From assembly GCA_963771465.1 (NCBI GenBank), contig CAVYTU010000009.1:160001-224000 (forward strand): a DNA stretch of 64,000 bases, written 5' to 3'. The translations under genes were made by a program, and so were the position numbers. The stretch is from an uncultured delta proteobacterium (lineage in GTDB: Bacteria; Desulfobacterota; Binatia; UBA9968). Positions 1 through 64,000 of the stretch are shown piece after piece (position 1 is the stretch's first letter; each line of letters begins with the position of its first letter). Below the pieces are notes generated by a model. That model saw only the letters and a program-made list of their open reading frames with translations. It was not told where the DNA came from and made no database searches.

Positions 1-146
1 GTGTCCACCGTGGTTAAAGTATCGCGGTGGTGTAGAACTAGGCAGCAAATTGGCCTGCGTACCCGCATGGCTGATTGCGATGGGGCGGTATTAGTGATTG
101 ACAAACAGCTGTAACGTGGGCAATAGACGCAACAAAATACGGAGCG

Positions 147-401
147 ATAGATCGTAAAAGATTATTCGCATGCCTGGCGCTTTTGCTGGGACTGACAAGC
201 CCGCTTCTTGCTGACGACACCGATAAATGGAAGCTGCGCCAGCAGCAAGACGAGTTGCGTGAAGAGTACGACAAAATGCGCCGTCAACACGAAGAGCAGC
301 TGCGCCAGTTTGAGGAACGACAAAGGCGGATCAAACAGCTTAGGCGGAATCGACGGCCGCGCGAGGGCACAAAAGGGCAAGGCGTGGAGTCCGGCTCGTA
401 A
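147..401 (+). CDS. small putative secreted coiled-coil protein
   Basis: ORF 183-401 extends in frame to an ATA at 147, just after GGAG. This gives a signal-peptide-like IDRKRLFACLALLLGLTSPLLA followed by a Q/E/R-rich helix. Start codon uncertain. Confidence 0.4.
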   Translation: MDRKRLFACLALLLGLTSPLLADDTDKWKLRQQQDELREEYDKMRRQHEEQLRQFEERQRRIKQLRRNRRPREGTKGQGVESGS

Positions 402-594
402 TATCAAAAAATTTTATTGGGCTTGGAGCTTCACGCCGTTGGGTGGCATCCGATCGACGCGTGCCCCACACATCGCCCCCTTCTTACCCAGGCCTTTCCA
501 GACCTCTAGCCTCCCACTATTCCCCCAAGCCTGTTTGGGCTAATGAGGTTGTGAAGCGACTACACTGCTGTCTCCCTCCCGTTTGGATCGCCCG

Positions 595-1835
595 CTACGG
601 CCGCGACGCGGGGTGTTGGGTGACCGCGTTGGGAGCTTTACCGGGCACAAAGGCGCCTGATTTGTAGAAACATCCCTTGACCACGTTGGGCACGGGATCA
701 CCCTGCTGAAAAAAATCTTGATTGCATTGAAAAGACCCGCTTAGGTTGTCGCGATAAACAAAGCCAGTGAGATTTCCAAACGCAACTCTAGAAACTCCCG
801 CAGGCAGCACGCAGCGTGAATCCTGCCACGTACAAATCGTGTGTCCCGGTAACGCTGGCGGCGCGTAGGTCACCCCGATCGTGGCCTCTGTCGCAGTCAT
901 GCCTTTATTTTCAAACCATATCGGCACGCGAGGCTCTTGCCAAATATCTTTGATAAAGCCCCAAAATTGCGAGCTGTTGGGATTGCTGAGCGCCGCCTGT
1001 TCGATGATCAGACCGACGGGCTTACCCGCCGACAAACCCGTACCGTTTCGATACGTGACGAAGTAAGTAAAGCCGTCGGCCTTGGATACCGTGAGTCCTT
1101 TAGCCCTGGATCCTGGGTGTCCATCGCCTTGATGGTGTGCGTGCCAGGGGCGACGACATCGGTAAGCGTCGGCTGTTTGCCGTTGTTGAGCCAGCCAGCG
1201 CGCAGCCGATTCCACGGACCGAACGGGCCCCCTGAGTTCCCCATCACTTCATTGGTGTTGCAATACTGAGAGCCACCGCCGACGCCCTGCGCGCAACCCG
1301 AATGATAAGCCCAAACAATACCGTGACCGATAAGTTCGTGGCCGACGACACCCCAACTGTAATCGCCGGTGAACGCCGCGCTTTGCGAAGGGTAAGTGCC
1401 CATCGATGAAGTGCCTCGGCCAAATGGACATTGAGATTGCGGCATCAAGGACATGAAGGCGTCGTACTGCGTAAGCGGACAACCTTGTGCCTCGGCTGTG
1501 GCTCTCCCTTGGGCATGAACCGTAGCCGGCTGACACGTTTGCGAGGTGAGCGTCGTGTTGACCACAATCACGTCACCGCCTGGCTGATTGGGATTCCTAA
1601 CGCCGACCAGCCACATACCGCCATAACTCGACTCGCGTGTGTTCTTGTCAATTTCGGCCCTCAAAGCGCGCGCCTGAGATTCATTCAACGCATTGGTCCT
1701 ATCCGTGTAGTTGGCGACGATCCACAAGACACGCTTGGGTCCGGTGACATTGCGAATCACCGGGACTTGGGCGTGGGCGTTCTTCGACAGGCTCAGGATG
1801 AGCGGCGATGCGATGAAAAGGGATAACAATAGCAA
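595..1835 (-). CDS. secreted zinc metallopeptidase-like protein (M11/M6-like) with a Cys-containing C-terminal domain; one frameshift near 1100
   Basis: Signal peptide ending AHA-Q; GHELIGH...YH...EVMG metzincin-like motif. ORFs 1008-1835 and 595-1215 join as ...DPGLK/GLTVSKADG if one A is added to an A run. The C-terminus has a C..C..FG..C...GDPVPNVVKGC module. Confidence 0.5.
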
Positions 1836-2688
1836 TGTGAGCGTGAATCGTGGTCGTGTTTGTCTCAGTGGTTTATGCCTTTAAGCACCCTCGCTTCCTT
1901 CATCCACCTGTATGTGCGAATCAGGTCCGCGTCGCGCATCGGTTGCTCGCCGATTCAGCTTAGCCGCTGACAGGTTTCGTCATCCATTCCTACCTCGCGG
2001 GGATGATGAGAAGTAAATATGCTGCGTTGCCGAGGCACGACGTCACGTTGCCACCGCCAATGATCGACGCCCTCTTCTCTCGGAAGTGAACGGCTAGATC
2101 ATTCATCTTGTCCACAGCACCGGGCCGCATGCCGCTTTCCTATCTATTTGGTCATGCAATGTTCCAAACTTTACCTTGTTCTCGATCCACTTTTAGTGAC
2201 ATAGCCCAACTATTATTAAATTCGGCGCCATCTTAGCCGACTTTTTGACCAAGTGTCGCGATACGTGGTTGCTCGAAGCGGCCATTTTGAAAAAGGCGGA
2301 CCTATTCTTCAAAAGATCCAATGTGTGCAACAACGGCGAATCGCGATACTCTGTGAAGACATCAGGCGCATAACCTCCTCGTCATAGCGCGACCGTTGAG
2401 GCTGCCAGTAGATCGCGATATAAGGAAGGTGCTTGGCTCGTCCCAGCCCTAGGACGGTCATTTGTTTCTCTGGTTTTTCCGCAACCATTGGACTTTAACG
2501 TGCAAAGCCAGGTGTTGATTCAATCTGAATCAATAATGAGGAATGTCAGCAACGGTCGGACGATTCTGAAAGGAAGGGAACCTTCTGAGAGTGGAATAAT
2601 TATATTTTTGTCTTGCCAGATTTGCTGAGCTTATTTTGGCGCTGTTTCTTCGACGCTTTGCGGACTTTTTTTGCTCCCCGGATCTTTT

Positions 2689-3417
2689 TCAATTCTTTTT
2701 GTCGAGCCATATCCTCGCCCTTCCGTTTTCATCACGGTCATCCATTCGCTCACTATTCGTTAGAAAATTATCCGTTTGAGTAGCGCGCATTTGCGCCAAT
2801 TTAAGATCCGTAATCATCGAGATATCGGCTTTAAGCACCTGCTGCATCAACATCAGCACCTCATGGGTGCGGTCATTGGACTCGGAGGCGATACAGTCGG
2901 ATGGAACGTAGATCCGGAAATTGCGCATATAGGCATCATTCTCGCTGAAGAGCACGCAAATATCCGCCGCCATTCCGGTAATAATAAGAGTTGTGACGCC
3001 GAGGTATCCTAGGAGAATTTCCAAGTTGGTCTGAAAAAAAGCGGAGTGCCTCGGCTTAAGAACGAAATAGTCATCCTCATCCGGCTGAAGCTGCAAGGCG
3101 ATCGGCCGGCCCCGAACGCCGCCCTGCAAGCAGTGGTTCACGAGTTTGGGGAAATCGGAACGCCAGCGGCCGAAATTATCATTTGCGTAAATGACCGGAA
3201 TGCCTTGCGCCTTGACGCGACGCTTAAGACTCGCCAACGCGGCGGCCATCGGCAGCGCGTGGGATAAAAGTTTTTCTCCGCCGTCAAATTCCAAATCGTT
3301 AATTACGTCGATCAGTAGAAGTCCCACATCGGAGCGATCTGGGGCAGGGTTAAGCGGGTCAGAATGGTGCGCAGCCCTACTCATAAAAATGCTCGGTAAT
3401 GAGGGCAGCCTTTCCAC
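2689..3417 (-). CDS. isochorismatase-family cysteine hydrolase
   Basis: LLIDVIND, KPRHSAF and GMAADICV supply the D-K-C triad. The real start may be the ATG at 3384. Confidence 0.9.
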   Translation of the reverse strand: MERLPSLPSIFMSRAAHHSDPLNPAPDRSDVGLLLIDVINDLEFDGGEKLLSHALPMAAALASLKRRVKAQGIPVIYANDNFGRWRSDFPKLVNHCLQGGVRGRPIALQLQPDEDDYFVLKPRHSAFFQTNLEILLGYLGVTTLIITGMAADICVLFSENDAYMRNFRIYVPSDCIASESNDRTHEVLMLMQQVLKADISMITDLKLAQMRATQTDNFLTNSERMDDRDENGRARIWLDKKN

Positions 3418-3431
3418 GGCCGCAGCGTTCT

Positions 3432-3665
3432 TTAAGAAACTCGATTCTCAAGATGGTCATCGATCCACGCTTTGGCTAGGTCGATTAGGTAGCCCTCTGC
3501 TTCACGCCAACTTCTGAAGTTTTGTAACGGGCTTTCTATCGCATGTATTCTTCGCTGTCCGTCAGCCAGGCAGAAGATTTCGACGACGGGAATCCAGCCT
3601 TTAGTAATTTTGTCGACTTGAGCGGAGACAACGATCAATTGATTTTTGTAGGAGAGGTTAGCCAT
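3432..3665 (-). CDS. small hypothetical protein
   Basis: 77-aa ATG ORF with a protein-like pattern (YKNQLIVV...W.P...EAE...AKAWID), downstream of a sigma54-like motif. Confidence 0.6.
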   Translation of the reverse strand: MANLSYKNQLIVVSAQVDKITKGWIPVVEIFCLADGQRRIHAIESPLQNFRSWREAEGYLIDLAKAWIDDHLENRVS

Positions 3666-3738
3666 TGTTCGAGGTCTAGTGCCACGACCTTGCTCGGTCG
3701 CTCAGCGCTCGGGTGACAATTGCCCTCCTCTAGGAGAG

Positions 3739-3754
3739 AGCAATTTGAATGCCG
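3739..3754 (-). promoter_or_regulatory. putative sigma54 (-24/-12) promoter
   Basis: Minus strand reads CGGCATTCAAATTGCT, i.e. GG-N10-GC with TTGC. Confidence 0.5.
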
Positions 3755-3923
3755 AGTACAAACTTCTTACAACACTTGATGTCGGTGCCAACGCGAGGGA
3801 CGGCGAAAAACGTTGTTGAATTGTGGCTAACGATTAGTGCTGTTATGGCCTGGGTGAATTGCAAATTCTTGCTTTAGTCATTTGCGCACTAGTTGTGTGT
3901 TACTCTTAGGAAGAAAGAGTGTT

Positions 3924-4541
3924 TCATAGACCTACGGAGTCCGAAAAGCGCAACAGATTGGCGTCGCATCCCTGTGCCTTTTTTGGGACGTCAATGTAAG
4001 TGAGTTCCCGGTTGTCATTGACACAGCGCAGCAATAAGCCGCCGCGACTCATGTCGCCCCGACCGATAAACTCTGCGGGGACGCGTAGCCGACGTGCGAA
4101 TATCGGACTCAATAAATTCAAATATTTGCCTGTGGCGATACTTCCCAACAGCACCACTTCGCACTCGGACCCAATCGCGCTATCGAGCTGCTTCGCGCTG
4201 CATCGAAGTGAAGAACAATAGAGCTGGTTCCTAACGTCAATCGCGCCCCGACTGAATAGCCGCAGTGTCGATATTCGAATCAGCATATCGTGCGGTACGA
4301 GACCCATGGTCGGCGTAATGATAAAAATCCCAGCGCAATCGGCAGGCGGCCGCGCAAAAGTCTGTGCATAGGAGACCTTGCCACGAAAATACAGCGAGCT
4401 CACAAAACTAAAAACCTCTGACAGCGGAACACCCGACCCACGTAGGCGTTTCGCCAGCTTTGATGAGCTGGCTTTTGTGAGCAGGCAACGGGCGCGTACG
4501 CCATTACAATTCGCCGGCGAAAGCACAAAAACACGGTTCAT
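3924..4541 (-). CDS. hypothetical protein, last gene of the NHEJ operon (possibly remote YaaA/DUF6884-like)
   Basis: 205-aa ORF with an ATGA overlap to the polX stop; VFVLSPA and IITPTMGLVP segments. Confidence 0.75.
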   Translation of the reverse strand: MNRVFVLSPANCNGVRARCLLTKASSSKLAKRLRGSGVPLSEVFSFVSSLYFRGKVSYAQTFARPPADCAGIFIITPTMGLVPHDMLIRISTLRLFSRGAIDVRNQLYCSSLRCSAKQLDSAIGSECEVVLLGSIATGKYLNLLSPIFARRLRVPAEFIGRGDMSRGGLLLRCVNDNRELTYIDVPKKAQGCDANLLRFSDSVGL

Positions 4542-6244
4542 GGATGAATGGCCCGCATGAAATCCTCTACACCGAGGGTATTCAAAACCTCTCCACGCAT
4601 GAGCCAGCCACGCCGGGCCATCGACACGCCAAAAGGCAAATTTGCCAAGCCAGCAATGGAATGTGCGTCCGTCGATACGATGAATTTAATGCCGCGATTG
4701 CGAGCCAGGCGAATCCAATGCGGCTCCAGATCGAGCCGGTGTGGGTCGCCGTTGACCTCGATAGCGCAGCGGGATTCAGCGACGGCGTCCAATACTTCTT
4801 CCAACCGGCAAGCAAACGGTGGCCGCGAGGGGATCAGTCGTCCGAGCGGATGACCCCAGACTTTGAAGATCGGCAATTTCAGCGCGCGCAATAGCCGCCG
4901 GGTCATTTGATCGGCATCCATCTTGTGTCGCGCGTGAATACTGGCGATGACGATATCGAATTGGTTTAACAAATAGTCGGGATAGTCCAGGGACCCGTCT
5001 TCGAGAATGTCCGATTCGGTGCCTTTCAATAGTCTGATACTCACGCGTTCCTGTACCCGAGCGATCTCGTCCCACTGCGCCCGCAATCGATCGATTCCTA
5101 GACCCCCTGCATAGGATGCGCTCTGCGAATGATCGGTAATCGTCAGATAGCTCATGCCCATGGCTTGGGCCGCCAACGCCATCTCTTCGATACTGTTGCG
5201 GCCATCGGAATAGTCCGTGTGGCAATGAGTCATACCCCGAATGTCTTCAAGCGCTAGCGGTTGGGGCAGCGTTCCATTACTAGCCGCCTCAACCTCACCT
5301 TCATCCTCGCGCAGCTCCGGCGGGATATATTGAAGTCCCAAGTGCTGATAGATTTCACTTTCGCTCCCCATACCGCGTTGTTTGCCGCCGCCACACTCGA
5401 CAAGATAAGGCAACTCGCGGGAGTGCGATATCTCTTGGAGTTTAGCGAGGTGCTTCGCCGAACCGGTCCGGGCGTGTAGTGTGGCGATATACGCGTCTGG
5501 CGATACCACTACGAGTTCCGTCTGCAAACCTCCCGCTAGGCGACCACGGCATCGTGTCTCGTCTAGCTCATCAGTGTGGGCCAGCGGGGGGAAGCCCAGA
5601 AATCGATCAATCACTGCTCTCGGTTGATCGCTGGCAGCCACGATACAAATCTGTCGTATGGTTTCTTGGCGCCGCCGGAGCGCTCCCGCAACCTGCGCAT
5701 CGATCAACTCTGAACATGTTCGCAAATGTTGCAGGATCTGCTCCGCTTGTTCCACAGCTTGATTGAGCAATAGGAAATTTTCGTCGCGGTTTTCCAGCTT
5801 TTCAATCCCTGCGAGTATCCTTGCCTGAGATTTCGTGCCGAATCCCTTCACGTTGCCCACCAGGCCTTCTTTACAAGCCGCTTTAAGATCAGCGACACTC
5901 TCAATCCGCAGGTCGTCGTACAGCGCGATAATTTTCTTGAGGCTTAGTCCAGGAACGTCGCTCAACTCGATGACTCCAGGCGGCAGCCCTTGGCAGAGCT
6001 GCTGAAGCATCCAACACTCACCCGTGCTGTAGATCTCTTCGATGATCGAAGAGAGCGCATTGCCAATGCCGGGAATTTCTCTTAGGCGCCGGTCTTTGAC
6101 GAGATCGTCAAGATCGCCCTCAAGACTTCCCAGGGCTTCCGCACCTCGAATGAATGCTAACGTTTTAAAACGATTTTCACCTTTTATTTCGAGCAGGCGG
6201 GCGATCGTCCTAAGATCTGCGGCGATATCGAACCTATCCTTCAT
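4538..6244 (-). CDS. polX: DNA polymerase X family / PHP 3'-5' exonuclease, with a degenerate polymerase active site
   Basis: HhH motifs (IPGIG, VKGFG), YIPPELRED, and PHP motifs HCHTDYSDG, TDHS, GHP, STDAH. The usual GDxD motif reads RQIC. Confidence 0.93.
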   Translation of the reverse strand: MKDRFDIAADLRTIARLLEIKGENRFKTLAFIRGAEALGSLEGDLDDLVKDRRLREIPGIGNALSSIIEEIYSTGECWMLQQLCQGLPPGVIELSDVPGLSLKKIIALYDDLRIESVADLKAACKEGLVGNVKGFGTKSQARILAGIEKLENRDENFLLLNQAVEQAEQILQHLRTCSELIDAQVAGALRRRQETIRQICIVAASDQPRAVIDRFLGFPPLAHTDELDETRCRGRLAGGLQTELVVVSPDAYIATLHARTGSAKHLAKLQEISHSRELPYLVECGGGKQRGMGSESEIYQHLGLQYIPPELREDEGEVEAASNGTLPQPLALEDIRGMTHCHTDYSDGRNSIEEMALAAQAMGMSYLTITDHSQSASYAGGLGIDRLRAQWDEIARVQERVSIRLLKGTESDILEDGSLDYPDYLLNQFDIVIASIHARHKMDADQMTRRLLRALKLPIFKVWGHPLGRLIPSRPPFACRLEEVLDAVAESRCAIEVNGDPHRLDLEPHWIRLARNRGIKFIVSTDAHSIAGLANLPFGVSMARRGWLMRGEVLNTLGVEDFMRAIHP

Positions 6245-6262
6245 GGTCCTTGCTGCCGTTAA

Positions 6263-8861
6263 CTATCGTCTGTAACCTAGCTTTTTCATCATCGTTTTAG
6301 TTACGGATTGCCGTAGTGACATAAACTCTTTCCATGGATCACGCTTTAGCCGCTTTAACCGATCAGGAACATTCTTGACGTTAAAATAATCGTAGCGCAC
6401 GTCCCGAGCGATCTCCGCCCATTCAATCGGCGTCGAAACCGGCGCGTTGGCTTTCGCGCGAATCGAATAAGCTGCCACTGCCGTTGAGCCCTCTCCGTTG
6501 CGCAGGTAATCAATAAAAATCTTGCCGTGTCGAGACACTTTAAGAAGCTTGCTGGTGAAACGATCCGGAAAGGTTTGGACGAACAGTTCGGCAATCGTTT
6601 GGCTAAAACCTTTTATCTCCTCCCAGGGTAATGTGGGTGTGATTGGAATAACGACATGCAGGCCTTTGCCGCCCGTAGTTTTCAAAAATCCGCGCAGGCC
6701 TAGGCTGTCGAGCAGAGTCTTTAATAAATTCACTGCTTCGGTAATCTTCTCCCATTCGAGGGATTCGTCGGGATCAAAGTCGAAAACGATGCGGTCGGGG
6801 AAATCTAACTTAGGTTTGCGCGATCCCCATGGGTGCAGCTCCAGGGTTCCCATTTGCGTCAGCGCCACAAGCGCGCTTACAGAGTTAGCCATCATATACG
6901 AAGCAGGGCCTCCGCTATCATGAACAGCAACTCGATCGATGACTTCCGCCACGCTTTGATCGGCATGTTTTTGGTAAAAACACTCCTTATTCCACCCATT
7001 GGGACATCTCAGTAGTGTAAGCGGCCGATTTCGGAGGTGCGGAATTACCCAATCACCGATCGATTCATAATAAACCGCGAGATCTCGTTTCGTAATCGCG
7101 GCCTCCGGGTAAAGGACTTTGTCTGGGTTGGTCAGCTTGACGCCGGCGACAATATCGTGGGCCTTTCCCGCAATCGTTTTGATTTTCTTTCGCCGCGATA
7201 AACTCAACTCCGATGCCTGGGAAGGGTTTGAGGTAACATTTATAACCGGTTCTTCACGCACGATATCTCGCGCCCTTTTGTCTTTGCGCAGGCCTAGGAA
7301 AGACGGGTTGCGTAGGATTGCGTCAGAAGTCCATTCTGTAAATGCAACTTGGGCAACGAGTTCCGGCTTAACCCAATGGGCGCGCCGTCCTTCTATCCCC
7401 TTAGGCGGGTTTACAAATGATGGCCTATCCTGAATCAGCGAATCCAAAGTCTTCCGAAACTGCACGAGGAATGAATGATCGAATCCAGTGCCGACTTTAC
7501 CTGCATAACGCAATTTACCGACGGGGTCATAAACCCCGATCAAAAGAGCACCGAATCCTTGACGCGAGCCTTCCGGATCAGTGAATCCACCGACGACGAA
7601 TTCCTGCTGTTTTCCGCATTTTACTTTGAGCCAGGAGTCACTGCGCGAACCCGTATACTTCGAAGTCCGAAGTTTCGAAATCATTCCCTCGAGCCCAAGA
7701 TTGCGGACTTCGGCAAAAAACTTCGGCCCAGTCACGTTGAAATGGTCGCTATAGCGAATGCTGCTTGCCGTCGGTATAACGCGTTTTAACAACGCCTTTC
7801 GTTGCTCTAGACCGACCTCACGTAAGTCATAACCATTCAAATATGGCAGGTCGAATAAATAGTAGAGTTCCCCGCCCGTTGCTTTTGTCGAAAGCGCATT
7901 TTGCAATGCCTGGAAGCTGCTACGTCCTTGGGCGTCCAGACTCACAATTTCACCGTCGACCCAAGCGTTTTCTATGGGTAAGTCCAGCAATGCCTTTGCT
8001 ATGAGGGGAAATTCCGCAGTCCATTCTCGATGATTACGCGAATAGATGTGAACCGTATTCCCCTCAATTCGGCCCAGCATTCGATATCCGTCATATTTGA
8101 TTTCATGTACCCATCGGTCGCTTGTGGGAGCGCTGTCGGTCGATTTTGCGAGCTGTGGATTAATGAGATCTGGGAGCGCAGATTTTCGCGCTCCAACTAT
8201 ATTTGCTAAATCGATCCGCGCTCTCACCTTTCTACGAACACCGTTCTTGACGTTTTCTGAAACAGACTTGTTCGAGTGCCAAACCCGCGCTGGATCGGCG
8301 GCAATCTGTTTAAGGCTGCGATGGGTCGTAACGCTATCGGGTTGATCATCGACCACACGCGCATCGCTTCCCGTACGCGCGTATTCGTCATCCTCTTTGA
8401 AAAGGAGCCACGCATTATCGCCGTATTTGCCGCCGCGGCTCTTTACTAGAGTCCACCCACCCTGAAGTTTTTCGCCCTGTAAGCTCGAACTTGAGCTTGC
8501 CATTCTTATAGCCGGCGACAGGATCGCCCGTCGGCAACCAAGTGCCGCGATCCCAAAGCATCACCGTTCCCGCGCCATATTGTTTCGCTGGAATGATTCC
8601 CTCGAACTCGCCGTACTCGATGGGGTGATCTTCGACATGCATCGCGAGCCGTTTATCATTAGGATCAAGACTTGGCCCCTTTGGTACGGCCCAGCTGAGC
8701 AACACGCCGTTGAGCTCCAATCTGAAATCGTAGTGCAAGCGAGAGGCAGCGTGCTTCTGAATTACGAAGGTAAGCCTTCGACCTGTGGGCTTTCCCAGCT
8801 TGCCTCTTGGTTCCGGAGTGCGCTCGAAATCGCGTTTTTTGCGATACAGATCTAGGTCCAT
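6263..8861 (-). CDS. ligD: DNA ligase D (phosphoesterase + ATP-dependent ligase + primase-polymerase); one frameshift near 8481
   Basis: PE domain [18 protein letters not shown], ligase EIKYDGYR, and polymerase FDFDP / [10 protein letters not shown]. ORFs 8415-8876 and 6263-8503 join as [13 protein letters not shown] if one base is removed. Confidence 0.93.
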
Positions 8862-8904
8862 AGAATTAACGAGCAAAACAAACCGAGTGAGAGCTCGGTC
8901 CTGC

Positions 8905-9720
8905 CTATTTGCCCAAATAGAGATTGCGAGCAGTTCGAAGGTGGCTAAAGGCGTCTTTTTTCTTGCCTAGCGCATCGAGAATAAGTCCGAGATTGTAGTG
9001 GGCGTCTGCGAAAGCGGGATCGCGCTCAATCGCCGCCGCGTACGAGCGGGCAGCATCCGCCGGCCGTTTTAAATCTTCCAGAAGAACGCCCAAATTGAAG
9101 TGGGGAGTCGGATCAGCCGCATCGATTGCCAGCGCCGCTCGGTAATGCTTCTCGCTTTGCGCCAATTGCCCTGTCTTGTGGAATAGCCTGCCTAAATTGA
9201 CATGGGCGTCACTAATCGTAGGATCCAGTTCAAGCGCCCTGTGGTAAGCGTTAGTCGCCTCCGCTGGAGATGTTTCCTCTAGCTCGCAACCTTGGCTAAA
9301 CCAGTCTCTGGCAGCGAGGTTCCGTTTTACCGATTTACGCGAAGTCAATTCCGCGGCGCGTAGAACAATATGTGGATCGAAATCGAACAGAAACTGTCCC
9401 GTATCAGGTTGATACTTAACTGTACCGTCCCGAACCACGATACGTTGGCCATCGGCGTAAATTTTGAGTCGTGTCAACGATTCTTCATTGGGAATGCGCT
9501 TCTTCAACGACGACAGAACTCGAATTACTTTTTTTACTGGGACTTTGGCATCGAGGAGGCTCTTGGCAGTTTTCAAAAACAACAGGTCCCGAAAATTGAA
9601 TCGTAACGTTTTCCTATTGTTTCGTTCAGGCACAATAAAACCGGACCGCACGAACGAGCGAACCCGGCTATTCGGCAGATTCAGAATACTGGCCACTTCG
9701 TCGGTGGAAAACAATTTCAT
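8905..9720 (-). CDS. MerR-like HTH plus tetratricopeptide-repeat protein
   Basis: N-terminal [10 protein letters not shown]...VRSFVRSG...FNFRDL HTH-like segment. C-terminal TPRs (AHVNLG, PHFNLG, AHYNLG). ATGA overlap with ku. Confidence 0.85.
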
Positions 9721-10568
9721 TTCTTATTAGAAGACTGCGCTTTTTTCGGTGACATTTCAGTTGATTTCGCTCGAACTGCCGGTTTCCTTTCTTTGGGTAC
9801 GCTTCCTAGACTCTTTTTCAATGCCTCCATTAGGTCAATGACATTGCCTCGTTGCGGCGGAGTTTGAGAGATGGTGATCTCTTCGCCTTCCGCCTTTTTC
9901 TTTACTAAGTCCAACACGCGTTGCGCATACTCGTCCTCATATTTTTCGGGTTCGAAGGCGTCATTTGATAGCTCATCGATCAGACGCATCGCCAGCTTCG
10001 TCTCGGGAGCGGTAATTTTGACGGTTTCCCCTTTGCCAATCTCGTCGAAGCTGCGCACCTCATTGAAAAAATACATCGTATGCATTACCAGCCCTTTTTG
10101 CGCTGGACGAATTATGACGAGGTTCTCTTTACCTCTGAGAACAAATTTCGCAACCGCAACCTTGCCGGCCTGGACCATCGAATCGGTTAGGAGGCGATAC
10201 GCTTTTTCACCCCCTTTATCGGGCCCCAGATAGTAGCTTTTCTCAAAATAAATAGGATCTACTTTTGACAGGGGAACAAATTCCGAGATTTCGATAGCCT
10301 CTGAAGCTTGACCCTCGAGCGCCTTCAGTTCGTCATCCGTCAGTCTGACATATTGGTTCTTCTCGAATTCATATCCTTTCACTAATTCCTCACGTTCGAC
10401 GACTTCTTTGCAAACTGGACAAAAACGCTGCTGCTTGATCCGGCTGCCACATTTTGCGTGCAAAAGGTTAAAACTCGGTGATTCGGACGAAGCCGCTACG
10501 TAGAGATTTACTGGGATTGAAACGAGCCCGAATGAGATCGCGCCGGAGCCTATCGATCGTATTGCCAT
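9717..10568 (-). CDS. ku: non-homologous end joining protein Ku
   Basis: GAISFGLVSIPV, LVKGYE, VDPIYFEKSYYL, VIDLMEALKKS and a basic tail. Confidence 0.97.
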   Translation of the reverse strand: MAIRSIGSGAISFGLVSIPVNLYVAASSESPSFNLLHAKCGSRIKQQRFCPVCKEVVEREELVKGYEFEKNQYVRLTDDELKALEGQASEAIEISEFVPLSKVDPIYFEKSYYLGPDKGGEKAYRLLTDSMVQAGKVAVAKFVLRGKENLVIIRPAQKGLVMHTMYFFNEVRSFDEIGKGETVKITAPETKLAMRLIDELSNDAFEPEKYEDEYAQRVLDLVKKKAEGEEITISQTPPQRGNVIDLMEALKKSLGSVPKERKPAVRAKSTEMSPKKAQSSNKK

Positions 10569-10800
10569 AGAATTGTCCTCCTCAACTTTAGGTTACCAAA
10601 TCTTTTTTACGAATCTATATGCGATTTATGACCGAAAGAAAGTCGTACTATACAACGATTATTGCAAAAGCGACAGTTGGCTAGAATGCGATACCTAAGG
10701 CATATTGCAGACGTTGCGCGCGCTGATCGGTCCGAGAGCGCGCTCATCCTAAAGCAGATGACCTGCTGAGATGCGTCAAGTTAAGTGATATATTTACAGC

Positions 10801-11991
10801 ATGAAACGCTCCGGAGTCGCAGACCTTCCCCTCCACGGTGGGCGCGTGCCGCAATGGCTTGCCGATCGGATGACTAAACTGGGTGTCGCCATCACGGAAG
10901 CCATCGTTCATGATTACGGCACTGCAGTTTTCCTCTCGCGCCTGAGCGATCCTTTTTGGTTCCAGGCTTTGGGCGCGGTATTGGGCATGGACTGGCATTC
11001 TTCCGGCGTCACGACATCCGTCATGGGAGCCTTGAAACGCGGCCTGGCGCCGCGCGCGGATGAGCTCGGCATCTACATCTGCGGCGGTCGCGGCAGGTTC
11101 TCACGCAACACGCCACAGGAGTTGCGCGCGATCGCCGAGCGTCAGGGCTTCGATGGCGAAGCGTTGGTCCGGACCAGCAGGCTTACCGCACGGGTGGACA
11201 ACAACGCGATTGCCGACGGCTTTCAAATCTATCTTCATAACTTCGTCGTAACTGCGAAGAGTGAATGGGCTGTCGTCCAGCAAGGCATGAACGACTGGAG
11301 CGGAATGGCTCGCCGTTACCACTGGCACTCGGCATCGGTGCGCGATTTCGTCGCTGAACCTCACACTGGAATCGTCGGCGAGAACCAGGGCATGATCATG
11401 AATCTCGTCGATGCTCAGGCAAAGGCCGCGCAAACCGCGCTTCTCGACATTGCTCACGAAAAACCGGCGACGACTCTGGATGCCGCGCGTTATCTGCGCA
11501 TGCCGGCCTATCATGATGTGCGCGCCAGGAATGTCGACCTGAAACGTCTTGGCGCCGTGCTCGCGGTTGCCTACGAACGCGATTTGCGCGATTTCGCCGA
11601 ACTTCTGCTTTTGGAGAACCTCGGTCCACGCACACTTCAGTCGCTTGCTTTGATTGCCGAAGTTGTCCATGGCGCAGCGAGCCGCTTTTCCGATCCCGCA
11701 CGATTCTCATTCGCCTACGGCGGCAAGGATCGTCATCCATTTCCCGTCCCATTGAAGACCTACGACGAATCCCTCAACTACTTGCGAAGCTCGCTCGACG
11801 CAGCAAAGCTCGGCGACAGGGACAAGCTCGCCGGCTTTCGCCGTCTAGACAGCTTCGTTCGCGCGGTCGAAACTGAGCTCGAACCGAAAGCGGAATTTGA
11901 CGCGGTGGTGGCGCACGAAAAAGCAATCTCCCCTTCGCTCGATGGCCGCTCCGTTTTCGATGACAAGCCGAGGCAGCTCCGACTTTTTTGA
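10801..11991 (+). CDS. DUF763 domain protein
   Basis: GVADLPLHGGRVP, DPFWFQALG, MDWHSSG and FAYGGKD.HPFPV family motifs. Confidence 0.9.
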   Translation: MKRSGVADLPLHGGRVPQWLADRMTKLGVAITEAIVHDYGTAVFLSRLSDPFWFQALGAVLGMDWHSSGVTTSVMGALKRGLAPRADELGIYICGGRGRFSRNTPQELRAIAERQGFDGEALVRTSRLTARVDNNAIADGFQIYLHNFVVTAKSEWAVVQQGMNDWSGMARRYHWHSASVRDFVAEPHTGIVGENQGMIMNLVDAQAKAAQTALLDIAHEKPATTLDAARYLRMPAYHDVRARNVDLKRLGAVLAVAYERDLRDFAELLLLENLGPRTLQSLALIAEVVHGAASRFSDPARFSFAYGGKDRHPFPVPLKTYDESLNYLRSSLDAAKLGDRDKLAGFRRLDSFVRAVETELEPKAEFDAVVAHEKAISPSLDGRSVFDDKPRQLRLF

Positions 11992-12239
11992 TCGCGGTGC
12001 GGAATTCCTACGCCACTCTGCATTTCTTGGTCAACAAGAAATCCCGCGCTTGTGATGCGCGCACAGCGTGAGCCCATGCGGGACCCGTGGAATGTGCCGG
12101 GTTAGAGACGTAGCGTCGTTTAATAGGAGCATACGAAGTAAAACGACGGAGTGCGAAAGGGGCCAATCATGCTCTGGGATAGCGGTTGCTGTGCAGCTTA
12201 ATAGGGCAGTTGAATAAACTAAACTCTGAGGAGGGTTTT

Positions 12240-12303
12240 ATGAGCGTAATCGGCTGGATATCTTTGGACTCGTCGTCTTTGAACCGGCGGGCTTGCTCAA
12301 ATG
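12240..12303 (+). pseudogene. possible 5' remnant of a GlsB/YeaQ/YmgE stress membrane protein
   Basis: Strong GAGGAGG RBS, then MSVIGWI and, after a frameshift, FGLVV. The resemblance is lost after that. Confidence 0.3.
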
Positions 12304-12360
12304 ATTCGCAGCGATCAGTCTTAGCTTATTCTTGCGTCGAAGAATGGCGCTGCGGCCGTG

Positions 12361-14052
12361 CTAGATCCTCTCTGCCTGTTTTGGTCGTTCAATCTCACTA
12401 CGTTTCAGCAAGTAATCGAGGCCACCGATCCGATACCAACGATAGCCGTAGGCATTGATCAGCAAGTGATGCTTTCCATCTTTTTCAGCGCGGCTATGTT
12501 CCTCGGTCAATAAGTTTATCAGTATGCGAGCCTCAGTACCTCGTAAGCCAGTAGCGAATGCTACCTCTCGGGGAATGGCATCCAAATTGTGGACAAACAG
12601 GACGGAATTGTTGCGCCAATCATAGCGGATTGCGAGCACCGCTGGATCTCGAGTCGAAAGCACTTCAAAGTCGCCCCAGCCGACTTCCGGAACTTCCTTG
12701 CGCATGCGGATGATGCGTTCTGTCCAGTTGAGCAGCGAATTCGGATCGCGCCTCTGCTCCGCGGCATTGACATGCTGGTAGCCGTAGGGTCCATCGCTGA
12801 TAACCGGCAAAATTGGCTTGTCCGATTTCGTGAATCCCGCATGAGGCTCCGTCGACCATTGCATCGGCGTGCGAGCGCAATTGCGCTCGGGCAGATTGAG
12901 ATCATCTCCCATCCCAATCTCGTCGCCATAGCGAACCACCGGCGTTCCGGGGAGCGTGAACATGAGGCTGTAGGCGAGCTCGATGCGCCGCCGATCGCCA
13001 TTGAGCATGGGCACGAGCCGGCGTCTGATGCCGCGATGATAGAGCTGCATCTCCTTTTCAGGTCCGAAGCATTCGAATACGCGCTGGCGTTGCTCCTCGG
13101 TCAAGCGGCCGAGATCGAGCTCGTCGTGATTGCGCAAAAACAAACCCCATTGCGCCGTCGCGGGCCGTGGTTTCGTCGCCTTGAGCGCCTGCACAAGCGG
13201 CCGACTGTCGGCGGCTGCCAATGCGTAAAATAAATTCTGATTGACCTGAAAATTGAACATCATGTGCATGCGATCGCCGTCTTGGCCGAAATACTGCATG
13301 TTGGTTTCAGGCAAGACATTTGCTTCGGCGAGAATAATGGCGTCGCCTTTGCGCCACTGAAGGAATTCTCGCAACCCACGCAGCATATCGTATTGCAGCA
13401 ACGGCTTTTTCACGCGCGGGCCCTTCGTCGAGATCACGAATGGTACGGCGTCCATGCGGAATCCCACCACTCCGAGCTGAATCCAGAAGCCCATGATCTT
13501 GAGGATCTCGGACTGGACGTACGGGTTCGAGGTGTTGAGATCGGGCTGGAAGTCATAGAATCGGTGGAAATACCAAGCGCGCGCGGTCTGGTCATAGGAC
13601 CAGGTCGACTTCTGTACTCCGGGAAAAACCATTCCTTTGTCGGCATGCGGCGGCTTCTTGTCGGACCAGATATACCAATCGCGGTATTTCGAGTCAGGAC
13701 TACTGCGCGCCTCTCGAAACCATGGATGCCGGTCGGAAGTGTGATTGACCACCAGATCCATGATGACGCGTATACCTCGCTGGTGCGCCCCGTGCGTAAA
13801 TTCGACGAAATCGCCCAGCGTGCCGTAGCGCGGATTCACCCCGTAATAGTCCGAGATATCATATCCATCGTCGCGGCCGGGCGACGGCTGAAACGGCATC
13901 AGCCAGATCGCCGTAATCCCGAGCCCGTGCAGATAGTCCAGACGGCGCACGAGCCCCTGGAAATCGCCGATTCCGTCCCCATTGGCATCCATAAAAGTGC
14001 CGACGGAAAGACAATAGATCACCGCGCTCTTATACCAAAGGTCATTGATCAT
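12361..14052 (-). CDS. treS: GH13 trehalose synthase-like / alpha-amylase family protein
   Basis: WYKSAVIY, DGIGDFQGL, DLVVNHTS, GFRMDAVP, AEAN, FLRNHDELDL and RTPMQW. Confidence 0.85.
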   Translation of the reverse strand: MINDLWYKSAVIYCLSVGTFMDANGDGIGDFQGLVRRLDYLHGLGITAIWLMPFQPSPGRDDGYDISDYYGVNPRYGTLGDFVEFTHGAHQRGIRVIMDLVVNHTSDRHPWFREARSSPDSKYRDWYIWSDKKPPHADKGMVFPGVQKSTWSYDQTARAWYFHRFYDFQPDLNTSNPYVQSEILKIMGFWIQLGVVGFRMDAVPFVISTKGPRVKKPLLQYDMLRGLREFLQWRKGDAIILAEANVLPETNMQYFGQDGDRMHMMFNFQVNQNLFYALAAADSRPLVQALKATKPRPATAQWGLFLRNHDELDLGRLTEEQRQRVFECFGPEKEMQLYHRGIRRRLVPMLNGDRRRIELAYSLMFTLPGTPVVRYGDEIGMGDDLNLPERNCARTPMQWSTEPHAGFTKSDKPILPVISDGPYGYQHVNAAEQRRDPNSLLNWTERIIRMRKEVPEVGWGDFEVLSTRDPAVLAIRYDWRNNSVLFVHNLDAIPREVAFATGLRGTEARILINLLTEEHSRAEKDGKHHLLINAYGYRWYRIGGLDYLLKRSEIERPKQAERI

Positions 14053-14330
14053 AGAAGTCAGACCTCAGCCGCGCATGAGCCAATTTTAGCGCGCCGAACG
14101 CGATCGAACAGGTCACCGTTTGGAACAATGAATTCTGTGGAGACATGGAGTCTTTTCAGTAATTGTACGGCTGCGATGGCAACTGAGGAGCGAGAGAGCC
14201 GCCGATGCTTATATGCGAATCCATCGTGACTCCACTTTGCTTCCCTAAGCAAGTTAGCAACATCGGATAGGGATGCATGGCAAATCGAGCGGTGACAGAC
14301 CGAGTTGTTTTGGGCACTGATGATTTCATC

Positions 14331-15455
14331 TCATAGCGCGGCGCTCTCAGCATGCACGAGCGCGGGTTTTTCGACAGCCGGGCGATGCGTGGTTTGTTTA
14401 ATTGACGGCCTTTGCCTTTGCCGCACGGGTGCGATTTTCACCGGGCGCCGTCGTCTTGCCGAACGATAGAGCGCTTCTATTATGCGAACATCGGCGATAC
14501 CCTCCGTACCCGAAGGCTCCGGACGTTTGTTCTTCAAAATACAATCGGAAAAATGAATCAGTTCGGGAGCAAATTGATCTCGTTTCGCAAAAGTTTGCTT
14601 GCGGGTTTTCCCTTTGACCGTAGTGTAGAGATCAATTGGATACACGTACTCATAGGCCTGTTCGAGTCGCACATCGCCTTTCGTGCCCACCACGCGGTAA
14701 CTGGCGACGTCGGCCGCACCAAAGCTCGAAGTGAAAACCGCCAGACGATCGTTCGGAAAGCGCAAAATCGCGCTTGTCATTTCGTCGATTTCTCTGAAGC
14801 GGGCGTCCTTCTTGTTAGCGCTGCTGAATGCAAAAACTTCGATGGGTTCTGCGCCGAAAAGGTAGCGCGCGGCGTTGATACAGTAAATCCCGATGTCGTA
14901 AAGCGTTCCGCCGCCTTTTTCTTTATCGGTGCGAATATTGTCGGGGCGCACCTGCATGGAAAACGACGACGTGAACATGCGCGGGTTGCCGAGTTTTCCC
15001 GCGCGTACGATCTTCACGGCTGTCATATTAGATTCTTCAAAATGAAGCCGGTAAGCGACCATCAATTTGACGCCGGCGCGTTCTGCGGCGCGGATCATCG
15101 CCGAACACTCTTTCTCGGTAACGGCCATAGGTTTTTCGCACAAAACGTGAATTCCTGCCTGCGCGGCGCGAATGCTGTAGCGTGCGTGTAGATGGTTTGG
15201 TAAAGCAATATAAACCGCATCGACGATGCCGCTGCGTAAGCATTCGTCATATTCGCGGTAAGAAAACAGATGATCGACTTGATAACGGCGCCCTAGGGTC
15301 TTACGTTTTTGCACATCGTCGGAGACCAACGCGGTGAGTTGAGAATTTGCCCGCGCATGTGCGAATGCCGGCAGCACAGCGACCTGAGCGATATGCCCTA
15401 AGCCGACGACCGCGTACCGTATCTTACGACTCCGTTTAGAAGTAGTCATTTTCAT
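14331..15455 (-). CDS. Gfo/Idh/MocA oxidoreductase (glucose-fructose oxidoreductase-like)
   Basis: YAVVGLGHIA, HVLCEKPMA and GGGTLYDIGIYC. Confidence 0.92.
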   Translation of the reverse strand: MKMTTSKRSRKIRYAVVGLGHIAQVAVLPAFAHARANSQLTALVSDDVQKRKTLGRRYQVDHLFSYREYDECLRSGIVDAVYIALPNHLHARYSIRAAQAGIHVLCEKPMAVTEKECSAMIRAAERAGVKLMVAYRLHFEESNMTAVKIVRAGKLGNPRMFTSSFSMQVRPDNIRTDKEKGGGTLYDIGIYCINAARYLFGAEPIEVFAFSSANKKDARFREIDEMTSAILRFPNDRLAVFTSSFGAADVASYRVVGTKGDVRLEQAYEYVYPIDLYTTVKGKTRKQTFAKRDQFAPELIHFSDCILKNKRPEPSGTEGIADVRIIEALYRSARRRRPVKIAPVRQRQRPSIKQTTHRPAVEKPALVHAESAAL

Positions 15456-15596
15456 TTTCGCCTAATCGACCACGAACGTAGGGCAGACACAAAAGTGATG
15501 GAGTAGATTGGACGGAAGATCATGCCGTTGAAAATAAAAGTCGAAAAAATAAAGTGCAGTCGGCGATCGTGACAACGTAGTTTTACCCATGGATAA

Positions 15597-15612
15597 AGCA
15601 AAACTAGCGCCA
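15597..15612 (-). promoter_or_regulatory. putative sigma54 promoter for the gfo/treS genes
   Basis: Minus strand reads TGGCGCTAGTTTTGCT, i.e. TGGC-N8-TGC. Confidence 0.55.
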
Positions 15613-15793
15613 TTAATTACTATCAGGAACGATAGTCATTAAGTCGCGCCATCCGAGTTAATGTCCCAAAATCAAGAAACCGTATTCTGCGGCGTCCCGA
15701 GTCCGAGAGAGATGTGCGGGTATGGGACCAACGCTCCGGCATTGGTGCGTTGAGATTCTGAGCAAGGAGACAGCAGGTGTTTTATTTTTCGAC

Positions 15794-15967
15794 TTATAGG
15801 TTCCTTGGCCCAAGCAGCCATCGACCAATCATAATCGCGAGAAAGGCCAAGGCGACCTTGAATGTAACCTTTATCACCACGCTCAACGGCCCCAAACGAA
15901 CTGCTATCAAGAAGACAACGACACACACGACGAACAGGAAGAGGTAAAACTTGACTGCGACCGGCAT
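15794..15967 (-). CDS. small two-TM membrane protein
   Basis: ATG at 15967; two hydrophobic segments in 57 aa. Confidence 0.45.
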   Translation of the reverse strand: MPVAVKFYLFLFVVCVVVFLIAVRLGPLSVVIKVTFKVALAFLAIMIGRWLLGPRNL

Positions 15968-16224
15968 GAGTTCGCCTTTATCGCCGACGGGTTTGGATTG
16001 CCAAGACTTGGCCGTGACCAGCATTCGCGCTCGTCGCACTTACGGAGACTTCGCTCTCTACAAAGATCGGCGGTGAATACATAATCGCCCTTTTGTTGCC
16101 GTGGTCTCGGCGCGAATTCCCTCCCCTAGTCCCAACGCTGGGACTCGAGACGTCGAAGTGTTTCAGTATTACGACATTAATGTGCCGGCTTCGGCACAAA
16201 ATTGAATAAATTGACCATTTTTAG

Positions 16225-16240
16225 TGGCACAACTTCTGCT
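16225..16240 (+). promoter_or_regulatory. putative sigma54 promoter
   Basis: TGGCACAACTTCTGCT (GG-N10-GC), about 105 nt upstream of ORF 16346. Confidence 0.5.
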
Positions 16241-16345
16241 GTTTATTTAAAGGGATAGTAATCGCGAGACTCAACTTATTGACAGGTCATTATCGCTGCT
16301 GACTGCGCTGCTCGTATATAAGCAGGATCAGAAAATAATCCAACT

Positions 16346-16549
16346 ATGGTCGCTTCGCGCAAAACCTCTCCGGTGGGACACCATGCGACATATTGGCTCT
16401 CGCCGTTACTCGCGGTCTTTTCGATAATAGGTTTGAGCGGCTGCGAAATTATCGGCGACATTTTCCAAGCCGGTGTTTGGGTCGGAGTTCTTCTGGTTCT
16501 CGGCGTCTTCGCGCTCATCGTCTGGATCGTTTCCAAGACGAAAAGCTAG
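16346..16549 (+). CDS. small lipoprotein / membrane protein
   Basis: Lipobox LSGC, then EIIGDIFQAGVWVG and a C-terminal TM helix. Confidence 0.7.
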   Translation: MVASRKTSPVGHHATYWLSPLLAVFSIIGLSGCEIIGDIFQAGVWVGVLLVLGVFALIVWIVSKTKS

Positions 16550-16630
16550 CGCGGACATGAATTCGAAGCCCAAGAACAATAATAGCGGTAAGGCAGAAGA
16601 CGGATGCAAGAATAGCAGCGTTAACCCCTG

Positions 16631-17433
16631 ATGCTGCTCGGCTACCTTGATCTTATGATTTCCGAATTAATAAACGATCTTAAGGCGCACACAAACAATT
16701 ATATTGATTGTAATCCGATCTTTACACGTCTTTCTTCCGGCGACATCACACTGTTTCACTACCTCGCCTACCTAAGAGAAAACGTATCACCTCGTAAAGC
16801 ATACGCCTAAATACTTGATGGTCGCCGCTAATCGAGTAGCGGAAAGCGATCAACGACTGTCCGCCTATTTTAGAAAATTTTCTTTTAGAAGAAACCGGAC
16901 AGTTGCTATGCATCAGGGACATTAATGCACTTGGAGAAAACGCGGAGCTTATCATATCTGGCGATCCCAACGCCGGAGCATGGGGAATAGTAACTCAATG
17001 TTATTTTTGGGCCGCCCAAGGCAATCCGGTCGCGCTCCTAGGCGATGCCTTCGCGACCGAAGAGCTTGGCGTCGCAAGGGGCATCGAAGTAGCGAGCCTT
17101 CTTGTGGCGAACTATGGTATTTCGCGTAAAGCAACCAATTTTTTGCGGGTTCATGGGAACGAAGACAATCAGCATCTGGAAGCGGCGGCCGGAGTAATCG
17201 AGTGGTACGCAGCAGATCGTAATCACTACGCTGACATAGATTATGCTACGAGAATGACATACCGATACTACGGCCAGTTATTCACGGATGTTTTGGAACT
17301 GGGCGACAGTTGGAGGCGGAGTTACTACGCAGCTGTCTTTCGCAGTATCGCCCAGGCGATCACGTGGCGCGACGCTACGAGCGTACCAATTCTCGCGGAA
17401 CAGGCAGAAAACCAAACTTCGAGTATTCAGTAA
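16631..17433 (+). pseudogene. degenerate heme-oxygenase-like (iron-containing redox enzyme) gene
   Basis: Reconstructs as ...YLAYLRE/TYHLVKHTPKYL...FRKFS/LEETGQLLC...FLRVHGNEDNQH across two frameshifts. The His expected after EExG is missing, and the region is AT-richer than its flanks. Confidence 0.6.
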
Positions 17434-17671
17434 GGTTATGTAAACGATACCCTTAGATTTGAGAATGCGCTGGATCTCGCGGAAAGTTTTCTTTCGGTTG
17501 AAGCAGATGTTCGACAACACTGCTCTTCCATCACGCCGTAGGTACGTCGAATCCTAGACCGCGACTTGCATTACGCCGATGCGCTCGGCTCGACGCCCTA
17601 AATATCCCTACCCCGTTGCTTGGCACAATCTGCCATGGACATTCGCTTAACCTTGCGGTAGGTGGTTGATC

Positions 17672-18424
17672 ATGAAAACGGATGAATTTATCGAGGAACT
17701 TTGGGGCTACGCCGCTGAAGTACCGATGGAACAGCATCCATGGTTCGACGGCATCATCAAGCACCGCTGGAGCAAGGAGCAGATCATTCTCGGCGAAGTG
17801 CAGCATTATTTGCGCGTGCGCACCAATCCGATCTTCTTTGGCCATATGGCGATCAACGCGGTGTCGGCGAAGGAATATGCGGTCATGGCAACGGTGTTGG
17901 AAAACTTCATGGAAGAGCTCGGCGGCAAGCGCACGCACGTCGATATCATGCTGCAATTTCTCGAAGAAGGCGGCATCACCCGCAAGGAAGCGGATAACGC
18001 CGAGCCCGCGCCAGGAACTTTAGCCGCCATCGAAATGATCATCGGCTGTTGCCAGCGCCGCTCCGCCCTCGAAGGCGTCGCCATGCTCGCCTTCGTCGAA
18101 AGCCAACTCGGTGGCGAGGGAAAGATTTCGGAAAAAGTTTATCGCGAGCTTACCGGATACTACGGATTCACAGCGCGCGCCGCGGCAACCTACCAACTGC
18201 ACGCTGCCCAAGACGAAGGACACGGCAGCCGGCAAATCGATGCAATACGAATGCTCGCCACCGATACAACAAGCCAAAACAAGATTCGCGCCGCGGTAAA
18301 ACTTGGCCTGACGGCATTCACGTTAGAATGGGACGGTCATGTTCAGGCGATGACGGGGAAGCGGGAATTTTGGGGTGGCGTGGCCGATTTGAAACTACGT
18401 CAACCTAAAGTGAAACTGGCATAA
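17672..18424 (+). CDS. heme-oxygenase-like diiron protein (PqqC/CADD/TenA superfamily)
   Basis: HPWF, ENFMEELGGKRTH, E...LHAAQDEGH ligand pattern. Confidence 0.85.
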   Translation: MKTDEFIEELWGYAAEVPMEQHPWFDGIIKHRWSKEQIILGEVQHYLRVRTNPIFFGHMAINAVSAKEYAVMATVLENFMEELGGKRTHVDIMLQFLEEGGITRKEADNAEPAPGTLAAIEMIIGCCQRRSALEGVAMLAFVESQLGGEGKISEKVYRELTGYYGFTARAAATYQLHAAQDEGHGSRQIDAIRMLATDTTSQNKIRAAVKLGLTAFTLEWDGHVQAMTGKREFWGGVADLKLRQPKVKLA

Positions 18425-18483
18425 AGACCGGAAGTCTCTGATCTCGCTGCTAAATCTTGAGCGGTGGAAACTCGAAAACTCTC

Positions 18484-18705
18484 TCAGATCGGCCACTCCT
18501 TCGGCAAATCTTTTCTAAGCGTCTTGTACTCCGGGTCGTTGCTGTGCTTAGCGCGCAAGCGCTTGAGCGCCGCGACGACTTCCTTCTGCTCTTTCTTCAC
18601 TGCGTTGGAGACCATACCCGTGGTCTCTTCGAAGCCGACGCCTCAATTGTTGTGTCAGCCGCGCATGCGTTTGAGAATGTAGAGATCGTCTTCCTTGGTT
18701 GCCAT
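18484..18705 (-). CDS. putative 73-aa selenoprotein with two Sec residues (UxxxU motif), family unknown
   Basis: Reads MATKEDDLYILKRMRG-U-HNN-U-GVGFEETTGMVSNAVKKEQKEVVAALKRLRAKHSNDPEYKTLRKDLPKEWPI*. TGA at 18657-18655 and 18645-18643. Coding-like codon usage, start 11 nt after the upstream stop, and a SECIS-like hairpin downstream. Confidence 0.75.
18602..18641 (-). promoter_or_regulatory. candidate SECIS element
   Basis: Perfect 7-bp stem GAGACCA/TGGTCTC with loop CGGGTA (18627-18608) and a lower stem GCGT/ACGC. The loop starts at +23 from the second UGA. Confidence 0.7.
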
Positions 18706-18716
18706 GCGAGATTCTT

Positions 18717-19136
18717 TCAACTCGAAATGCCGGAAAAACCTACTTTTTGGTTCGTAATTAATTCGGTCGCGGTCTCCGGCTCACCATCCGTCTTTACAGT
18801 CACGCGAATGCGAACGAAAATCCGCCAAGCGTCACCACGCCATTGGCAGTGAAAAATGACAAAAGCATTTTCAGTCACCGGTCCTGCCGGCTCCGCACAA
18901 TGCACGAGACTCTGGAACTGTTCGCTGCCGCCGCCCGACAATTCGAGCGGCGGCGTGAAACGTACCTCATCTGATTTGAATTGCCCATGGGGTAAGCGTG
19001 CGGAAAGAATATTCACTGTATCGCTGCCAAAATTTTCGACTTCCCAGCGAATATTCCAACCATTCGTCGCCGCATCGCGTGCTACCAAAAGCTGACGCAA
19101 GACGATTTTCGGTTCCGCTGGCGAAAGCGCCGCCAC
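18717..19136 (-). CDS. hypothetical protein (beta-rich)
   Basis: 139-aa ORF packed between the SBP stop and the di-UGA gene; LPHGQF and ENAF segments. Confidence 0.75.
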   Translation of the reverse strand: MAALSPAEPKIVLRQLLVARDAATNGWNIRWEVENFGSDTVNILSARLPHGQFKSDEVRFTPPLELSGGGSEQFQSLVHCAEPAGPVTENAFVIFHCQWRGDAWRIFVRIRVTVKTDGEPETATELITNQKVGFSGISS

Positions 19137-19139
19137 AGT

Positions 19140-20155
19140 TTACTTCAGCCTGCCTTCTGCGCGCAGTTCCTGCTGTGCGATCTTGAGAATCCGATCGTTG
19201 ACGACTCGATCGAGGGTAAAGTTCTTGTCCACCAGTCCGGCGCGAATATCTTCGTCGAGCATCTGCTGGAGTCCACCGGTTACGATCGACAGATCAGCCG
19301 TGAGACCCGGAGCATACAGATCGTAAGCCGCGTTGACGATATCCGTTTCGCCGCTGAGACCTGACTCGTAGCCCGCTTTGATCGCCTCGCGCTTGTTGAA
19401 TTTGGCCAACTGCATCCCTTGGATGTAAGCTTTGAGCACTCGTTTGCTCATCTCCGGAAATTTTTCCAAAACTTCGTTGCGCGTGACGATAATATTTTGC
19501 GGAATGCCCAGCGACTCGCTTAGATTACTGATCAGGGAATAACCGGCTTTGATGAGCCGAACGCCATCCTCCGGTGAGAACGGCGCCGCGGCGATTATCC
19601 CTTCTCGATGGCCGCCGCGCGCAATACGGTGCCGCCGATCGCTCGCAGCGTGACATCCTTGTCTGGGTTGATATTGTGTTTCTTGAGGAAAGCCTTCATG
19701 GCGAATTCTGAGTAGGTTCCGGCGCCGGTCACGCCGATCATCTTGCCTCTGAGGTCTTCCACCGTGCGCGTCTGCTTGTTGCCGAGCAAAATGTAATTGG
19801 TCGTGCTCGAAGTGCAACCGACTATCGATAAATCCAATCCCCGAGATCGGCTGCGAAAAACCGCCTGCGCGCCGCCGATGGCGGCGAAATCAACTTCTCC
19901 GGAAACCAGAGCGGCGATTGCCGCGGGCCCGCCGCGAATCAGGATCGGCTCGACGCTCAGCCCCTGCTGTTTGAAAAATCCACGCGCCAGCGCGACGCGA
20001 AAAGGAATCTCGCTATTCCAAGCGAGGCTGACGAATACCATGCGAACGTTCTTCTTTTCCTGCGCCAGGGGGAGTGTAGCGCTCAAGAGCACGGCAAGAA
20101 GGCAAATCCCGAATTGCGATAATCTTCGAATACCCATCACGCCAGTCCTCTTCAC
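19140..20155 (-). CDS. NMT1/SsuA-like ABC substrate-binding protein; one frameshift near 19600
   Basis: Signal peptide, GFFKQQGL, AALVSGEVDF and DLRGKMIGV. Joins as IEKG/IIAAAPFSP if one G is added to a G run. Confidence 0.85.
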
Positions 20156-20613
20156 CGTTTCGCGTACACCGTCATCTTGCCGTTCTTATCGAAGGTGAAA
20201 ACCGTATACGGCTCCGGCTTGCCGCCTTCCATGCCCGGCGAGCCCACCGGCATGCCTGGCACGGCGAGGCCGAGCACCGGCGGTTTCTCTTTTAACAATT
20301 TGTCGATCAAGTCCGCCGGCACGTGACCTTCTATGACGTAGCCGTCGATCACAGCGGTATGACAGGAACGCAGTTTCTCAGGGACATTGTGCTTAATTTT
20401 TACATCAACAAGCTTGCTGCTCATCACGTTCTTCTTGTCGACTTTGAATCCATTCGCTTGTAGGTGCCCGACCCACCCAGTGCAGCAGCCTCAGCCGGGG
20501 TCTTGATAGACGGTGATTGATTTGGCGGCGGGTTTAGTTTGAGCTTCCAGCCGTACTGCGACGAATGCGAAGCAGATTAAAAACCAAATGATGGCAAATT
20601 GGCGATGTCGCAT
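20152..20613 (-). CDS. secreted DUF411-family metal-binding protein with in-frame UGA (putative selenoprotein, UGCC)
   Basis: GAGGAG RBS, ATG at 20613 and a signal peptide. VYQDPG-U-GCCTGWVGHL matches the family xCGCCxxW motif. Continues into SCHTA, GYVIEGHVPA and GLAVPGMPVGSPGME. TGA at 20493-20491. Confidence 0.88.
20460..20476 (-). promoter_or_regulatory. candidate SECIS element
   Basis: Stem GTGGGT/ACCTAC (one G-U pair) with loop CGGGC, starting at +21 from the UGA. Confidence 0.6.
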
Positions 20614-20788
20614 GTGAACTCCTCGCCCCATGCAATTTAGCAGATCGATCGACATAAAAGCGAGCCTGCGGCTGCACCACCGCTATGTTTTGCTCAGCTG
20701 CCACGCGTGAAATTGTCGCCGCTGCACTTGACAGAGAAGCCCCTTCACCTGTTAATTAGGAGCATTTCGAAAGAAAGATATACGAACC

Positions 20789-22000
20789 ATGGCCGAATCA
20801 AACGCAGATCGAAAACTCAAACTCGGCATCGTCGGCATCGGCGTCGGCGCGTCGGAAATCTTGCCGGCGATGGAGCAGATGGCCGAGTTCCAATTGGTCG
20901 CGGCGGCTGACGTCAACCCGCGCGTGTTGGAAACTTTTCGCCAGCGCTATGGCGCGAAGACCTATGACAGCGTCGAGAAGATGTGCGCCGACCCGGACGT
21001 CGAAGCAGTGTGGGTATCGACGCCGAATCGGTTCCATGCGCAACACACCATTACCGCCGCCAATGCCGGCAAACACGTCGTGGTCGAGAAGCCGATGGCG
21101 ATTTCGCTAGCCGAAGCGGAAAAAATGATCGAGGCTTCGGTCAAGAACAAGATCAAGCTGCTGTGCGGCCACACCCAAAGCTTCGGGCCCCATATTCGCA
21201 CCATGCGGAAAATCATCCGCTCCGGCGAACTTGGCCGGCTCTGCGCGCTGCATGTGTGGGCCTACACCGACTGGATGCTCCGGCCACGCACGCCGGATGA
21301 GCTCGACATCAATCAAGGCGGCGGCGTGCCTTATCGTCAGGGGCCGCACCAGATCGATACACTGAGGCTGCTCGGCGGCGGCCTCGTGCGGAGCGTGCGC
21401 GGCGCCACTGGCCAATGGTTCAAAGGCCGGCCGATTCCCGGCTACTATACCGGCTTCATGGAATTCGAAGATGGCACGCCGGCGACGCTGATGCATAACG
21501 GCTACGGCTATTTTCTTGCCTCAGAATTAGTTCCCTGGGGCGGACAGAATAGCCGTTACTCGGAAGCCGAGCGCGCCGCCGTGCGCAAAGCGTTGCTCGA
21601 CGGCACGCGCGACGAGAACGCCGACAAAGACGCCATGCGCATAGGCGGCGCCAACGAGAGTGAGATTCGCGACCGCAGCAAAGCAAAACCCTGGCTGCCC
21701 AATGACCTCGGCATCCTCGTCGCCACCTGCGAAAAAGGCGACATCCGCCAATCGCAACACGGCTTGTTCGTGCACAGCGACGAAGGGACCAAAGACGTAC
21801 CGCTGATGGGCGCTGGCGGGCCGTCGCGGCGCGGCGAGCTGATGGAACTGTATAACGCCGTGGTGCTCGACAAACCGATCCGTCACACCGGCCCCTGGGG
21901 TATGGCGACCTTAGAGGTTTGCCTGGCGATCATCGAATCGGCAAAGCACAGAAAAGAAATTTATCTAAAACACCAAGTGCCGGCGCCGGAGGAAGATTAA
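20789..22000 (+). CDS. Gfo/Idh/MocA oxidoreductase, phthalate cis-dihydrodiol dehydrogenase-like
   Basis: GIVGIG and VEKPMA. YTDWMLRPRTPDELD..GGG...HQID resembles OphB/Pht4-type enzymes. Confidence 0.85.
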   Translation: MAESNADRKLKLGIVGIGVGASEILPAMEQMAEFQLVAAADVNPRVLETFRQRYGAKTYDSVEKMCADPDVEAVWVSTPNRFHAQHTITAANAGKHVVVEKPMAISLAEAEKMIEASVKNKIKLLCGHTQSFGPHIRTMRKIIRSGELGRLCALHVWAYTDWMLRPRTPDELDINQGGGVPYRQGPHQIDTLRLLGGGLVRSVRGATGQWFKGRPIPGYYTGFMEFEDGTPATLMHNGYGYFLASELVPWGGQNSRYSEAERAAVRKALLDGTRDENADKDAMRIGGANESEIRDRSKAKPWLPNDLGILVATCEKGDIRQSQHGLFVHSDEGTKDVPLMGAGGPSRRGELMELYNAVVLDKPIRHTGPWGMATLEVCLAIIESAKHRKEIYLKHQVPAPEED

Positions 22001-22015
22001 GAGCCATGTCGCTTC

Positions 22016-22100
22016 CGTCATTCCCGTGCAAGCGGGAATTCAGTTCTTATGTTCTTCTACGCTCTGACGAACCGGATGTCCGCTTGCGCGGGCATCACGA
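22016..22100. repeat. REP-like palindromic dimer
   Basis: CGTCATTCCCGTGCAAGCGGGAATTCA with an inverted, degenerate partner GGATGTCCGCTTGCGCGGGCATCACG. Confidence 0.65.
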
Positions 22101-22164
22101 TATGCGGGAGCGCGAACCGTTTAAAAATTTATAAACAACTACCATCAGCAATTTAGGAGGCATT

Positions 22165-23145
22165 ATGTTCAACAACCAAACCACTGTCGACGTTCACGGT
22201 CACATGACCACTCCCGCGGTTTTTCGCCAGTTCCTGGCCGAATGCGTATCGCAGAATACGCCGAATCGTAAACTGGACATGAGTGACGACCAGCTCGAGG
22301 CCGCACAACAACGCCATTTGAAATTCATGGACGATCGCGGCATCGACGTTCAGTTGATCGGTCCGCGGCCGATCGCCATGTGGCACTGGATGCGGCCGTT
22401 CCTGCAAGATTTCTGGGCCAAGACGACCAACGACGTGATCGCGCGCATCGTCAAGCTTCATCCCGACCGCTTCCGCGGTATGGCGCAGTTACCTCAGTCG
22501 AAAGAAAAAGACACACGCAACTGCTTGGCGGAATTCGAGCGCTGCATCAAAGAGCTCGGATTCGTCGGCGCGTATCTCAATCCCGACCCGGCCGGCGACA
22601 AGCAGGCACCGGGCGTGCACGAAGAATACTGGCATCCTCTCTACGACAAAGCCGTGCAACTGGACGTGCCGCTGATGGTGCATCCGTCGACGACCTACGA
22701 CAAGCGTTTGGAAGTGATTCCGGCCAACTACCAGATGAACAACTATCTGGAAGAGTTCGTGGCGATGAATCTCTACATGCACAGCAAGATCTTTCAGACC
22801 TTTCCCAAACTGAAAATCGTCATCTGCCACTGCGGCGGCGGACTCCATCGCTTCATAGCCAACGACCATCATGTCGGCCAGGGCGACTTCAGCAAAAATC
22901 TTTTCTATGATTCCTGTGTTTACGACGTGAACTATCTGGAAGCCGGCATTAAACAACGCGGGGTCGATCAAGTCCTTTTCGGCACCGAGTCGCCCGGTTC
23001 CGGTGGCGCTATTCGTCCCGACACCAACCGCGCCTCAGACGACATGATTCCGGTGATCGATAGCCTGGCTTTTCTAAGTGCGGAGGACAAGCTGAAGATT
23101 CTTCAAAAAAACCCGCTGAAGGTTTTTACCAAGGTGAAGATCTAA
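22165..23145 (+). CDS. amidohydrolase_2 family protein (LigJ / 4-oxalomesaconate hydratase-like)
   Basis: VDVHGHMTTP, LPQS, YLNPDP, MVH, CHCGG and LFGTE. Confidence 0.85.
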   Translation: MFNNQTTVDVHGHMTTPAVFRQFLAECVSQNTPNRKLDMSDDQLEAAQQRHLKFMDDRGIDVQLIGPRPIAMWHWMRPFLQDFWAKTTNDVIARIVKLHPDRFRGMAQLPQSKEKDTRNCLAEFERCIKELGFVGAYLNPDPAGDKQAPGVHEEYWHPLYDKAVQLDVPLMVHPSTTYDKRLEVIPANYQMNNYLEEFVAMNLYMHSKIFQTFPKLKIVICHCGGGLHRFIANDHHVGQGDFSKNLFYDSCVYDVNYLEAGIKQRGVDQVLFGTESPGSGGAIRPDTNRASDDMIPVIDSLAFLSAEDKLKILQKNPLKVFTKVKI

Positions 23146-23149
23146 AAAG

Positions 23150-23218
23150 GTCGAGGATCAATGATGTAGGATTTACGATCGAATCCGCTATCCTCGATCT
23201 TCCATCTTCTATCCTCTA
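23150..23218. repeat. degenerate heptamer-based inverted repeat
   Basis: GAGGAT/TAGGAT units face tandem ATCCTCG-ATCTTCC-ATCTTCT-ATCCTCT units. Confidence 0.5.
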
Positions 23219-23270
23219 CGAAATACGCACAGACATTACAGCGGTGAAAACTAAGACAACGGAGAGCTAA

Positions 23271-25499
23271 ATGGCTTACAAGAGCGTCAACAAGTCAGTT
23301 CCCCGCATCGAAGGTGCAGACAAAGTCTCCGGCAAAATGCGCTATGCGGCGGACTTGGATTTTCCCAATGCGCTGGCGGCGAAGATTTTGCGCACCTCAT
23401 TGCCGCATGCAAAGATTGTCACCATCGATACCAGCAAAGCGTTAAAGCTCAGCGGCGTGCGCGCGGTCATTACCGGCGCCGATGTGGGCGGTGTGATGGT
23501 CGGTTTGCGCATGAAAGACATGCCGCTGCTTGCCACCGATCGCGTACGTTACGTCGGCGAACCCGTGGCCGCGGTGGCCGCCGACGACGATGATATCGCT
23601 GAAGAGGCTTTGAATTTGATCGATGTACAGTACCAAGAACTGCCCTACGTCACGGACCCGGTGAAAGCGATCGAACCCGGCGCGCCGGTGCTGCACGACA
23701 ATCCGATGGCGTATAAAAATGCCCCGGAGCGCGACACCGAGCTGCCCAACGTGCAATCCTACGGCAAGTGGTCCAATGGCGATCTCAAAGCTGGATTCGC
23801 CAAGGCGGCGCGTATCTTCGAGCATACCTTTCGCACGCCACTAGCCTTTCATGGGTACATCGAACCGCACGCTTGCACCGTGCAGATTCACGACGAGGGC
23901 CGCGTCGAAATCTGGGCATCGAACAAAGCGCCTTTCACGCTGCGCGCTCGTTTTGCACGCGATCTCGGTCTCGACGAAGCGAAAGTCAAAGTGCACATTC
24001 TGCCGGTGGGCGGCGACTTTGGCGGCAAGACTTCGGTTGTCGAGGCGCCGGTGTGTTATTTTCTCGCGCAGAAGACCAAGAAGCCCGTCAGGATGGTGCT
24101 CGAATACACCGAAGAGCTGACTGCGATCTCGCATCGCCATCCCGCGGTGATTACACTGCGCACGGGTGTCGATGCGGATAACAAACTCTGCGCCATGGCG
24201 GTGCGCGCTGTGTTCAGCGGCGGTGGCTATGCGGCGCTCAAAGCGAACGCCGAAGTCACGGTGCAAGGCCCGCGGCGCGCTGCGAGTTATTACCGCATCC
24301 CGGCGATCCAAGTCGAAACCCTGTGCGCCTACACCAACCAGGTGCCGTGCACTCAGACGCGCACGCCGGGCAGTCCGCAGACGACCTTTGCCGTGGAATC
24401 GCAGATCGATATCATCGCCCGTGAATTGGCCATGGACCCTGTGGAATTTCGCTTGAAGAATTTGCTCAACGCCGGGGACCCGACGCCGTTCGGGCAAAAA
24501 CTCCAAGGCATCGTCGTCAAAGAGACGCTGCAAAAAGCGCTCGAAGTGTCCGGCTGGAAAAAGCCGAAAGCGAAAAACATTGGCCGCGGGGTGGCGGTTT
24601 ACGAGCGCCCGTCCGGCGCGGGAAAATCCGGCGCGGCAATCACCATCGAAACCAACGGCAAGGTATCGGTGCATCTTGGTGTGCCCGATGTCGGCCCGGG
24701 CATACACACAGTCGTCCAACAAATCGTCAGCGAGGTGCTCGATCTTGCGCGCGAGCGCGTCAGTGTCCGCGTCGAAGATACCGACCACTCGCCTTTCGAC
24801 TCCGGCACCGGCGGCAGCAAGTCTACCAACAGCGTCGGCACCGCGGCGTATCAAGCCGTCAATGAAATCAAAGAAAAATTTATCGCTCTGGCAGCCACAG
24901 AGTTGGGCTGCAAGACCGAAGATCTAAAAGCGGAGAATGGCCGCTACATCGCGCCAGGCCACAAAGCGCTGTCATGCAGCGATCTGATGGCACTCGCAGT
25001 AAAGCGAAATAACGGCTCGCTCACGCATTTGAGCGTTTACGAGCCGGCGCGCGCGCCGATCACATCCTTTGCCGCCCAGGTTGCCGAAGTTGAAGTCGAT
25101 CCCGGCACCGGCCAAGTGAAAGTCAAAAAGCTCGCGACGGTGCACGATTCGGGAACCGTGTTGAATCATTTAAGCTACACCGGCCAGATCGACGGCGGTG
25201 TAATCACCGGCATCGGCTTCGCGCTGATGGAAGATAATTCGTTGGTCGACGGCAAGATGCCGACGGCAAATCTTGGTGAGTTCAAAATGGCGACGGTAGC
25301 CGACGTGCCCAAACTTACGACGGTGTTAATGGAAGCCCCAGCAGGGCCGATTCCCTATCACGGCAAAGCGATCGCCGAGATTCCCAACGTGCCGACCGCC
25401 GCCGCGATCGCCAACGCCGTCCACGACGCCATCGGACTGCGTATATATGATCTGCCGATTACAGCGGAGAAAGTCTATGCGGCGCTGAACAAGCGCTAA
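23271..25499 (+). CDS. xanthine dehydrogenase family molybdopterin-binding (CoxL-like) subunit
   Basis: VRYVGEPVAAV, VGGDFGGK, GQIDGG and AAAIANAVHDAIG. Confidence 0.92.
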   Translation: MAYKSVNKSVPRIEGADKVSGKMRYAADLDFPNALAAKILRTSLPHAKIVTIDTSKALKLSGVRAVITGADVGGVMVGLRMKDMPLLATDRVRYVGEPVAAVAADDDDIAEEALNLIDVQYQELPYVTDPVKAIEPGAPVLHDNPMAYKNAPERDTELPNVQSYGKWSNGDLKAGFAKAARIFEHTFRTPLAFHGYIEPHACTVQIHDEGRVEIWASNKAPFTLRARFARDLGLDEAKVKVHILPVGGDFGGKTSVVEAPVCYFLAQKTKKPVRMVLEYTEELTAISHRHPAVITLRTGVDADNKLCAMAVRAVFSGGGYAALKANAEVTVQGPRRAASYYRIPAIQVETLCAYTNQVPCTQTRTPGSPQTTFAVESQIDIIARELAMDPVEFRLKNLLNAGDPTPFGQKLQGIVVKETLQKALEVSGWKKPKAKNIGRGVAVYERPSGAGKSGAAITIETNGKVSVHLGVPDVGPGIHTVVQQIVSEVLDLARERVSVRVEDTDHSPFDSGTGGSKSTNSVGTAAYQAVNEIKEKFIALAATELGCKTEDLKAENGRYIAPGHKALSCSDLMALAVKRNNGSLTHLSVYEPARAPITSFAAQVAEVEVDPGTGQVKVKKLATVHDSGTVLNHLSYTGQIDGGVITGIGFALMEDNSLVDGKMPTANLGEFKMATVADVPKLTTVLMEAPAGPIPYHGKAIAEIPNVPTAAAIANAVHDAIGLRIYDLPITAEKVYAALNKR

Positions 25500-25525
25500 C
25501 CTGCGGCACAGCTAGTTTTATTCCC

Positions 25526-25545
25526 ATTCCGGTGAAAACCGGAAT
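25526..25545. repeat. REP-like hairpin, possibly a terminator
   Basis: ATTCCGGT-GAAA-ACCGGAAT perfect stem, in the same ATTCC..GGAAT frame as the element at 22016. Confidence 0.55.
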
Positions 25546-25716
25546 TCACGCTTCTGCCAACTGTTATCCCGCAGCGGTCTGCGTGATGATGCGTCCATTG
25601 TCACAAGCAGAGCGCGTGTTGCCCATCAACTCGATCAAGCAGCGAAATCCCGCCGATCCTTCGGCATTGACTCGCCCAATCGCATGATGCATTGATTTAC
25701 TCACCCACTGAGTCAC

Positions 25717-27570
25717 ATGAGCACAACGAAAGACTACGCCACTGCCGACATCGTCGCAACCGTAAAGCGCTACTGGGGTTACGGCGAGTTGCGGCCGCTC
25801 CAGGAGCAGGCGATTCGCGCCGGCTTGGAACAGCGCGACTCGCTGGTCGTGCTGCCCACCGGCGGCGGCAAATCGCTTTGCTATCAAGTCCCGGCGGCGT
25901 TGGCGGGCCGCACCGATATCGTTGTCTCGCCGCTGATTTCGCTGATGAAAGATCAAGTCGACGGCCTGCGCGAGTGCGGCTATCCCGCGGCGGCGCTCTA
26001 CAGCGGCATGGCGCCGCATGCCATCCACGAGACAGAGGAATACTTTACCGCCGGCCGTTATCGCTTGCTGTTCATCGCGCCGGAGCGTCTGCTCACGCCG
26101 CGTTTTTTGCAACTCGCCGAGAAAGTCAAAATTCACGCGTTTGCCATCGACGAAGCGCACTGCATCAGTCACTGGGGTCATGACTTTCGACCCGAATATC
26201 GGCGACTGGCGGAATTGAAAACGCATTTTCCCAAAGCCAGTATCCACGCCTACACCGCGACGGCGACCGAGCGAGTGCGCAGCGATATTGCACAGCAGTT
26301 AAAATTGCAAAATCCGGCCGTGCTGGTCGGCAACTTCGATCGTCCGAATCTTGTCTATCGAATTATTCCGCGCATCGACGCCCGCGCCCAGGCGCTGGAA
26401 ATTCTCCGCCGCCATCCCAAGCAGGCGGCCATCGTCTACTGCCTCAGCCGCAACGACACCGAGTCCATGGCCGGATGGCTTCAGACCAATGGCGTGCGCG
26501 CCGCCTTTTATCACGCCGGCATGGAAGCCGACGAGCGGCGCCGCACCCAAGACGACTTCGCCGCCGAAGCGCTCGACGTGGTCGCCGCCACGGTCGCCTT
26601 CGGCATGGGCATCGATCGCAGCGACGTACGCTGCGTCATCCACGCGGCGATGCCGAAATCGATCGAGCATTACCAGCAGGAAACCGGCCGCGCCGGACGC
26701 GATGGTTTGGAAGCCGAGTGCGTGTTGCTCTACTCCGCCGCTGACGTGATCCGCTGGGAATCGCTGATCGAAAAAAGCGCGCTCGACGCCAAGGAGCCCG
26801 CCGAAGTGATCCCTGCCGCGCGCGAGTTGCTCGAACACATGCGCCACCTGTGCAGCGCCGTCCATTGCCGGCACAAAAAGCTCAGCGAATACTTTGGCCA
26901 AAAATATTCGAAGCCCAACTGCGAGGCCTGCGATGCCTGTTTGAATGAAGTCGAAGGATTGGCCGACGCTACGGTCACCGCCCAGAAAATCCTCTCCTGC
27001 GTCGCCCGCGCGGGCGAACGCTTCGGCGCGGCGCATATCGTCGATGTACTTGCCGGCGCCAACACTGAACGGGTGCGTCGCTGGGGCCATGAGAAGCTCA
27101 GCACCCACGGCATCCTGAAGAACGTTGATCGCAAAACCTTAACCAACATGATCTACCAGCTTGTCGACGCAAGCCTGCTCGAGCGCACGGACGATGAATA
27201 TCCGGTGCTTCGCTTAAACGATGCCTCGCGCGAAGTCCTGCACGGCCAACGCGCCGTGCGCCTGGTCCAGCCCAAGGAGAAAATTCAAAAGGCCCGCATC
27301 GAAAAAAAATCTTGGGAGAAGGTCGACGAAGGACTGTTCGAAGCGCTGCGAGTCTTACGCCGAAGACTCGCCGACCAACGCGGCGTGCCAGCCTATGTAT
27401 TATTCAACGACGCCACGCTCCGCGACATGGCCCGCCTGCGCCCAAGCACACCGTCAGCCTTACTCGGCGTGCGCGGCGTCGGCGAAAAAAAACTCGCCGA
27501 CCTCGGGCAGCGCTTCATCGACGAGATCATGACTTACTGTCGGGAGAATCGGTTGCCGTTGGATGTGTAG
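25717..27570 (+). CDS. recQ: ATP-dependent DNA helicase RecQ
   Basis: PTGGGKS, DEAHCISHWGHDFRPEY, TAT, QETGRAGRDG, Zn-binding Cys cluster, RQC and HRDC domains. Confidence 0.97.
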   Translation: MSTTKDYATADIVATVKRYWGYGELRPLQEQAIRAGLEQRDSLVVLPTGGGKSLCYQVPAALAGRTDIVVSPLISLMKDQVDGLRECGYPAAALYSGMAPHAIHETEEYFTAGRYRLLFIAPERLLTPRFLQLAEKVKIHAFAIDEAHCISHWGHDFRPEYRRLAELKTHFPKASIHAYTATATERVRSDIAQQLKLQNPAVLVGNFDRPNLVYRIIPRIDARAQALEILRRHPKQAAIVYCLSRNDTESMAGWLQTNGVRAAFYHAGMEADERRRTQDDFAAEALDVVAATVAFGMGIDRSDVRCVIHAAMPKSIEHYQQETGRAGRDGLEAECVLLYSAADVIRWESLIEKSALDAKEPAEVIPAARELLEHMRHLCSAVHCRHKKLSEYFGQKYSKPNCEACDACLNEVEGLADATVTAQKILSCVARAGERFGAAHIVDVLAGANTERVRRWGHEKLSTHGILKNVDRKTLTNMIYQLVDASLLERTDDEYPVLRLNDASREVLHGQRAVRLVQPKEKIQKARIEKKSWEKVDEGLFEALRVLRRRLADQRGVPAYVLFNDATLRDMARLRPSTPSALLGVRGVGEKKLADLGQRFIDEIMTYCRENRLPLDV

Positions 27571-27665
27571 AAAACTCTAGCGATAGAAAGAGCTTCTTTG
27601 TAAGTGACGTCATTTCTGTTTTGCAATACATGTCGGAAAATTTTTAACACGAAGGAGTCATAGCC

Positions 27666-28478
27666 ATGGCGGAATACAAAACCATCAAAGTCACCCGGCA
27701 GAACAGTTGCGCGACAATCGAATTCACCCCGCCGATGCTGGTCCACGACAAGAATGACGTGTCACCCAAGCCGGGCCGTCACCGGGAGCTTGGCATCGCG
27801 CTGGATGAGATCCGTTTCGATAATGAAATCCGTGTGGTCGTCATTACCGGGGAGGATGACATTTTTTGCATGACCGCGCCCAATCATCCGCACTTTCACG
27901 GCCATTCGCCGGACAAAACCTGGGACGGCCTGCAGGCGCTCCAGCACGTTTTCCAGCAGATTATCGAGATCGAAAAGCCGGTCATCGCCAAGGTCAACGG
28001 CGGGGTAAAAGGATGGGGATCCAGCCTGGTTTTTTCTTGTGACTTCATCCTCGCCCGCGAGGACGCGGTCTTCTGTGATCACCACCTCGGTATGGGCGAC
28101 GGCAATCCTCCCGTCGGCAGACCCGGTGCCGGCATCGTACCGGGGGATGGCGGCTCGATCTTCGTACCGCTGCACATGAGCCCGCCGCTCGCCCGCGAGT
28201 ACCTTTGGCTGGGTAAGCAATTGACCGGTAAGGAACTCTACGAGAGAGGCTGTATAAACGCCGCGGTCCCGGCGAGCGAGCTTGACGCGGTTTGCGATCG
28301 GATGGTCGACGCCCTCCTGCGCAGACCGCCCTATGCGTTGGCGTTTGCCAAGAGGCTGTTTAACCGCTTTTACGCGGAGCGGTTCAATTTGATGTTCGAC
28401 GTCGGCTACGCCTATGAAATGATGAATAAAGAACAGCATGAACGCTACAAGAGCGGCCGAGGAGAAGAGACGCTTTGA
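27666..28478 (+). CDS. enoyl-CoA hydratase/isomerase family protein
   Basis: VVVITG, KPVIAKVNG and GIVPGDGG crotonase motifs; AAGGAG RBS. Confidence 0.88.
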   Translation: MAEYKTIKVTRQNSCATIEFTPPMLVHDKNDVSPKPGRHRELGIALDEIRFDNEIRVVVITGEDDIFCMTAPNHPHFHGHSPDKTWDGLQALQHVFQQIIEIEKPVIAKVNGGVKGWGSSLVFSCDFILAREDAVFCDHHLGMGDGNPPVGRPGAGIVPGDGGSIFVPLHMSPPLAREYLWLGKQLTGKELYERGCINAAVPASELDAVCDRMVDALLRRPPYALAFAKRLFNRFYAERFNLMFDVGYAYEMMNKEQHERYKSGRGEETL

Positions 28479-28744
28479 GTACTGCCTCGCGATTACCCGG
28501 CGGGAGCCACGTTCAAGCACGGGCACGTTGGCTTGGTTATAGAGGGAATCCGGCTCGAACTGCCGTCATATGTGGTCAATAGGGTGGAGTTAAAAAGTGT
28601 TTTCGGCGGGTTCACTGCCCGATCGTCCCGAATGAAGCGATGAATACCTGTTGAGATTGAGTAGAAGGAGAATTCAACGCAATCGTAGGTCGCCATAACG
28701 AACAGACTGAACAATTGAAATTCTACTGGGGTGCAACCCTATGG

Positions 28745-31567
28745 TTATTTGTCCTTGAGGTAATACGCTTCCAACGCTGGCTTGTACGACCGCGGCAGCC
28801 AGTAAGGTCGGCGCAGATTATCCGGTCCAGGTGCGGGCCGCGTTTTTAACATCCACTTTTTATACACCTCGTGCGACTTGTTGGTATCGACGAACACGTC
28901 GCCGTACTTATCGTCGGGGCCGGGTTTGGTGATGCGAACTTTTTGGTGCCAGCAATGCTGGCCGCTGATGAAGTCGGGCTGCACCGGAAACGTGAGGTTC
29001 TGGTGCACGCCGCCGTCTTGCCAAAAGATGCGGCTGGAATCCGGATCGTCGCTCTTGAATGGTTTGATGCCGTGAATCGTGCGCATCATCCACTTGCCTT
29101 CGCCCATTTGTTTGAGATCGACTAATGCCGTCGACCAACGTTCGCCTCCCTGCTCTTCGGCCAAACGCCAGCGGCCAAGATGGTGTGAGCAGGCGATGAC
29201 ACCGGGTTTAATGCCTTCGGTGACCCAGACTTTGTCGATGAAGTAACCGATCTCCGTGTGGACTTTAAGCAAGTCGCCGGTCTTCACGTCGAAGTTCTCG
29301 GCGTCCTTTGAATTGAGCCAGAGCGGATTGCGATTGGAAATCTCGTAGAGCCACTTGGCGTTACCCGAGCGCGTATGAATCAACGTCGGCAGACGAAAGG
29401 TCGGCAACAGCAGCATCTCGCCGGCGGTGAGATCGATATTGTCCGGATGCACGTGGCTCTTGATGTAGCCGGGGATCGAGTGTTCCGGCCACTTCCAGTC
29501 TTTGATCGTCTTGGAGAAAAACTCGAGCTTGCGCGACGGCGTCGGGAAACCGACACAGGCTTTGCCGTCGACCTCGACCCCAAGCACGGCGCCGTTGCTG
29601 GAAACAATTTTTGTTTGTGGATCGACGTCCGCGTCGGCGATATCGCCGGCCTTGAGCGCGGCTTCATGAACTTTGTAAACGTTGTCTTCGATCAGAAAGG
29701 CGCCGTACTTACGCATGTAGTCGAGCGCTGTTAGCCCTTGCTTCGCTGCCGCCGCCGGCAACCCTGGCACGCTATTCTCGAAAATCCAGCGATAGTAATC
29801 GTCGACGGTCATCTTTTTACCGGGCTCGTAGGGCGATTCGAAGTATTTGCGAATGCCCAGCGAGCCGTCGGGATCGACGCGCCAGGATAATTCAATCCAG
29901 AACTCATCTTCCTCCCACACTTGGCCGATGCCAGCGGCTTCGTGCGCCTCGTAGGTGGTGTTGAATTTCTTGCCTTGCTTCTCCAAAGCGACACGCAAGA
30001 TGGGCTGGCGAAAGCCGATCCAGCGCGCCGCCTGCGTCTCTTGGCTCATTAGATCATGGCGTTCCGAAGCATGGCCCATCGGCAAAACATAATCGGCGAA
30101 CCACGCCGTCTCGCTCCAGGTCGGCGTTAGACATGCGTGGCGTTCGACTTTGCTTTCATCGGAAAGCATTTCGATCCAACTCATGCCGTCGGGATTGGTC
30201 CACACCGGGTTGTAGACGCGAGTGAAATACATCGCCAGCTTGCCGCGCCCTTCTTTGAGGAAGTGCGGCAGCAAAAAACTCATCTCGAAAAAAGCCAGAG
30301 GAAACTCTTTCGGAATCAGCAGCTCATTCCAAATCTTCGCCGGCGGCGGCATCAACGGCGGCGCCGGAATATATTTATTCGCCGCGTTGGGCGCAGTACC
30401 GCCCACCGTGCCGACCGCACCGACGAGGACGACCAAGAACTGCAGCGCGCGCGCCACCTGCCAGCCGCCAAGATTGCCCGCCGCTGTGTTGCGCCAAACA
30501 TGAGATGAGAAAGCCGAGCCGGCATTGGCGATCTCGTGGGCGACTTCGACGATGACGCCCGGCTCGATGCCGGCTTCCTTGGCGGCGAACTCCGGCGTGA
30601 ACGAAGCGTAGGATGCCTTCAAGACCGCAACAAAAGTCTGAAACGTCTGCGGCTTGTCGCTGTGTTCCTCGCGCAGATATTGTTCCCAGTTAACCCAGTG
30701 GCGCAAAAAATCGCGATCGAAGAGATCTTCTTGCAGCAGCACATTGCACATGGCGAGCAAGATCGCCGCCTCACTGCCAGGCCAAGTCGACATCCAGTAA
30801 TCCGCCTTGGAGGCCGTGTTGGACAAGCGCGTGTCGATGACACAAATCTTCGTGCCCGCTTCCTTCGCCTCGATAATGCGCTGGGCGTGGGGATTGAAGT
30901 AGTGGCCGGACTCAAGATGCGAGCTTAACAACAAAATGAAGCGCGCGTTGGCGTGATCGGGGGATGGCCGGTCGATGCCGGACCAGAATGCGTAACCCGC
31001 GCGAGCGCCGGCAGAACAGACGTTGGTATGACTGTTGTGGCCGTCGATGCCCCAGGAGTGAAGAATACGCTGATGATAGAGCAGCTCATGGCCGGGCCGG
31101 CCAACGTGATACATGATTTCGTTCCGACGCTCTTCTGCGAGCGCCTTACGCACGCGGCCAGCGATGTCATCCAAAACTTCATCCCAGGAAACACGTTCCC
31201 ACTTACCCTCGCCGCGCTTGCCGACTCGCTTTAACGGATAACGAATGCGTTCGGGATCGGTGACTTGATTGAGCGTCGCCGGTCCCTTGGCGCAGTTGCG
31301 CCCGCGGCTGCCGGGATGTTCGGGATTGCCTTCGAAGCGGCGAATCTTATTGGTATCTTTTTCCACCACTGCGACCAGACCGCAGGCCGCTTCGCAGTTG
31401 AAACAAATCGTCGGAATGATCCGGCAATGCTTTTCGACTTTGCGCGGCCACTGCGCCGTATCGTACTCGACCCAGTCGTCCCATTTCTCCACCGGCGGAT
31501 AGCTGGCGAGCCCATTGGGTTCTAATTTGAGCGCGTCCGGATTTAGCGGGATGCGATGATCAGCCAT
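28745..31567 (-). CDS. DMSO-reductase-family molybdopterin oxidoreductase catalytic subunit
   Basis: CFNCEAACG...NCAKG 4Fe-4S motif, IRYPLKR, HTNVCS, SETAWFADYVLP and C-terminal HTRS. No Tat signal; start MADHRI at 31567. Confidence 0.92.
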   Translation of the reverse strand: MADHRIPLNPDALKLEPNGLASYPPVEKWDDWVEYDTAQWPRKVEKHCRIIPTICFNCEAACGLVAVVEKDTNKIRRFEGNPEHPGSRGRNCAKGPATLNQVTDPERIRYPLKRVGKRGEGKWERVSWDEVLDDIAGRVRKALAEERRNEIMYHVGRPGHELLYHQRILHSWGIDGHNSHTNVCSAGARAGYAFWSGIDRPSPDHANARFILLLSSHLESGHYFNPHAQRIIEAKEAGTKICVIDTRLSNTASKADYWMSTWPGSEAAILLAMCNVLLQEDLFDRDFLRHWVNWEQYLREEHSDKPQTFQTFVAVLKASYASFTPEFAAKEAGIEPGVIVEVAHEIANAGSAFSSHVWRNTAAGNLGGWQVARALQFLVVLVGAVGTVGGTAPNAANKYIPAPPLMPPPAKIWNELLIPKEFPLAFFEMSFLLPHFLKEGRGKLAMYFTRVYNPVWTNPDGMSWIEMLSDESKVERHACLTPTWSETAWFADYVLPMGHASERHDLMSQETQAARWIGFRQPILRVALEKQGKKFNTTYEAHEAAGIGQVWEEDEFWIELSWRVDPDGSLGIRKYFESPYEPGKKMTVDDYYRWIFENSVPGLPAAAAKQGLTALDYMRKYGAFLIEDNVYKVHEAALKAGDIADADVDPQTKIVSSNGAVLGVEVDGKACVGFPTPSRKLEFFSKTIKDWKWPEHSIPGYIKSHVHPDNIDLTAGEMLLLPTFRLPTLIHTRSGNAKWLYEISNRNPLWLNSKDAENFDVKTGDLLKVHTEIGYFIDKVWVTEGIKPGVIACSHHLGRWRLAEEQGGERWSTALVDLKQMGEGKWMMRTIHGIKPFKSDDPDSSRIFWQDGGVHQNLTFPVQPDFISGQHCWHQKVRITKPGPDDKYGDVFVDTNKSHEVYKKWMLKTRPAPGPDNLRRPYWLPRSYKPALEAYYLKDK

Positions 31568-31578
31568 GAAAAATTCCT

Positions 31579-33121
31579 TTAACTCAGCGGCACAGCCTGG
31601 CCGGCTTTGATCCACAGATGCTCGTACATCCAGAGGCCGAACAAAACTAAAATCGCCGCGATGACGTTGGGCACGATGGAACTAATCGGCCAGAGCATCA
31701 GGATAATCGGCGCCACCGCGCCAAGTCCGATGGCGAAAAGCCAAAACGATTTCGCCAGCGGACCGGTGAGCAATAATTCACCGGCGCGGACCGCGTCTTC
31801 GGCGCCATGTTTCATAAACAACTCGCCGAAGATCATCGCCAGACTGGCGAGCAGCGCGATAACCAAGACCTGATTGAGCCAAGCGAACATCGCCGGCGAC
31901 ATCAGCGCGTAGGGCGTCAATGCCTCTATGCCGCGGAGCAAAATAAAAAACGCCGCGCCGGCAGCGAACGACTGGACGATCAAATGCCAAAACAACATCG
32001 GGCTCTGCCAAAAGTCGCGCCCGCGCGCCTGGGCGAAAAGAAACGCCGAATATCCGGCCGACGCGACGGCGAACATGGCGGTGAGCCAGACTAGCCATGG
32101 GTAGAGCATCCCGCCGGTAAAGATCAACGCCAGCCAAGCTGTCAGCAGGATGCCGAAAACCATCAACACGTAACCGCCCAGCACCAGCCACGAATTCAAA
32201 TTCGGTTTGGTCAGCAAATAGAAAAAACGGCCGGGCTTTTTGAGATCGAGCACCAACAAAATCATTGTCACGGTCAAAAACAGCAGCGAGAACACGGGAC
32301 CGAAGATGCTGAGCAATATCCCATCCTGTTCGAATCCCATATTAAGCAACAGCGCCGACAGCAACAGCACTCCCGCAGAAATCGACTTGGTCCAGAGATA
32401 CGAGGCAATCTTTTTGCCCCACGGCGTCGCGTGCGCCACGTCGTACACTTCGCGCGCTACACCGGGTGTCGAACGGTCGGCGCGCTTGGTTTTAAGCGCG
32501 TAGAGGTCTTCTCCCGGATCCTTGTCGGCCCAGAAATGAGTTTCCTGCGGCTCCATCATGGTCGGATTCAAGAGATCGCCGTCGACTCCAGCGTAGAAAA
32601 GTTTCGGCTTGGTGCCCTTCTCCACCTTACGCACGCTGACTTTTTCCATGGCGATACGCTTGCTGATGGCTGCTATTGGAATCGTCGAGATCGCCGGAGA
32701 GAATTGCTTGGGTGGGACAGACCACTTCACAGGCGGGCTTGTAACCCAACTCGACCCGCGAGGCGTCGAAGTTACACTTGGCCGCGGTATTACGTTCCGG
32801 ATCGATATAAAGCGCGTCGTAGGGACAAGCCTGCATGCAGGATTGGCAACCGATACAGCGCTCGTTGTCGAAATCGACGATACCGTCGGTGCGGCGAAAC
32901 AGCGACACCGTCGGGCAGATCTCGATGCACGGCGCATCGTCGCAATGATTGCAGCGCAGCACGGCGAAGTGGCGACGGGTGTCCGGATACTGCCCTTTCT
33001 CGACGTACTTAACCCAGGTTCGATTCACGCCGACGGCGATGTTGTGCTCTTCCTTGCAAGCCACCGTGCAGGCGTGGCAGCCGATGCAACGGTTCTGATC
33101 GATGAGAAATCCGTAGCGCAT
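31579..33121 (-). CDS. fused 4Fe-4S dicluster (NrfC-like) and NrfD/PsrC membrane anchor; one frameshift near 32672
   Basis: CIGCHACTVAC, CNHCDDAPCIEIC and CIGCQSCMQAC. Joins as DDSNS/AISKRIAMEK if one base is removed. TM domain has DLKKPGRF and SWLVLG. Confidence 0.88.
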
Positions 33122-33240
33122 TGTGAACCTTTCCGATCAACTAACTTAGCTATCGAGATTGCAATTGAAAGTTTTGATTCTGATAGCAGGAATATTCAGG
33201 TGCGGTCAATTGAATGGAGCATAAATATTGCTGATTGTTG

Positions 33241-33312
33241 CACCACGAAGGATCACGAAGGGTTCGGAAAATTAAAATCCTAAACTTCGTGATCTTCGTG
33301 TTCTTCGTGGTG
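33241..33312. repeat. intergenic inverted repeat of CACGAAG units
   Basis: CACCACGAAGGATCACGAAG ... CTTCGTGATCTTCGTGTTCTTCGTGGTG. Confidence 0.7.
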
Positions 33313-33325
33313 CGAAGAGTCTGCT

Positions 33326-34774
33326 TCAGTTCGGACGTGACGGAAATGCCGGCGGGATGATTTGCTCGACGCTGCGGCCAGCCCAATCGCGCGCTGACCA
33401 ATTGTCCCAGGCGCGCTTCGCACCGGCTTCGGCTTGCGCGAATAGCTCTTCGTCATCGATGCGCGTCGAGCGGCCGTTTTCGACCACCACTTCGCCGTCG
33501 ACAATCACGGTCTCGACATCGGCGCCGCTAGCGTATTCGACCAAAGCATTGATCGGATCGCGCACGGGACCGTAGCGAGTCGTGCGCAGATTGAGAATCA
33601 CGACGTCAGCCTTGGCACCGACCGCGAGCCGGCCTAAATCCGAACGGCCGAGGGCAGTCGCGCCACCGATGGTTGCCGCGTTGAAGACCGCTGCAGCGCG
33701 CGAACCCGAAGCATTACGATCGACGAGGCGCGAGATTAACGACGCGTAGCGCATCTCCGAAACGATATCGAGCGGATAACTATCCGTGCCGAGACCGATC
33801 CTGACCCCGGCTTCCGAATAACGATCGAAGGACTCCATGGCGAACGCCATTTTGGCGCATTTGTGCGGACAGTGGCCGACCGTGGCGCCGCTCTCGGCAA
33901 GTATCTTTAATTCGTCCCCCAACGGATAGTCGACCCGCGAGTGGCCGCCGGTGATCGCCATATGGCCGAGAGTGGTGCGCGGACCGAGAATGCCGACATC
34001 GGCGAGAAACTCAGCGACCGGCTTGCGATACTTGTTCAGTATTTCCAGGAACTCACGGAAGTTGCCGCCGGCGTGAATGTGGATCGGCACGTCTAATTCT
34101 TTCGCCGCCGCGACCGCTTCTTTAAGCAACGACGGTTCGCAAGTTTCCGCCTGTGCCGGATTCAAGAGGCCCTGCAGCCGGCCGTTGTGGGCGCCGTGGA
34201 ATTTCTTGATGAACTCTACGCCGGCTTTCAATCCAGGACGGCCTTTGTCCGGACGTTCCTCATAGTAATGGCGTCCTTCGGCATCGGTGAAAATATCGTG
34301 GCTGCGAAACGGCGGACTGAAAAAAACCCGGCCGCCGGTTTGTCCGACGATAGCGACGTAATCATCCAACGCTCCCGGTCCGCCGCCGGGATCGAGCACG
34401 GTCGTCGCGCCGTTTCTCAGTGCGCTGTAAAGTGCATATTTCCGTCCCAGGGCCACCGCGGGCGGCGCCGGTGGTTCGACTTTTTCTTTCAACGGCGCGC
34501 CGAAGACAAACCAGTTGGCGGCGAGATAATCTTTCTTGGTTACATCGGTGAGCAGATAATCGCCGACGTTCAACTGCGAGTGCACGTGCAGATTGACGAA
34601 ACCAGGACAGACGATTTTGCCGGCGGCATCGATCACACGGTCGGCAGATTGAGATTTGTCCGTGCCGACCGACTTGATCCTATCGCCGTCAATGAGAACG
34701 GATCCATTGGGAACAATTTCATGGCCGGCGCCGGACCAACCCACGACGACGCCGCCGTCGATGCGAATGCTCAT
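33326..34774 (-). CDS. amidohydrolase (Atz/Trz / deaminase-like)
   Basis: PGFVNLHVH, IHIHA, GH, GLGTD and GRLAVGAKADVV. Confidence 0.9.
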   Translation of the reverse strand: MSIRIDGGVVVGWSGAGHEIVPNGSVLIDGDRIKSVGTDKSQSADRVIDAAGKIVCPGFVNLHVHSQLNVGDYLLTDVTKKDYLAANWFVFGAPLKEKVEPPAPPAVALGRKYALYSALRNGATTVLDPGGGPGALDDYVAIVGQTGGRVFFSPPFRSHDIFTDAEGRHYYEERPDKGRPGLKAGVEFIKKFHGAHNGRLQGLLNPAQAETCEPSLLKEAVAAAKELDVPIHIHAGGNFREFLEILNKYRKPVAEFLADVGILGPRTTLGHMAITGGHSRVDYPLGDELKILAESGATVGHCPHKCAKMAFAMESFDRYSEAGVRIGLGTDSYPLDIVSEMRYASLISRLVDRNASGSRAAAVFNAATIGGATALGRSDLGRLAVGAKADVVILNLRTTRYGPVRDPINALVEYASGADVETVIVDGEVVVENGRSTRIDDEELFAQAEAGAKRAWDNWSARDWAGRSVEQIIPPAFPSRPN

Positions 34775-34809
34775 GCTGTTATCCTTTTTCGACTGGATTC
34801 GAAGCGAGA

Positions 34810-35520
34810 CTACGCCGGCAGCGTCGGCGTGTCGTCTGCGCGGCCGTGCAGCGCGTACCAGTAGATGTTATTCATGTAACGCCAACGCCTGACCGTCGCC
34901 TCTTCCACTTGCTTGATCGCCGCGTTTTCCAGTTCCGGCGTAGTACAATATTTTTCAACGATAGCGAAACCTTTGGAGCCATGAATTTCGTCGGCGTAAA
35001 TATGTTCCTCAAAGAAACGTATTTCCCGCGCGCGCGGTTTGTAACCGTAATGTTGAAGCAGCGCCGGCACTATTTTTTTACAGATGTCCAGGAACTGCGA
35101 TTCCAGTCCAATGAATAGACCGGCGGCGGCGACCGGCCAGGGTTTTTGGTACACCATCATCCAACCCCAGTTTTGCAGCTGCTCGGTACCGCCGAGCAGG
35201 ATTGAACTTTCGACACTATCGCGATCGACGCCGCTGGCCGCGACATAGTCTTTAAGCATGTCGAGATGGCGATCGTCGGGGTTTTCTTCGTCGCCAAGAT
35301 TCTCGTACAGGTAGTTTTTTACATCGCGCTCGGGAATTTGCGAAGCTAGATACGCAAGCCAGTTCAAAAATTCACCGACGAAATGATAGTGCTGGGTGCA
35401 GTAAAACGCGGTCTGCTCCTTGGTGAGCTTGCCCTGGGCCCAGAGCTCGAAAAACGGATGATTCTTGCTGTGCTTCTCGTCGCGCGTCGCGACCAATTGA
35501 TCGTGAAAAGCATTGCTCAT
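34810..35520 (-). CDS. CADD/TenA/PqqC-like heme-oxygenase-fold diiron protein
   Basis: HPFF, ENLGDEE....RH, E and FFEEHIYADEIH. Confidence 0.88.
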   Translation of the reverse strand: MSNAFHDQLVATRDEKHSKNHPFFELWAQGKLTKEQTAFYCTQHYHFVGEFLNWLAYLASQIPERDVKNYLYENLGDEENPDDRHLDMLKDYVAASGVDRDSVESSILLGGTEQLQNWGWMMVYQKPWPVAAAGLFIGLESQFLDICKKIVPALLQHYGYKPRAREIRFFEEHIYADEIHGSKGFAIVEKYCTTPELENAAIKQVEEATVRRWRYMNNIYWYALHGRADDTPTLPA

Positions 35521-35650
35521 TTTTCACCTCTGCGGAAAGTGGGTTCAATAATTCTTGGCCAATAATCTAGCATTGGTAAAAATAACAACGCCGGCTGAGT
35601 ATCTACATACGATACCCGGCCGGCGCCGATTCGTACGAATTTAAAGCGCT

Positions 35651-37387
35651 CTACCCTTCTCCCCGCTCGACAATCGACTCGACGGTTTTCAGCCGGATAT
35701 CCAATAGCGCCGATTGTCCGCCCGCCACCGCGCGTAGGCCGCGTTCGACCGCTTTGCGTACTTCACCTGGATCTTCGACTTTCTCGCCGTAGCCGTCAAA
35801 AGCTTTTATCATTAACGAATATTCCGGACACGGCGCGATGTGCAGTCCGGAAAAATTATTCGACTTCACCGCCCAACCTCCTGGATAGTATTTTGGCACA
35901 CCTGATTTCTGCGACAGATAACCCTGGTTATTAAACATGATGGTTAGGAACGGCAGGTTATGTTCCTGGGCCGCGCCGAAGGCCGCCGGAGAAGGATCGT
36001 AGTTAAACGAGCCGTCACCGATCAGACAAATCACCGGACGTTTGGGGTTCGCCGCTTTAACCCCAAGGGCAGTCGCTAACCCCGTCCCTAGGCCGCCGAT
36101 GCAACCATTGAAGAACGATCCCGGCGTGAGATTGTCGAAATAACGATGCACCGCCAAACGGTGCGTGATGGTCTCTTCGACGACCATGGCGTCCTTAGGC
36201 AACACCTGGCTGATCTCGTGGGCGACCCAGCGGGTGTCCATCGGTTTCTGATTGGCCAACGCCATCGCCTCTTCGCGCCATTTTTTCCGTCGCGCGTCGT
36301 TGGCGACCTTGAGATCTTCGGCTCGGCGCGCGCGCGCTGCATCGCCTTTGGAAACTTTCTTTTTCAGCGCCGCGAGCAGATGCTCCAGCGACGACTCGAT
36401 CTCGCCGGTGAGACAGAGATCGGACTGGTAGCCGTAATAAGGAATTTCGATGCGCAGCGGATTCTCATCGAGCATGGCAACTTTAGCGCCCTTCGATGGC
36501 GTAATGGAGGCCGGATGCCAAGGGGCGATGACGGCCAAGAGAAAGATTACGTCGGCGCGCTGCACCCCCTCCTTGGCATCATAACCACTGTGCAGCGGAT
36601 GGGTGCGCGGAATATTGATCACCCCCGTGCTACGGGTCTCCACCACGGGACAGCCGAGCAACTCGGCGATCTCGACCAGCGTCTCGACGCTTTTCATCGT
36701 CTTGCCGGCATCCTCGGTGACGATCACCGGATGCTCTGCGCCGGCGAGTAGGTTGGCGAGTTCTTCTATGCCTTTGGGATCGGCGGTTGCCAACGGCGAG
36801 CTGCCAAGATCGGACGGCACGTCCTTGGTCATGCTGTCGAAAAGATATTCCATCGGCACCGACACAAACACCGGTCCGCGCGGTCCGGCCATCGCCAAAC
36901 GGCAAGCGCGTTGCACCGTCGACGGTAATATCGCTTTGGTGTTGACGCCGAAACTCCATTTGACCGTGTGATCGACGAGCTTTGCCGGTCCGCCCAGATC
37001 ACCCAAATGTCCCTGCCATTGGCCGCCGACGTCCGGTCCGTCATCTTCGCCGAAACCGATCGACTCGCCGGCAAAAACCACCATCGGTATCTGTTCGTGC
37101 AGCGCCGCGCGCATCGCCATGGTCGCATGCAACGCGCCCACTGTGGTGTGAATCACCACCGCCGGCAACTTGCCGGTGGACTTGGCGTAACCGCTCGCCA
37201 TGCCAACGGCGATCTCTTCATGACGCGTGCTGTAATATTGTGGCATGCCCTCGACGCCCGGCTCGGCCAACGCCTCCCAAAGGGGCGACCACTCCGATCC
37301 TGGCGATGCGAAGATCTTCTCCACGCCCATCTTACCGAGCACGCGCAGCATCGATTGCGCTCCCGTCAGTCCTTTGGTTTGAATCAT
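35651..37387 (-). CDS. thiamine pyrophosphate-binding protein (acetolactate synthase / decarboxylase family)
   Basis: RHEEIAVGMASGY, GPVFVSVP and GDGS...NN TPP motif. Confidence 0.92.
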   Translation of the reverse strand: MIQTKGLTGAQSMLRVLGKMGVEKIFASPGSEWSPLWEALAEPGVEGMPQYYSTRHEEIAVGMASGYAKSTGKLPAVVIHTTVGALHATMAMRAALHEQIPMVVFAGESIGFGEDDGPDVGGQWQGHLGDLGGPAKLVDHTVKWSFGVNTKAILPSTVQRACRLAMAGPRGPVFVSVPMEYLFDSMTKDVPSDLGSSPLATADPKGIEELANLLAGAEHPVIVTEDAGKTMKSVETLVEIAELLGCPVVETRSTGVINIPRTHPLHSGYDAKEGVQRADVIFLLAVIAPWHPASITPSKGAKVAMLDENPLRIEIPYYGYQSDLCLTGEIESSLEHLLAALKKKVSKGDAARARRAEDLKVANDARRKKWREEAMALANQKPMDTRWVAHEISQVLPKDAMVVEETITHRLAVHRYFDNLTPGSFFNGCIGGLGTGLATALGVKAANPKRPVICLIGDGSFNYDPSPAAFGAAQEHNLPFLTIMFNNQGYLSQKSGVPKYYPGGWAVKSNNFSGLHIAPCPEYSLMIKAFDGYGEKVEDPGEVRKAVERGLRAVAGGQSALLDIRLKTVESIVERGEG

Positions 37388-37420
37388 CTTGCTTCCTTTC
37401 TCATGTTAGCTAAAAAGCGA

Positions 37421-37470
37421 TCAGCCGCCGGCTTCCAGTCTAGATTGTCAAACTGAAAGCCGACGGCTGA
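37421..37470. repeat. intergenic inverted repeat (stem-loop)
   Basis: TCAGCCGCCGGCTTCCAGT ... ACTGAAAGCCGACGGCTGA. Confidence 0.55.
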
Positions 37471-37480
37471 CGACTATGGG

Positions 37481-38500
37481 TTAAGATAGATTGTAAAAGC
37501 GCTTGGCGTTATTGAGCAAAAGATCCTTTTTGACCTCGAGGGAAAGATCTTCCCGATTCCACAGAATTGTCGCTGATTCCGGCCAGCTCATGTCCCAGTG
37601 CGGGTAGTCCGACGCATACATCAAAGTTTTGGAACCGATTTCCTGGGCCACGTAGCCGATCATCTTCTCTTCCGGCTCACAGCCATAGTAGCTGTTCTCA
37701 CTGAACAAATATTCGCTCGGTTTCTTTTTACACAAGGGTGCTTCCACCTTGCCGCGCTTTTCCCACTCCTCGTCCATGCGCTCGGCCCAATAGGGCAGCC
37801 AGCCGCAGCCGACTTCGAGGTAGCCGATACGCAACTTAGGAAACATTTCAGGAATGCCGCCGAATACCATCGCGGTCAGTTGGCGCAACACGGGAAAGGG
37901 ATGACCGCAGGTATGCAAGCTAATAAACTGATCGAAGATTTCGCTTCCCGGCTCGTCGCCACCGAAGGCATGAATGGTCAATGGCGTGTTCAACCGCTGC
38001 GCTTCTTCATAGAGCGGGTAGAATTCCGCACTGCCGAGATTCTTGCGGTGCGCTTGGGCCGCCAGCATACCACCGCATAAACCCAGCTTGGTGACCGCGC
38101 GATTGAGTTCCTTGGCGCATTCGTCAGGATTAGCCACCGGTAGATTGGCGACCGCTTTCAGGCGCGGCGATGCTTTGCAATAATCGGAGATAAAATCATT
38201 GTAGGCTCGGCACAGTGCAGTTTGAAACTTCGCATCGCGCACCCGGCCGACGCCCAGACCGCTGGTGGGAAACATAACGGCTGTGTCGATCTGCTGGGTG
38301 TCCATCGCCGCCAACCGATCCTCTACTTTTGCCGCCCCTTGACCCAAGGTGCCGCCGAGATTGCGATCATAATGTTCGCTCGGTATTAACGACGCTTTTT
38401 GACTTCGATAGGGCTCAGGCAAGTAGGGCCTGATCTCGCTGTCGAAATCGCGCGCATGGGCGTCCGAATCCAAAACTTTGATGGCATCACGCAATTTCAT
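37481..38500 (-). CDS. amidohydrolase_2 family protein
   Basis: DSDAH, AYND, IH, YLEVG and YASDYPHWD. Confidence 0.9.
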   Translation of the reverse strand: MKLRDAIKVLDSDAHARDFDSEIRPYLPEPYRSQKASLIPSEHYDRNLGGTLGQGAAKVEDRLAAMDTQQIDTAVMFPTSGLGVGRVRDAKFQTALCRAYNDFISDYCKASPRLKAVANLPVANPDECAKELNRAVTKLGLCGGMLAAQAHRKNLGSAEFYPLYEEAQRLNTPLTIHAFGGDEPGSEIFDQFISLHTCGHPFPVLRQLTAMVFGGIPEMFPKLRIGYLEVGCGWLPYWAERMDEEWEKRGKVEAPLCKKKPSEYLFSENSYYGCEPEEKMIGYVAQEIGSKTLMYASDYPHWDMSWPESATILWNREDLSLEVKKDLLLNNAKRFYNLS

Positions 38501-38536
38501 AAAGCGCTCCTGAAGATTTTTTGTCTTAAACGACGA

Positions 38537-39673
38537 TCATGCCGCCTTCGGCAATGATGCCGGAGCGTTCAGCTTGTATAACTTGCGCACGTTGGTATTG
38601 AGCAGCTTCTCACGGTCCGCGGCGGACAAGTGAGCCATATCGCGCTCGATCACCGCTCGCGAGTTGGGCCAGGTCGAGTTCTGATGCGGATAGTCATTGG
38701 ACCACATGCAGTTGTCGACGCCCCACCAGGAAAACAGCTTGCCGCCGACCACGTCGTTAAAAAAGGTGGCATAAATCTGCTCGGCAAAATACTCGCTCGG
38801 CAGTTTGCTCATCTGGACTTTTTCCGAATGGCGATGGCGTTTGTAGCCTTTATCGCATTGACCGAGCCAGAAGGGCATCCAGCCGATTTCATTTTCCACT
38901 GAAACGATCTTCAGGCGCGGGTAACGCTCCAGCACGCCGCTATAGATCATTTCAAACAGCGCGTTTTCGATTTCGCGGGTTTGCTCGATACCGATGCGAT
39001 AGCGTTTCATGCCGTGGCTGGTCTGGCGGTGCATGCTGTCGCCGAAGCCGGTGAGAATATGCAGGTGCACCGGCAGGTCGAGATCCTGCGACGCCGCCCA
39101 AAAACGCTCGTAGTGATCCGCGGTGAACGGCAAGCTCGGATGCGGCACTTGCCAGATCATGGTGCCGACGACGCCCTGTTTCTTGCAGCGCTCCATTTCG
39201 GCGATGGCGTGATCGACGTTGTACATCGAGATCAGCGCCACGCCGAACAAGCGATCCGGCACCTTCTGGCAGTATTCGATGATCCAGTCGTTGTAGGTTT
39301 TAAACAGCCCTTCCTGCAATGCGGCGTCCTCGACGCAATAAAGGCCGAGTCCCAAGCTCGGATAAAGCACCTCTGCCGCCACACCGTCGGTGAACATGTC
39401 GCCTTGACGCTCGATGGGATCCCAACCGCCGGGGCGCGCCACGGCAAAGCCGGCCTTGCGAAACTTTTCTACATTCTCGGGCTGCTGCCCTGCCATGAAC
39501 AAACCGCCCACGGCTTGAACCTGCACTTCAGGCGAACCGAACATCCAGGCATCGCGCTGGTCATCGAAAAACATTTTCGGCGCGCGCTCCCGCAGCGACG
39601 CAGGCATACCCTTTTCCCACAGATCCGGCACTTCAATCACATGCGAGTCCGACGAGATAATTGATTGTTCCAT
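38537..39673 (-). CDS. amidohydrolase_2 family protein
   Basis: SSDSHVIE, EVLYPS, VHLH and WSNDYPH. Confidence 0.9.
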   Translation of the reverse strand: MEQSIISSDSHVIEVPDLWEKGMPASLRERAPKMFFDDQRDAWMFGSPEVQVQAVGGLFMAGQQPENVEKFRKAGFAVARPGGWDPIERQGDMFTDGVAAEVLYPSLGLGLYCVEDAALQEGLFKTYNDWIIEYCQKVPDRLFGVALISMYNVDHAIAEMERCKKQGVVGTMIWQVPHPSLPFTADHYERFWAASQDLDLPVHLHILTGFGDSMHRQTSHGMKRYRIGIEQTREIENALFEMIYSGVLERYPRLKIVSVENEIGWMPFWLGQCDKGYKRHRHSEKVQMSKLPSEYFAEQIYATFFNDVVGGKLFSWWGVDNCMWSNDYPHQNSTWPNSRAVIERDMAHLSAADREKLLNTNVRKLYKLNAPASLPKAA

Positions 39674-39687
39674 AGTCCCTCCTGTAG

Positions 39688-40680
39688 CTATCTTTTAGCC
39701 CATAGTTGATCGAAAAATCCACTCTTTTCAATGTCCTCCAAGAACCTGTTGTCAACTAATTCCTGGGGCCGCACTTTCTTCGCGCGCGGCTCAGTTTGGG
39801 CCACTTCATCGAGGATCGCTTGCAAGGCTTCGGGTTTCACCACCAAGCGCGGCTCCAAGGCCTTGATCTCGGCGTTGTAAGCCGACTCCAAAATGGTCCG
39901 GTCGGTGACGCGCAAGTGTTTGCCCAGAACCTTATAGACAAACTCCCGATCGGTATGCATGAGCTTCGACGCCTCGGCCATGGCGCGCATGTACTGCGCC
40001 ATAGCTTGGTTTTTTTTGGCAATCGTCGAGCGCTTGGTCACGAACGCCGTCGCCGTGTAAGGAATTTTTAGATCCGGCCCGTAAATGACATAGTGATAGC
40101 CGCGCGCCAGCGCCTGGGCGTCGGTCGGCGGCGTCAAGCAAGCGACTTCAACACCACCAGCAAGCAGCGCCGTGAACGACTCCGGATCGCCGCCCGATTG
40201 GAGAAAGGTGTAGTCGCGGTTGGGCTCCATGTTATGACGGCGCAGCGCCTGGATCGTGAAGTAGTGCGAGTTGCTGCCGATCCGGCTGACGGCGATACGC
40301 TTGCCTTTAAGATCTTCCGGCCGTTTCAGATTGCCGCCGGCGACAATGTTTTGGGTCATTAAATTTTTCACGCTGCCGACATAGACGATTTCCGTCGAGC
40401 CGCGCACGAAGGCGATGACGTTGCCGACGCCGCCGGTCATGGTCATATCGGGATCGCCGCCGAGCAACGCCGCGGTAACGATGCTTGATGACGCGATGAA
40501 AACTAAATTGTGGTCGAGATTATATTTCTTGAATAACCCGGCTTCCTCGGCGATCCACGGCAAGGCTTGCGCCATCACCCGCGCCGAATAGATCGTGGTA
40601 AACTTCTCCGCCGCCGGCGCGGGCGCGGCAGCCATCAGCAGCAAGACCGGCAATATGCCGAGCAGAGCTCGCCGTCTCAC
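39688..40680 (-). CDS. NMT1/SsuA-like ABC substrate-binding protein
   Basis: Signal peptide and DLKGKRIAVSRIGS. GTG start overlaps the upstream TGA. Confidence 0.88.
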   Translation of the reverse strand: MRRRALLGILPVLLLMAAAPAPAAEKFTTIYSARVMAQALPWIAEEAGLFKKYNLDHNLVFIASSSIVTAALLGGDPDMTMTGGVGNVIAFVRGSTEIVYVGSVKNLMTQNIVAGGNLKRPEDLKGKRIAVSRIGSNSHYFTIQALRRHNMEPNRDYTFLQSGGDPESFTALLAGGVEVACLTPPTDAQALARGYHYVIYGPDLKIPYTATAFVTKRSTIAKKNQAMAQYMRAMAEASKLMHTDREFVYKVLGKHLRVTDRTILESAYNAEIKALEPRLVVKPEALQAILDEVAQTEPRAKKVRPQELVDNRFLEDIEKSGFFDQLWAKR

Positions 40681-41687
40681 TTCTTGCTCCACAATTGATC
40701 CATGAAGCCGCTCTTGTTCATTTCATCCAAGTAGCGGCTATCCACCAATTCCTGCGGCTTGATGTTTTTCGCCCGCGCGTCAGTAGGCGCCAACTCATCG
40801 AGGATCGCCTGCAAGGATTCCATCTTGATCGCCAGACGCGGCTCCAAAGCTTTGATCTCGGCATTGTAGGCTGAATCCAGAACGCTCCGGTCGGAGATGC
40901 GCAGATACTTACCGAGAACTTTGTAGAAGAACTCCCGATCGGTGTGGACCAATTTGGAGGTTTCCGCCATGGCACGCATAAAATTAGTTATCACTTGGGG
41001 TCGCTTGGCGATCACCGAGCGCTTGGTGACAAACGCCGTGGCAGCATAGGGAATCTTCAAATCCGGACCGTAGACGACGTAATGATAACCTCGCGCGATC
41101 GCCAGGGCATCCGTGGGCGGCGTCAAATTGGCGACTTCGAGGGAACCGCTCATCAACGCGGCGAGCGTCTCCGGATCGCCGCCGGTTTGCAAAAAACTGT
41201 AGTCCCGGTTGGGTTCCATGTTATGACGGCGCAGCGCTTGGATCGTGAAGTAGTGAGAGTTGCCGCCGATGCGGCTCACGCCTATCCGTTTGCCCTTCAA
41301 GTCTTCAACTTTTTTGATATTGCCGCCGGCGACCAGCGTCTGAGTCATGACGTTCTTCACGCCGCCGGTGAAAACCACGTCGGTGGAACCGCGCACGTAG
41401 GCCGCCACGTTGCCGATGCCGCCGGTGACCGTCATCTCGGCGTCGCCGCCAAGCAACGCGGCAGTGACGATATTGGACGAGGAAATAAACACTAGATTGA
41501 AATCAAGGTTGTACTTCTTGAATATCCCAGCTTCCTGAGCCACCCAGGGAAACGACTGAGACATGACACGGGCCGAGTGAATGCCGACTAGCCTGTCCGG
41601 CGCCGCGGCGCCACGCGCATCGGTACGTATGGCGATTATCACCAGCGCCATCAATATCCCAAAGATCGAATTGAAATATTTACACAT
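40677..41687 (-). CDS. NMT1/SsuA-like ABC substrate-binding protein (tandem paralog)
   Basis: Shares long near-identical stretches with 39688-40680, e.g. SHYFTIQALRRHNMEPNRDY. Confidence 0.88.
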   Translation of the reverse strand: MCKYFNSIFGILMALVIIAIRTDARGAAAPDRLVGIHSARVMSQSFPWVAQEAGIFKKYNLDFNLVFISSSNIVTAALLGGDAEMTVTGGIGNVAAYVRGSTDVVFTGGVKNVMTQTLVAGGNIKKVEDLKGKRIGVSRIGGNSHYFTIQALRRHNMEPNRDYSFLQTGGDPETLAALMSGSLEVANLTPPTDALAIARGYHYVVYGPDLKIPYAATAFVTKRSVIAKRPQVITNFMRAMAETSKLVHTDREFFYKVLGKYLRISDRSVLDSAYNAEIKALEPRLAIKMESLQAILDELAPTDARAKNIKPQELVDSRYLDEMNKSGFMDQLWSKK

Positions 41688-41701
41688 GAAGATCTCGCTC
41701 G

Positions 41702-41782
41702 TTAGCGTTGGCCGTAGAGTTCGTTGATGAATCCCGTATCTTCTAACTCCTTAATCAAGCGGATGTCAAAGAAGTCTTTGGT
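41702..41782 (-). pseudogene. 3' remnant of another SBP gene
   Basis: KDFFDIRLIKELEDTGFINELYGQR* resembles the neighbouring SBP C-termini (DNRFLEDIEKSGFFDQLW); no intact upstream part. Confidence 0.55.
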
Positions 41783-42005
41783 GTGCCGATCGAGGTGTGA
41801 CCTGGAGGAGCGAAGGCTTTGGCGCGAATATTTCATGGTGTGATCGGCGCTTGGTACCACATTTGAACTTTTCGCTGATGAGCGCATTGGCATCTCGCCC
41901 TCGTCGCAGCTTCAAGGCGCAACTGCTTTGCCTTCGTTCCGGAAGGGTCACATCTCGATCGCCGTTTCACCGCGCATAATCCAAACTTGGAAATGGCCGA
42001 TAGCG

Positions 42006-43031
42006 TCACGGCGCGAACCGTTCCTTCCAGCGCGGAATCGCCAACGGATTCACCACCGTATCGGGGATTTTGCCGTCGAGAATCGTTAGAATGCTTTGGG
42101 CAGCCATCTTTTGTCCCGCTTCCATGGAGCCCGGATTGGTGCCGATCGAATGCGGCGTGAGAATCAGGCGATCGGGGTCAACTTTGCGCAACGCATTGCC
42201 CCACGTCAGCGGTTCTTCGGCAAATACATCGAGCGCCGCGCCGGCAATCAGGTTTTCATTCAAAGCCTGGACTAGATCGGCTTCTTTGATCGCCGGCCCG
42301 CGTGAGGTATTGACGAGAAACGCCGTCGGCTTCATCAGCTTCAGCTCGCGCAAACCGATCATGCCGCGGGTCTCGCGCGTGAGCACGACGTGCAACGTCA
42401 CCACGTCGGACTGCTTCAGCAACTCGTCCAGGCCGACCATTTCAATGGCCAAATCGGCGACGGCCTCCTGCTTCACATAAGGGTCGTAACCGAGAATTTT
42501 CATGCCCCAGGCGCCGAGGCGCTTGGCGACGTTCCGGCCGATGCGGCCGACGCCGATGATGCCGACGATTTTGCCGAGCATGAGCGAGCCGCGGCTCTCT
42601 GGCGCTTTCCAACCCTGCGCGCGCAGGAAAGCTTCGTTGAACTTGAGCCGTTTGAACTGCGCCACCATCAGGCCGATGGTGGCTTCGCCGACGCCCAGAT
42701 AATTTTCCGGCGTCGGGCTGTTGCAGCAAATAATACCCAAGTCCGTCGCCGCCTCGACATCGACGGTTTCGATACCGATGCTCGACTTCACCACCGCTTG
42801 GAGGTCAGGACAGGAATCTAAAATCTCGCCGCTGATGATATCGCGTCCAGCGGGATAGAGAACCGGGCAATCGCCAACGAGCATGATCAAATCCTTACGC
42901 TCATAGCGAAAGTCGCGGAATTCATCTTGCGGCTTGCCCAACACTAGCTCGCAGCCGGCATTGCGCAGCGCATCTTCCGCCACCGTGATGCGCGGCGGGC
43001 CGGTCAAGCAAACCTTGCGCTTGGCTGCCAT
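42006..43031 (-). CDS. D-isomer-specific 2-hydroxyacid dehydrogenase
   Basis: GIIGVGRIG, YDP, VNTSRG, AALDVFAEEP and TPH; start MAAKRK at 43031. Confidence 0.9.
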   Translation of the reverse strand: MAAKRKVCLTGPPRITVAEDALRNAGCELVLGKPQDEFRDFRYERKDLIMLVGDCPVLYPAGRDIISGEILDSCPDLQAVVKSSIGIETVDVEAATDLGIICCNSPTPENYLGVGEATIGLMVAQFKRLKFNEAFLRAQGWKAPESRGSLMLGKIVGIIGVGRIGRNVAKRLGAWGMKILGYDPYVKQEAVADLAIEMVGLDELLKQSDVVTLHVVLTRETRGMIGLRELKLMKPTAFLVNTSRGPAIKEADLVQALNENLIAGAALDVFAEEPLTWGNALRKVDPDRLILTPHSIGTNPGSMEAGQKMAAQSILTILDGKIPDTVVNPLAIPRWKERFAP

Positions 43032-43039
43032 CGCATCCT

Positions 43040-44062
43040 TCAGCTCAGATTGTAGAGTTTCTTCGCGGTGTCGGCGAAAAGCCATTTTTTGGCTTCGTCG
43101 TTCAAATCTTTGCGCCGGCCCAAATGCTGGATATTTTCCGGAAACTCGGTGTCCCAGTGGGGAAAGTCCGAAGCATAATAAATGGCCTGGTGCGTCAACA
43201 CCTCGGTCACGGCACCGATCTGCGGTTCATAGTCCTCCGCGTGGAAAAATATCCGTCCATCTTTTAAATAGTCGATGGGCTTTCGTTTGCACTTTGGCGC
43301 TTCCACTTCGCCACGGATTTCCCACTCCTCGCTCATGCGGCCAAACCAGTAGGGCGCCCAGCTACAACCCGCTTCCATGAAGGCGACGCGCAGTTTGGGA
43401 AAGCGGTCGAAAACGCCGCGAAACATCATGCTGGTGCAATGCATCATCTGGGCGAAGGAATGAGACAAGGTGTGCACTTCGATAAATTGATCGAACATAT
43501 CGCCGGCAAAAAAATGCGGCCCGCGCACGGTGGCGTGGACGCCGACCATGCAGCCCAGCTTTTCCGCCTCTTCATAGATCGGCCAATAGTTCTCGTGGCC
43601 GAGCGGCATGCGCAAACCGACCGCCGGCAACATCAGGCCGACCAGTTTTAATTCTTTGACCGCCCGGCGTAATTCTTTCACAGCTTCCGGCACATCCTGG
43701 AACGACACCAAGGCGACGCATTTGAGCCGCGGGCTGACTTTTTGAAATTCTTCCGAACAGAAATTATTCCACGCCTGGGCGTATTGAACCGCCACATCCG
43801 GCTCGCGGATCCAACCGATGCTCAAGCCATTGGTCGGATAAAGCACCGCGGTGGAAACCTCACCGCGATCCATCGCCTCGAGCCAGCTCTTGGCGTCCCC
43901 TGCGCGGCTGCCAAGCTTGCCGCTCAACGAGCGATCCCAGCTATCTCCCAGCGTCAGCGTCGAGACCCGTTTGACGTATTTTTCCGGCATGTATTTCTTG
44001 AGTTGCGCGTCGGATTCGGTGATATGCCCGTCGGCATCGATGACTTCAAATTGATTCGCCAT
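43040..44062 (-). CDS. amidohydrolase_2 family protein
   Basis: IDADGHITE, FMEAG and YASDFPHWD. Confidence 0.9.
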   Translation of the reverse strand: MANQFEVIDADGHITESDAQLKKYMPEKYVKRVSTLTLGDSWDRSLSGKLGSRAGDAKSWLEAMDRGEVSTAVLYPTNGLSIGWIREPDVAVQYAQAWNNFCSEEFQKVSPRLKCVALVSFQDVPEAVKELRRAVKELKLVGLMLPAVGLRMPLGHENYWPIYEEAEKLGCMVGVHATVRGPHFFAGDMFDQFIEVHTLSHSFAQMMHCTSMMFRGVFDRFPKLRVAFMEAGCSWAPYWFGRMSEEWEIRGEVEAPKCKRKPIDYLKDGRIFFHAEDYEPQIGAVTEVLTHQAIYYASDFPHWDTEFPENIQHLGRRKDLNDEAKKWLFADTAKKLYNLS

Positions 44063-44294
44063 GGCGGTTTACCTCATCTTAGATTATGTCCCAACTGGTA
44101 CGCCTCAGCCGAGCATTGTGTCAAGAGAGCTAAAGGCAATTGAGAATTTTCTTGAGCGAGGAGCCAAAGTGATGGTAATCAATTAGCTTGCAATTCGCCG
44201 GCGGCTACTGAACGCGCCGGAAGTTCCCCGCCGGCGACAAAGAACTTAAGCTTTTTGTCCGGCAATCGTCTAAGCTGTAAGCGGAGGATGAGGA

Positions 44295-44579
44295 ATGAAA
44301 AAGGCTTGCTATTTGACCCTGCTGCTGACCTGGACCTTATGGACCCGCACCCAGAGTCCGACCTCCGACACTTGGGGAGCGGCTCCCGGCCTGGGTTCTC
44401 AAGCAAAATGCGAAGCAAGCATGAAAGAAAAGCTCGATCTGTGGAAGCAGTTCAAAGACTCCAAGTTTGGCAACAACTCGGTCACCTTCACGAACAACAA
44501 CACCACCATGAGCTACTTCTGCCTGCCCGAAACCGAAGACCCGCGCAAACCGGCCAAAGCGCCCAAGCCCGCGAAGTAA
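44295..44579 (+). CDS. small exported hypothetical protein (two Cys, CLPxTxDPR motif)
   Basis: GAGG RBS, hydrophobic N-terminus, W.LW...C...CLPETEDPR. Confidence 0.7.
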   Translation: MKKACYLTLLLTWTLWTRTQSPTSDTWGAAPGLGSQAKCEASMKEKLDLWKQFKDSKFGNNSVTFTNNNTTMSYFCLPETEDPRKPAKAPKPAK

Positions 44580-44718
44580 ACCATTCGCACAGCATTGCCC
44601 TGTCACCGTCGACTATTGAATTGCCGCCTGCCAAAGTCGGCGTATCGCGGTCTGGCGTCATCGGAACTAGACATTACCTTTGCTGAAGGATATGGAAGAT
44701 TCATTCAACGCGAAATGA

Positions 44719-45243
44719 GTGAGTCACAAAATCCTTTACCCGCTGATGGCTGCCAAATCATTAGGCATTGACGAGGCGACTATGAAGGCGAACATGCTCG
44801 ATTATACCAAAGCGGAAATCTCCCAGCTTCCGGACGGCTTGTTAAACGCTGAATGGCAGCAATACATGGCTTTTTCCAACCAACGGCAGCGCTTGCGCGA
44901 AGAGGTGCAAAGAATGATGCGCAAGAAATCCGCCGAGCAACAGGTGAAAGCCGGAGATATTGCGGAAGGTGGCATGGCGACCACCAAACTTGGGACAAAA
45001 GAAGTTTTGTTGGCGAAAGTTGCCGGCAAAATTTACGCCATCGATAACGCTTGCGGTCATTCGGGTTATCCCCTGCACAAGGGAAAACTAGACGGTTACG
45101 TCGTGACGTGCCGATGGCACGACGCCCAGTTCGACGTCCGCAACGGCGCAGTACTATCGGTTGGACGGGAAATGAAACCGATCAATCGATATCGCGTCGC
45201 CCAAGCTGAGGATGGCACAATCAAAATCGGGGAAGAATTATGA
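44719..45243 (+). CDS. Rieske [2Fe-2S] ferredoxin with N-terminal helical extension
   Basis: CGH...CRWH..FD motif. Confidence 0.85.
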   Translation: MSHKILYPLMAAKSLGIDEATMKANMLDYTKAEISQLPDGLLNAEWQQYMAFSNQRQRLREEVQRMMRKKSAEQQVKAGDIAEGGMATTKLGTKEVLLAKVAGKIYAIDNACGHSGYPLHKGKLDGYVVTCRWHDAQFDVRNGAVLSVGREMKPINRYRVAQAEDGTIKIGEEL

Positions 45244-45701
45244 AGACGCCGAGCAGAGCTGAGTTGGACAAACTGAACTTAGACGAGTTGAACGAGCTTG
45301 CCAGCGAGCTCGCTGAAGAAGATGAGGAGATCAAAAGAGTACGGCGCTATTTCATCGACGAATTTTGCCAGCGGGTGCCGGCCAAAGCGATTGCGTCCGC
45401 CGATCTTGCCGAGGGCGAGTTTATGGGTGCGTCATTGGACGGCCGCCCGATTCTCCTCGCTAAGGTCAAAGGAGAAGTTTTCGCCCTCAGCGATAAGTGC
45501 CCGCACCGCGGCTTTCCGCTGCATTACAACGGCAAGCTGGATGGCTATACCATCACCTGCGCCTATCATGGCGGCCAGTTCGATATCCGCAACGGCGCCT
45601 GTATAAAGCATCCGACAGAAACTTACCCATGCGAACGTTTCCAGCCTAACACCGCTGCCGATGGCACCATCGTCTGTGAAGCGATTAAAGAAAAGGCTTG
45701 A
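45240..45701 (+). CDS. Rieske [2Fe-2S] ferredoxin with N-terminal helical extension
   Basis: CPH...CAYH..FD motif; ATGA overlap with the previous gene. Confidence 0.88.
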   Translation: MKTPSRAELDKLNLDELNELASELAEEDEEIKRVRRYFIDEFCQRVPAKAIASADLAEGEFMGASLDGRPILLAKVKGEVFALSDKCPHRGFPLHYNGKLDGYTITCAYHGGQFDIRNGACIKHPTETYPCERFQPNTAADGTIVCEAIKEKA

Positions 45702-45778
45702 GAGCCCAAATCCCCGGTCCTGTTTAATGTCTCTCTCGGGACGGTTGAATTCGCTTTCCTTCGGGGCAAGTGAAGTTC

Positions 45779-45799
45779 CGTCATGCCCGCGTACGCGGG
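45779..45799. repeat. REP-like palindrome
   Basis: CGTCATGCCCGCGTACGCGGG, the same CGTCA-headed type as 22016. Confidence 0.5.
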
Positions 45800-45877
45800 A
45801 AAGACGAACAAGAGCAAGTCCACTGCGACTGGACGCCATCAAAATCCTTTGGCTTTGAGCTGAGGATTGTTTAATTC

Positions 45878-46903
45878 TCACGGAAAGAAAATTTCTTTTA
45901 GCTTCTTGGCGAACTCCGGTTCGCGTTTGATGCCCTCTTCAGTTTGCAGCACCGCCAGTTTTGCGCCTTGCAGAGCGTCGGGTCCGAGACTCGATGAAAC
46001 GCCCTTGCGCAACGGCAGATAGCCGGTGTCGGCGACGGCCTTTTGGCCCGCCTCGGACAAAGTAAAATCAATGTAGAGCTTGGCCGCGTTGGGGTGCGGC
46101 GCGTTTTTCACCAGGCCCAAGCCCACGCGCGTGTAAAACGCGCCGTCACGGGGCTTTAAAAATTTGACCGGCGCCGACTTTGGCGCTTCCACGGTGGCGC
46201 GCTCTTCGGTGCCAGCGATATGGACAAAATATTCGCCGCGCGCGATCAGGCTATAGACGAGATCGTTGGTGCGGCCGAAGAAGATTTTTTGCTGGGCCAT
46301 TTTTCTCAAATAGTTTTCACCGAGGCTCGGGTCCGTCAGGGTCTGGGCGAACCAACTAAAGCCGCCGCCACCGGGGCGCGGATCCTGGATCGCCAGTTTG
46401 CCTTTCCATTTGGGCTCGGCGAGATCGGCCCACGAGCGCGGCGTCTCGTCGGCGCTAACCCAGCGAGTATTAACGACGAGGCCGTAAACATGCGCCGAGT
46501 GCGACAGGGTCAAGCCGCTCTTGTCGATCGCCGAGGGTTCGAACTGCGCAAGTTGCGGCGACAGATACTTTTCCAAGTGTCCTTCCATGCCAAATTGATA
46601 GAGGCCGTTCCAACCACAGGAATGCAAATCGGCCGTAGGCCGCCCGGCGCGCCCTTCGCTTCTGATCTTCTCCTGAAGCTGCGAGCCTTTGCCATAGCTG
46701 ACTTGGACCTTGATCCCTGGATACTGGCGCTCAAACTCGCGCACTACCGGTTCAACGTTTTCCCGTCCGGGACAGCTATAGAGTACCACTCTGCCTTCGG
46801 CGCGCGCTTTGTCGGCGATCTCCGCGCCATGGCTCGGCGCTAACATTGCCACGCCTAAAGTTACGCTAGACCCGAGCAGCGCTACGAGTAATTGTCTTTT
46901 CAT
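45878..46903 (-). CDS. Fe(III)/thiamine-type ABC extracellular solute-binding protein
   Basis: Signal peptide, PRSWADL..PKWKG and APHPNAAKLYIDF; GGAG RBS before ATG 46903. Confidence 0.88.
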   Translation of the reverse strand: MKRQLLVALLGSSVTLGVAMLAPSHGAEIADKARAEGRVVLYSCPGRENVEPVVREFERQYPGIKVQVSYGKGSQLQEKIRSEGRAGRPTADLHSCGWNGLYQFGMEGHLEKYLSPQLAQFEPSAIDKSGLTLSHSAHVYGLVVNTRWVSADETPRSWADLAEPKWKGKLAIQDPRPGGGGFSWFAQTLTDPSLGENYLRKMAQQKIFFGRTNDLVYSLIARGEYFVHIAGTEERATVEAPKSAPVKFLKPRDGAFYTRVGLGLVKNAPHPNAAKLYIDFTLSEAGQKAVADTGYLPLRKGVSSSLGPDALQGAKLAVLQTEEGIKREPEFAKKLKEIFFP

Positions 46904-46993
46904 CGCAATTCTCCTTGCCGGCGACTTCTTCCGAGAATCATCGTGTATACACACACTAATTGCCCTCTCGATTACCGCACTCGCTGTTAGCCG

Positions 46994-48682
46994 TCAACGA
47001 TCCTGATCCGCGACTTTCGCTCCTAGCAAACGCGCTAAGCCGAGCGAAACCAAGATGATCACCATCAGCACCAACGAAAGCGCGCACACGGTGCCCGGCT
47101 CGCCTCTCTGCCAGTAATGAAAAAGCGTCACGGAAAGTAGTTCGGTACCGTGGCCGTAAAGTAAAATAACCGGACCGAGTGTGCGGATAAAGCTGACAAA
47201 AAGAATTAGCATACCGGCGAGAAACACCGGCGCCATGAGCTTCAGGGTGATGGTGCGAAAGGCGTAAAGCCAACTGGCGCCGTGAACCCAGGCGCTTTCT
47301 TCCAGTTCGTTGCTGATCTGTACCAGGCCGCCGCAAGCCAACCTAACGCCGAGGGGAATACCGTGGGTGATAAAGGCGATCAGTAAAATCCACAGCGTGC
47401 CGTAAATCTCAAAAGGATAAGGCAGGCGGATATACGCCCAAAGCATGCCTAGGCTGAGAACGATTCCGGGGACCGTCCAGGGCACCCAGGAAATCAGCTC
47501 CAGCGCCTTTTTGCCGCGGAAGTTCGTCTTGGTGATAACGTATGCGACGGCGAACGAAAGTAACATGGTGATCAGCGCCGCCGTACCGCCGAGAAGAAAA
47601 GAATTCTTCATGCTCTGCCAGACGAGCACATCTTGGAAGATCGTCCGGTAATGATGCAAAGTCAGCGTCTCGCGTTCATAGAGACCGAACACTTCGAAGA
47701 ACGATCCCAGCACGAGCTGGGACATGGGCAGCATCGTTGCGATGAAAAAATAAACCGAGCAAATGGCCAGGGTCGCATATTTCCAGCGGCCGAGGCTGAT
47801 GAGCATGGGGCGGTAACCTTTGCCGCTGATGACCGAAAAAGATTTTCCCCGCAGGATTCTATTTTGCACTGCGATCAACAGCGCCGTCATGATAAAAAGT
47901 GTCACCGCCAGCGCGGTGGCAACGCCGTATTTCGGCGGATAGCCAAAATCGAGCGCCTCGTAGATTTTGTTGGTGAAAACAAATATCCCGGCCGGCAGCC
48001 CCAATATCACCGGCAGTTCGAAGGACTCCATGCCGCGCACGAAGGTGAGCAAGCTCGCGCCTAAAATCGCCGGCGCCATAAGCGGCAATGTGATGCGCGC
48101 AAAAACCTCGGCATGGCTGCTGCCCGACGCCAGCGCCGCTTCTTCCAGGGAACTGTCCATGGCGCGAAAGGCGCCGACAATGAGCAGAAACTTGGTCGGG
48201 CCCGAGGTAATTGTCCAGGTCCAAATCAATCCGCCCAGGGAGTAAATATTGAATGGCGGCTCGGCCAAGCCGAAGAGCCAGGTACAGAAGACGTTAAGCA
48301 AACCCGTGCGCGGACTTAGCAGCAACGCCCAGGCAAACACTTCTAAAATCGACGGGACGAAAAAAGGAATGAGCATGAATAGCGTAATCAGGCCGCGGCA
48401 CGGCGTGTCGGTGCGGGTCACCACCCAGGCAAAAAACATCGCCACCACGGCCGACAGCAGAGTTTGCGCGCCGACGATCAAGCAGGTGTTGAGAAAAAGC
48501 CGGTAGGTCTCCCGATCGCTGTAAGCGTCGATAAAATTTTGCAGCGTAAAAACGCCCGGATCGCCAGGGGCCGAGCTGCGCACGCTGCCATAGAGCAGCA
48601 TCAAGACGGGATAGAGGACGATCAGCGAAACGATTAAGAAAAGGACACCGATGACGAATCTGGAAAAGCGGGTTTGGTTCAC
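46994..48682 (-). CDS. Fe(III)-type ABC transporter permease (FbpB-like, duplicated module)
   Basis: Many TM segments and two EAA loops (LEEAALASG, LEESAWVHGA). Confidence 0.9.
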   Translation of the reverse strand: MNQTRFSRFVIGVLFLIVSLIVLYPVLMLLYGSVRSSAPGDPGVFTLQNFIDAYSDRETYRLFLNTCLIVGAQTLLSAVVAMFFAWVVTRTDTPCRGLITLFMLIPFFVPSILEVFAWALLLSPRTGLLNVFCTWLFGLAEPPFNIYSLGGLIWTWTITSGPTKFLLIVGAFRAMDSSLEEAALASGSSHAEVFARITLPLMAPAILGASLLTFVRGMESFELPVILGLPAGIFVFTNKIYEALDFGYPPKYGVATALAVTLFIMTALLIAVQNRILRGKSFSVISGKGYRPMLISLGRWKYATLAICSVYFFIATMLPMSQLVLGSFFEVFGLYERETLTLHHYRTIFQDVLVWQSMKNSFLLGGTAALITMLLSFAVAYVITKTNFRGKKALELISWVPWTVPGIVLSLGMLWAYIRLPYPFEIYGTLWILLIAFITHGIPLGVRLACGGLVQISNELEESAWVHGASWLYAFRTITLKLMAPVFLAGMLILFVSFIRTLGPVILLYGHGTELLSVTLFHYWQRGEPGTVCALSLVLMVIILVSLGLARLLGAKVADQDR

Positions 48683-48742
48683 TCGAAGTAGCTTCGTTTG
48701 TCGATCAAGTTGTTTTCACTGGACCCAGCAGCAGACGACACG

Positions 48743-49306
48743 CTAAAGGTTCAAAATTTGAGCGCTCATCTCTATTGCGCCCCGACTACGGGCGCAGTTA
48801 GCTCTGTCTACGGTCACCGATAAACTAAAAAAACTGTACGGATTGCCGCCTATATGCGGCAGGGGCACCCACCAGAGCCACCAGTCATCGCCACTCTCGC
48901 GGATCGAGATCGGTATTTGCTGCACAGCGCAGGATTCGAGGTTAACAGCCACGTAACGAGCCTTTCTAACCCAACTCATCAACCAAGTCGACTGTTGCTC
49001 GAAGCAATCTTGCCATCCCTGTCGGCCGTTCGACGCGGACATTGCTCCGCGCTCTTCGCTGACGCAGTCACCGACCACCGGATGAATTAGCCGCACCACG
49101 CCGTACTGCTCGTCCGATTTCGCTCGGGCGAGTAGTCGTCCATTGGCATCGAGGAACGTAACCTCGTCTTTAAAAACCCGCAGCTGATTCGGTTTTTCTT
49201 TCGGATCGTACAAAGTCACGGACAGTGAGCCATGAGTCCGCTGATGGTAGTAACCGTAACTCAAAACACCCGCCACGAATATCAAGACTGCGACGAGTTT
49301 GCCCAT
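48743..49306 (-). CDS. hypothetical membrane-anchored protein
   Basis: N-terminal TM, four Cys and a WWLWWVPLPHIGG motif. Confidence 0.7.
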   Translation of the reverse strand: MGKLVAVLIFVAGVLSYGYYHQRTHGSLSVTLYDPKEKPNQLRVFKDEVTFLDANGRLLARAKSDEQYGVVRLIHPVVGDCVSEERGAMSASNGRQGWQDCFEQQSTWLMSWVRKARYVAVNLESCAVQQIPISIRESGDDWWLWWVPLPHIGGNPYSFFSLSVTVDRANCARSRGAIEMSAQILNL

Positions 49307-49387
49307 CGTGTTACTATGATCGAAAGTATTCGTACCCTAAGGATTTTTTGCGTGGGTTTTTCGGCTGGAAATGATCAAAAAGAGAAT

Positions 49388-49990
49388 TCACCGAGGAAAA
49401 GTATCCACCAGTTCGCGCAGCCGATCCTTAGCGGATTGAAGAATAGGCACGCCGTCGCCGACCAATAGAATATCGAAGTCGAGCGCCAGCAGTTGACGCG
49501 CGCTATCGCGCAAACGCGGCGGATCGTCCACTACCTTATCTGGTAAGAGCTTGCACTTCCCAGGCGGATCGCCCACGACCGCATCCCCAACTAGCAAAAT
49601 TTTCCGTTCGGGCCAGTGAAGCACAACTTCTCCCTGAGATTTTCCCGGCGAGTCGATCACCACGAACGGACCGACCTTATCGCCTGAGTTCAATTCATCA
49701 TCCAGCACGGCGCCTTCGCTGCGCGCGTGCGCCGCGTCCGCCGGATGGATCGCCGTCCGCGCGCCAGTGCGCACACGTATCTTGTTCGCCGCACGCGAGT
49801 GATTGCGGTTGGTGATGAGAATCTGCGCAACACCCTGCCGCGCCATCTCCGCCAAATCTTCATCACTCGTTTCCACCGGATCGACGCAAAGATTCCCACT
49901 AGCGTACTGAATGAAATGCCCGTTAAAATTGTAACCGTGCGGTTCGGAAAACCACCGCCAAGTGAAGATGCCTGTCAGAATCTCAAGCAT
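49388..49990 (-). CDS. metallo-beta-lactamase-fold protein
   Basis: VDP, TNRNHSR, PGKS.G, LVGD and LVGDG, a degenerate MBL motif set. Confidence 0.8.
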   Translation of the reverse strand: MLEILTGIFTWRWFSEPHGYNFNGHFIQYASGNLCVDPVETSDEDLAEMARQGVAQILITNRNHSRAANKIRVRTGARTAIHPADAAHARSEGAVLDDELNSGDKVGPFVVIDSPGKSQGEVVLHWPERKILLVGDAVVGDPPGKCKLLPDKVVDDPPRLRDSARQLLALDFDILLVGDGVPILQSAKDRLRELVDTFPR

Positions 49991-50083
49991 GTTATCTCCG
50001 TTTCATTGGTTACACTGTTGGCCGGACTCTAGCTCACGACCACCGATCGCACTTTTACGATTCGATTATTTTTAAGGTATTGT

Positions 50084-50286
50084 TCACAAGACAGCCGCAA
50101 CCATTCGATCCTTGGCCTCCACTAGAAAGGTCAGAACCGCTTCGCGGCTTACGGTCGGAAATCCTGTTAGATGGTCTCGCCCCCTTCAAGATAGTCCAAT
50201 AACATTTGCACCGGAACGTGAGTTCTCGCAAATACGGGGGTTCCTCCCATTACGTCAGGTGAGCAGGTAATGAGCAGGTTCGTCAT
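50084..50286 (-). pseudogene. DUF433 (antitoxin-like) pseudogene
   Basis: MTNLLITCSPDVMGGTPVF..THVPVQMLLDYLEGGETI*, then out-of-frame GFPTVSREAV..; an internal deletion is apparent. Confidence 0.75.
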
Positions 50287-50790
50287 TATCAAAAAAGTAC
50301 TCCTGAACCGGCTGGGATATCAAGAGCGATCACATCACGCGATCGTTGCCGTAGCTATTTCAGTTGCTCGCGCTTGGATTTGTAAATCTGGCCACCGTGC
50401 GAAACACAAATAATCAATTTCTGACACCGGTTCTAACGGCTTGCCGAAAGCCAATCCGGTAAAAAAAGCCGAAGATGTAGGCAACGCCTACGCGACGTGA
50501 GCCGAGCTTAACACGAATTGACTACGAGCATCCCAGTTTCTTCCTATTCACATCACGCTTTACCGCAAAAGTCTTTTGCCATTTAGTTTTGCCAGAAATG
50601 AACAGAGCAATTCTGTTCGTCCGCCAGGTCTCTCTACACGAAATCGGACGGCGCAATGACGGCAATGTCAATTCGAATGTTGGTTTCGCCATTGCTGTCT
50701 CACGGCCCGTAACTAGCAACAGTGTTACTCAATCGCAGCGGGCGACAGTAGAAAAAACTAAATGTGCGGAAATCAGAAGGAGTTCGAAAG

Positions 50791-51294
50791 ATGTCACTTG
50801 ATTCATCTTCCCCGCTTCTAAGTCGAAAGGGTTTAATGGGTTTAACCGGTTCGTCAGGTCAAGCCGTGGTCGAGTTCACGCTGACGTTTCTAATCCTGCT
50901 GATTGTCGCCTGGATACCGGCAGATTTTGGGCTTGCGTTCTATACCGGGCAGCTCGCTCAGAACGCTGCGCGTGAAGGAGCCAGAATCGCGTCGGCCGAT
51001 CGCACGCTCGTAAGCGGAACGACCAGCTGCGTCGTGCCTTCTTGTACAGGAAACATATTTAAGGAAACCGCAGGAAGGATTTCGGCGGCGCTCCTTCCAG
51101 CCGCGACGATCACGGTGAATCTAGATCCTGATATAGGAACAAATTGCAACCGGATGGTGACAGTCGCGGTATCCGGAACCTACCACTTCTTTTTCTACCA
51201 GCTCCTCCATTGGTTGGGCGTCTCAGGAAACTTAAACGATACGCCGATCACTCGTCAAACACGCATGAGGTGGGAGGCGCAAGCGGGATGCTAA
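50791..51294 (+). CDS. tadE: TadE-like pseudopilin
   Basis: G/QAVVEFTL prepilin-like motif, TM helix and AAREGAR. Confidence 0.85.
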   Translation: MSLDSSSPLLSRKGLMGLTGSSGQAVVEFTLTFLILLIVAWIPADFGLAFYTGQLAQNAAREGARIASADRTLVSGTTSCVVPSCTGNIFKETAGRISAALLPAATITVNLDPDIGTNCNRMVTVAVSGTYHFFFYQLLHWLGVSGNLNDTPITRQTRMRWEAQAGC

Positions 51295-51339
51295 CGCGTG
51301 AGTTCGAAGTGAACGAGCGAAAACAGGGAGGGCCAACCA

Positions 51340-51858
51340 ATGAACGCTGTGAGTGAAAATGGATCGATGCGCAATAATCAAAGAGGTCAGGGAATCGTCG
51401 AGATTTCGCTCATTACTCCGCTCTTGCTGATTGCGTTGTATATACCCGTCGATTTCGGTGTGTCGTTTTTTATGGGTAACCTGATTCAGACTGCGGCTCG
51501 GGAGGGGGCGCGCATCGGCAGCGGACTTCAAAAGAGCGGCAACGTTCCCAACCTAATCTTTAGCTCGGCTGAAGCCGATACGGTGAAAACAGAAGTCATT
51601 AGCCGATTGCCAGCCTACCTGACAAACAAGACCGTCACGGTGACATTTTACACGGGAACGGCCTGTATGGAATTTGTCGAAGTGAAGGCACAGGGTCAAT
51701 ACAAATTTTTCATGTATCAGTTAATACGATTGTTTGGCGGTAGCGCTCCAAACACTCTGACGATCTCTCGGGGAACGCAAATGCACTACAAATATCAGCC
51801 CTACATAAATAATAATTATTGCACGACTCCGACCAGTTACGGACCCTATTCCGCTTAG
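51340..51858 (+). CDS. tadE: TadE-like pseudopilin
   Basis: RG/QGIVEISL, TM helix and AAREGAR. Confidence 0.85.
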   Translation: MNAVSENGSMRNNQRGQGIVEISLITPLLLIALYIPVDFGVSFFMGNLIQTAAREGARIGSGLQKSGNVPNLIFSSAEADTVKTEVISRLPAYLTNKTVTVTFYTGTACMEFVEVKAQGQYKFFMYQLIRLFGGSAPNTLTISRGTQMHYKYQPYINNNYCTTPTSYGPYSA

Positions 51859-51874
51859 GTCAATGGAGGCTTAT

Positions 51875-52903
51875 ATGCAGCCGTTAAAAAATCAACAAGG
51901 CTATGCGCTCGTCTTCATGACTCTGATGATTGTTTTGCTCTTGATCATGGTCGGCATGGGATTAGACACAGGACATCTGGCCTATGTGCGATCTCAGGGT
52001 CAGCCGGCCGTGGATGCGGCGGCGCTGGCTGCCGCATCGGCAATCCCGAGTGGAAACTGGTCGACAGTTACAGACCGAGCGGCAAAGTTTAACCCCGGCG
52101 GAACAAATCCCGGCACCGGAAACAATTATCTCGACAGTCCTAACAATCAAATCGATCAAAAGAACGTGACCCTGGTGAAATTTGACAACGGGACCGGGGA
52201 ATTTACCACAACAGGAGTCAACATCAACAATGCCAACGGAGCTCGAGTGGCATTAGAAAATACCAATCCATATGGCGGGAGCGCTGCGAAAGCGATGAAA
52301 TCCCCGCTGTTCTTGACGCCACTGCTCAATTTGTTTGGGCAAGCCAGCAAGACGACAGCCGATGTGAGCGTCAGCGCCGTGGCTGTGAACCAAGCGCTTC
52401 CCGGACTTCCCATCGTCGTCGTGGAAGGTCTCTGCAAAGGCCCGAATGTGACTGTAATTTTGGATTTCCAGTCGGGAGGCAATAGCACCGCCGGCTGGGA
52501 AACTTATCAAATCGACAACGCCAGCACCTCTGAGGTTCGCGCCCTCTTCGAAAAGCTGCCTTACTGCGCGGGCCAGCCCGCAATCGATGTTGGCTATTGT
52601 GGAAATGTCGCAAACGGTGTGAACGAAACGATTGCTAATGGGCACCTAAAGCCGATGTTCGAAGCCGACCCGAATCGTTGCTACTTGATTCCAGTGATAA
52701 AAAATGGCGGCAACTTAACCCAGTGCCAGTCGATCACAGATTGGGCCAGCTTTTGCCCCGACAAAGGCAATAACACCAAGGACGCATTCCCGGGGCCGGG
52801 TAAGCTCCAGGGAACGGTTACTTGCGGCCAGAGTGTTTTCGAGTCAAGAGACAGTCTATGTTACGTTCAGCGCCTGGTTCGAGACAAAACGTCTGGGATG
52901 TAA
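51875..52903 (+). CDS. tadG: TadG-like pilus assembly protein
   Basis: QQG, TM helix, D.G and AVDAAALAAA Tad N-terminal domain; Cys-rich C-terminus ending RLV. Confidence 0.8.
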   Translation: MQPLKNQQGYALVFMTLMIVLLLIMVGMGLDTGHLAYVRSQGQPAVDAAALAAASAIPSGNWSTVTDRAAKFNPGGTNPGTGNNYLDSPNNQIDQKNVTLVKFDNGTGEFTTTGVNINNANGARVALENTNPYGGSAAKAMKSPLFLTPLLNLFGQASKTTADVSVSAVAVNQALPGLPIVVVEGLCKGPNVTVILDFQSGGNSTAGWETYQIDNASTSEVRALFEKLPYCAGQPAIDVGYCGNVANGVNETIANGHLKPMFEADPNRCYLIPVIKNGGNLTQCQSITDWASFCPDKGNNTKDAFPGPGKLQGTVTCGQSVFESRDSLCYVQRLVRDKTSGM

Positions 52904-53037
52904 TTGGGATGACCTAAAACGGTCGGAGATTTTCCATGTTCATCTCAGCCGACCACGCGACTTCGTTGACGACTCGAGCCCGAGTTATTTCTCAAGGATA
53001 ATTACCCAATCTGCACTAGCCTGCGTTTGAACACTCA

Positions 53038-56000
53038 TTAATAGCGCTTATGCCAAATCAGATCGATGCCTTTAGAACCGGTGCTGCTGGTCGAGCTGCC
53101 GAGCTTCCAATCGGGGGCGATTTGATATTCCACCTCGACCTCTTGACCGTGCTCGCCGGAGAGCTGTTGCGACACCGAGACGTAGGTCTTGCTCCCTAAG
53201 TAGCGGCTGAAACCGACCTGGCCGCCGGAAAAATCGATCTCGCGGATATCCACGCCCAAACTGTCCAATCCCAGCGCCTCGGAAACCGAATTGGCGATCC
53301 GGCCGGCGACGTAGCCGGTGGTGATGCCGATGGCGCTTTTTTGCAAAGCGCCTTGCTCGTTTTGATTCAATGCATTGATCGGCCTGCCAAAAATCAGCAA
53401 CGCCAAAATATCCGCCTGCTCCAAGCGCGGTTGACTCGCGAGCGTGAGCGTCGGTTTTTCCACCGTGCCGTTGATCGTCGCGTCGACCTGGTATTCCGGC
53501 AGCCGATACCTGGCGATGATGTTCAGTGACGGATTGATCTTGTCGCCGCCGGTGAATTGGATGGCGCTGCGTTCCAGTTCAAATCTTCGGCCCTGAAACG
53601 CGAACCAGCCTCTAACAATGTCGACGCGGCCGGTCAGGTCGAGCTCCCGCTGCGGCGCTTTGGTCGCATGAACATCACCCGACAGCTCGGCCAGCAAGTC
53701 CGGATGTCTGATCCAAACGTTGCGCGCTGCCCGCACCGTCAGATCGACGCTAACCGCCTTGACGAAATCGTTGTCGCTCGACGCCTTCTTCTCTTGTCCC
53801 TGCGCCCCGCGTCCGGCGCCGTTGTTGACGATCACGATGGTTTCATCGCGTTTGAACGGCACCTTGCTCTGTTCGAGAAATGCCAGATCGGGACGGAGCG
53901 TTCCCTCGATCACGGTGACCTGACCCTTGATCCTGGGCGCGCTGACGGCACCTTCGATATTGACGTCGCCGTCGATTTTCACTTGATGGCGTGCGGTTTG
54001 GATCGCCGGCCAACTCCGGGCGGTGAGCATGAGCTTGACCGCGCCGATGTCGTAGTTCTTCAAGGCCAGAGCACCGCTGCCGCGAATCTCGCCCTCCTTG
54101 GCTGTCGCCGAGAACTCACGCAGGGTTAAATTGCGCGAATCCAAATCACCCGCCGCCGCTATGGTATGAATTTCCACGCCCAGTGGAATCGCTTTGAGCT
54201 TGCCATCGCGTAGTCGAAACGTGCCGCGCAGGTCGGGCTGCTTGACCGAGCCGCGCGCCTGGACATCGAGGCTGAGCTCGCCGGCGATGTTTTCGACGGA
54301 TTTGCCGCCAAAGGCGTTGAGAAAAGCGAGACCGATACCCGAACTTTGCAGCCGCAGCGCCATGCCGTCGGCGAAATCGGCGCGCCAGCCGTCGCTCCAG
54401 CTCAAATGCAGCGGCACCGTGCCGTCGCCCTTGAGTGCATGCGCCGCGTCTTGTTGTACGGTCAAACGCAATGTTGCTTTACGCTCTCTGTAGTCGATAT
54501 CGGCAAGCGCTCCGGCATAAGCGTGTCCGGCAAAGGATGCGTCGCTCAGGCGCGCTGACGCGGTCACTTCCGGAGCGGCGGCGGTGCCGGCGATCCGCGC
54601 TTTCACCGCGAGCAAGCCGGTTACGTTGGGTGGCTCGGTGACCAATGCCGCCAGCGTATCCAACGGCAAGCTCTCAATGCTTAAATTCAGATCCTGTTTG
54701 CCGGAGAGAGCGAAACGGCCGTTGAGCGCGAGCTCGCGGGCTCCGTTTTTGAGCGCGAGCTGTTCTATTAAAAAGACCTTGTCGCGCCAGCTGACCGTCG
54801 CCGGGTTGCTGAGCTTCCATGCTCCGTCCGGCGCACTTAGGGACGCCTGGCTTAAACGCAACACGGCAGTGTCGCGGCCGAAATCGAGTGTACCGCTCAA
54901 ACCGTGACGTCGGTCGCGTTGATCGAGCGCCGTCACCTCAAATGCCATCGAATCAGGCGACTCGCGCGCCAGCTTGGCGCTAGCGTCGATCCGCCGCAAT
55001 GCCAACCCGGCGTCAACTTCGGCAAGCTGCGCGGTGAGTGTGCCCACGGGCAAAGTCCGGTTCTGCACGCGCTGCAGCGTGAACTTGAGATTGCCATTCT
55101 TAGCGGACATGTTATCGACGCGCACAGCGAACAACCGCGCGGTCCCTTGGGTTTGCACCTCGGCGAAACTACCCTGCGCTTGTCCCGAGAGTTCCACCGC
55201 GCCCGCGCCTTTGCGATCGACCAGCGCCAACCACGGGGAAAGATTTCCCACTCGCAAACGGTAATCGAGCTTACCAGCGACCTTGGCATCCATGCCGAGT
55301 TCGCCATTGACAGAAAGCGTGGACTCCGGCGTGCTCAGGGTGGCGCGTGCAATACGAATTACTTTATTGTTTAACGCCGCGTTCAACTCGCCCTGTTTGA
55401 TCTCGACCGGGCCGAGGGACGACGGCGAGATTCGCAGATCCGCGCGCGTCTCCATATTGGCGAAACTTTTGCCGGCGCCTTTCACCGTGCCTTGAAAATT
55501 TAGCTTACCTTGAAGCGCCTTGCCACCGCCGGCGGTTTTTTGAATATCGAGATCCTTGACGCTCAACGCCACATCGTAACTTGGCCGTTTTTCATCGAGG
55601 ACGATTTTACCGGACCAAGTGGCGTGGCCCAGATTGCTTTTGAGCCGTCCGTCGACCGCCGCAACGCCGCGTTCGAGCCCGCCTTGCAGAGACACCACGC
55701 CGAGCGTCCAGCCCTGCGCCTCAGCGGAGCGAATTTCCAGGCGCGCCTTCCCCGTGGTGCCTTGCAGCGCAAAGCCGGTGCCGCTCGCCTCCATCGTGCC
55801 GCTCATGACGCCGGCGATATTTTTCCCTTCAAGCCACTGGCGCAAATTAACATCACTCAGCGTCATGGTCGCCGAATATTTCGGTTGCTCGGCAGTAACA
55901 TCCGCCTGAAAGCTACCGGTCACCCGCGCGCCCGCCGCCGCGAGCTGAAGTTTTCCCTTGAGCGCATCGAAGGCGCCGTCGACCTGCAGCGTTCCCGTCA

Positions 56001-56832
56001 GGTCACGTTTGAGCGGCGAGTTGGCGACGAAGTAAGCGATGTCGGCCGGCGCGAGCTTGACCAGTTCGAGCTGGGCGTTGATTTTGGCGTGGTCACCGGT
56101 CTCGAGCTGGCCATTCAATTTGACTTGCGAAGCGCGGCTCACGGCCCAAACATTTTTCAGTTTAAGCAGCGCCGGCCGTGTCTCGTCTTGCCGATACTCC
56201 ATCGCGCCCTTGAGATTGAGCTCGGGTCGCCCCTGGGCAATCAGCCCCGACGACAATGCGCGCAAGTCGACGTTCAGCGCTGCCGGAAAAATTTCCACGC
56301 CGCCCTCAAGATTCAAGCGCTCCAGTCGATAAACCTGGCGTTCAGCGGCAAGTTTAAGATCGAGATTGCCGTCCTGTAATCTGAGCGAGCGGACGTACGT
56401 TAATAATCGCATTTTTGACGGCGGCTCGGGTTGGCGCGGCGAGACCGCCTCGACCACGTTCCATTTTCCCTCGCGGTTCTGACTCAAACGCACCCGTGGC
56501 TGCGCAGCATCGATCACCGCTATGCGGACTTCGTTCCAAAGTAACGGGAGCAACGAAAAGGAAACATCGAGCCGGGGAACTTGCACAATCTCGTCGCCTT
56601 CGTAGCGGAGCGACACTCCATAGAGGGTCAGATGGCGCCACACCGAGCCCTCCAAACGGTCGACGGTCAGCGCGCCGCGGATCGAATTGTTGACGGCGCT
56701 GATCCCTTCCTCACGCACCCAACGTTGGAAATTTTCCGTGCGCGTATATAGCGCGGCGCCGAGAACAAGCGTGAAGAGCAGCACCGCGCCGCCAAGCAGG
56801 AACCACTTTATAATGCGGTGCAACTTACCCAT
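53038..56832 (-). CDS. tamB: translocation and assembly module TamB (DUF490)
   Basis: N-terminal TM, long beta-rich body, and a C-terminal DUF490-like region (L.SQPRLEQADILALL.FG...W.KRY). Confidence 0.9.
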   Translation of the reverse strand: MGKLHRIIKWFLLGGAVLLFTLVLGAALYTRTENFQRWVREEGISAVNNSIRGALTVDRLEGSVWRHLTLYGVSLRYEGDEIVQVPRLDVSFSLLPLLWNEVRIAVIDAAQPRVRLSQNREGKWNVVEAVSPRQPEPPSKMRLLTYVRSLRLQDGNLDLKLAAERQVYRLERLNLEGGVEIFPAALNVDLRALSSGLIAQGRPELNLKGAMEYRQDETRPALLKLKNVWAVSRASQVKLNGQLETGDHAKINAQLELVKLAPADIAYFVANSPLKRDLTGTLQVDGAFDALKGKLQLAAAGARVTGSFQADVTAEQPKYSATMTLSDVNLRQWLEGKNIAGVMSGTMEASGTGFALQGTTGKARLEIRSAEAQGWTLGVVSLQGGLERGVAAVDGRLKSNLGHATWSGKIVLDEKRPSYDVALSVKDLDIQKTAGGGKALQGKLNFQGTVKGAGKSFANMETRADLRISPSSLGPVEIKQGELNAALNNKVIRIARATLSTPESTLSVNGELGMDAKVAGKLDYRLRVGNLSPWLALVDRKGAGAVELSGQAQGSFAEVQTQGTARLFAVRVDNMSAKNGNLKFTLQRVQNRTLPVGTLTAQLAEVDAGLALRRIDASAKLARESPDSMAFEVTALDQRDRRHGLSGTLDFGRDTAVLRLSQASLSAPDGAWKLSNPATVSWRDKVFLIEQLALKNGARELALNGRFALSGKQDLNLSIESLPLDTLAALVTEPPNVTGLLAVKARIAGTAAAPEVTASARLSDASFAGHAYAGALADIDYRERKATLRLTVQQDAAHALKGDGTVPLHLSWSDGWRADFADGMALRLQSSGIGLAFLNAFGGKSVENIAGELSLDVQARGSVKQPDLRGTFRLRDGKLKAIPLGVEIHTIAAAGDLDSRNLTLREFSATAKEGEIRGSGALALKNYDIGAVKLMLTARSWPAIQTARHQVKIDGDVNIEGAVSAPRIKGQVTVIEGTLRPDLAFLEQSKVPFKRDETIVIVNNGAGRGAQGQEKKASSDNDFVKAVSVDLTVRAARNVWIRHPDLLAELSGDVHATKAPQRELDLTGRVDIVRGWFAFQGRRFELERSAIQFTGGDKINPSLNIIARYRLPEYQVDATINGTVEKPTLTLASQPRLEQADILALLIFGRPINALNQNEQGALQKSAIGITTGYVAGRIANSVSEALGLDSLGVDIREIDFSGGQVGFSRYLGSKTYVSVSQQLSGEHGQEVEVEYQIAPDWKLGSSTSSTGSKGIDLIWHKRY

Positions 56833-56835
56833 GGC

Positions 56836-58671
56836 CTAAAAGAACGCTCCAACACTGAAGTGAATCTGCCAGGACCGTTCCCCACGGGGTGGTTTGAACG
56901 GGAAGCCGATATCCAATCGCAAAGGTCCCACAGGCGTCGCGTAGCTTACGCCGAAGCCGCTGGAAAATTGCAGATCGCCGACCGGAATGTCGAAACGCCG
57001 GGTCGACACCTGGCCAAAGTCGATAAACAGCGCGCCGTTGAGTTCCCGCCAGATCGGCCGGCGCAGTTCGAGGGAACCTTCAATCAGACTGAGTCCGCCC
57101 AAAGGATCGTTGCTCGTGGTTACCGGACCGAGCCGGCGCCGGGCATAACCACGCACGCTTTTTTCTCCCCCCGAATAGAAGCGTTCGAAGAGTGGAAGAT
57201 TCTTGTTGGCGCCGATGGCGTCAGCCACGCCAAGCTTCAGTCGGCTGGCGAAAACCGTCTGCCAACCGATGTCGAAATATTTTTTTCCCTCCGCGGTGAT
57301 TTTGTAAAAGCTGTATTGGCCGCCCCAAATCGCCCCGACCTGGTCCAGGGTCAAAGAAACGGTCTCGCCTTTCTTCGGGTTAAACGGATCGTCCGAAGTG
57401 TTCCACACCAGACCGACCGTGGGTCCGGACAGCACACCGGAGCGGCGCACCCCGCCAAGGCTTTGCACCGTGGCGGCAGCGATGTCGTTCAATTTATCGT
57501 ACTCCACCCGATAACCGATGAAGCCGGTCAGAGTCGGCGAGAATCGATGCTCCAAGCGCGGCATGAAGCGAGTTACGTTGCGCAGATAGGTTTCTTCGTC
57601 TTCCTGTTCATGCTTGAGTTCTGCCGTTCCTCGAGTGTCACGGGTTAGAAAATGAGGCTGAAGGAAATTGATCGACCCCGCCACCGAGATCGATGAATAC
57701 TTGGCGAGTACGGATAAATGTCTACCGCCACCGAGCCAATTCAAATGGCGCCATTCGAATTGACTGCGAAACTGTTCTTCGGTGCCGTAGCCGACGCCGA
57801 TCTTGATCTCGCGATGGGGTTTTTCCGCGACCTCTACCTCCATCGGCACAATCACCGGCGTACCTGTGGTATTCTCCGGGCCGACTTTGACGCTGCTGAA
57901 TAGATCTAAGGCGAGCAGTTTGTCGCGCGTTTCAACTACTTTTTTTAGTGAATAAGTTTCACCGGCTTTATAAACTACCTCCCTCGAGATGACTTCCGGC
58001 TCCACCGTTGCCGCGCCCTTGATCTCCGTGTCACCGAATTGCGCCAGCGGTCCCGCCTGAATCGAATAACCGATCTGCGCTTGTCTCTCCTCCAGATCGA
58101 CTTCCGCTTTACGCTCGGTCTTGACGTGCGCATAACCCTCGTTAGCGAGAAAAGCGCGCAAGAGTTGTTCGGTTTTTTGGTACTCGGCCTCGTTGAAGAT
58201 ATCGCCGCGTTTGAGCGGCAGGGTTTCGGGCAAAGGCGGCGGACTTTGGGTCTGCCCTTCGGCGCGCACTTCAACGTCAATCGCTGCAACGAAAACCGGC
58301 TCGCTCTCGCGGATGTCGAACCGAATCGCGACCAGGCTGTCCTCCGTGTTGGGGTTCAGATCATAAGTGACGTCGGTGCTGTAGTAACCCCGCGACTCGT
58401 AAAACCGCCGCAGCCGTTCAAGATCGGTCTCGAAACTTACCGGATCGAACGCCGGCCGATCCTCCCAAAAGCGATACCAAGGCCGCTCCTTGGTAACGAT
58501 TCCGGCGCTCAGTTCATCGCCGGCAAATAGTTTGTTGCCGAAGAATTCGATCCGCTGCACGCGCCATTGGCGCGCGGGATCGAGAGCATCCAGCAGAACA
58601 GCGCAAGCTGTGTGCGGAAAAGTTGAAAATGCCGCCAGCATCGCAATATACACCGTGCAGACGCGCCTCAC
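56836..58671 (-). CDS. tamA: TamA/BamA (Omp85) outer-membrane protein
   Basis: POTRA repeats, ERFYSGGEKSVRGY, TPVGPLRLD and a terminal Phe; directly upstream of tamB. Confidence 0.9.
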   Translation of the reverse strand: MRRVCTVYIAMLAAFSTFPHTACAVLLDALDPARQWRVQRIEFFGNKLFAGDELSAGIVTKERPWYRFWEDRPAFDPVSFETDLERLRRFYESRGYYSTDVTYDLNPNTEDSLVAIRFDIRESEPVFVAAIDVEVRAEGQTQSPPPLPETLPLKRGDIFNEAEYQKTEQLLRAFLANEGYAHVKTERKAEVDLEERQAQIGYSIQAGPLAQFGDTEIKGAATVEPEVISREVVYKAGETYSLKKVVETRDKLLALDLFSSVKVGPENTTGTPVIVPMEVEVAEKPHREIKIGVGYGTEEQFRSQFEWRHLNWLGGGRHLSVLAKYSSISVAGSINFLQPHFLTRDTRGTAELKHEQEDEETYLRNVTRFMPRLEHRFSPTLTGFIGYRVEYDKLNDIAAATVQSLGGVRRSGVLSGPTVGLVWNTSDDPFNPKKGETVSLTLDQVGAIWGGQYSFYKITAEGKKYFDIGWQTVFASRLKLGVADAIGANKNLPLFERFYSGGEKSVRGYARRRLGPVTTSNDPLGGLSLIEGSLELRRPIWRELNGALFIDFGQVSTRRFDIPVGDLQFSSGFGVSYATPVGPLRLDIGFPFKPPRGERSWQIHFSVGAFF

Positions 58672-58856
58672 TATTCATTTTTATCATCCAGGACGGGTCA
58701 AAGTAATACGTTATCGGGAAAAAATTGCGAGGTTATTAGATGGAATGAGCCAATGGACGATGGCGTGAGACTCGGCCAAAGTTGCCAACTGTCGGCATTA
58801 GCGATTCGGTCGATCCAAACACTATACAGAATACAGAGCGTCGACGGCGGATGATT

Positions 58857-59504
58857 TCAACCAGCGAATAGCAAGCCCACGGCGCCGCTGACGATCGCGA
58901 GGTAGATCCCCAATAGCAGCAGTGTAATCAGCAAATTTCTTTTCCAATGATCGCTCAGAGCGATGCCGAATGGCAGTCCGGTGAGAAAGCCGATGATATG
59001 AGCAACGTAGGCGATGTGCGGGTCGTAGCCGGGTATGCGGCTTTTTTCATAGACCACGACGACGTTGTAGAGAAAGTAGATGATCGCGAGCAGTCCTTGC
59101 GGCGCGAGGAAAAGCCAGGAGAACTTGAGCGGTCTGACCAGCATGACGCAGCCTGCCAGAGCGAAGATCGCAGCCGAGGCGCCGAGCATTCCGGTGCCAC
59201 GCGGTAAGTAGATAACACCGAGAATGAAACTGGTGAAGCCGCCGGTAAAGAAGGTCAGCAGCAGCTTGCGCGCGCCGACGGTTTTTTCCAATGTATTGCC
59301 GAAGACGAATAGAAACAGCATGTTGCCGAACAGATGTAAGACGCTGGCATGGATAAACAGGGCCGCGACCAGCGTCCAGACTTTGCCCTTTTGAAGGTTT
59401 TTCAGACTGAAGATTAGATTGTTTTCGGCAAACGCCGGGTCCTGTTGCCATGCCCAAAGGCTCGCCGCGAGGCATGCGAGTATCAGCAGTGTATTGGTCT
59501 TCAA
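58857..59504 (-). CDS. rhomboid-family intramembrane serine protease
   Basis: H....HLFGNM, GASAA and AHIIG. Confidence 0.9.
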   Translation of the reverse strand: MKTNTLLILACLAASLWAWQQDPAFAENNLIFSLKNLQKGKVWTLVAALFIHASVLHLFGNMLFLFVFGNTLEKTVGARKLLLTFFTGGFTSFILGVIYLPRGTGMLGASAAIFALAGCVMLVRPLKFSWLFLAPQGLLAIIYFLYNVVVVYEKSRIPGYDPHIAYVAHIIGFLTGLPFGIALSDHWKRNLLITLLLLGIYLAIVSGAVGLLFAG

Positions 59505-59850
59505 GAAATTGCCCGTTGGGGTTTGCTGATCTATCCGACCTTAGCACAAAAATGGGATTGCATGGCGGTCATGGCTATGGCGTTCGAAATCGGCTGAGAT
59601 CATCGTTGCGATCAAACGCTCATCGAGAGCTAGCGTTAACGCAATTAAATTCTCCGTTGCTCATCAGTTTTGATTCTGCTATCTCCACCTTTAAGCGTGG
59701 CTCTCACGTGATCTCGTTCGACGGATCGCTCTCATCGCAATGGGTCTGCCAACTCGAAGGTAAACGCAATCCGTTTCTCTTTCGTCTAGAAATCACCCTA
59801 CATTTAATTTTTGACCCTATGCGAATTGTTAAACAAGAAGGACTGGACAT

Positions 59851-61557
59851 ATGAGTTACGATTTGCTTTTTCGTGGCGGCCGCATCGTCGACGGCTCCGG
59901 GTTACCGCCTTACATGGGCGATATCGCGCTCAAGGATGGAAAGATCGTTGAGATCGGCCGCATACACGGCGGCGCTGTTAAGACGATAAACGTCGACGGC
60001 CTCGTCGTCGCGCCTGGATTTATCGACCATCACACCCACATGGACGGGCAGATCCAGTGGGATCCTTATGCCACCAGCGAGCCCGAGCACGGCATTACGT
60101 CGATTGTCATGGGCAACTGCGGCCTGGCGCTGGCTCCAGTGAAGACTGGAGACGAAGAAGCGCTGATAAAAAGCTTCGTTCGTGTCGAGGCAATCCCGCG
60201 CTCTGTCCTGGAGCAAGGCGTCCGTTGGGGTTGGCATTCCTACGGTGATTATCTCGACCGCTTGGAAGGTCGGTTGGGCATCAACGTCGCTGGACTCGTG
60301 GGCCACATTGCCGTGCGCCAATATGTTTTGGGCGACGCATCGACGGAGCGAGCGGCAACAACCGAAGAAGTCCAGCGCATGAAACAGTTGGTACGAGAGG
60401 CGATGGAGGGCGGCGCGATTGGCTTTTCGACCAACCGCAACGACCGTCATATGCGCGAAGACGGCAAACCGGTGCCGAGCCGGCTGGCCGAAGATGAGGA
60501 AGTGTTCCAGTTGTGCGATGCCCTTGGCGAGCTTAACGCGGGTGTTATCCAGATCAACGAGGGACAAACCAAAATCGCCAAGCACTTCGCGTTGTACGAC
60601 CACGTGGCTCGACGCACGCAGCGCCCCATCGTCTGGCAAATCTTGCGCTACATTTCCTCGCGGCCGAATCTGTGGAAAGAACAGCTCGACGCTGTGGCAG
60701 CTATTTTTCAAAGTGGACAGCGCGCCTATGGTGCTTGCAGTACGATGCCGACGGTACGCCGCTTTACTCTCAAAAACACCCAGGTGTTTGACGAGTTTCC
60801 AACCTGGAAGAACGTGTTATGCATGCCCATCGATGCCCGGCGACAGGCGCTTGCAGACCCGGAAACCCGCCGTAGATTTCGTGCTGACTTTACCGATCCG
60901 CGTCCGACGCTTTTCCACCGTCGCTGGGAATTCGTCAAGGTCGAGAAAGTGGTCAAGTCCGAGAACGAAAAATTCACCGGCAAGAGCGTTGCCGAAGTGG
61001 GAGCCATGTGTGGTGAAGATCCGTTGGACGCATTTCTCAATCTTGCGCTCGGCGAGGATCTCGAAACTGCATTCCAAAACGCCAATTCAGGCGGCGACCA
61101 GCAGGCCATGGCGGAAATTCTTCGCAGCCCCCATGTCTTGATCGGCAACTCCGATGCCGGCGCCCATGTGCAATATGGTGCGCAGTTTGGGTACGGCAGC
61201 ACACTGTTGGGCTTGTGGGTGAGGGAACGGGAAGTGATGAGCTTGGAGTTGGCGGTCCATAAGCTCACTTTTGAAGTGGCGTCCGTTTACGGTCTTGCCG
61301 GCCGGGGATTACTACAGCCAGGCTATGCGGCAGATCTTGCGATATTCGATCCTGGGAAGATCCAGTCGTGCGAACCAGAGTGGGCGCAGGATTACCCGGG
61401 CGGGACCAAGCGGCTGATCCAGCGCGCGCTGGGAATGCATTACACCGTCGTCAATGGACGAGTGATATGTGAAGACGGCCGGTTGAGCGGCGATCTTCCC
61501 GGGCGAGTTCTGCGCACGCCGGCGTACAAAGGGCAAAGCGTCGCAGTGGGTGCTTAG
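59851..61557 (+). CDS. N-acyl-D-amino-acid deacylase-like amidohydrolase
   Basis: APGFIDHHTH, GNCG, SDAGAH and RGLLQPGYAADL. Confidence 0.9.
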   Translation: MSYDLLFRGGRIVDGSGLPPYMGDIALKDGKIVEIGRIHGGAVKTINVDGLVVAPGFIDHHTHMDGQIQWDPYATSEPEHGITSIVMGNCGLALAPVKTGDEEALIKSFVRVEAIPRSVLEQGVRWGWHSYGDYLDRLEGRLGINVAGLVGHIAVRQYVLGDASTERAATTEEVQRMKQLVREAMEGGAIGFSTNRNDRHMREDGKPVPSRLAEDEEVFQLCDALGELNAGVIQINEGQTKIAKHFALYDHVARRTQRPIVWQILRYISSRPNLWKEQLDAVAAIFQSGQRAYGACSTMPTVRRFTLKNTQVFDEFPTWKNVLCMPIDARRQALADPETRRRFRADFTDPRPTLFHRRWEFVKVEKVVKSENEKFTGKSVAEVGAMCGEDPLDAFLNLALGEDLETAFQNANSGGDQQAMAEILRSPHVLIGNSDAGAHVQYGAQFGYGSTLLGLWVREREVMSLELAVHKLTFEVASVYGLAGRGLLQPGYAADLAIFDPGKIQSCEPEWAQDYPGGTKRLIQRALGMHYTVVNGRVICEDGRLSGDLPGRVLRTPAYKGQSVAVGA

Positions 61558-61642
61558 CTCACTGATCGGACGAACGCTTTGAGGAATTGTCACACGGTCA
61601 TCAATGAATTGACCACGCGAACTTGACCAGGAGGAAAATTTA

Positions 61643-62233
61643 ATGGCCAGGATCAAAGGTATAACGGAAAATGATGCCGATGATGAACTGCGAACTATTA
61701 TTGAAGAGCAGAAGAAACGTCATGGCTTTATCTCGAACGCCGTGCAGGTCTCTGCCGTTAGACCGACAATCTATAAAGGAGTGCAGGCGCTCGCCCAGGG
61801 AATTCAGCAATCGGGACTGATACCGCGGGAGCTACGCAATCTGGTTTGCGTCAGGACCGCGCACATCAACGGTTGCCCTTATTGAATTGACAGCAATGCA
61901 TCCGGGGCGATGCAAAACGGAGCTGCGGCAGAGAAAGTCGAAGCAGCGCTGGGAGATTACAAGAAGAACCCGTTGTTTTCCCTGCGCGAGCGGCTGGCGC
62001 TAGAGCTCGCCGAGCGCATGACTTACACAGGCAAACGGGTCACGGATAAGTTTTTCAAGCGTCTGAAGAAACATTTCAGCGATGAGGAGTTGGTGGAATT
62101 GGCCGCGGTGATCGCGCTGGAGAACTTTCGCAGCAAGTTCAACCCGGTCTTCGGCATAGAGGCTAACAACTTCTGCCCTCTGCCCGGAGTCAAAGAAGCT
62201 GCCGACGCCGCCACGCGTCGTTTCCATGAATGA
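61643..62233 (+). CDS. AhpD/carboxymuconolactone-decarboxylase-family selenoprotein (CxxU), 196 aa
   Basis: ORFs 61643-61885 and 61910-62233 are one frame separated by a single TGA (61883-61885). It reads INGCPY-U-IDSN at the family NGCxxC position; AGGAGG RBS. Confidence 0.92.
61897..61914 (+). promoter_or_regulatory. candidate SECIS element
   Basis: Perfect stem TGCATC/GATGCA with loop CGGGGC; an 11-nt spacer separates the UGA from the stem. Confidence 0.75.
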
Positions 62234-62321
62234 GGCGAGACGCGCGCGGGTCTCGCCGTATCTTTAGTACGCCGGGAAAATTCAAAGGTGTGACAGAATT
62301 TAACCACAAAGTACCCTCGTC

Positions 62322-64000
62322 TTAGTCTCCGCGCTCTTGGTTCATCTCGACCAGCGCCCGCAGAACTCTTTCCGGAGTGATCGGCAAATCGCGAATGCGC
62401 ACGCCGACCGCATCGTGAATGGCGTTGGCGATGGCGGGCGCCACGGTTAACGCGCCGGTCTCGCCCGCTCCCTTGGCGCCGAAAGGGCCGTCGTCGTGGG
62501 CCACTTGAACGATGATGGGCTGAACCAGGTCCGGCATGTCCTTGATCGAAGCAACTTGATAATCGAGCAACGAACCGTTGATGAGTTGGCCCTCGTCAAA
62601 GATCATCTCTTCGAACATCGTCAAGCCGAGATGCATCAACGCGGCGCCGAGCAACTGCTGCTCGCAGTGGCGCGGATTGATCGCCGTACCGGTATCGCCC
62701 ACGCTGAAAAGTTTTAACACCTTGACGTGCCCGGTTTCCGTGTCGACTTCGACTTCGGCGGCAGTCGCCGAAGGAAACCAATACTCGGTGCACTTTTCCG
62801 ACTGGCCCGTTTCTGGATCCATCTGTGCTGCCGTCGGTTGACAAACGGCCTCGGCCGCGAGGGTGGTGCCGAGACTGCCGAACTTCGCCAGGAATATCTC
62901 GCCGATCGCCATGCCGCGCTCTTCCATGCCGCGCACAACGATTTTTCCATTGCGCGCGAGCAAATCGCCCGGATCGACTTCCAGCTTCGCGGCGACGACT
63001 TCGCACAGTTCCGTTTTGATCTTTGCCGCAGCCATGCGCACGGCGTTGCCCATGTGGTACGTCGAACGGCTGCCCGCGGTGATCGTGTCGTATGGCGTAA
63101 CGTCGGTATCGGGCTGAACGATATGGACGCGACCCGCGTCCATGCCCAACTCCTCCGCCACGATCTGTGCCATCGTCGTCTCCGATCCCTGGCCCATTTC
63201 CACCGTGCTGCTCAGCACGTTGGCCGTGCCGTCGGCATTGAGAATAACGATGGCGCCGGAAATCGACGGCGTTAGCACCGCCTTCACCCCCGCCGCGATG
63301 CCTTTGCCGCGGCGCTTGGTTCCGCTTTGCGCCAGCTTGGGCTTCGACCATTCGACCGCCTGGGCCGCCTTGCGAATCGCTTCTTTAACACCGAACGAAC
63401 GCACGACGGTGCCGGTGGCGAAGCGCTCTCCTTCGTCTAACGCCGGCGTCAAACGAAACTCCACCGGGTCCGCGCCCAGTGCGCGCGCGATCATATCGGT
63501 TTGTGAGTCATAGGCCCAAATCACTTGCGGCACGCCGAAACCGCGGAACGCGCCGGCCGGCACTTTGTTGGTGTAGACGCAGTAGGAATCGATCCACACG
63601 TTGGGAATGCGATACGGTCCCGCGGAAGTGTAACCTGACTTATGACCGATGCGCGGGCCGATCTCGGCATAGGCGCCGGTGTCCCAATAGACTTCGCACT
63701 TGCGCGCGGTGAGCGCGCCGTTTTTGACGGCGGTCTTAATCTTAGTAACGACTTTGTGCTTGGTGATCGTCAAAAACTCTTCTTCGCGCGTGAGCGCGTA
63801 ACGCACCGGCTTTTTCGTGATCAGCGCGAGAACGGTGACCAGCGGTTCCAGCTTGGCGTAGAGCTTGGCACCATAGCCGCCACCGAGGTACGGCACGCGC
63901 ACGCGTATCCGGTGCATGGGAATGCCGAATGTCGTGGCAAGCTCCGTGCGCACGTAGGACGGCGACTGACTCGCCGTCCAGACGTTGATCCGCTGGTGCT
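62322..64000 (-). CDS. xanthine dehydrogenase family molybdopterin-binding subunit (5' end outside the window)
   Basis: LGGGYGAK, AFRGFG, MGQG, AGSRST and GPFGAKGAGE; the frame runs off the window edge. Confidence 0.92.
   Translation of the reverse strand, partial: HQRINVWTASQSPSYVRTELATTFGIPMHRIRVRVPYLGGGYGAKLYAKLEPLVTVLALITKKPVRYALTREEEFLTITKHKVVTKIKTAVKNGALTARKCEVYWDTGAYAEIGPRIGHKSGYTSAGPYRIPNVWIDSYCVYTNKVPAGAFRGFGVPQVIWAYDSQTDMIARALGADPVEFRLTPALDEGERFATGTVVRSFGVKEAIRKAAQAVEWSKPKLAQSGTKRRGKGIAAGVKAVLTPSISGAIVILNADGTANVLSSTVEMGQGSETTMAQIVAEELGMDAGRVHIVQPDTDVTPYDTITAGSRSTYHMGNAVRMAAAKIKTELCEVVAAKLEVDPGDLLARNGKIVVRGMEERGMAIGEIFLAKFGSLGTTLAAEAVCQPTAAQMDPETGQSEKCTEYWFPSATAAEVEVDTETGHVKVLKLFSVGDTGTAINPRHCEQQLLGAALMHLGLTMFEEMIFDEGQLINGSLLDYQVASIKDMPDLVQPIIVQVAHDDGPFGAKGAGETGALTVAPAIANAIHDAVGVRIRDLPITPERVLRALVEMNQERGD

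Follow-up and report, generated by a model that had tools for sequence, protein, structure and literature searches.

The consensus for the bacterial SECIS element is a hairpin with a loop of 3–9 nt, a stem of 4–16 bp, a G among the first two loop bases, a distance of 16–37 nt between UGA and loop, and a minimum free energy of −7.5 kcal/mol or lower (PMC13188914, Fig. 2 legend). The canonical, fdhF-type element lies within the coding sequence just past the UGA (PMC13188914). Table 1 of the same 2026 review of the prokaryotic selenoproteome lists 119 families with their selenocysteine (Sec) motifs, none of which is UxxxU; the nearest listed spacings are UxxU (NF041115 and the FmdB family) and UxxxxU (TsoB) (PMC13188914). 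The families most comparable to the one described here are the metal-binding UxxU protein NF041115, the FmdB-family regulatory UxxU protein TIGR02605, the UxxxxU protein TsoB (NF045694) and MbdU (NF045648) (PMC13188914). Like our candidate, they have two nearby Sec residues in one bacterial protein, are predicted from conserved TGA pairs, Cys homologues and SECIS elements in the coding region, and have a proposed metal-binding or redox role. They differ from it in that there is no sequence relationship, and in that the candidate has the spacing UxxxU, stands alone as a 73-aa protein and has a 139-aa partner of its own.

Another described system is related to a neighbouring gene rather than to the 73-aa protein. 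CADD, the self-sacrificing 4-aminobenzoate synthase (1RCW, 8VA9; PMC9522330, PMC11965152 and PMC13108848), is the closest known relative of the oxidase encoded next to our candidate, and shares with it the haem-oxygenase-like di-metal fold (PF14518; match to 1RCW). This di-metal oxidase forms p-aminobenzoate (pABA) by cleaving its own Tyr27, and the substitution Y27F is reported to abolish pABA formation (PMC9522330). The literature searched describes neither a Sec-containing nor a 139-aa partner for CADD, and a full-text search gave no relevant link between 'heme oxygenase-like' and 'selenocysteine'.

Here we analyse a locus in a window of 64,000 nucleotides from an uncultured bacterium of the class Binatia. 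As a whole, the locus is best explained by a genuine 73-aa selenoprotein in which UGA codons 17 and 21 are both translated as Sec and which has a predicted role as a redox or metal partner, an explanation that we hold to be highly likely.

A reading frame with two internal UGA codons

Read on the minus strand, positions 18705 to 18484 give MATKEDDLYILKRMRG-(TGA)-HNN-(TGA)-GVGFEETTGMVSNAVKKEQKEVVAALKRLRAKHSNDPEYKTLRKDLPKEWPI-(stop), a 73-aa frame that runs from an ATG at 18705–18703 to a terminal TGA at 18486–18484 and has two internal TGA codons. The internal codons are codon 17 (18655–18657) and codon 21 (18643–18645, within the 5′ arm of a conserved hairpin), and, if both are read as Sec, the pair has the motif G-U-x-x-N-U-G. 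An earlier note, made from the letters of the window, had proposed this hidden frame (U-H-N-N-U), placed its start 11 nt past the upstream stop, described it as filling the gap before a convergent gene and pointed to GC3-rich codons on both flanks of the TGAs. All four observations hold: the ATG lies 11 nt after the TGA of the open reading frame (ORF) at 18717–19136, the convergent gene at 17666–18424 ends 59 nt beyond the terminal stop, and GC3 is 0.69 for codons 1–16 and 0.81 for codons 22–73. The other two frames of the same strand have GC3 values of 0.54 and 0.36 at this locus. In the ORF list made with translation table 11, this region holds a 43-aa ORF from M31 and otherwise antisense ORFs only; the 73-aa protein was overlooked because its two UGA codons are taken as stops by gene finders.

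Both TGAs are supported by sequencing reads, a check that had been proposed beforehand. DNA contigs from two runs of separate studies cover the gene with both TGAs unchanged, and the one difference listed within the gene upstream of the TGAs is a synonymous third-position change. A contig from an RNA library (18300–18666) takes in both TGAs, also unchanged, and another (18691–18841) crosses the start codon and the boundary between the two genes; such contigs document presence in these libraries and say nothing on transcription, strand or ends. The depth of read contigs is highest over 18606–18639, as is expected if an ultra-conserved hairpin recruits contigs of many relatives. Promoter and terminator scans at the locus gave nothing informative.

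Conservation and selection at the UGA pair

When 61 related genomes were searched in six frames, 48 proved to have a full-length homologue with exactly two TGAs; these genomes belong to three families of the order, and identity ranges from 97% down to 42%. In one further related genome, outside the 48, the copy is partial, lies at a contig end and has an in-frame TAG; an in-frame TAG is recorded for the copy of the gene in genome G021 (L180). In an alignment of the locus itself with 39 relatives (one from a genome flagged as unpublished), all 40 sequences are ungapped and every internal stop falls at one of the same two codons and is TGA (80 of 80), whereas the terminal stops are a mixture of TGA, TAA and TAG. 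These loci have an ATG or GTG start about 16 codons upstream of the TGAs, often behind a ribosome-binding site of the GGAG type.

Wider scans returned at least 459 stretches from metagenome contigs and at least 216 from species genomes. Together, the two scans supplied 160 further loci that were kept and examined as DNA. TGA stands at both codons in 157 of these; L211 has TGC/TGA, L191 has TGT/TGT, and the last locus is truncated by its contig end. TGG occurs at neither codon in any of the 160. The 61-genome and 160-locus sets are not independent, because the species-genome loci partly repeat genomes already counted. The conserved TGA/TGA homologues that the earlier note had suggested searching for are therefore abundant, and the mixed TGA/TGY class that it had also named is represented by L211. 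We consider the pattern at these two codons, as read from the alignments, to be far beyond chance.

The sequence on either side of the TGAs evolves as protein. Nei–Gojobori counts for 20 loci within the genus gave pS = 0.68 and pN = 0.14 (pN/pS = 0.20) for codons 2–16, before the TGAs, and pS = 0.61 and pN = 0.14 (pN/pS = 0.23) for codons 34–73, after them; purifying selection upstream is thus as strong as downstream, which answers the proposal to compare dN/dS on the two flanks. The three codons between the TGAs vary as codons do (HNN, HSN, RRN, YGN and NKN), with an invariant N20 that is encoded by both AAU and AAC, and codons 18–30, from the TGAs to M31, are conserved as protein. A leader peptide followed by a separate 43-aa gene cannot explain selection on both flanks, codon-like intervening triplets and the two codons for N20. 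The in-frame TGAs are accordingly conserved within flanks that evolve as protein, as expected of UGA recoding to Sec.

Cysteine homologues

A profile search of 1.84 billion representative proteins gave 121 matches at E ≤ 0.001, most of which are 43-aa stubs. We fetched the 23 non-stub matches. The 22 that cover the site all carry Cys at each of the two positions (...GMGN-C-Y-x-x-C-H-x-D-F-E-E-T...), and the remaining one (P0142) has an unrelated N terminus. A 1,148-aa match from the profile search (P0203) was set aside as spurious, as it is a Cys-free repeat protein. The record labels of the Cys homologues are Chloroflexota, Heimdall-, Hod- and Marsarchaeota, and Sulfolobaceae, and all of them are annotated as 'hypothetical'. 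Residues C17, C21, F25, T28, M31, R64, P68 and P72 are invariant across Sec and Cys forms. The CxxxC homologues that had been anticipated thus form a broad family, and we interpret the locus as the Sec/Sec form of this unnamed CxxxC family of about 71 aa.

Cys aligns with the TGA positions at the DNA level as well, in L191 (TGT/TGT) and at one site in L211 (TGC/TGA). Neither selA nor selB was found in the genome that carries the Cys/Cys locus L191, and both are present in three Chloroflexota-labelled genomes with TGA/TGA forms. Apart from the TGC codon, L211 encodes the same protein as L232, a locus from the second phylum. L211 lies on a 2.9-kb contig assigned to a metagenome-assembled genome (MAG) with a different label, in which selA and selB were not found. 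Because of this near-identity the contig is probably mis-binned, and L211 probably represents a strain-level Sec-to-Cys variant.

Family identity and distribution

The earlier note had recognised no family for the protein, and database searches agree: there is no match in Pfam, NCBIfam, the PDB or the table of 119 selenoprotein families. No Pfam family reaches its gathering score with the Sec form read with Cys or with the Cys forms; such matches as there are lie at chance level (E ≥ 0.014). In NCBIfam, the sole match of the translation with TGA as Cys is PolA (E = 0.072), and the Cys homologues give nothing significant; none of the models for double-Sec or small selenoproteins (NF041115, TIGR02605, NF045694, NF045648, UXX-star and others) recognises the protein, in a scan that covers most of the UxxU- and UxxxxU-type families of Table 1 of PMC13188914. 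A PDB profile search with the 73-aa protein gave chance-level matches only, and a Protein atlas search with one Cys homologue (P0140) gave no usable match. The available portions of the deep-Sep and BSepDB papers mention neither the lineage nor the motif. Full-text literature searches found no paper that joins 'Binatia' with 'selenocysteine', or 'selenoprotein' with 'UxxxU'; supplementary tables of surveys could list the family.

Of 151 genomes sampled from the class, 14 carry the family; they include 6 of 8, 5 of 8 and 1 of 2 from the order's three families, as well as 1 of 18 from a single other family. None of 300 other genomes sampled across the phylum has it. In the phylum to which one Chloroflexota-labelled carrier belongs, it is present in 9 of 251 sampled genomes, always as TGA/TGA. 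The Sec form is patchy but spans two phyla, and Cys forms reach the archaea. Judged from these sequences, the 73-aa family is very probably real, unnamed and widespread in soil bacteria, with two Sec residues four residues apart.

Decoding of UGA in the host genome

The window's genome (G000, 6.9 Mb) contains the complete Sec machinery that the earlier note had asked to see confirmed. The genes selA, selB and selD are adjacent on contig 14, all above curated cut-offs, and selC, the gene for tRNA-Sec, scores 76.7 bits. Both selD itself and fdhA have one in-frame TGA each. ARAGORN predicts 44 tRNAs in this genome; the sole UCA anticodon is that of tRNA-Sec, and tRNA-Trp has CCA. Long open frames end in TGA (669) more often than in TAA (548) or TAG (471). 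Given this tRNA set and the prevalence of TGA as terminator, UGA is an ordinary stop in this genome except at sites of Sec insertion. The genome has the full Sec machinery and no other way to read UGA. Among the 48 carrier genomes, selA was not seen in 3, which are 60–92% complete. As 56 of the 61 related genomes have selA, its co-occurrence with the gene among relatives is not discriminating.

Two conserved hairpins

The earlier note had described one perfect 7-bp hairpin with a CGGG loop after the TGAs. This hairpin exists as described (hairpin 2, GAGACCA-CGGGUA-UGGUCUC, minus strand 18608–18627), but the locus has two conserved hairpins, not one: hairpin 1 (UUGAGGC-GUCG-GCUUCGA, minus strand 18629–18646) contains the second UGA (UGA2) within its 5′ arm. 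Hairpin 2 has a predicted stability of −9.2 kcal/mol, matched by 1 of 200 shuffled sequences, and its loop is 22 nt downstream of UGA2 and 34 nt downstream of the first UGA (UGA1). With a 6-nt loop and a 7-bp stem, it agrees with every element of the SECIS consensus of PMC13188914 for UGA1 as well as for UGA2. Hairpin 1 (−7.5 kcal/mol, matched by 2 of 200 shuffles) departs from that consensus in loop G and spacing in most sequences; we take it to be accessory because of its usual CUCG loop and its distance of only 15 nt from UGA1. The spacings of hairpin 2 are plausible in this host, as the hairpin loop of its fdhA lies about 21 nt from the UGA and that of the best selD hairpin about 36 nt.

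Both elements are well conserved at the nucleotide level. Every position of the hairpin 2 stem is paired in at least 141 of 142 distinct sequences (99.9% of cells), and for hairpin 1 95.6% of cells are paired across 120 distinct sequences, in which the loop is mostly CUCG; the overall figure is 97.7%, compared with 28–55% when the partners are slid. Four-fold degenerate third positions in the hairpin 2 stem (ACC and GTC) and the first four loop bases, CGGG, are invariant, whereas the third base varies freely in GGN, in the distal loop, and in TCN, just past the stem; the loop across sequences is CGGGNA. The most frequent substitution replaces A with G in the closing pair, where pairing is kept as G-U instead of A-U while Thr becomes Ala. 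Within the genus, pS for codons 22–33 is 0.075, about one eighth of the 0.61–0.68 found elsewhere in the gene. In the second phylum, hairpin 2 is identical nucleotide for nucleotide in genes whose proteins are only about half identical. There are no compensatory double-sided changes in either hairpin (0 pairs), so the case for RNA structure rests on frozen synonymous sites and stability; part of the conservation could stem from the invariant FEETTGMVS peptide.

Together, these features strongly indicate that hairpin 2 is the SECIS for both UGAs, a role in which one element could serve two codons because its loop lies at 22 and 34 nt from them. It resembles the canonical fdhF-type element in its position within the coding sequence just past the UGA, in its 7-bp stem and 6-nt loop, and in the G at loop position 2 followed by G. 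It differs in that one hairpin apparently serves two UGAs 12 nt apart, in that a second conserved hairpin contains UGA2, and in that the element is identical across two phyla and has no match in Rfam (searched at the locus with E up to 10, and across the window at gathering score).

A three-gene module

The 73-aa gene belongs to a module of three genes that the earlier note had not described. Directly upstream on the same strand, at 18717–19136, is a gene for a 139-aa protein with an invariant His50 and Cys80 that is probably co-transcribed with the 73-aa gene. This arrangement is found at 182 of 183 loci with enough flanking sequence, Cys forms included. The 139-aa protein has more than 690 homologues, all unnamed; it has no match in Pfam, NCBIfam or PDB profiles, and the Protein atlas returns only unnamed clusters. 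An ORF of about 455 aa further upstream, which at first looked conserved, was rejected as a module gene, as it differs by lineage (glutamine-synthetase-like, methyltransferase, MFS or luciferase-like).

The convergent gene on the plus strand (17666–18424) encodes a haem-oxygenase-like di-metal oxidase (PF14518, 60.7 bits). A PF14518 gene is present at 141 of 156 loci with enough flank; there is none within 3 kb of L191, the Cys/Cys locus. The protein aligns with CADD from Chlamydia, its closest relative (1RCW; E = 2.4 × 10−12 over residues 20–202), and scores 58.4 bits against the TIGR04305 model for the CADD-type self-sacrificing pABA synthase, which has a cut-off of 200. Where CADD has Tyr27, 143 of 143 module oxidases have Phe. 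The oxidase is therefore CADD-like but cannot work in the same way, and we do not assign it to the self-sacrificing synthases.

Across the 61 relatives, all three genes are present in 47 genomes and none of the three in 10, several of which are nearly complete in 1–10 contigs; the 4 discordant cases are fragmented assemblies, three of them with a match at a contig end. These counts include two genomes flagged as unpublished and come from relatives that are not independent, with losses scattered over several genera. As the three genes are gained and lost together, we infer that the pair of small proteins serves the oxidase.

The functional part of our explanation draws on synteny, co-occurrence and invariant residues. 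The glycines at positions 16, 22 and 24 suggest a loop around the Sec pair, rather than the helix face that the earlier note had proposed, and the two selenols may form a redox-active or metal-binding centre in this Gly-rich loop between two predicted helices. The 73-aa protein would be a subunit or partner of the 139-aa protein with its invariant His and Cys, and the pair may act, most simply, as an electron or metal relay to the CADD-like oxidase. A more specific proposal, which we put forward tentatively and think rather unlikely as it stands, is that the 73-aa and 139-aa proteins are dedicated accessory subunits of a CADD-like oxidase that has lost the sacrificial tyrosine, so that the three proteins would make up a new system. 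The diselenol or selenolate centre would then re-reduce or metallate the di-metal site, or the 73-aa protein, in which Tyr60 is nearly invariant, would provide in trans the residue that CADD sacrifices. If true, this would turn a single-turnover type of enzyme into a catalytic one and give the superfamily its first known selenoprotein partner.

Alternative explanations

All checks proposed beforehand that could be run came out favourable to the di-Sec reading, and the sole apparent contrary item is the protein record P0002, a 73-aa JGI protein from a 1,130-bp contig that has Trp at both sites and is represented by its translation only. If taken at face value, this record would suggest that the UGAs are read as Trp, or as another residue, through near-cognate read-through or a local change of the code. 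Its own DNA is not among the 80 best DNA relatives listed for it (query with the pattern MRGWRSNW), and all of these 80 are TGA/TGA, including the nearest among the matches listed, L062, which is 93% identical. The W/W translation is most simply explained by the table 4 model (TGA as Trp) of a metagenome gene finder applied to a short contig, as far as can be judged from the translation. The lack of TGG among the 160 further loci, the stop-free homologues that have Cys and never Trp, the tRNA set with UCA in tRNA-Sec alone, the use of TGA to end more long frames than TAA or TAG and the TGA that terminates the 73-aa gene in the window itself all speak against such a reading, which we regard as extremely improbable. 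The view that the TGAs are true stops, with a 16-codon upstream ORF and a 43-aa gene from M31 or else a decayed gene, could draw on the fact that gene finders call the 43-aa ORF only and that 43-aa stubs dominate the databases. The hairpins would then be a translational regulator that, for example, sequesters the M31 AUG, which indeed lies within hairpin 2, in its loop and 3′ arm, and they show no covariation. True stops would leave without explanation the conservation of codons 18–30 as protein and the use of AAU and AAC for N20, the full-length collinearity of stop-free homologues with Cys at both sites (22 of 22, and L191), and the retention of TGA at 80 of 80 internal stops while terminal stops vary; a pseudogene would not keep this pattern at 42% identity across two phyla. 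We therefore consider true stops very improbable.

A further alternative accepts two Sec residues but makes the protein a redox-sensing, DNA-binding regulator of helix-turn-helix-like character, with the UxxxU or CxxxC pair as its switch. The small size and the helical character predicted from the alignment would fit, as would weak, sub-threshold matches of the Cys homologues to a Sta1-family regulator (E = 0.053) and to sigma-factor models (E = 0.002–0.04), and a match to CapW in the PDB (E = 0.26). All such matches fall far under curated cut-offs, however, and the near-constant adjacency to the 139-aa gene (182 of 183 loci), together with co-loss with the oxidase, fits a protein complex better, while the exactly conserved C terminus, LPxxWP-x, suggests a docking tail. 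A regulator thus appears improbable, and we prefer a di-Sec partner of the 139-aa protein and the oxidase.

Implications

The 73-aa protein is almost certainly a di-Sec protein. It would add a new family to a well-known type of recoding, and its SECIS signature is unusually clear and its setting of three genes conserved. Its Sec spacing, UxxxU, is absent from the 119 families tabulated in 2026, and it occurs in abundant, uncultured soil lineages. The gene is annotated as a 43-aa stub or missed everywhere we examined, so selenoproteome counts are too low for these lineages. The three-gene module links two orphan proteins to a haem-oxygenase-like di-metal oxidase, a class of enzyme for which physiological partners are not described in the literature searched. 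With two UGAs 12 nt apart, one predicted SECIS in range of both and a hairpin over UGA2, the locus would provide a compact natural system for the question of how SelB serves consecutive Sec codons.

Apparent gene breaks around and within the module

The NMT1/THI5-like substrate-binding gene (19140-20155, minus strand) consists of two overlapping ORFs with a frame switch near position 19600; in relatives, it is a single unbroken ORF of about 333 amino acids. The frameshift is private to the assembly of the window: the gene has either become a pseudogene or carries an indel error. Another gene of the Haem_oxygenas_2 family (PF14518; 16631-17433, plus strand), which has no similarity to the PF14518 enzyme of the module itself, is divided over two frames around 16810-16900, making this the second apparent frameshift within 3 kb. 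A DUF411 (PF04214) gene lies at 20152-20427 (minus strand). Of 200 loci, 37 have a homolog of it upstream of the module, which is a weak hint of a link to metals and nothing more.

In two related genomes, the 139-amino-acid partner was matched as two overlapping pieces (G020:C18:52005-52413 and G028:C49:21979-22382), the latter containing stops, and the gene may be frameshifted in both. Among the loci with enough flanking sequence, only L056 (G051:C3) lacks the partner directly upstream; a homolog is present in the same genome, around 3.5 kb away. Another copy of the small gene (L180, G021:C559:7510-7665) is truncated where its contig ends, at the second TGA, and its codon 51 reads TAG in frame; it is either decayed or affected by sequencing error.

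Three other matches, to a second formate-dehydrogenase-like gene and to two sequences resembling translation GTPases, each have one in-frame TGA (G000:C16:85180-86043 and G000:C14:13177-14205, both in the window's own genome, and G065:C46:17352-18524). These may be further selenoprotein genes or breaks.

Persistence of the candidate SECIS

In two soil DNA runs, the depth summed over contigs is highest at the hairpin (39.8 and 29.2 at 18606-18639, compared with about 6 in the flanks), consistent with a near-identical hairpin sequence that is common to many related organisms. Hairpin 2, the candidate SECIS within range of both TGAs, is nearly complete in the small gene of locus L191 (L191:3046-3108), in which both positions are Cys codons (TGT/TGT); a single G-C pair is changed to G-U, and the predicted energy is -8.0 kcal/mol. 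Neither selA nor selB was found in the genome that carries this locus. The surviving hairpin looks like a fossil SECIS and therefore suggests a recent conversion of Sec to Cys at L191, in a genome in which these two genes were not found.
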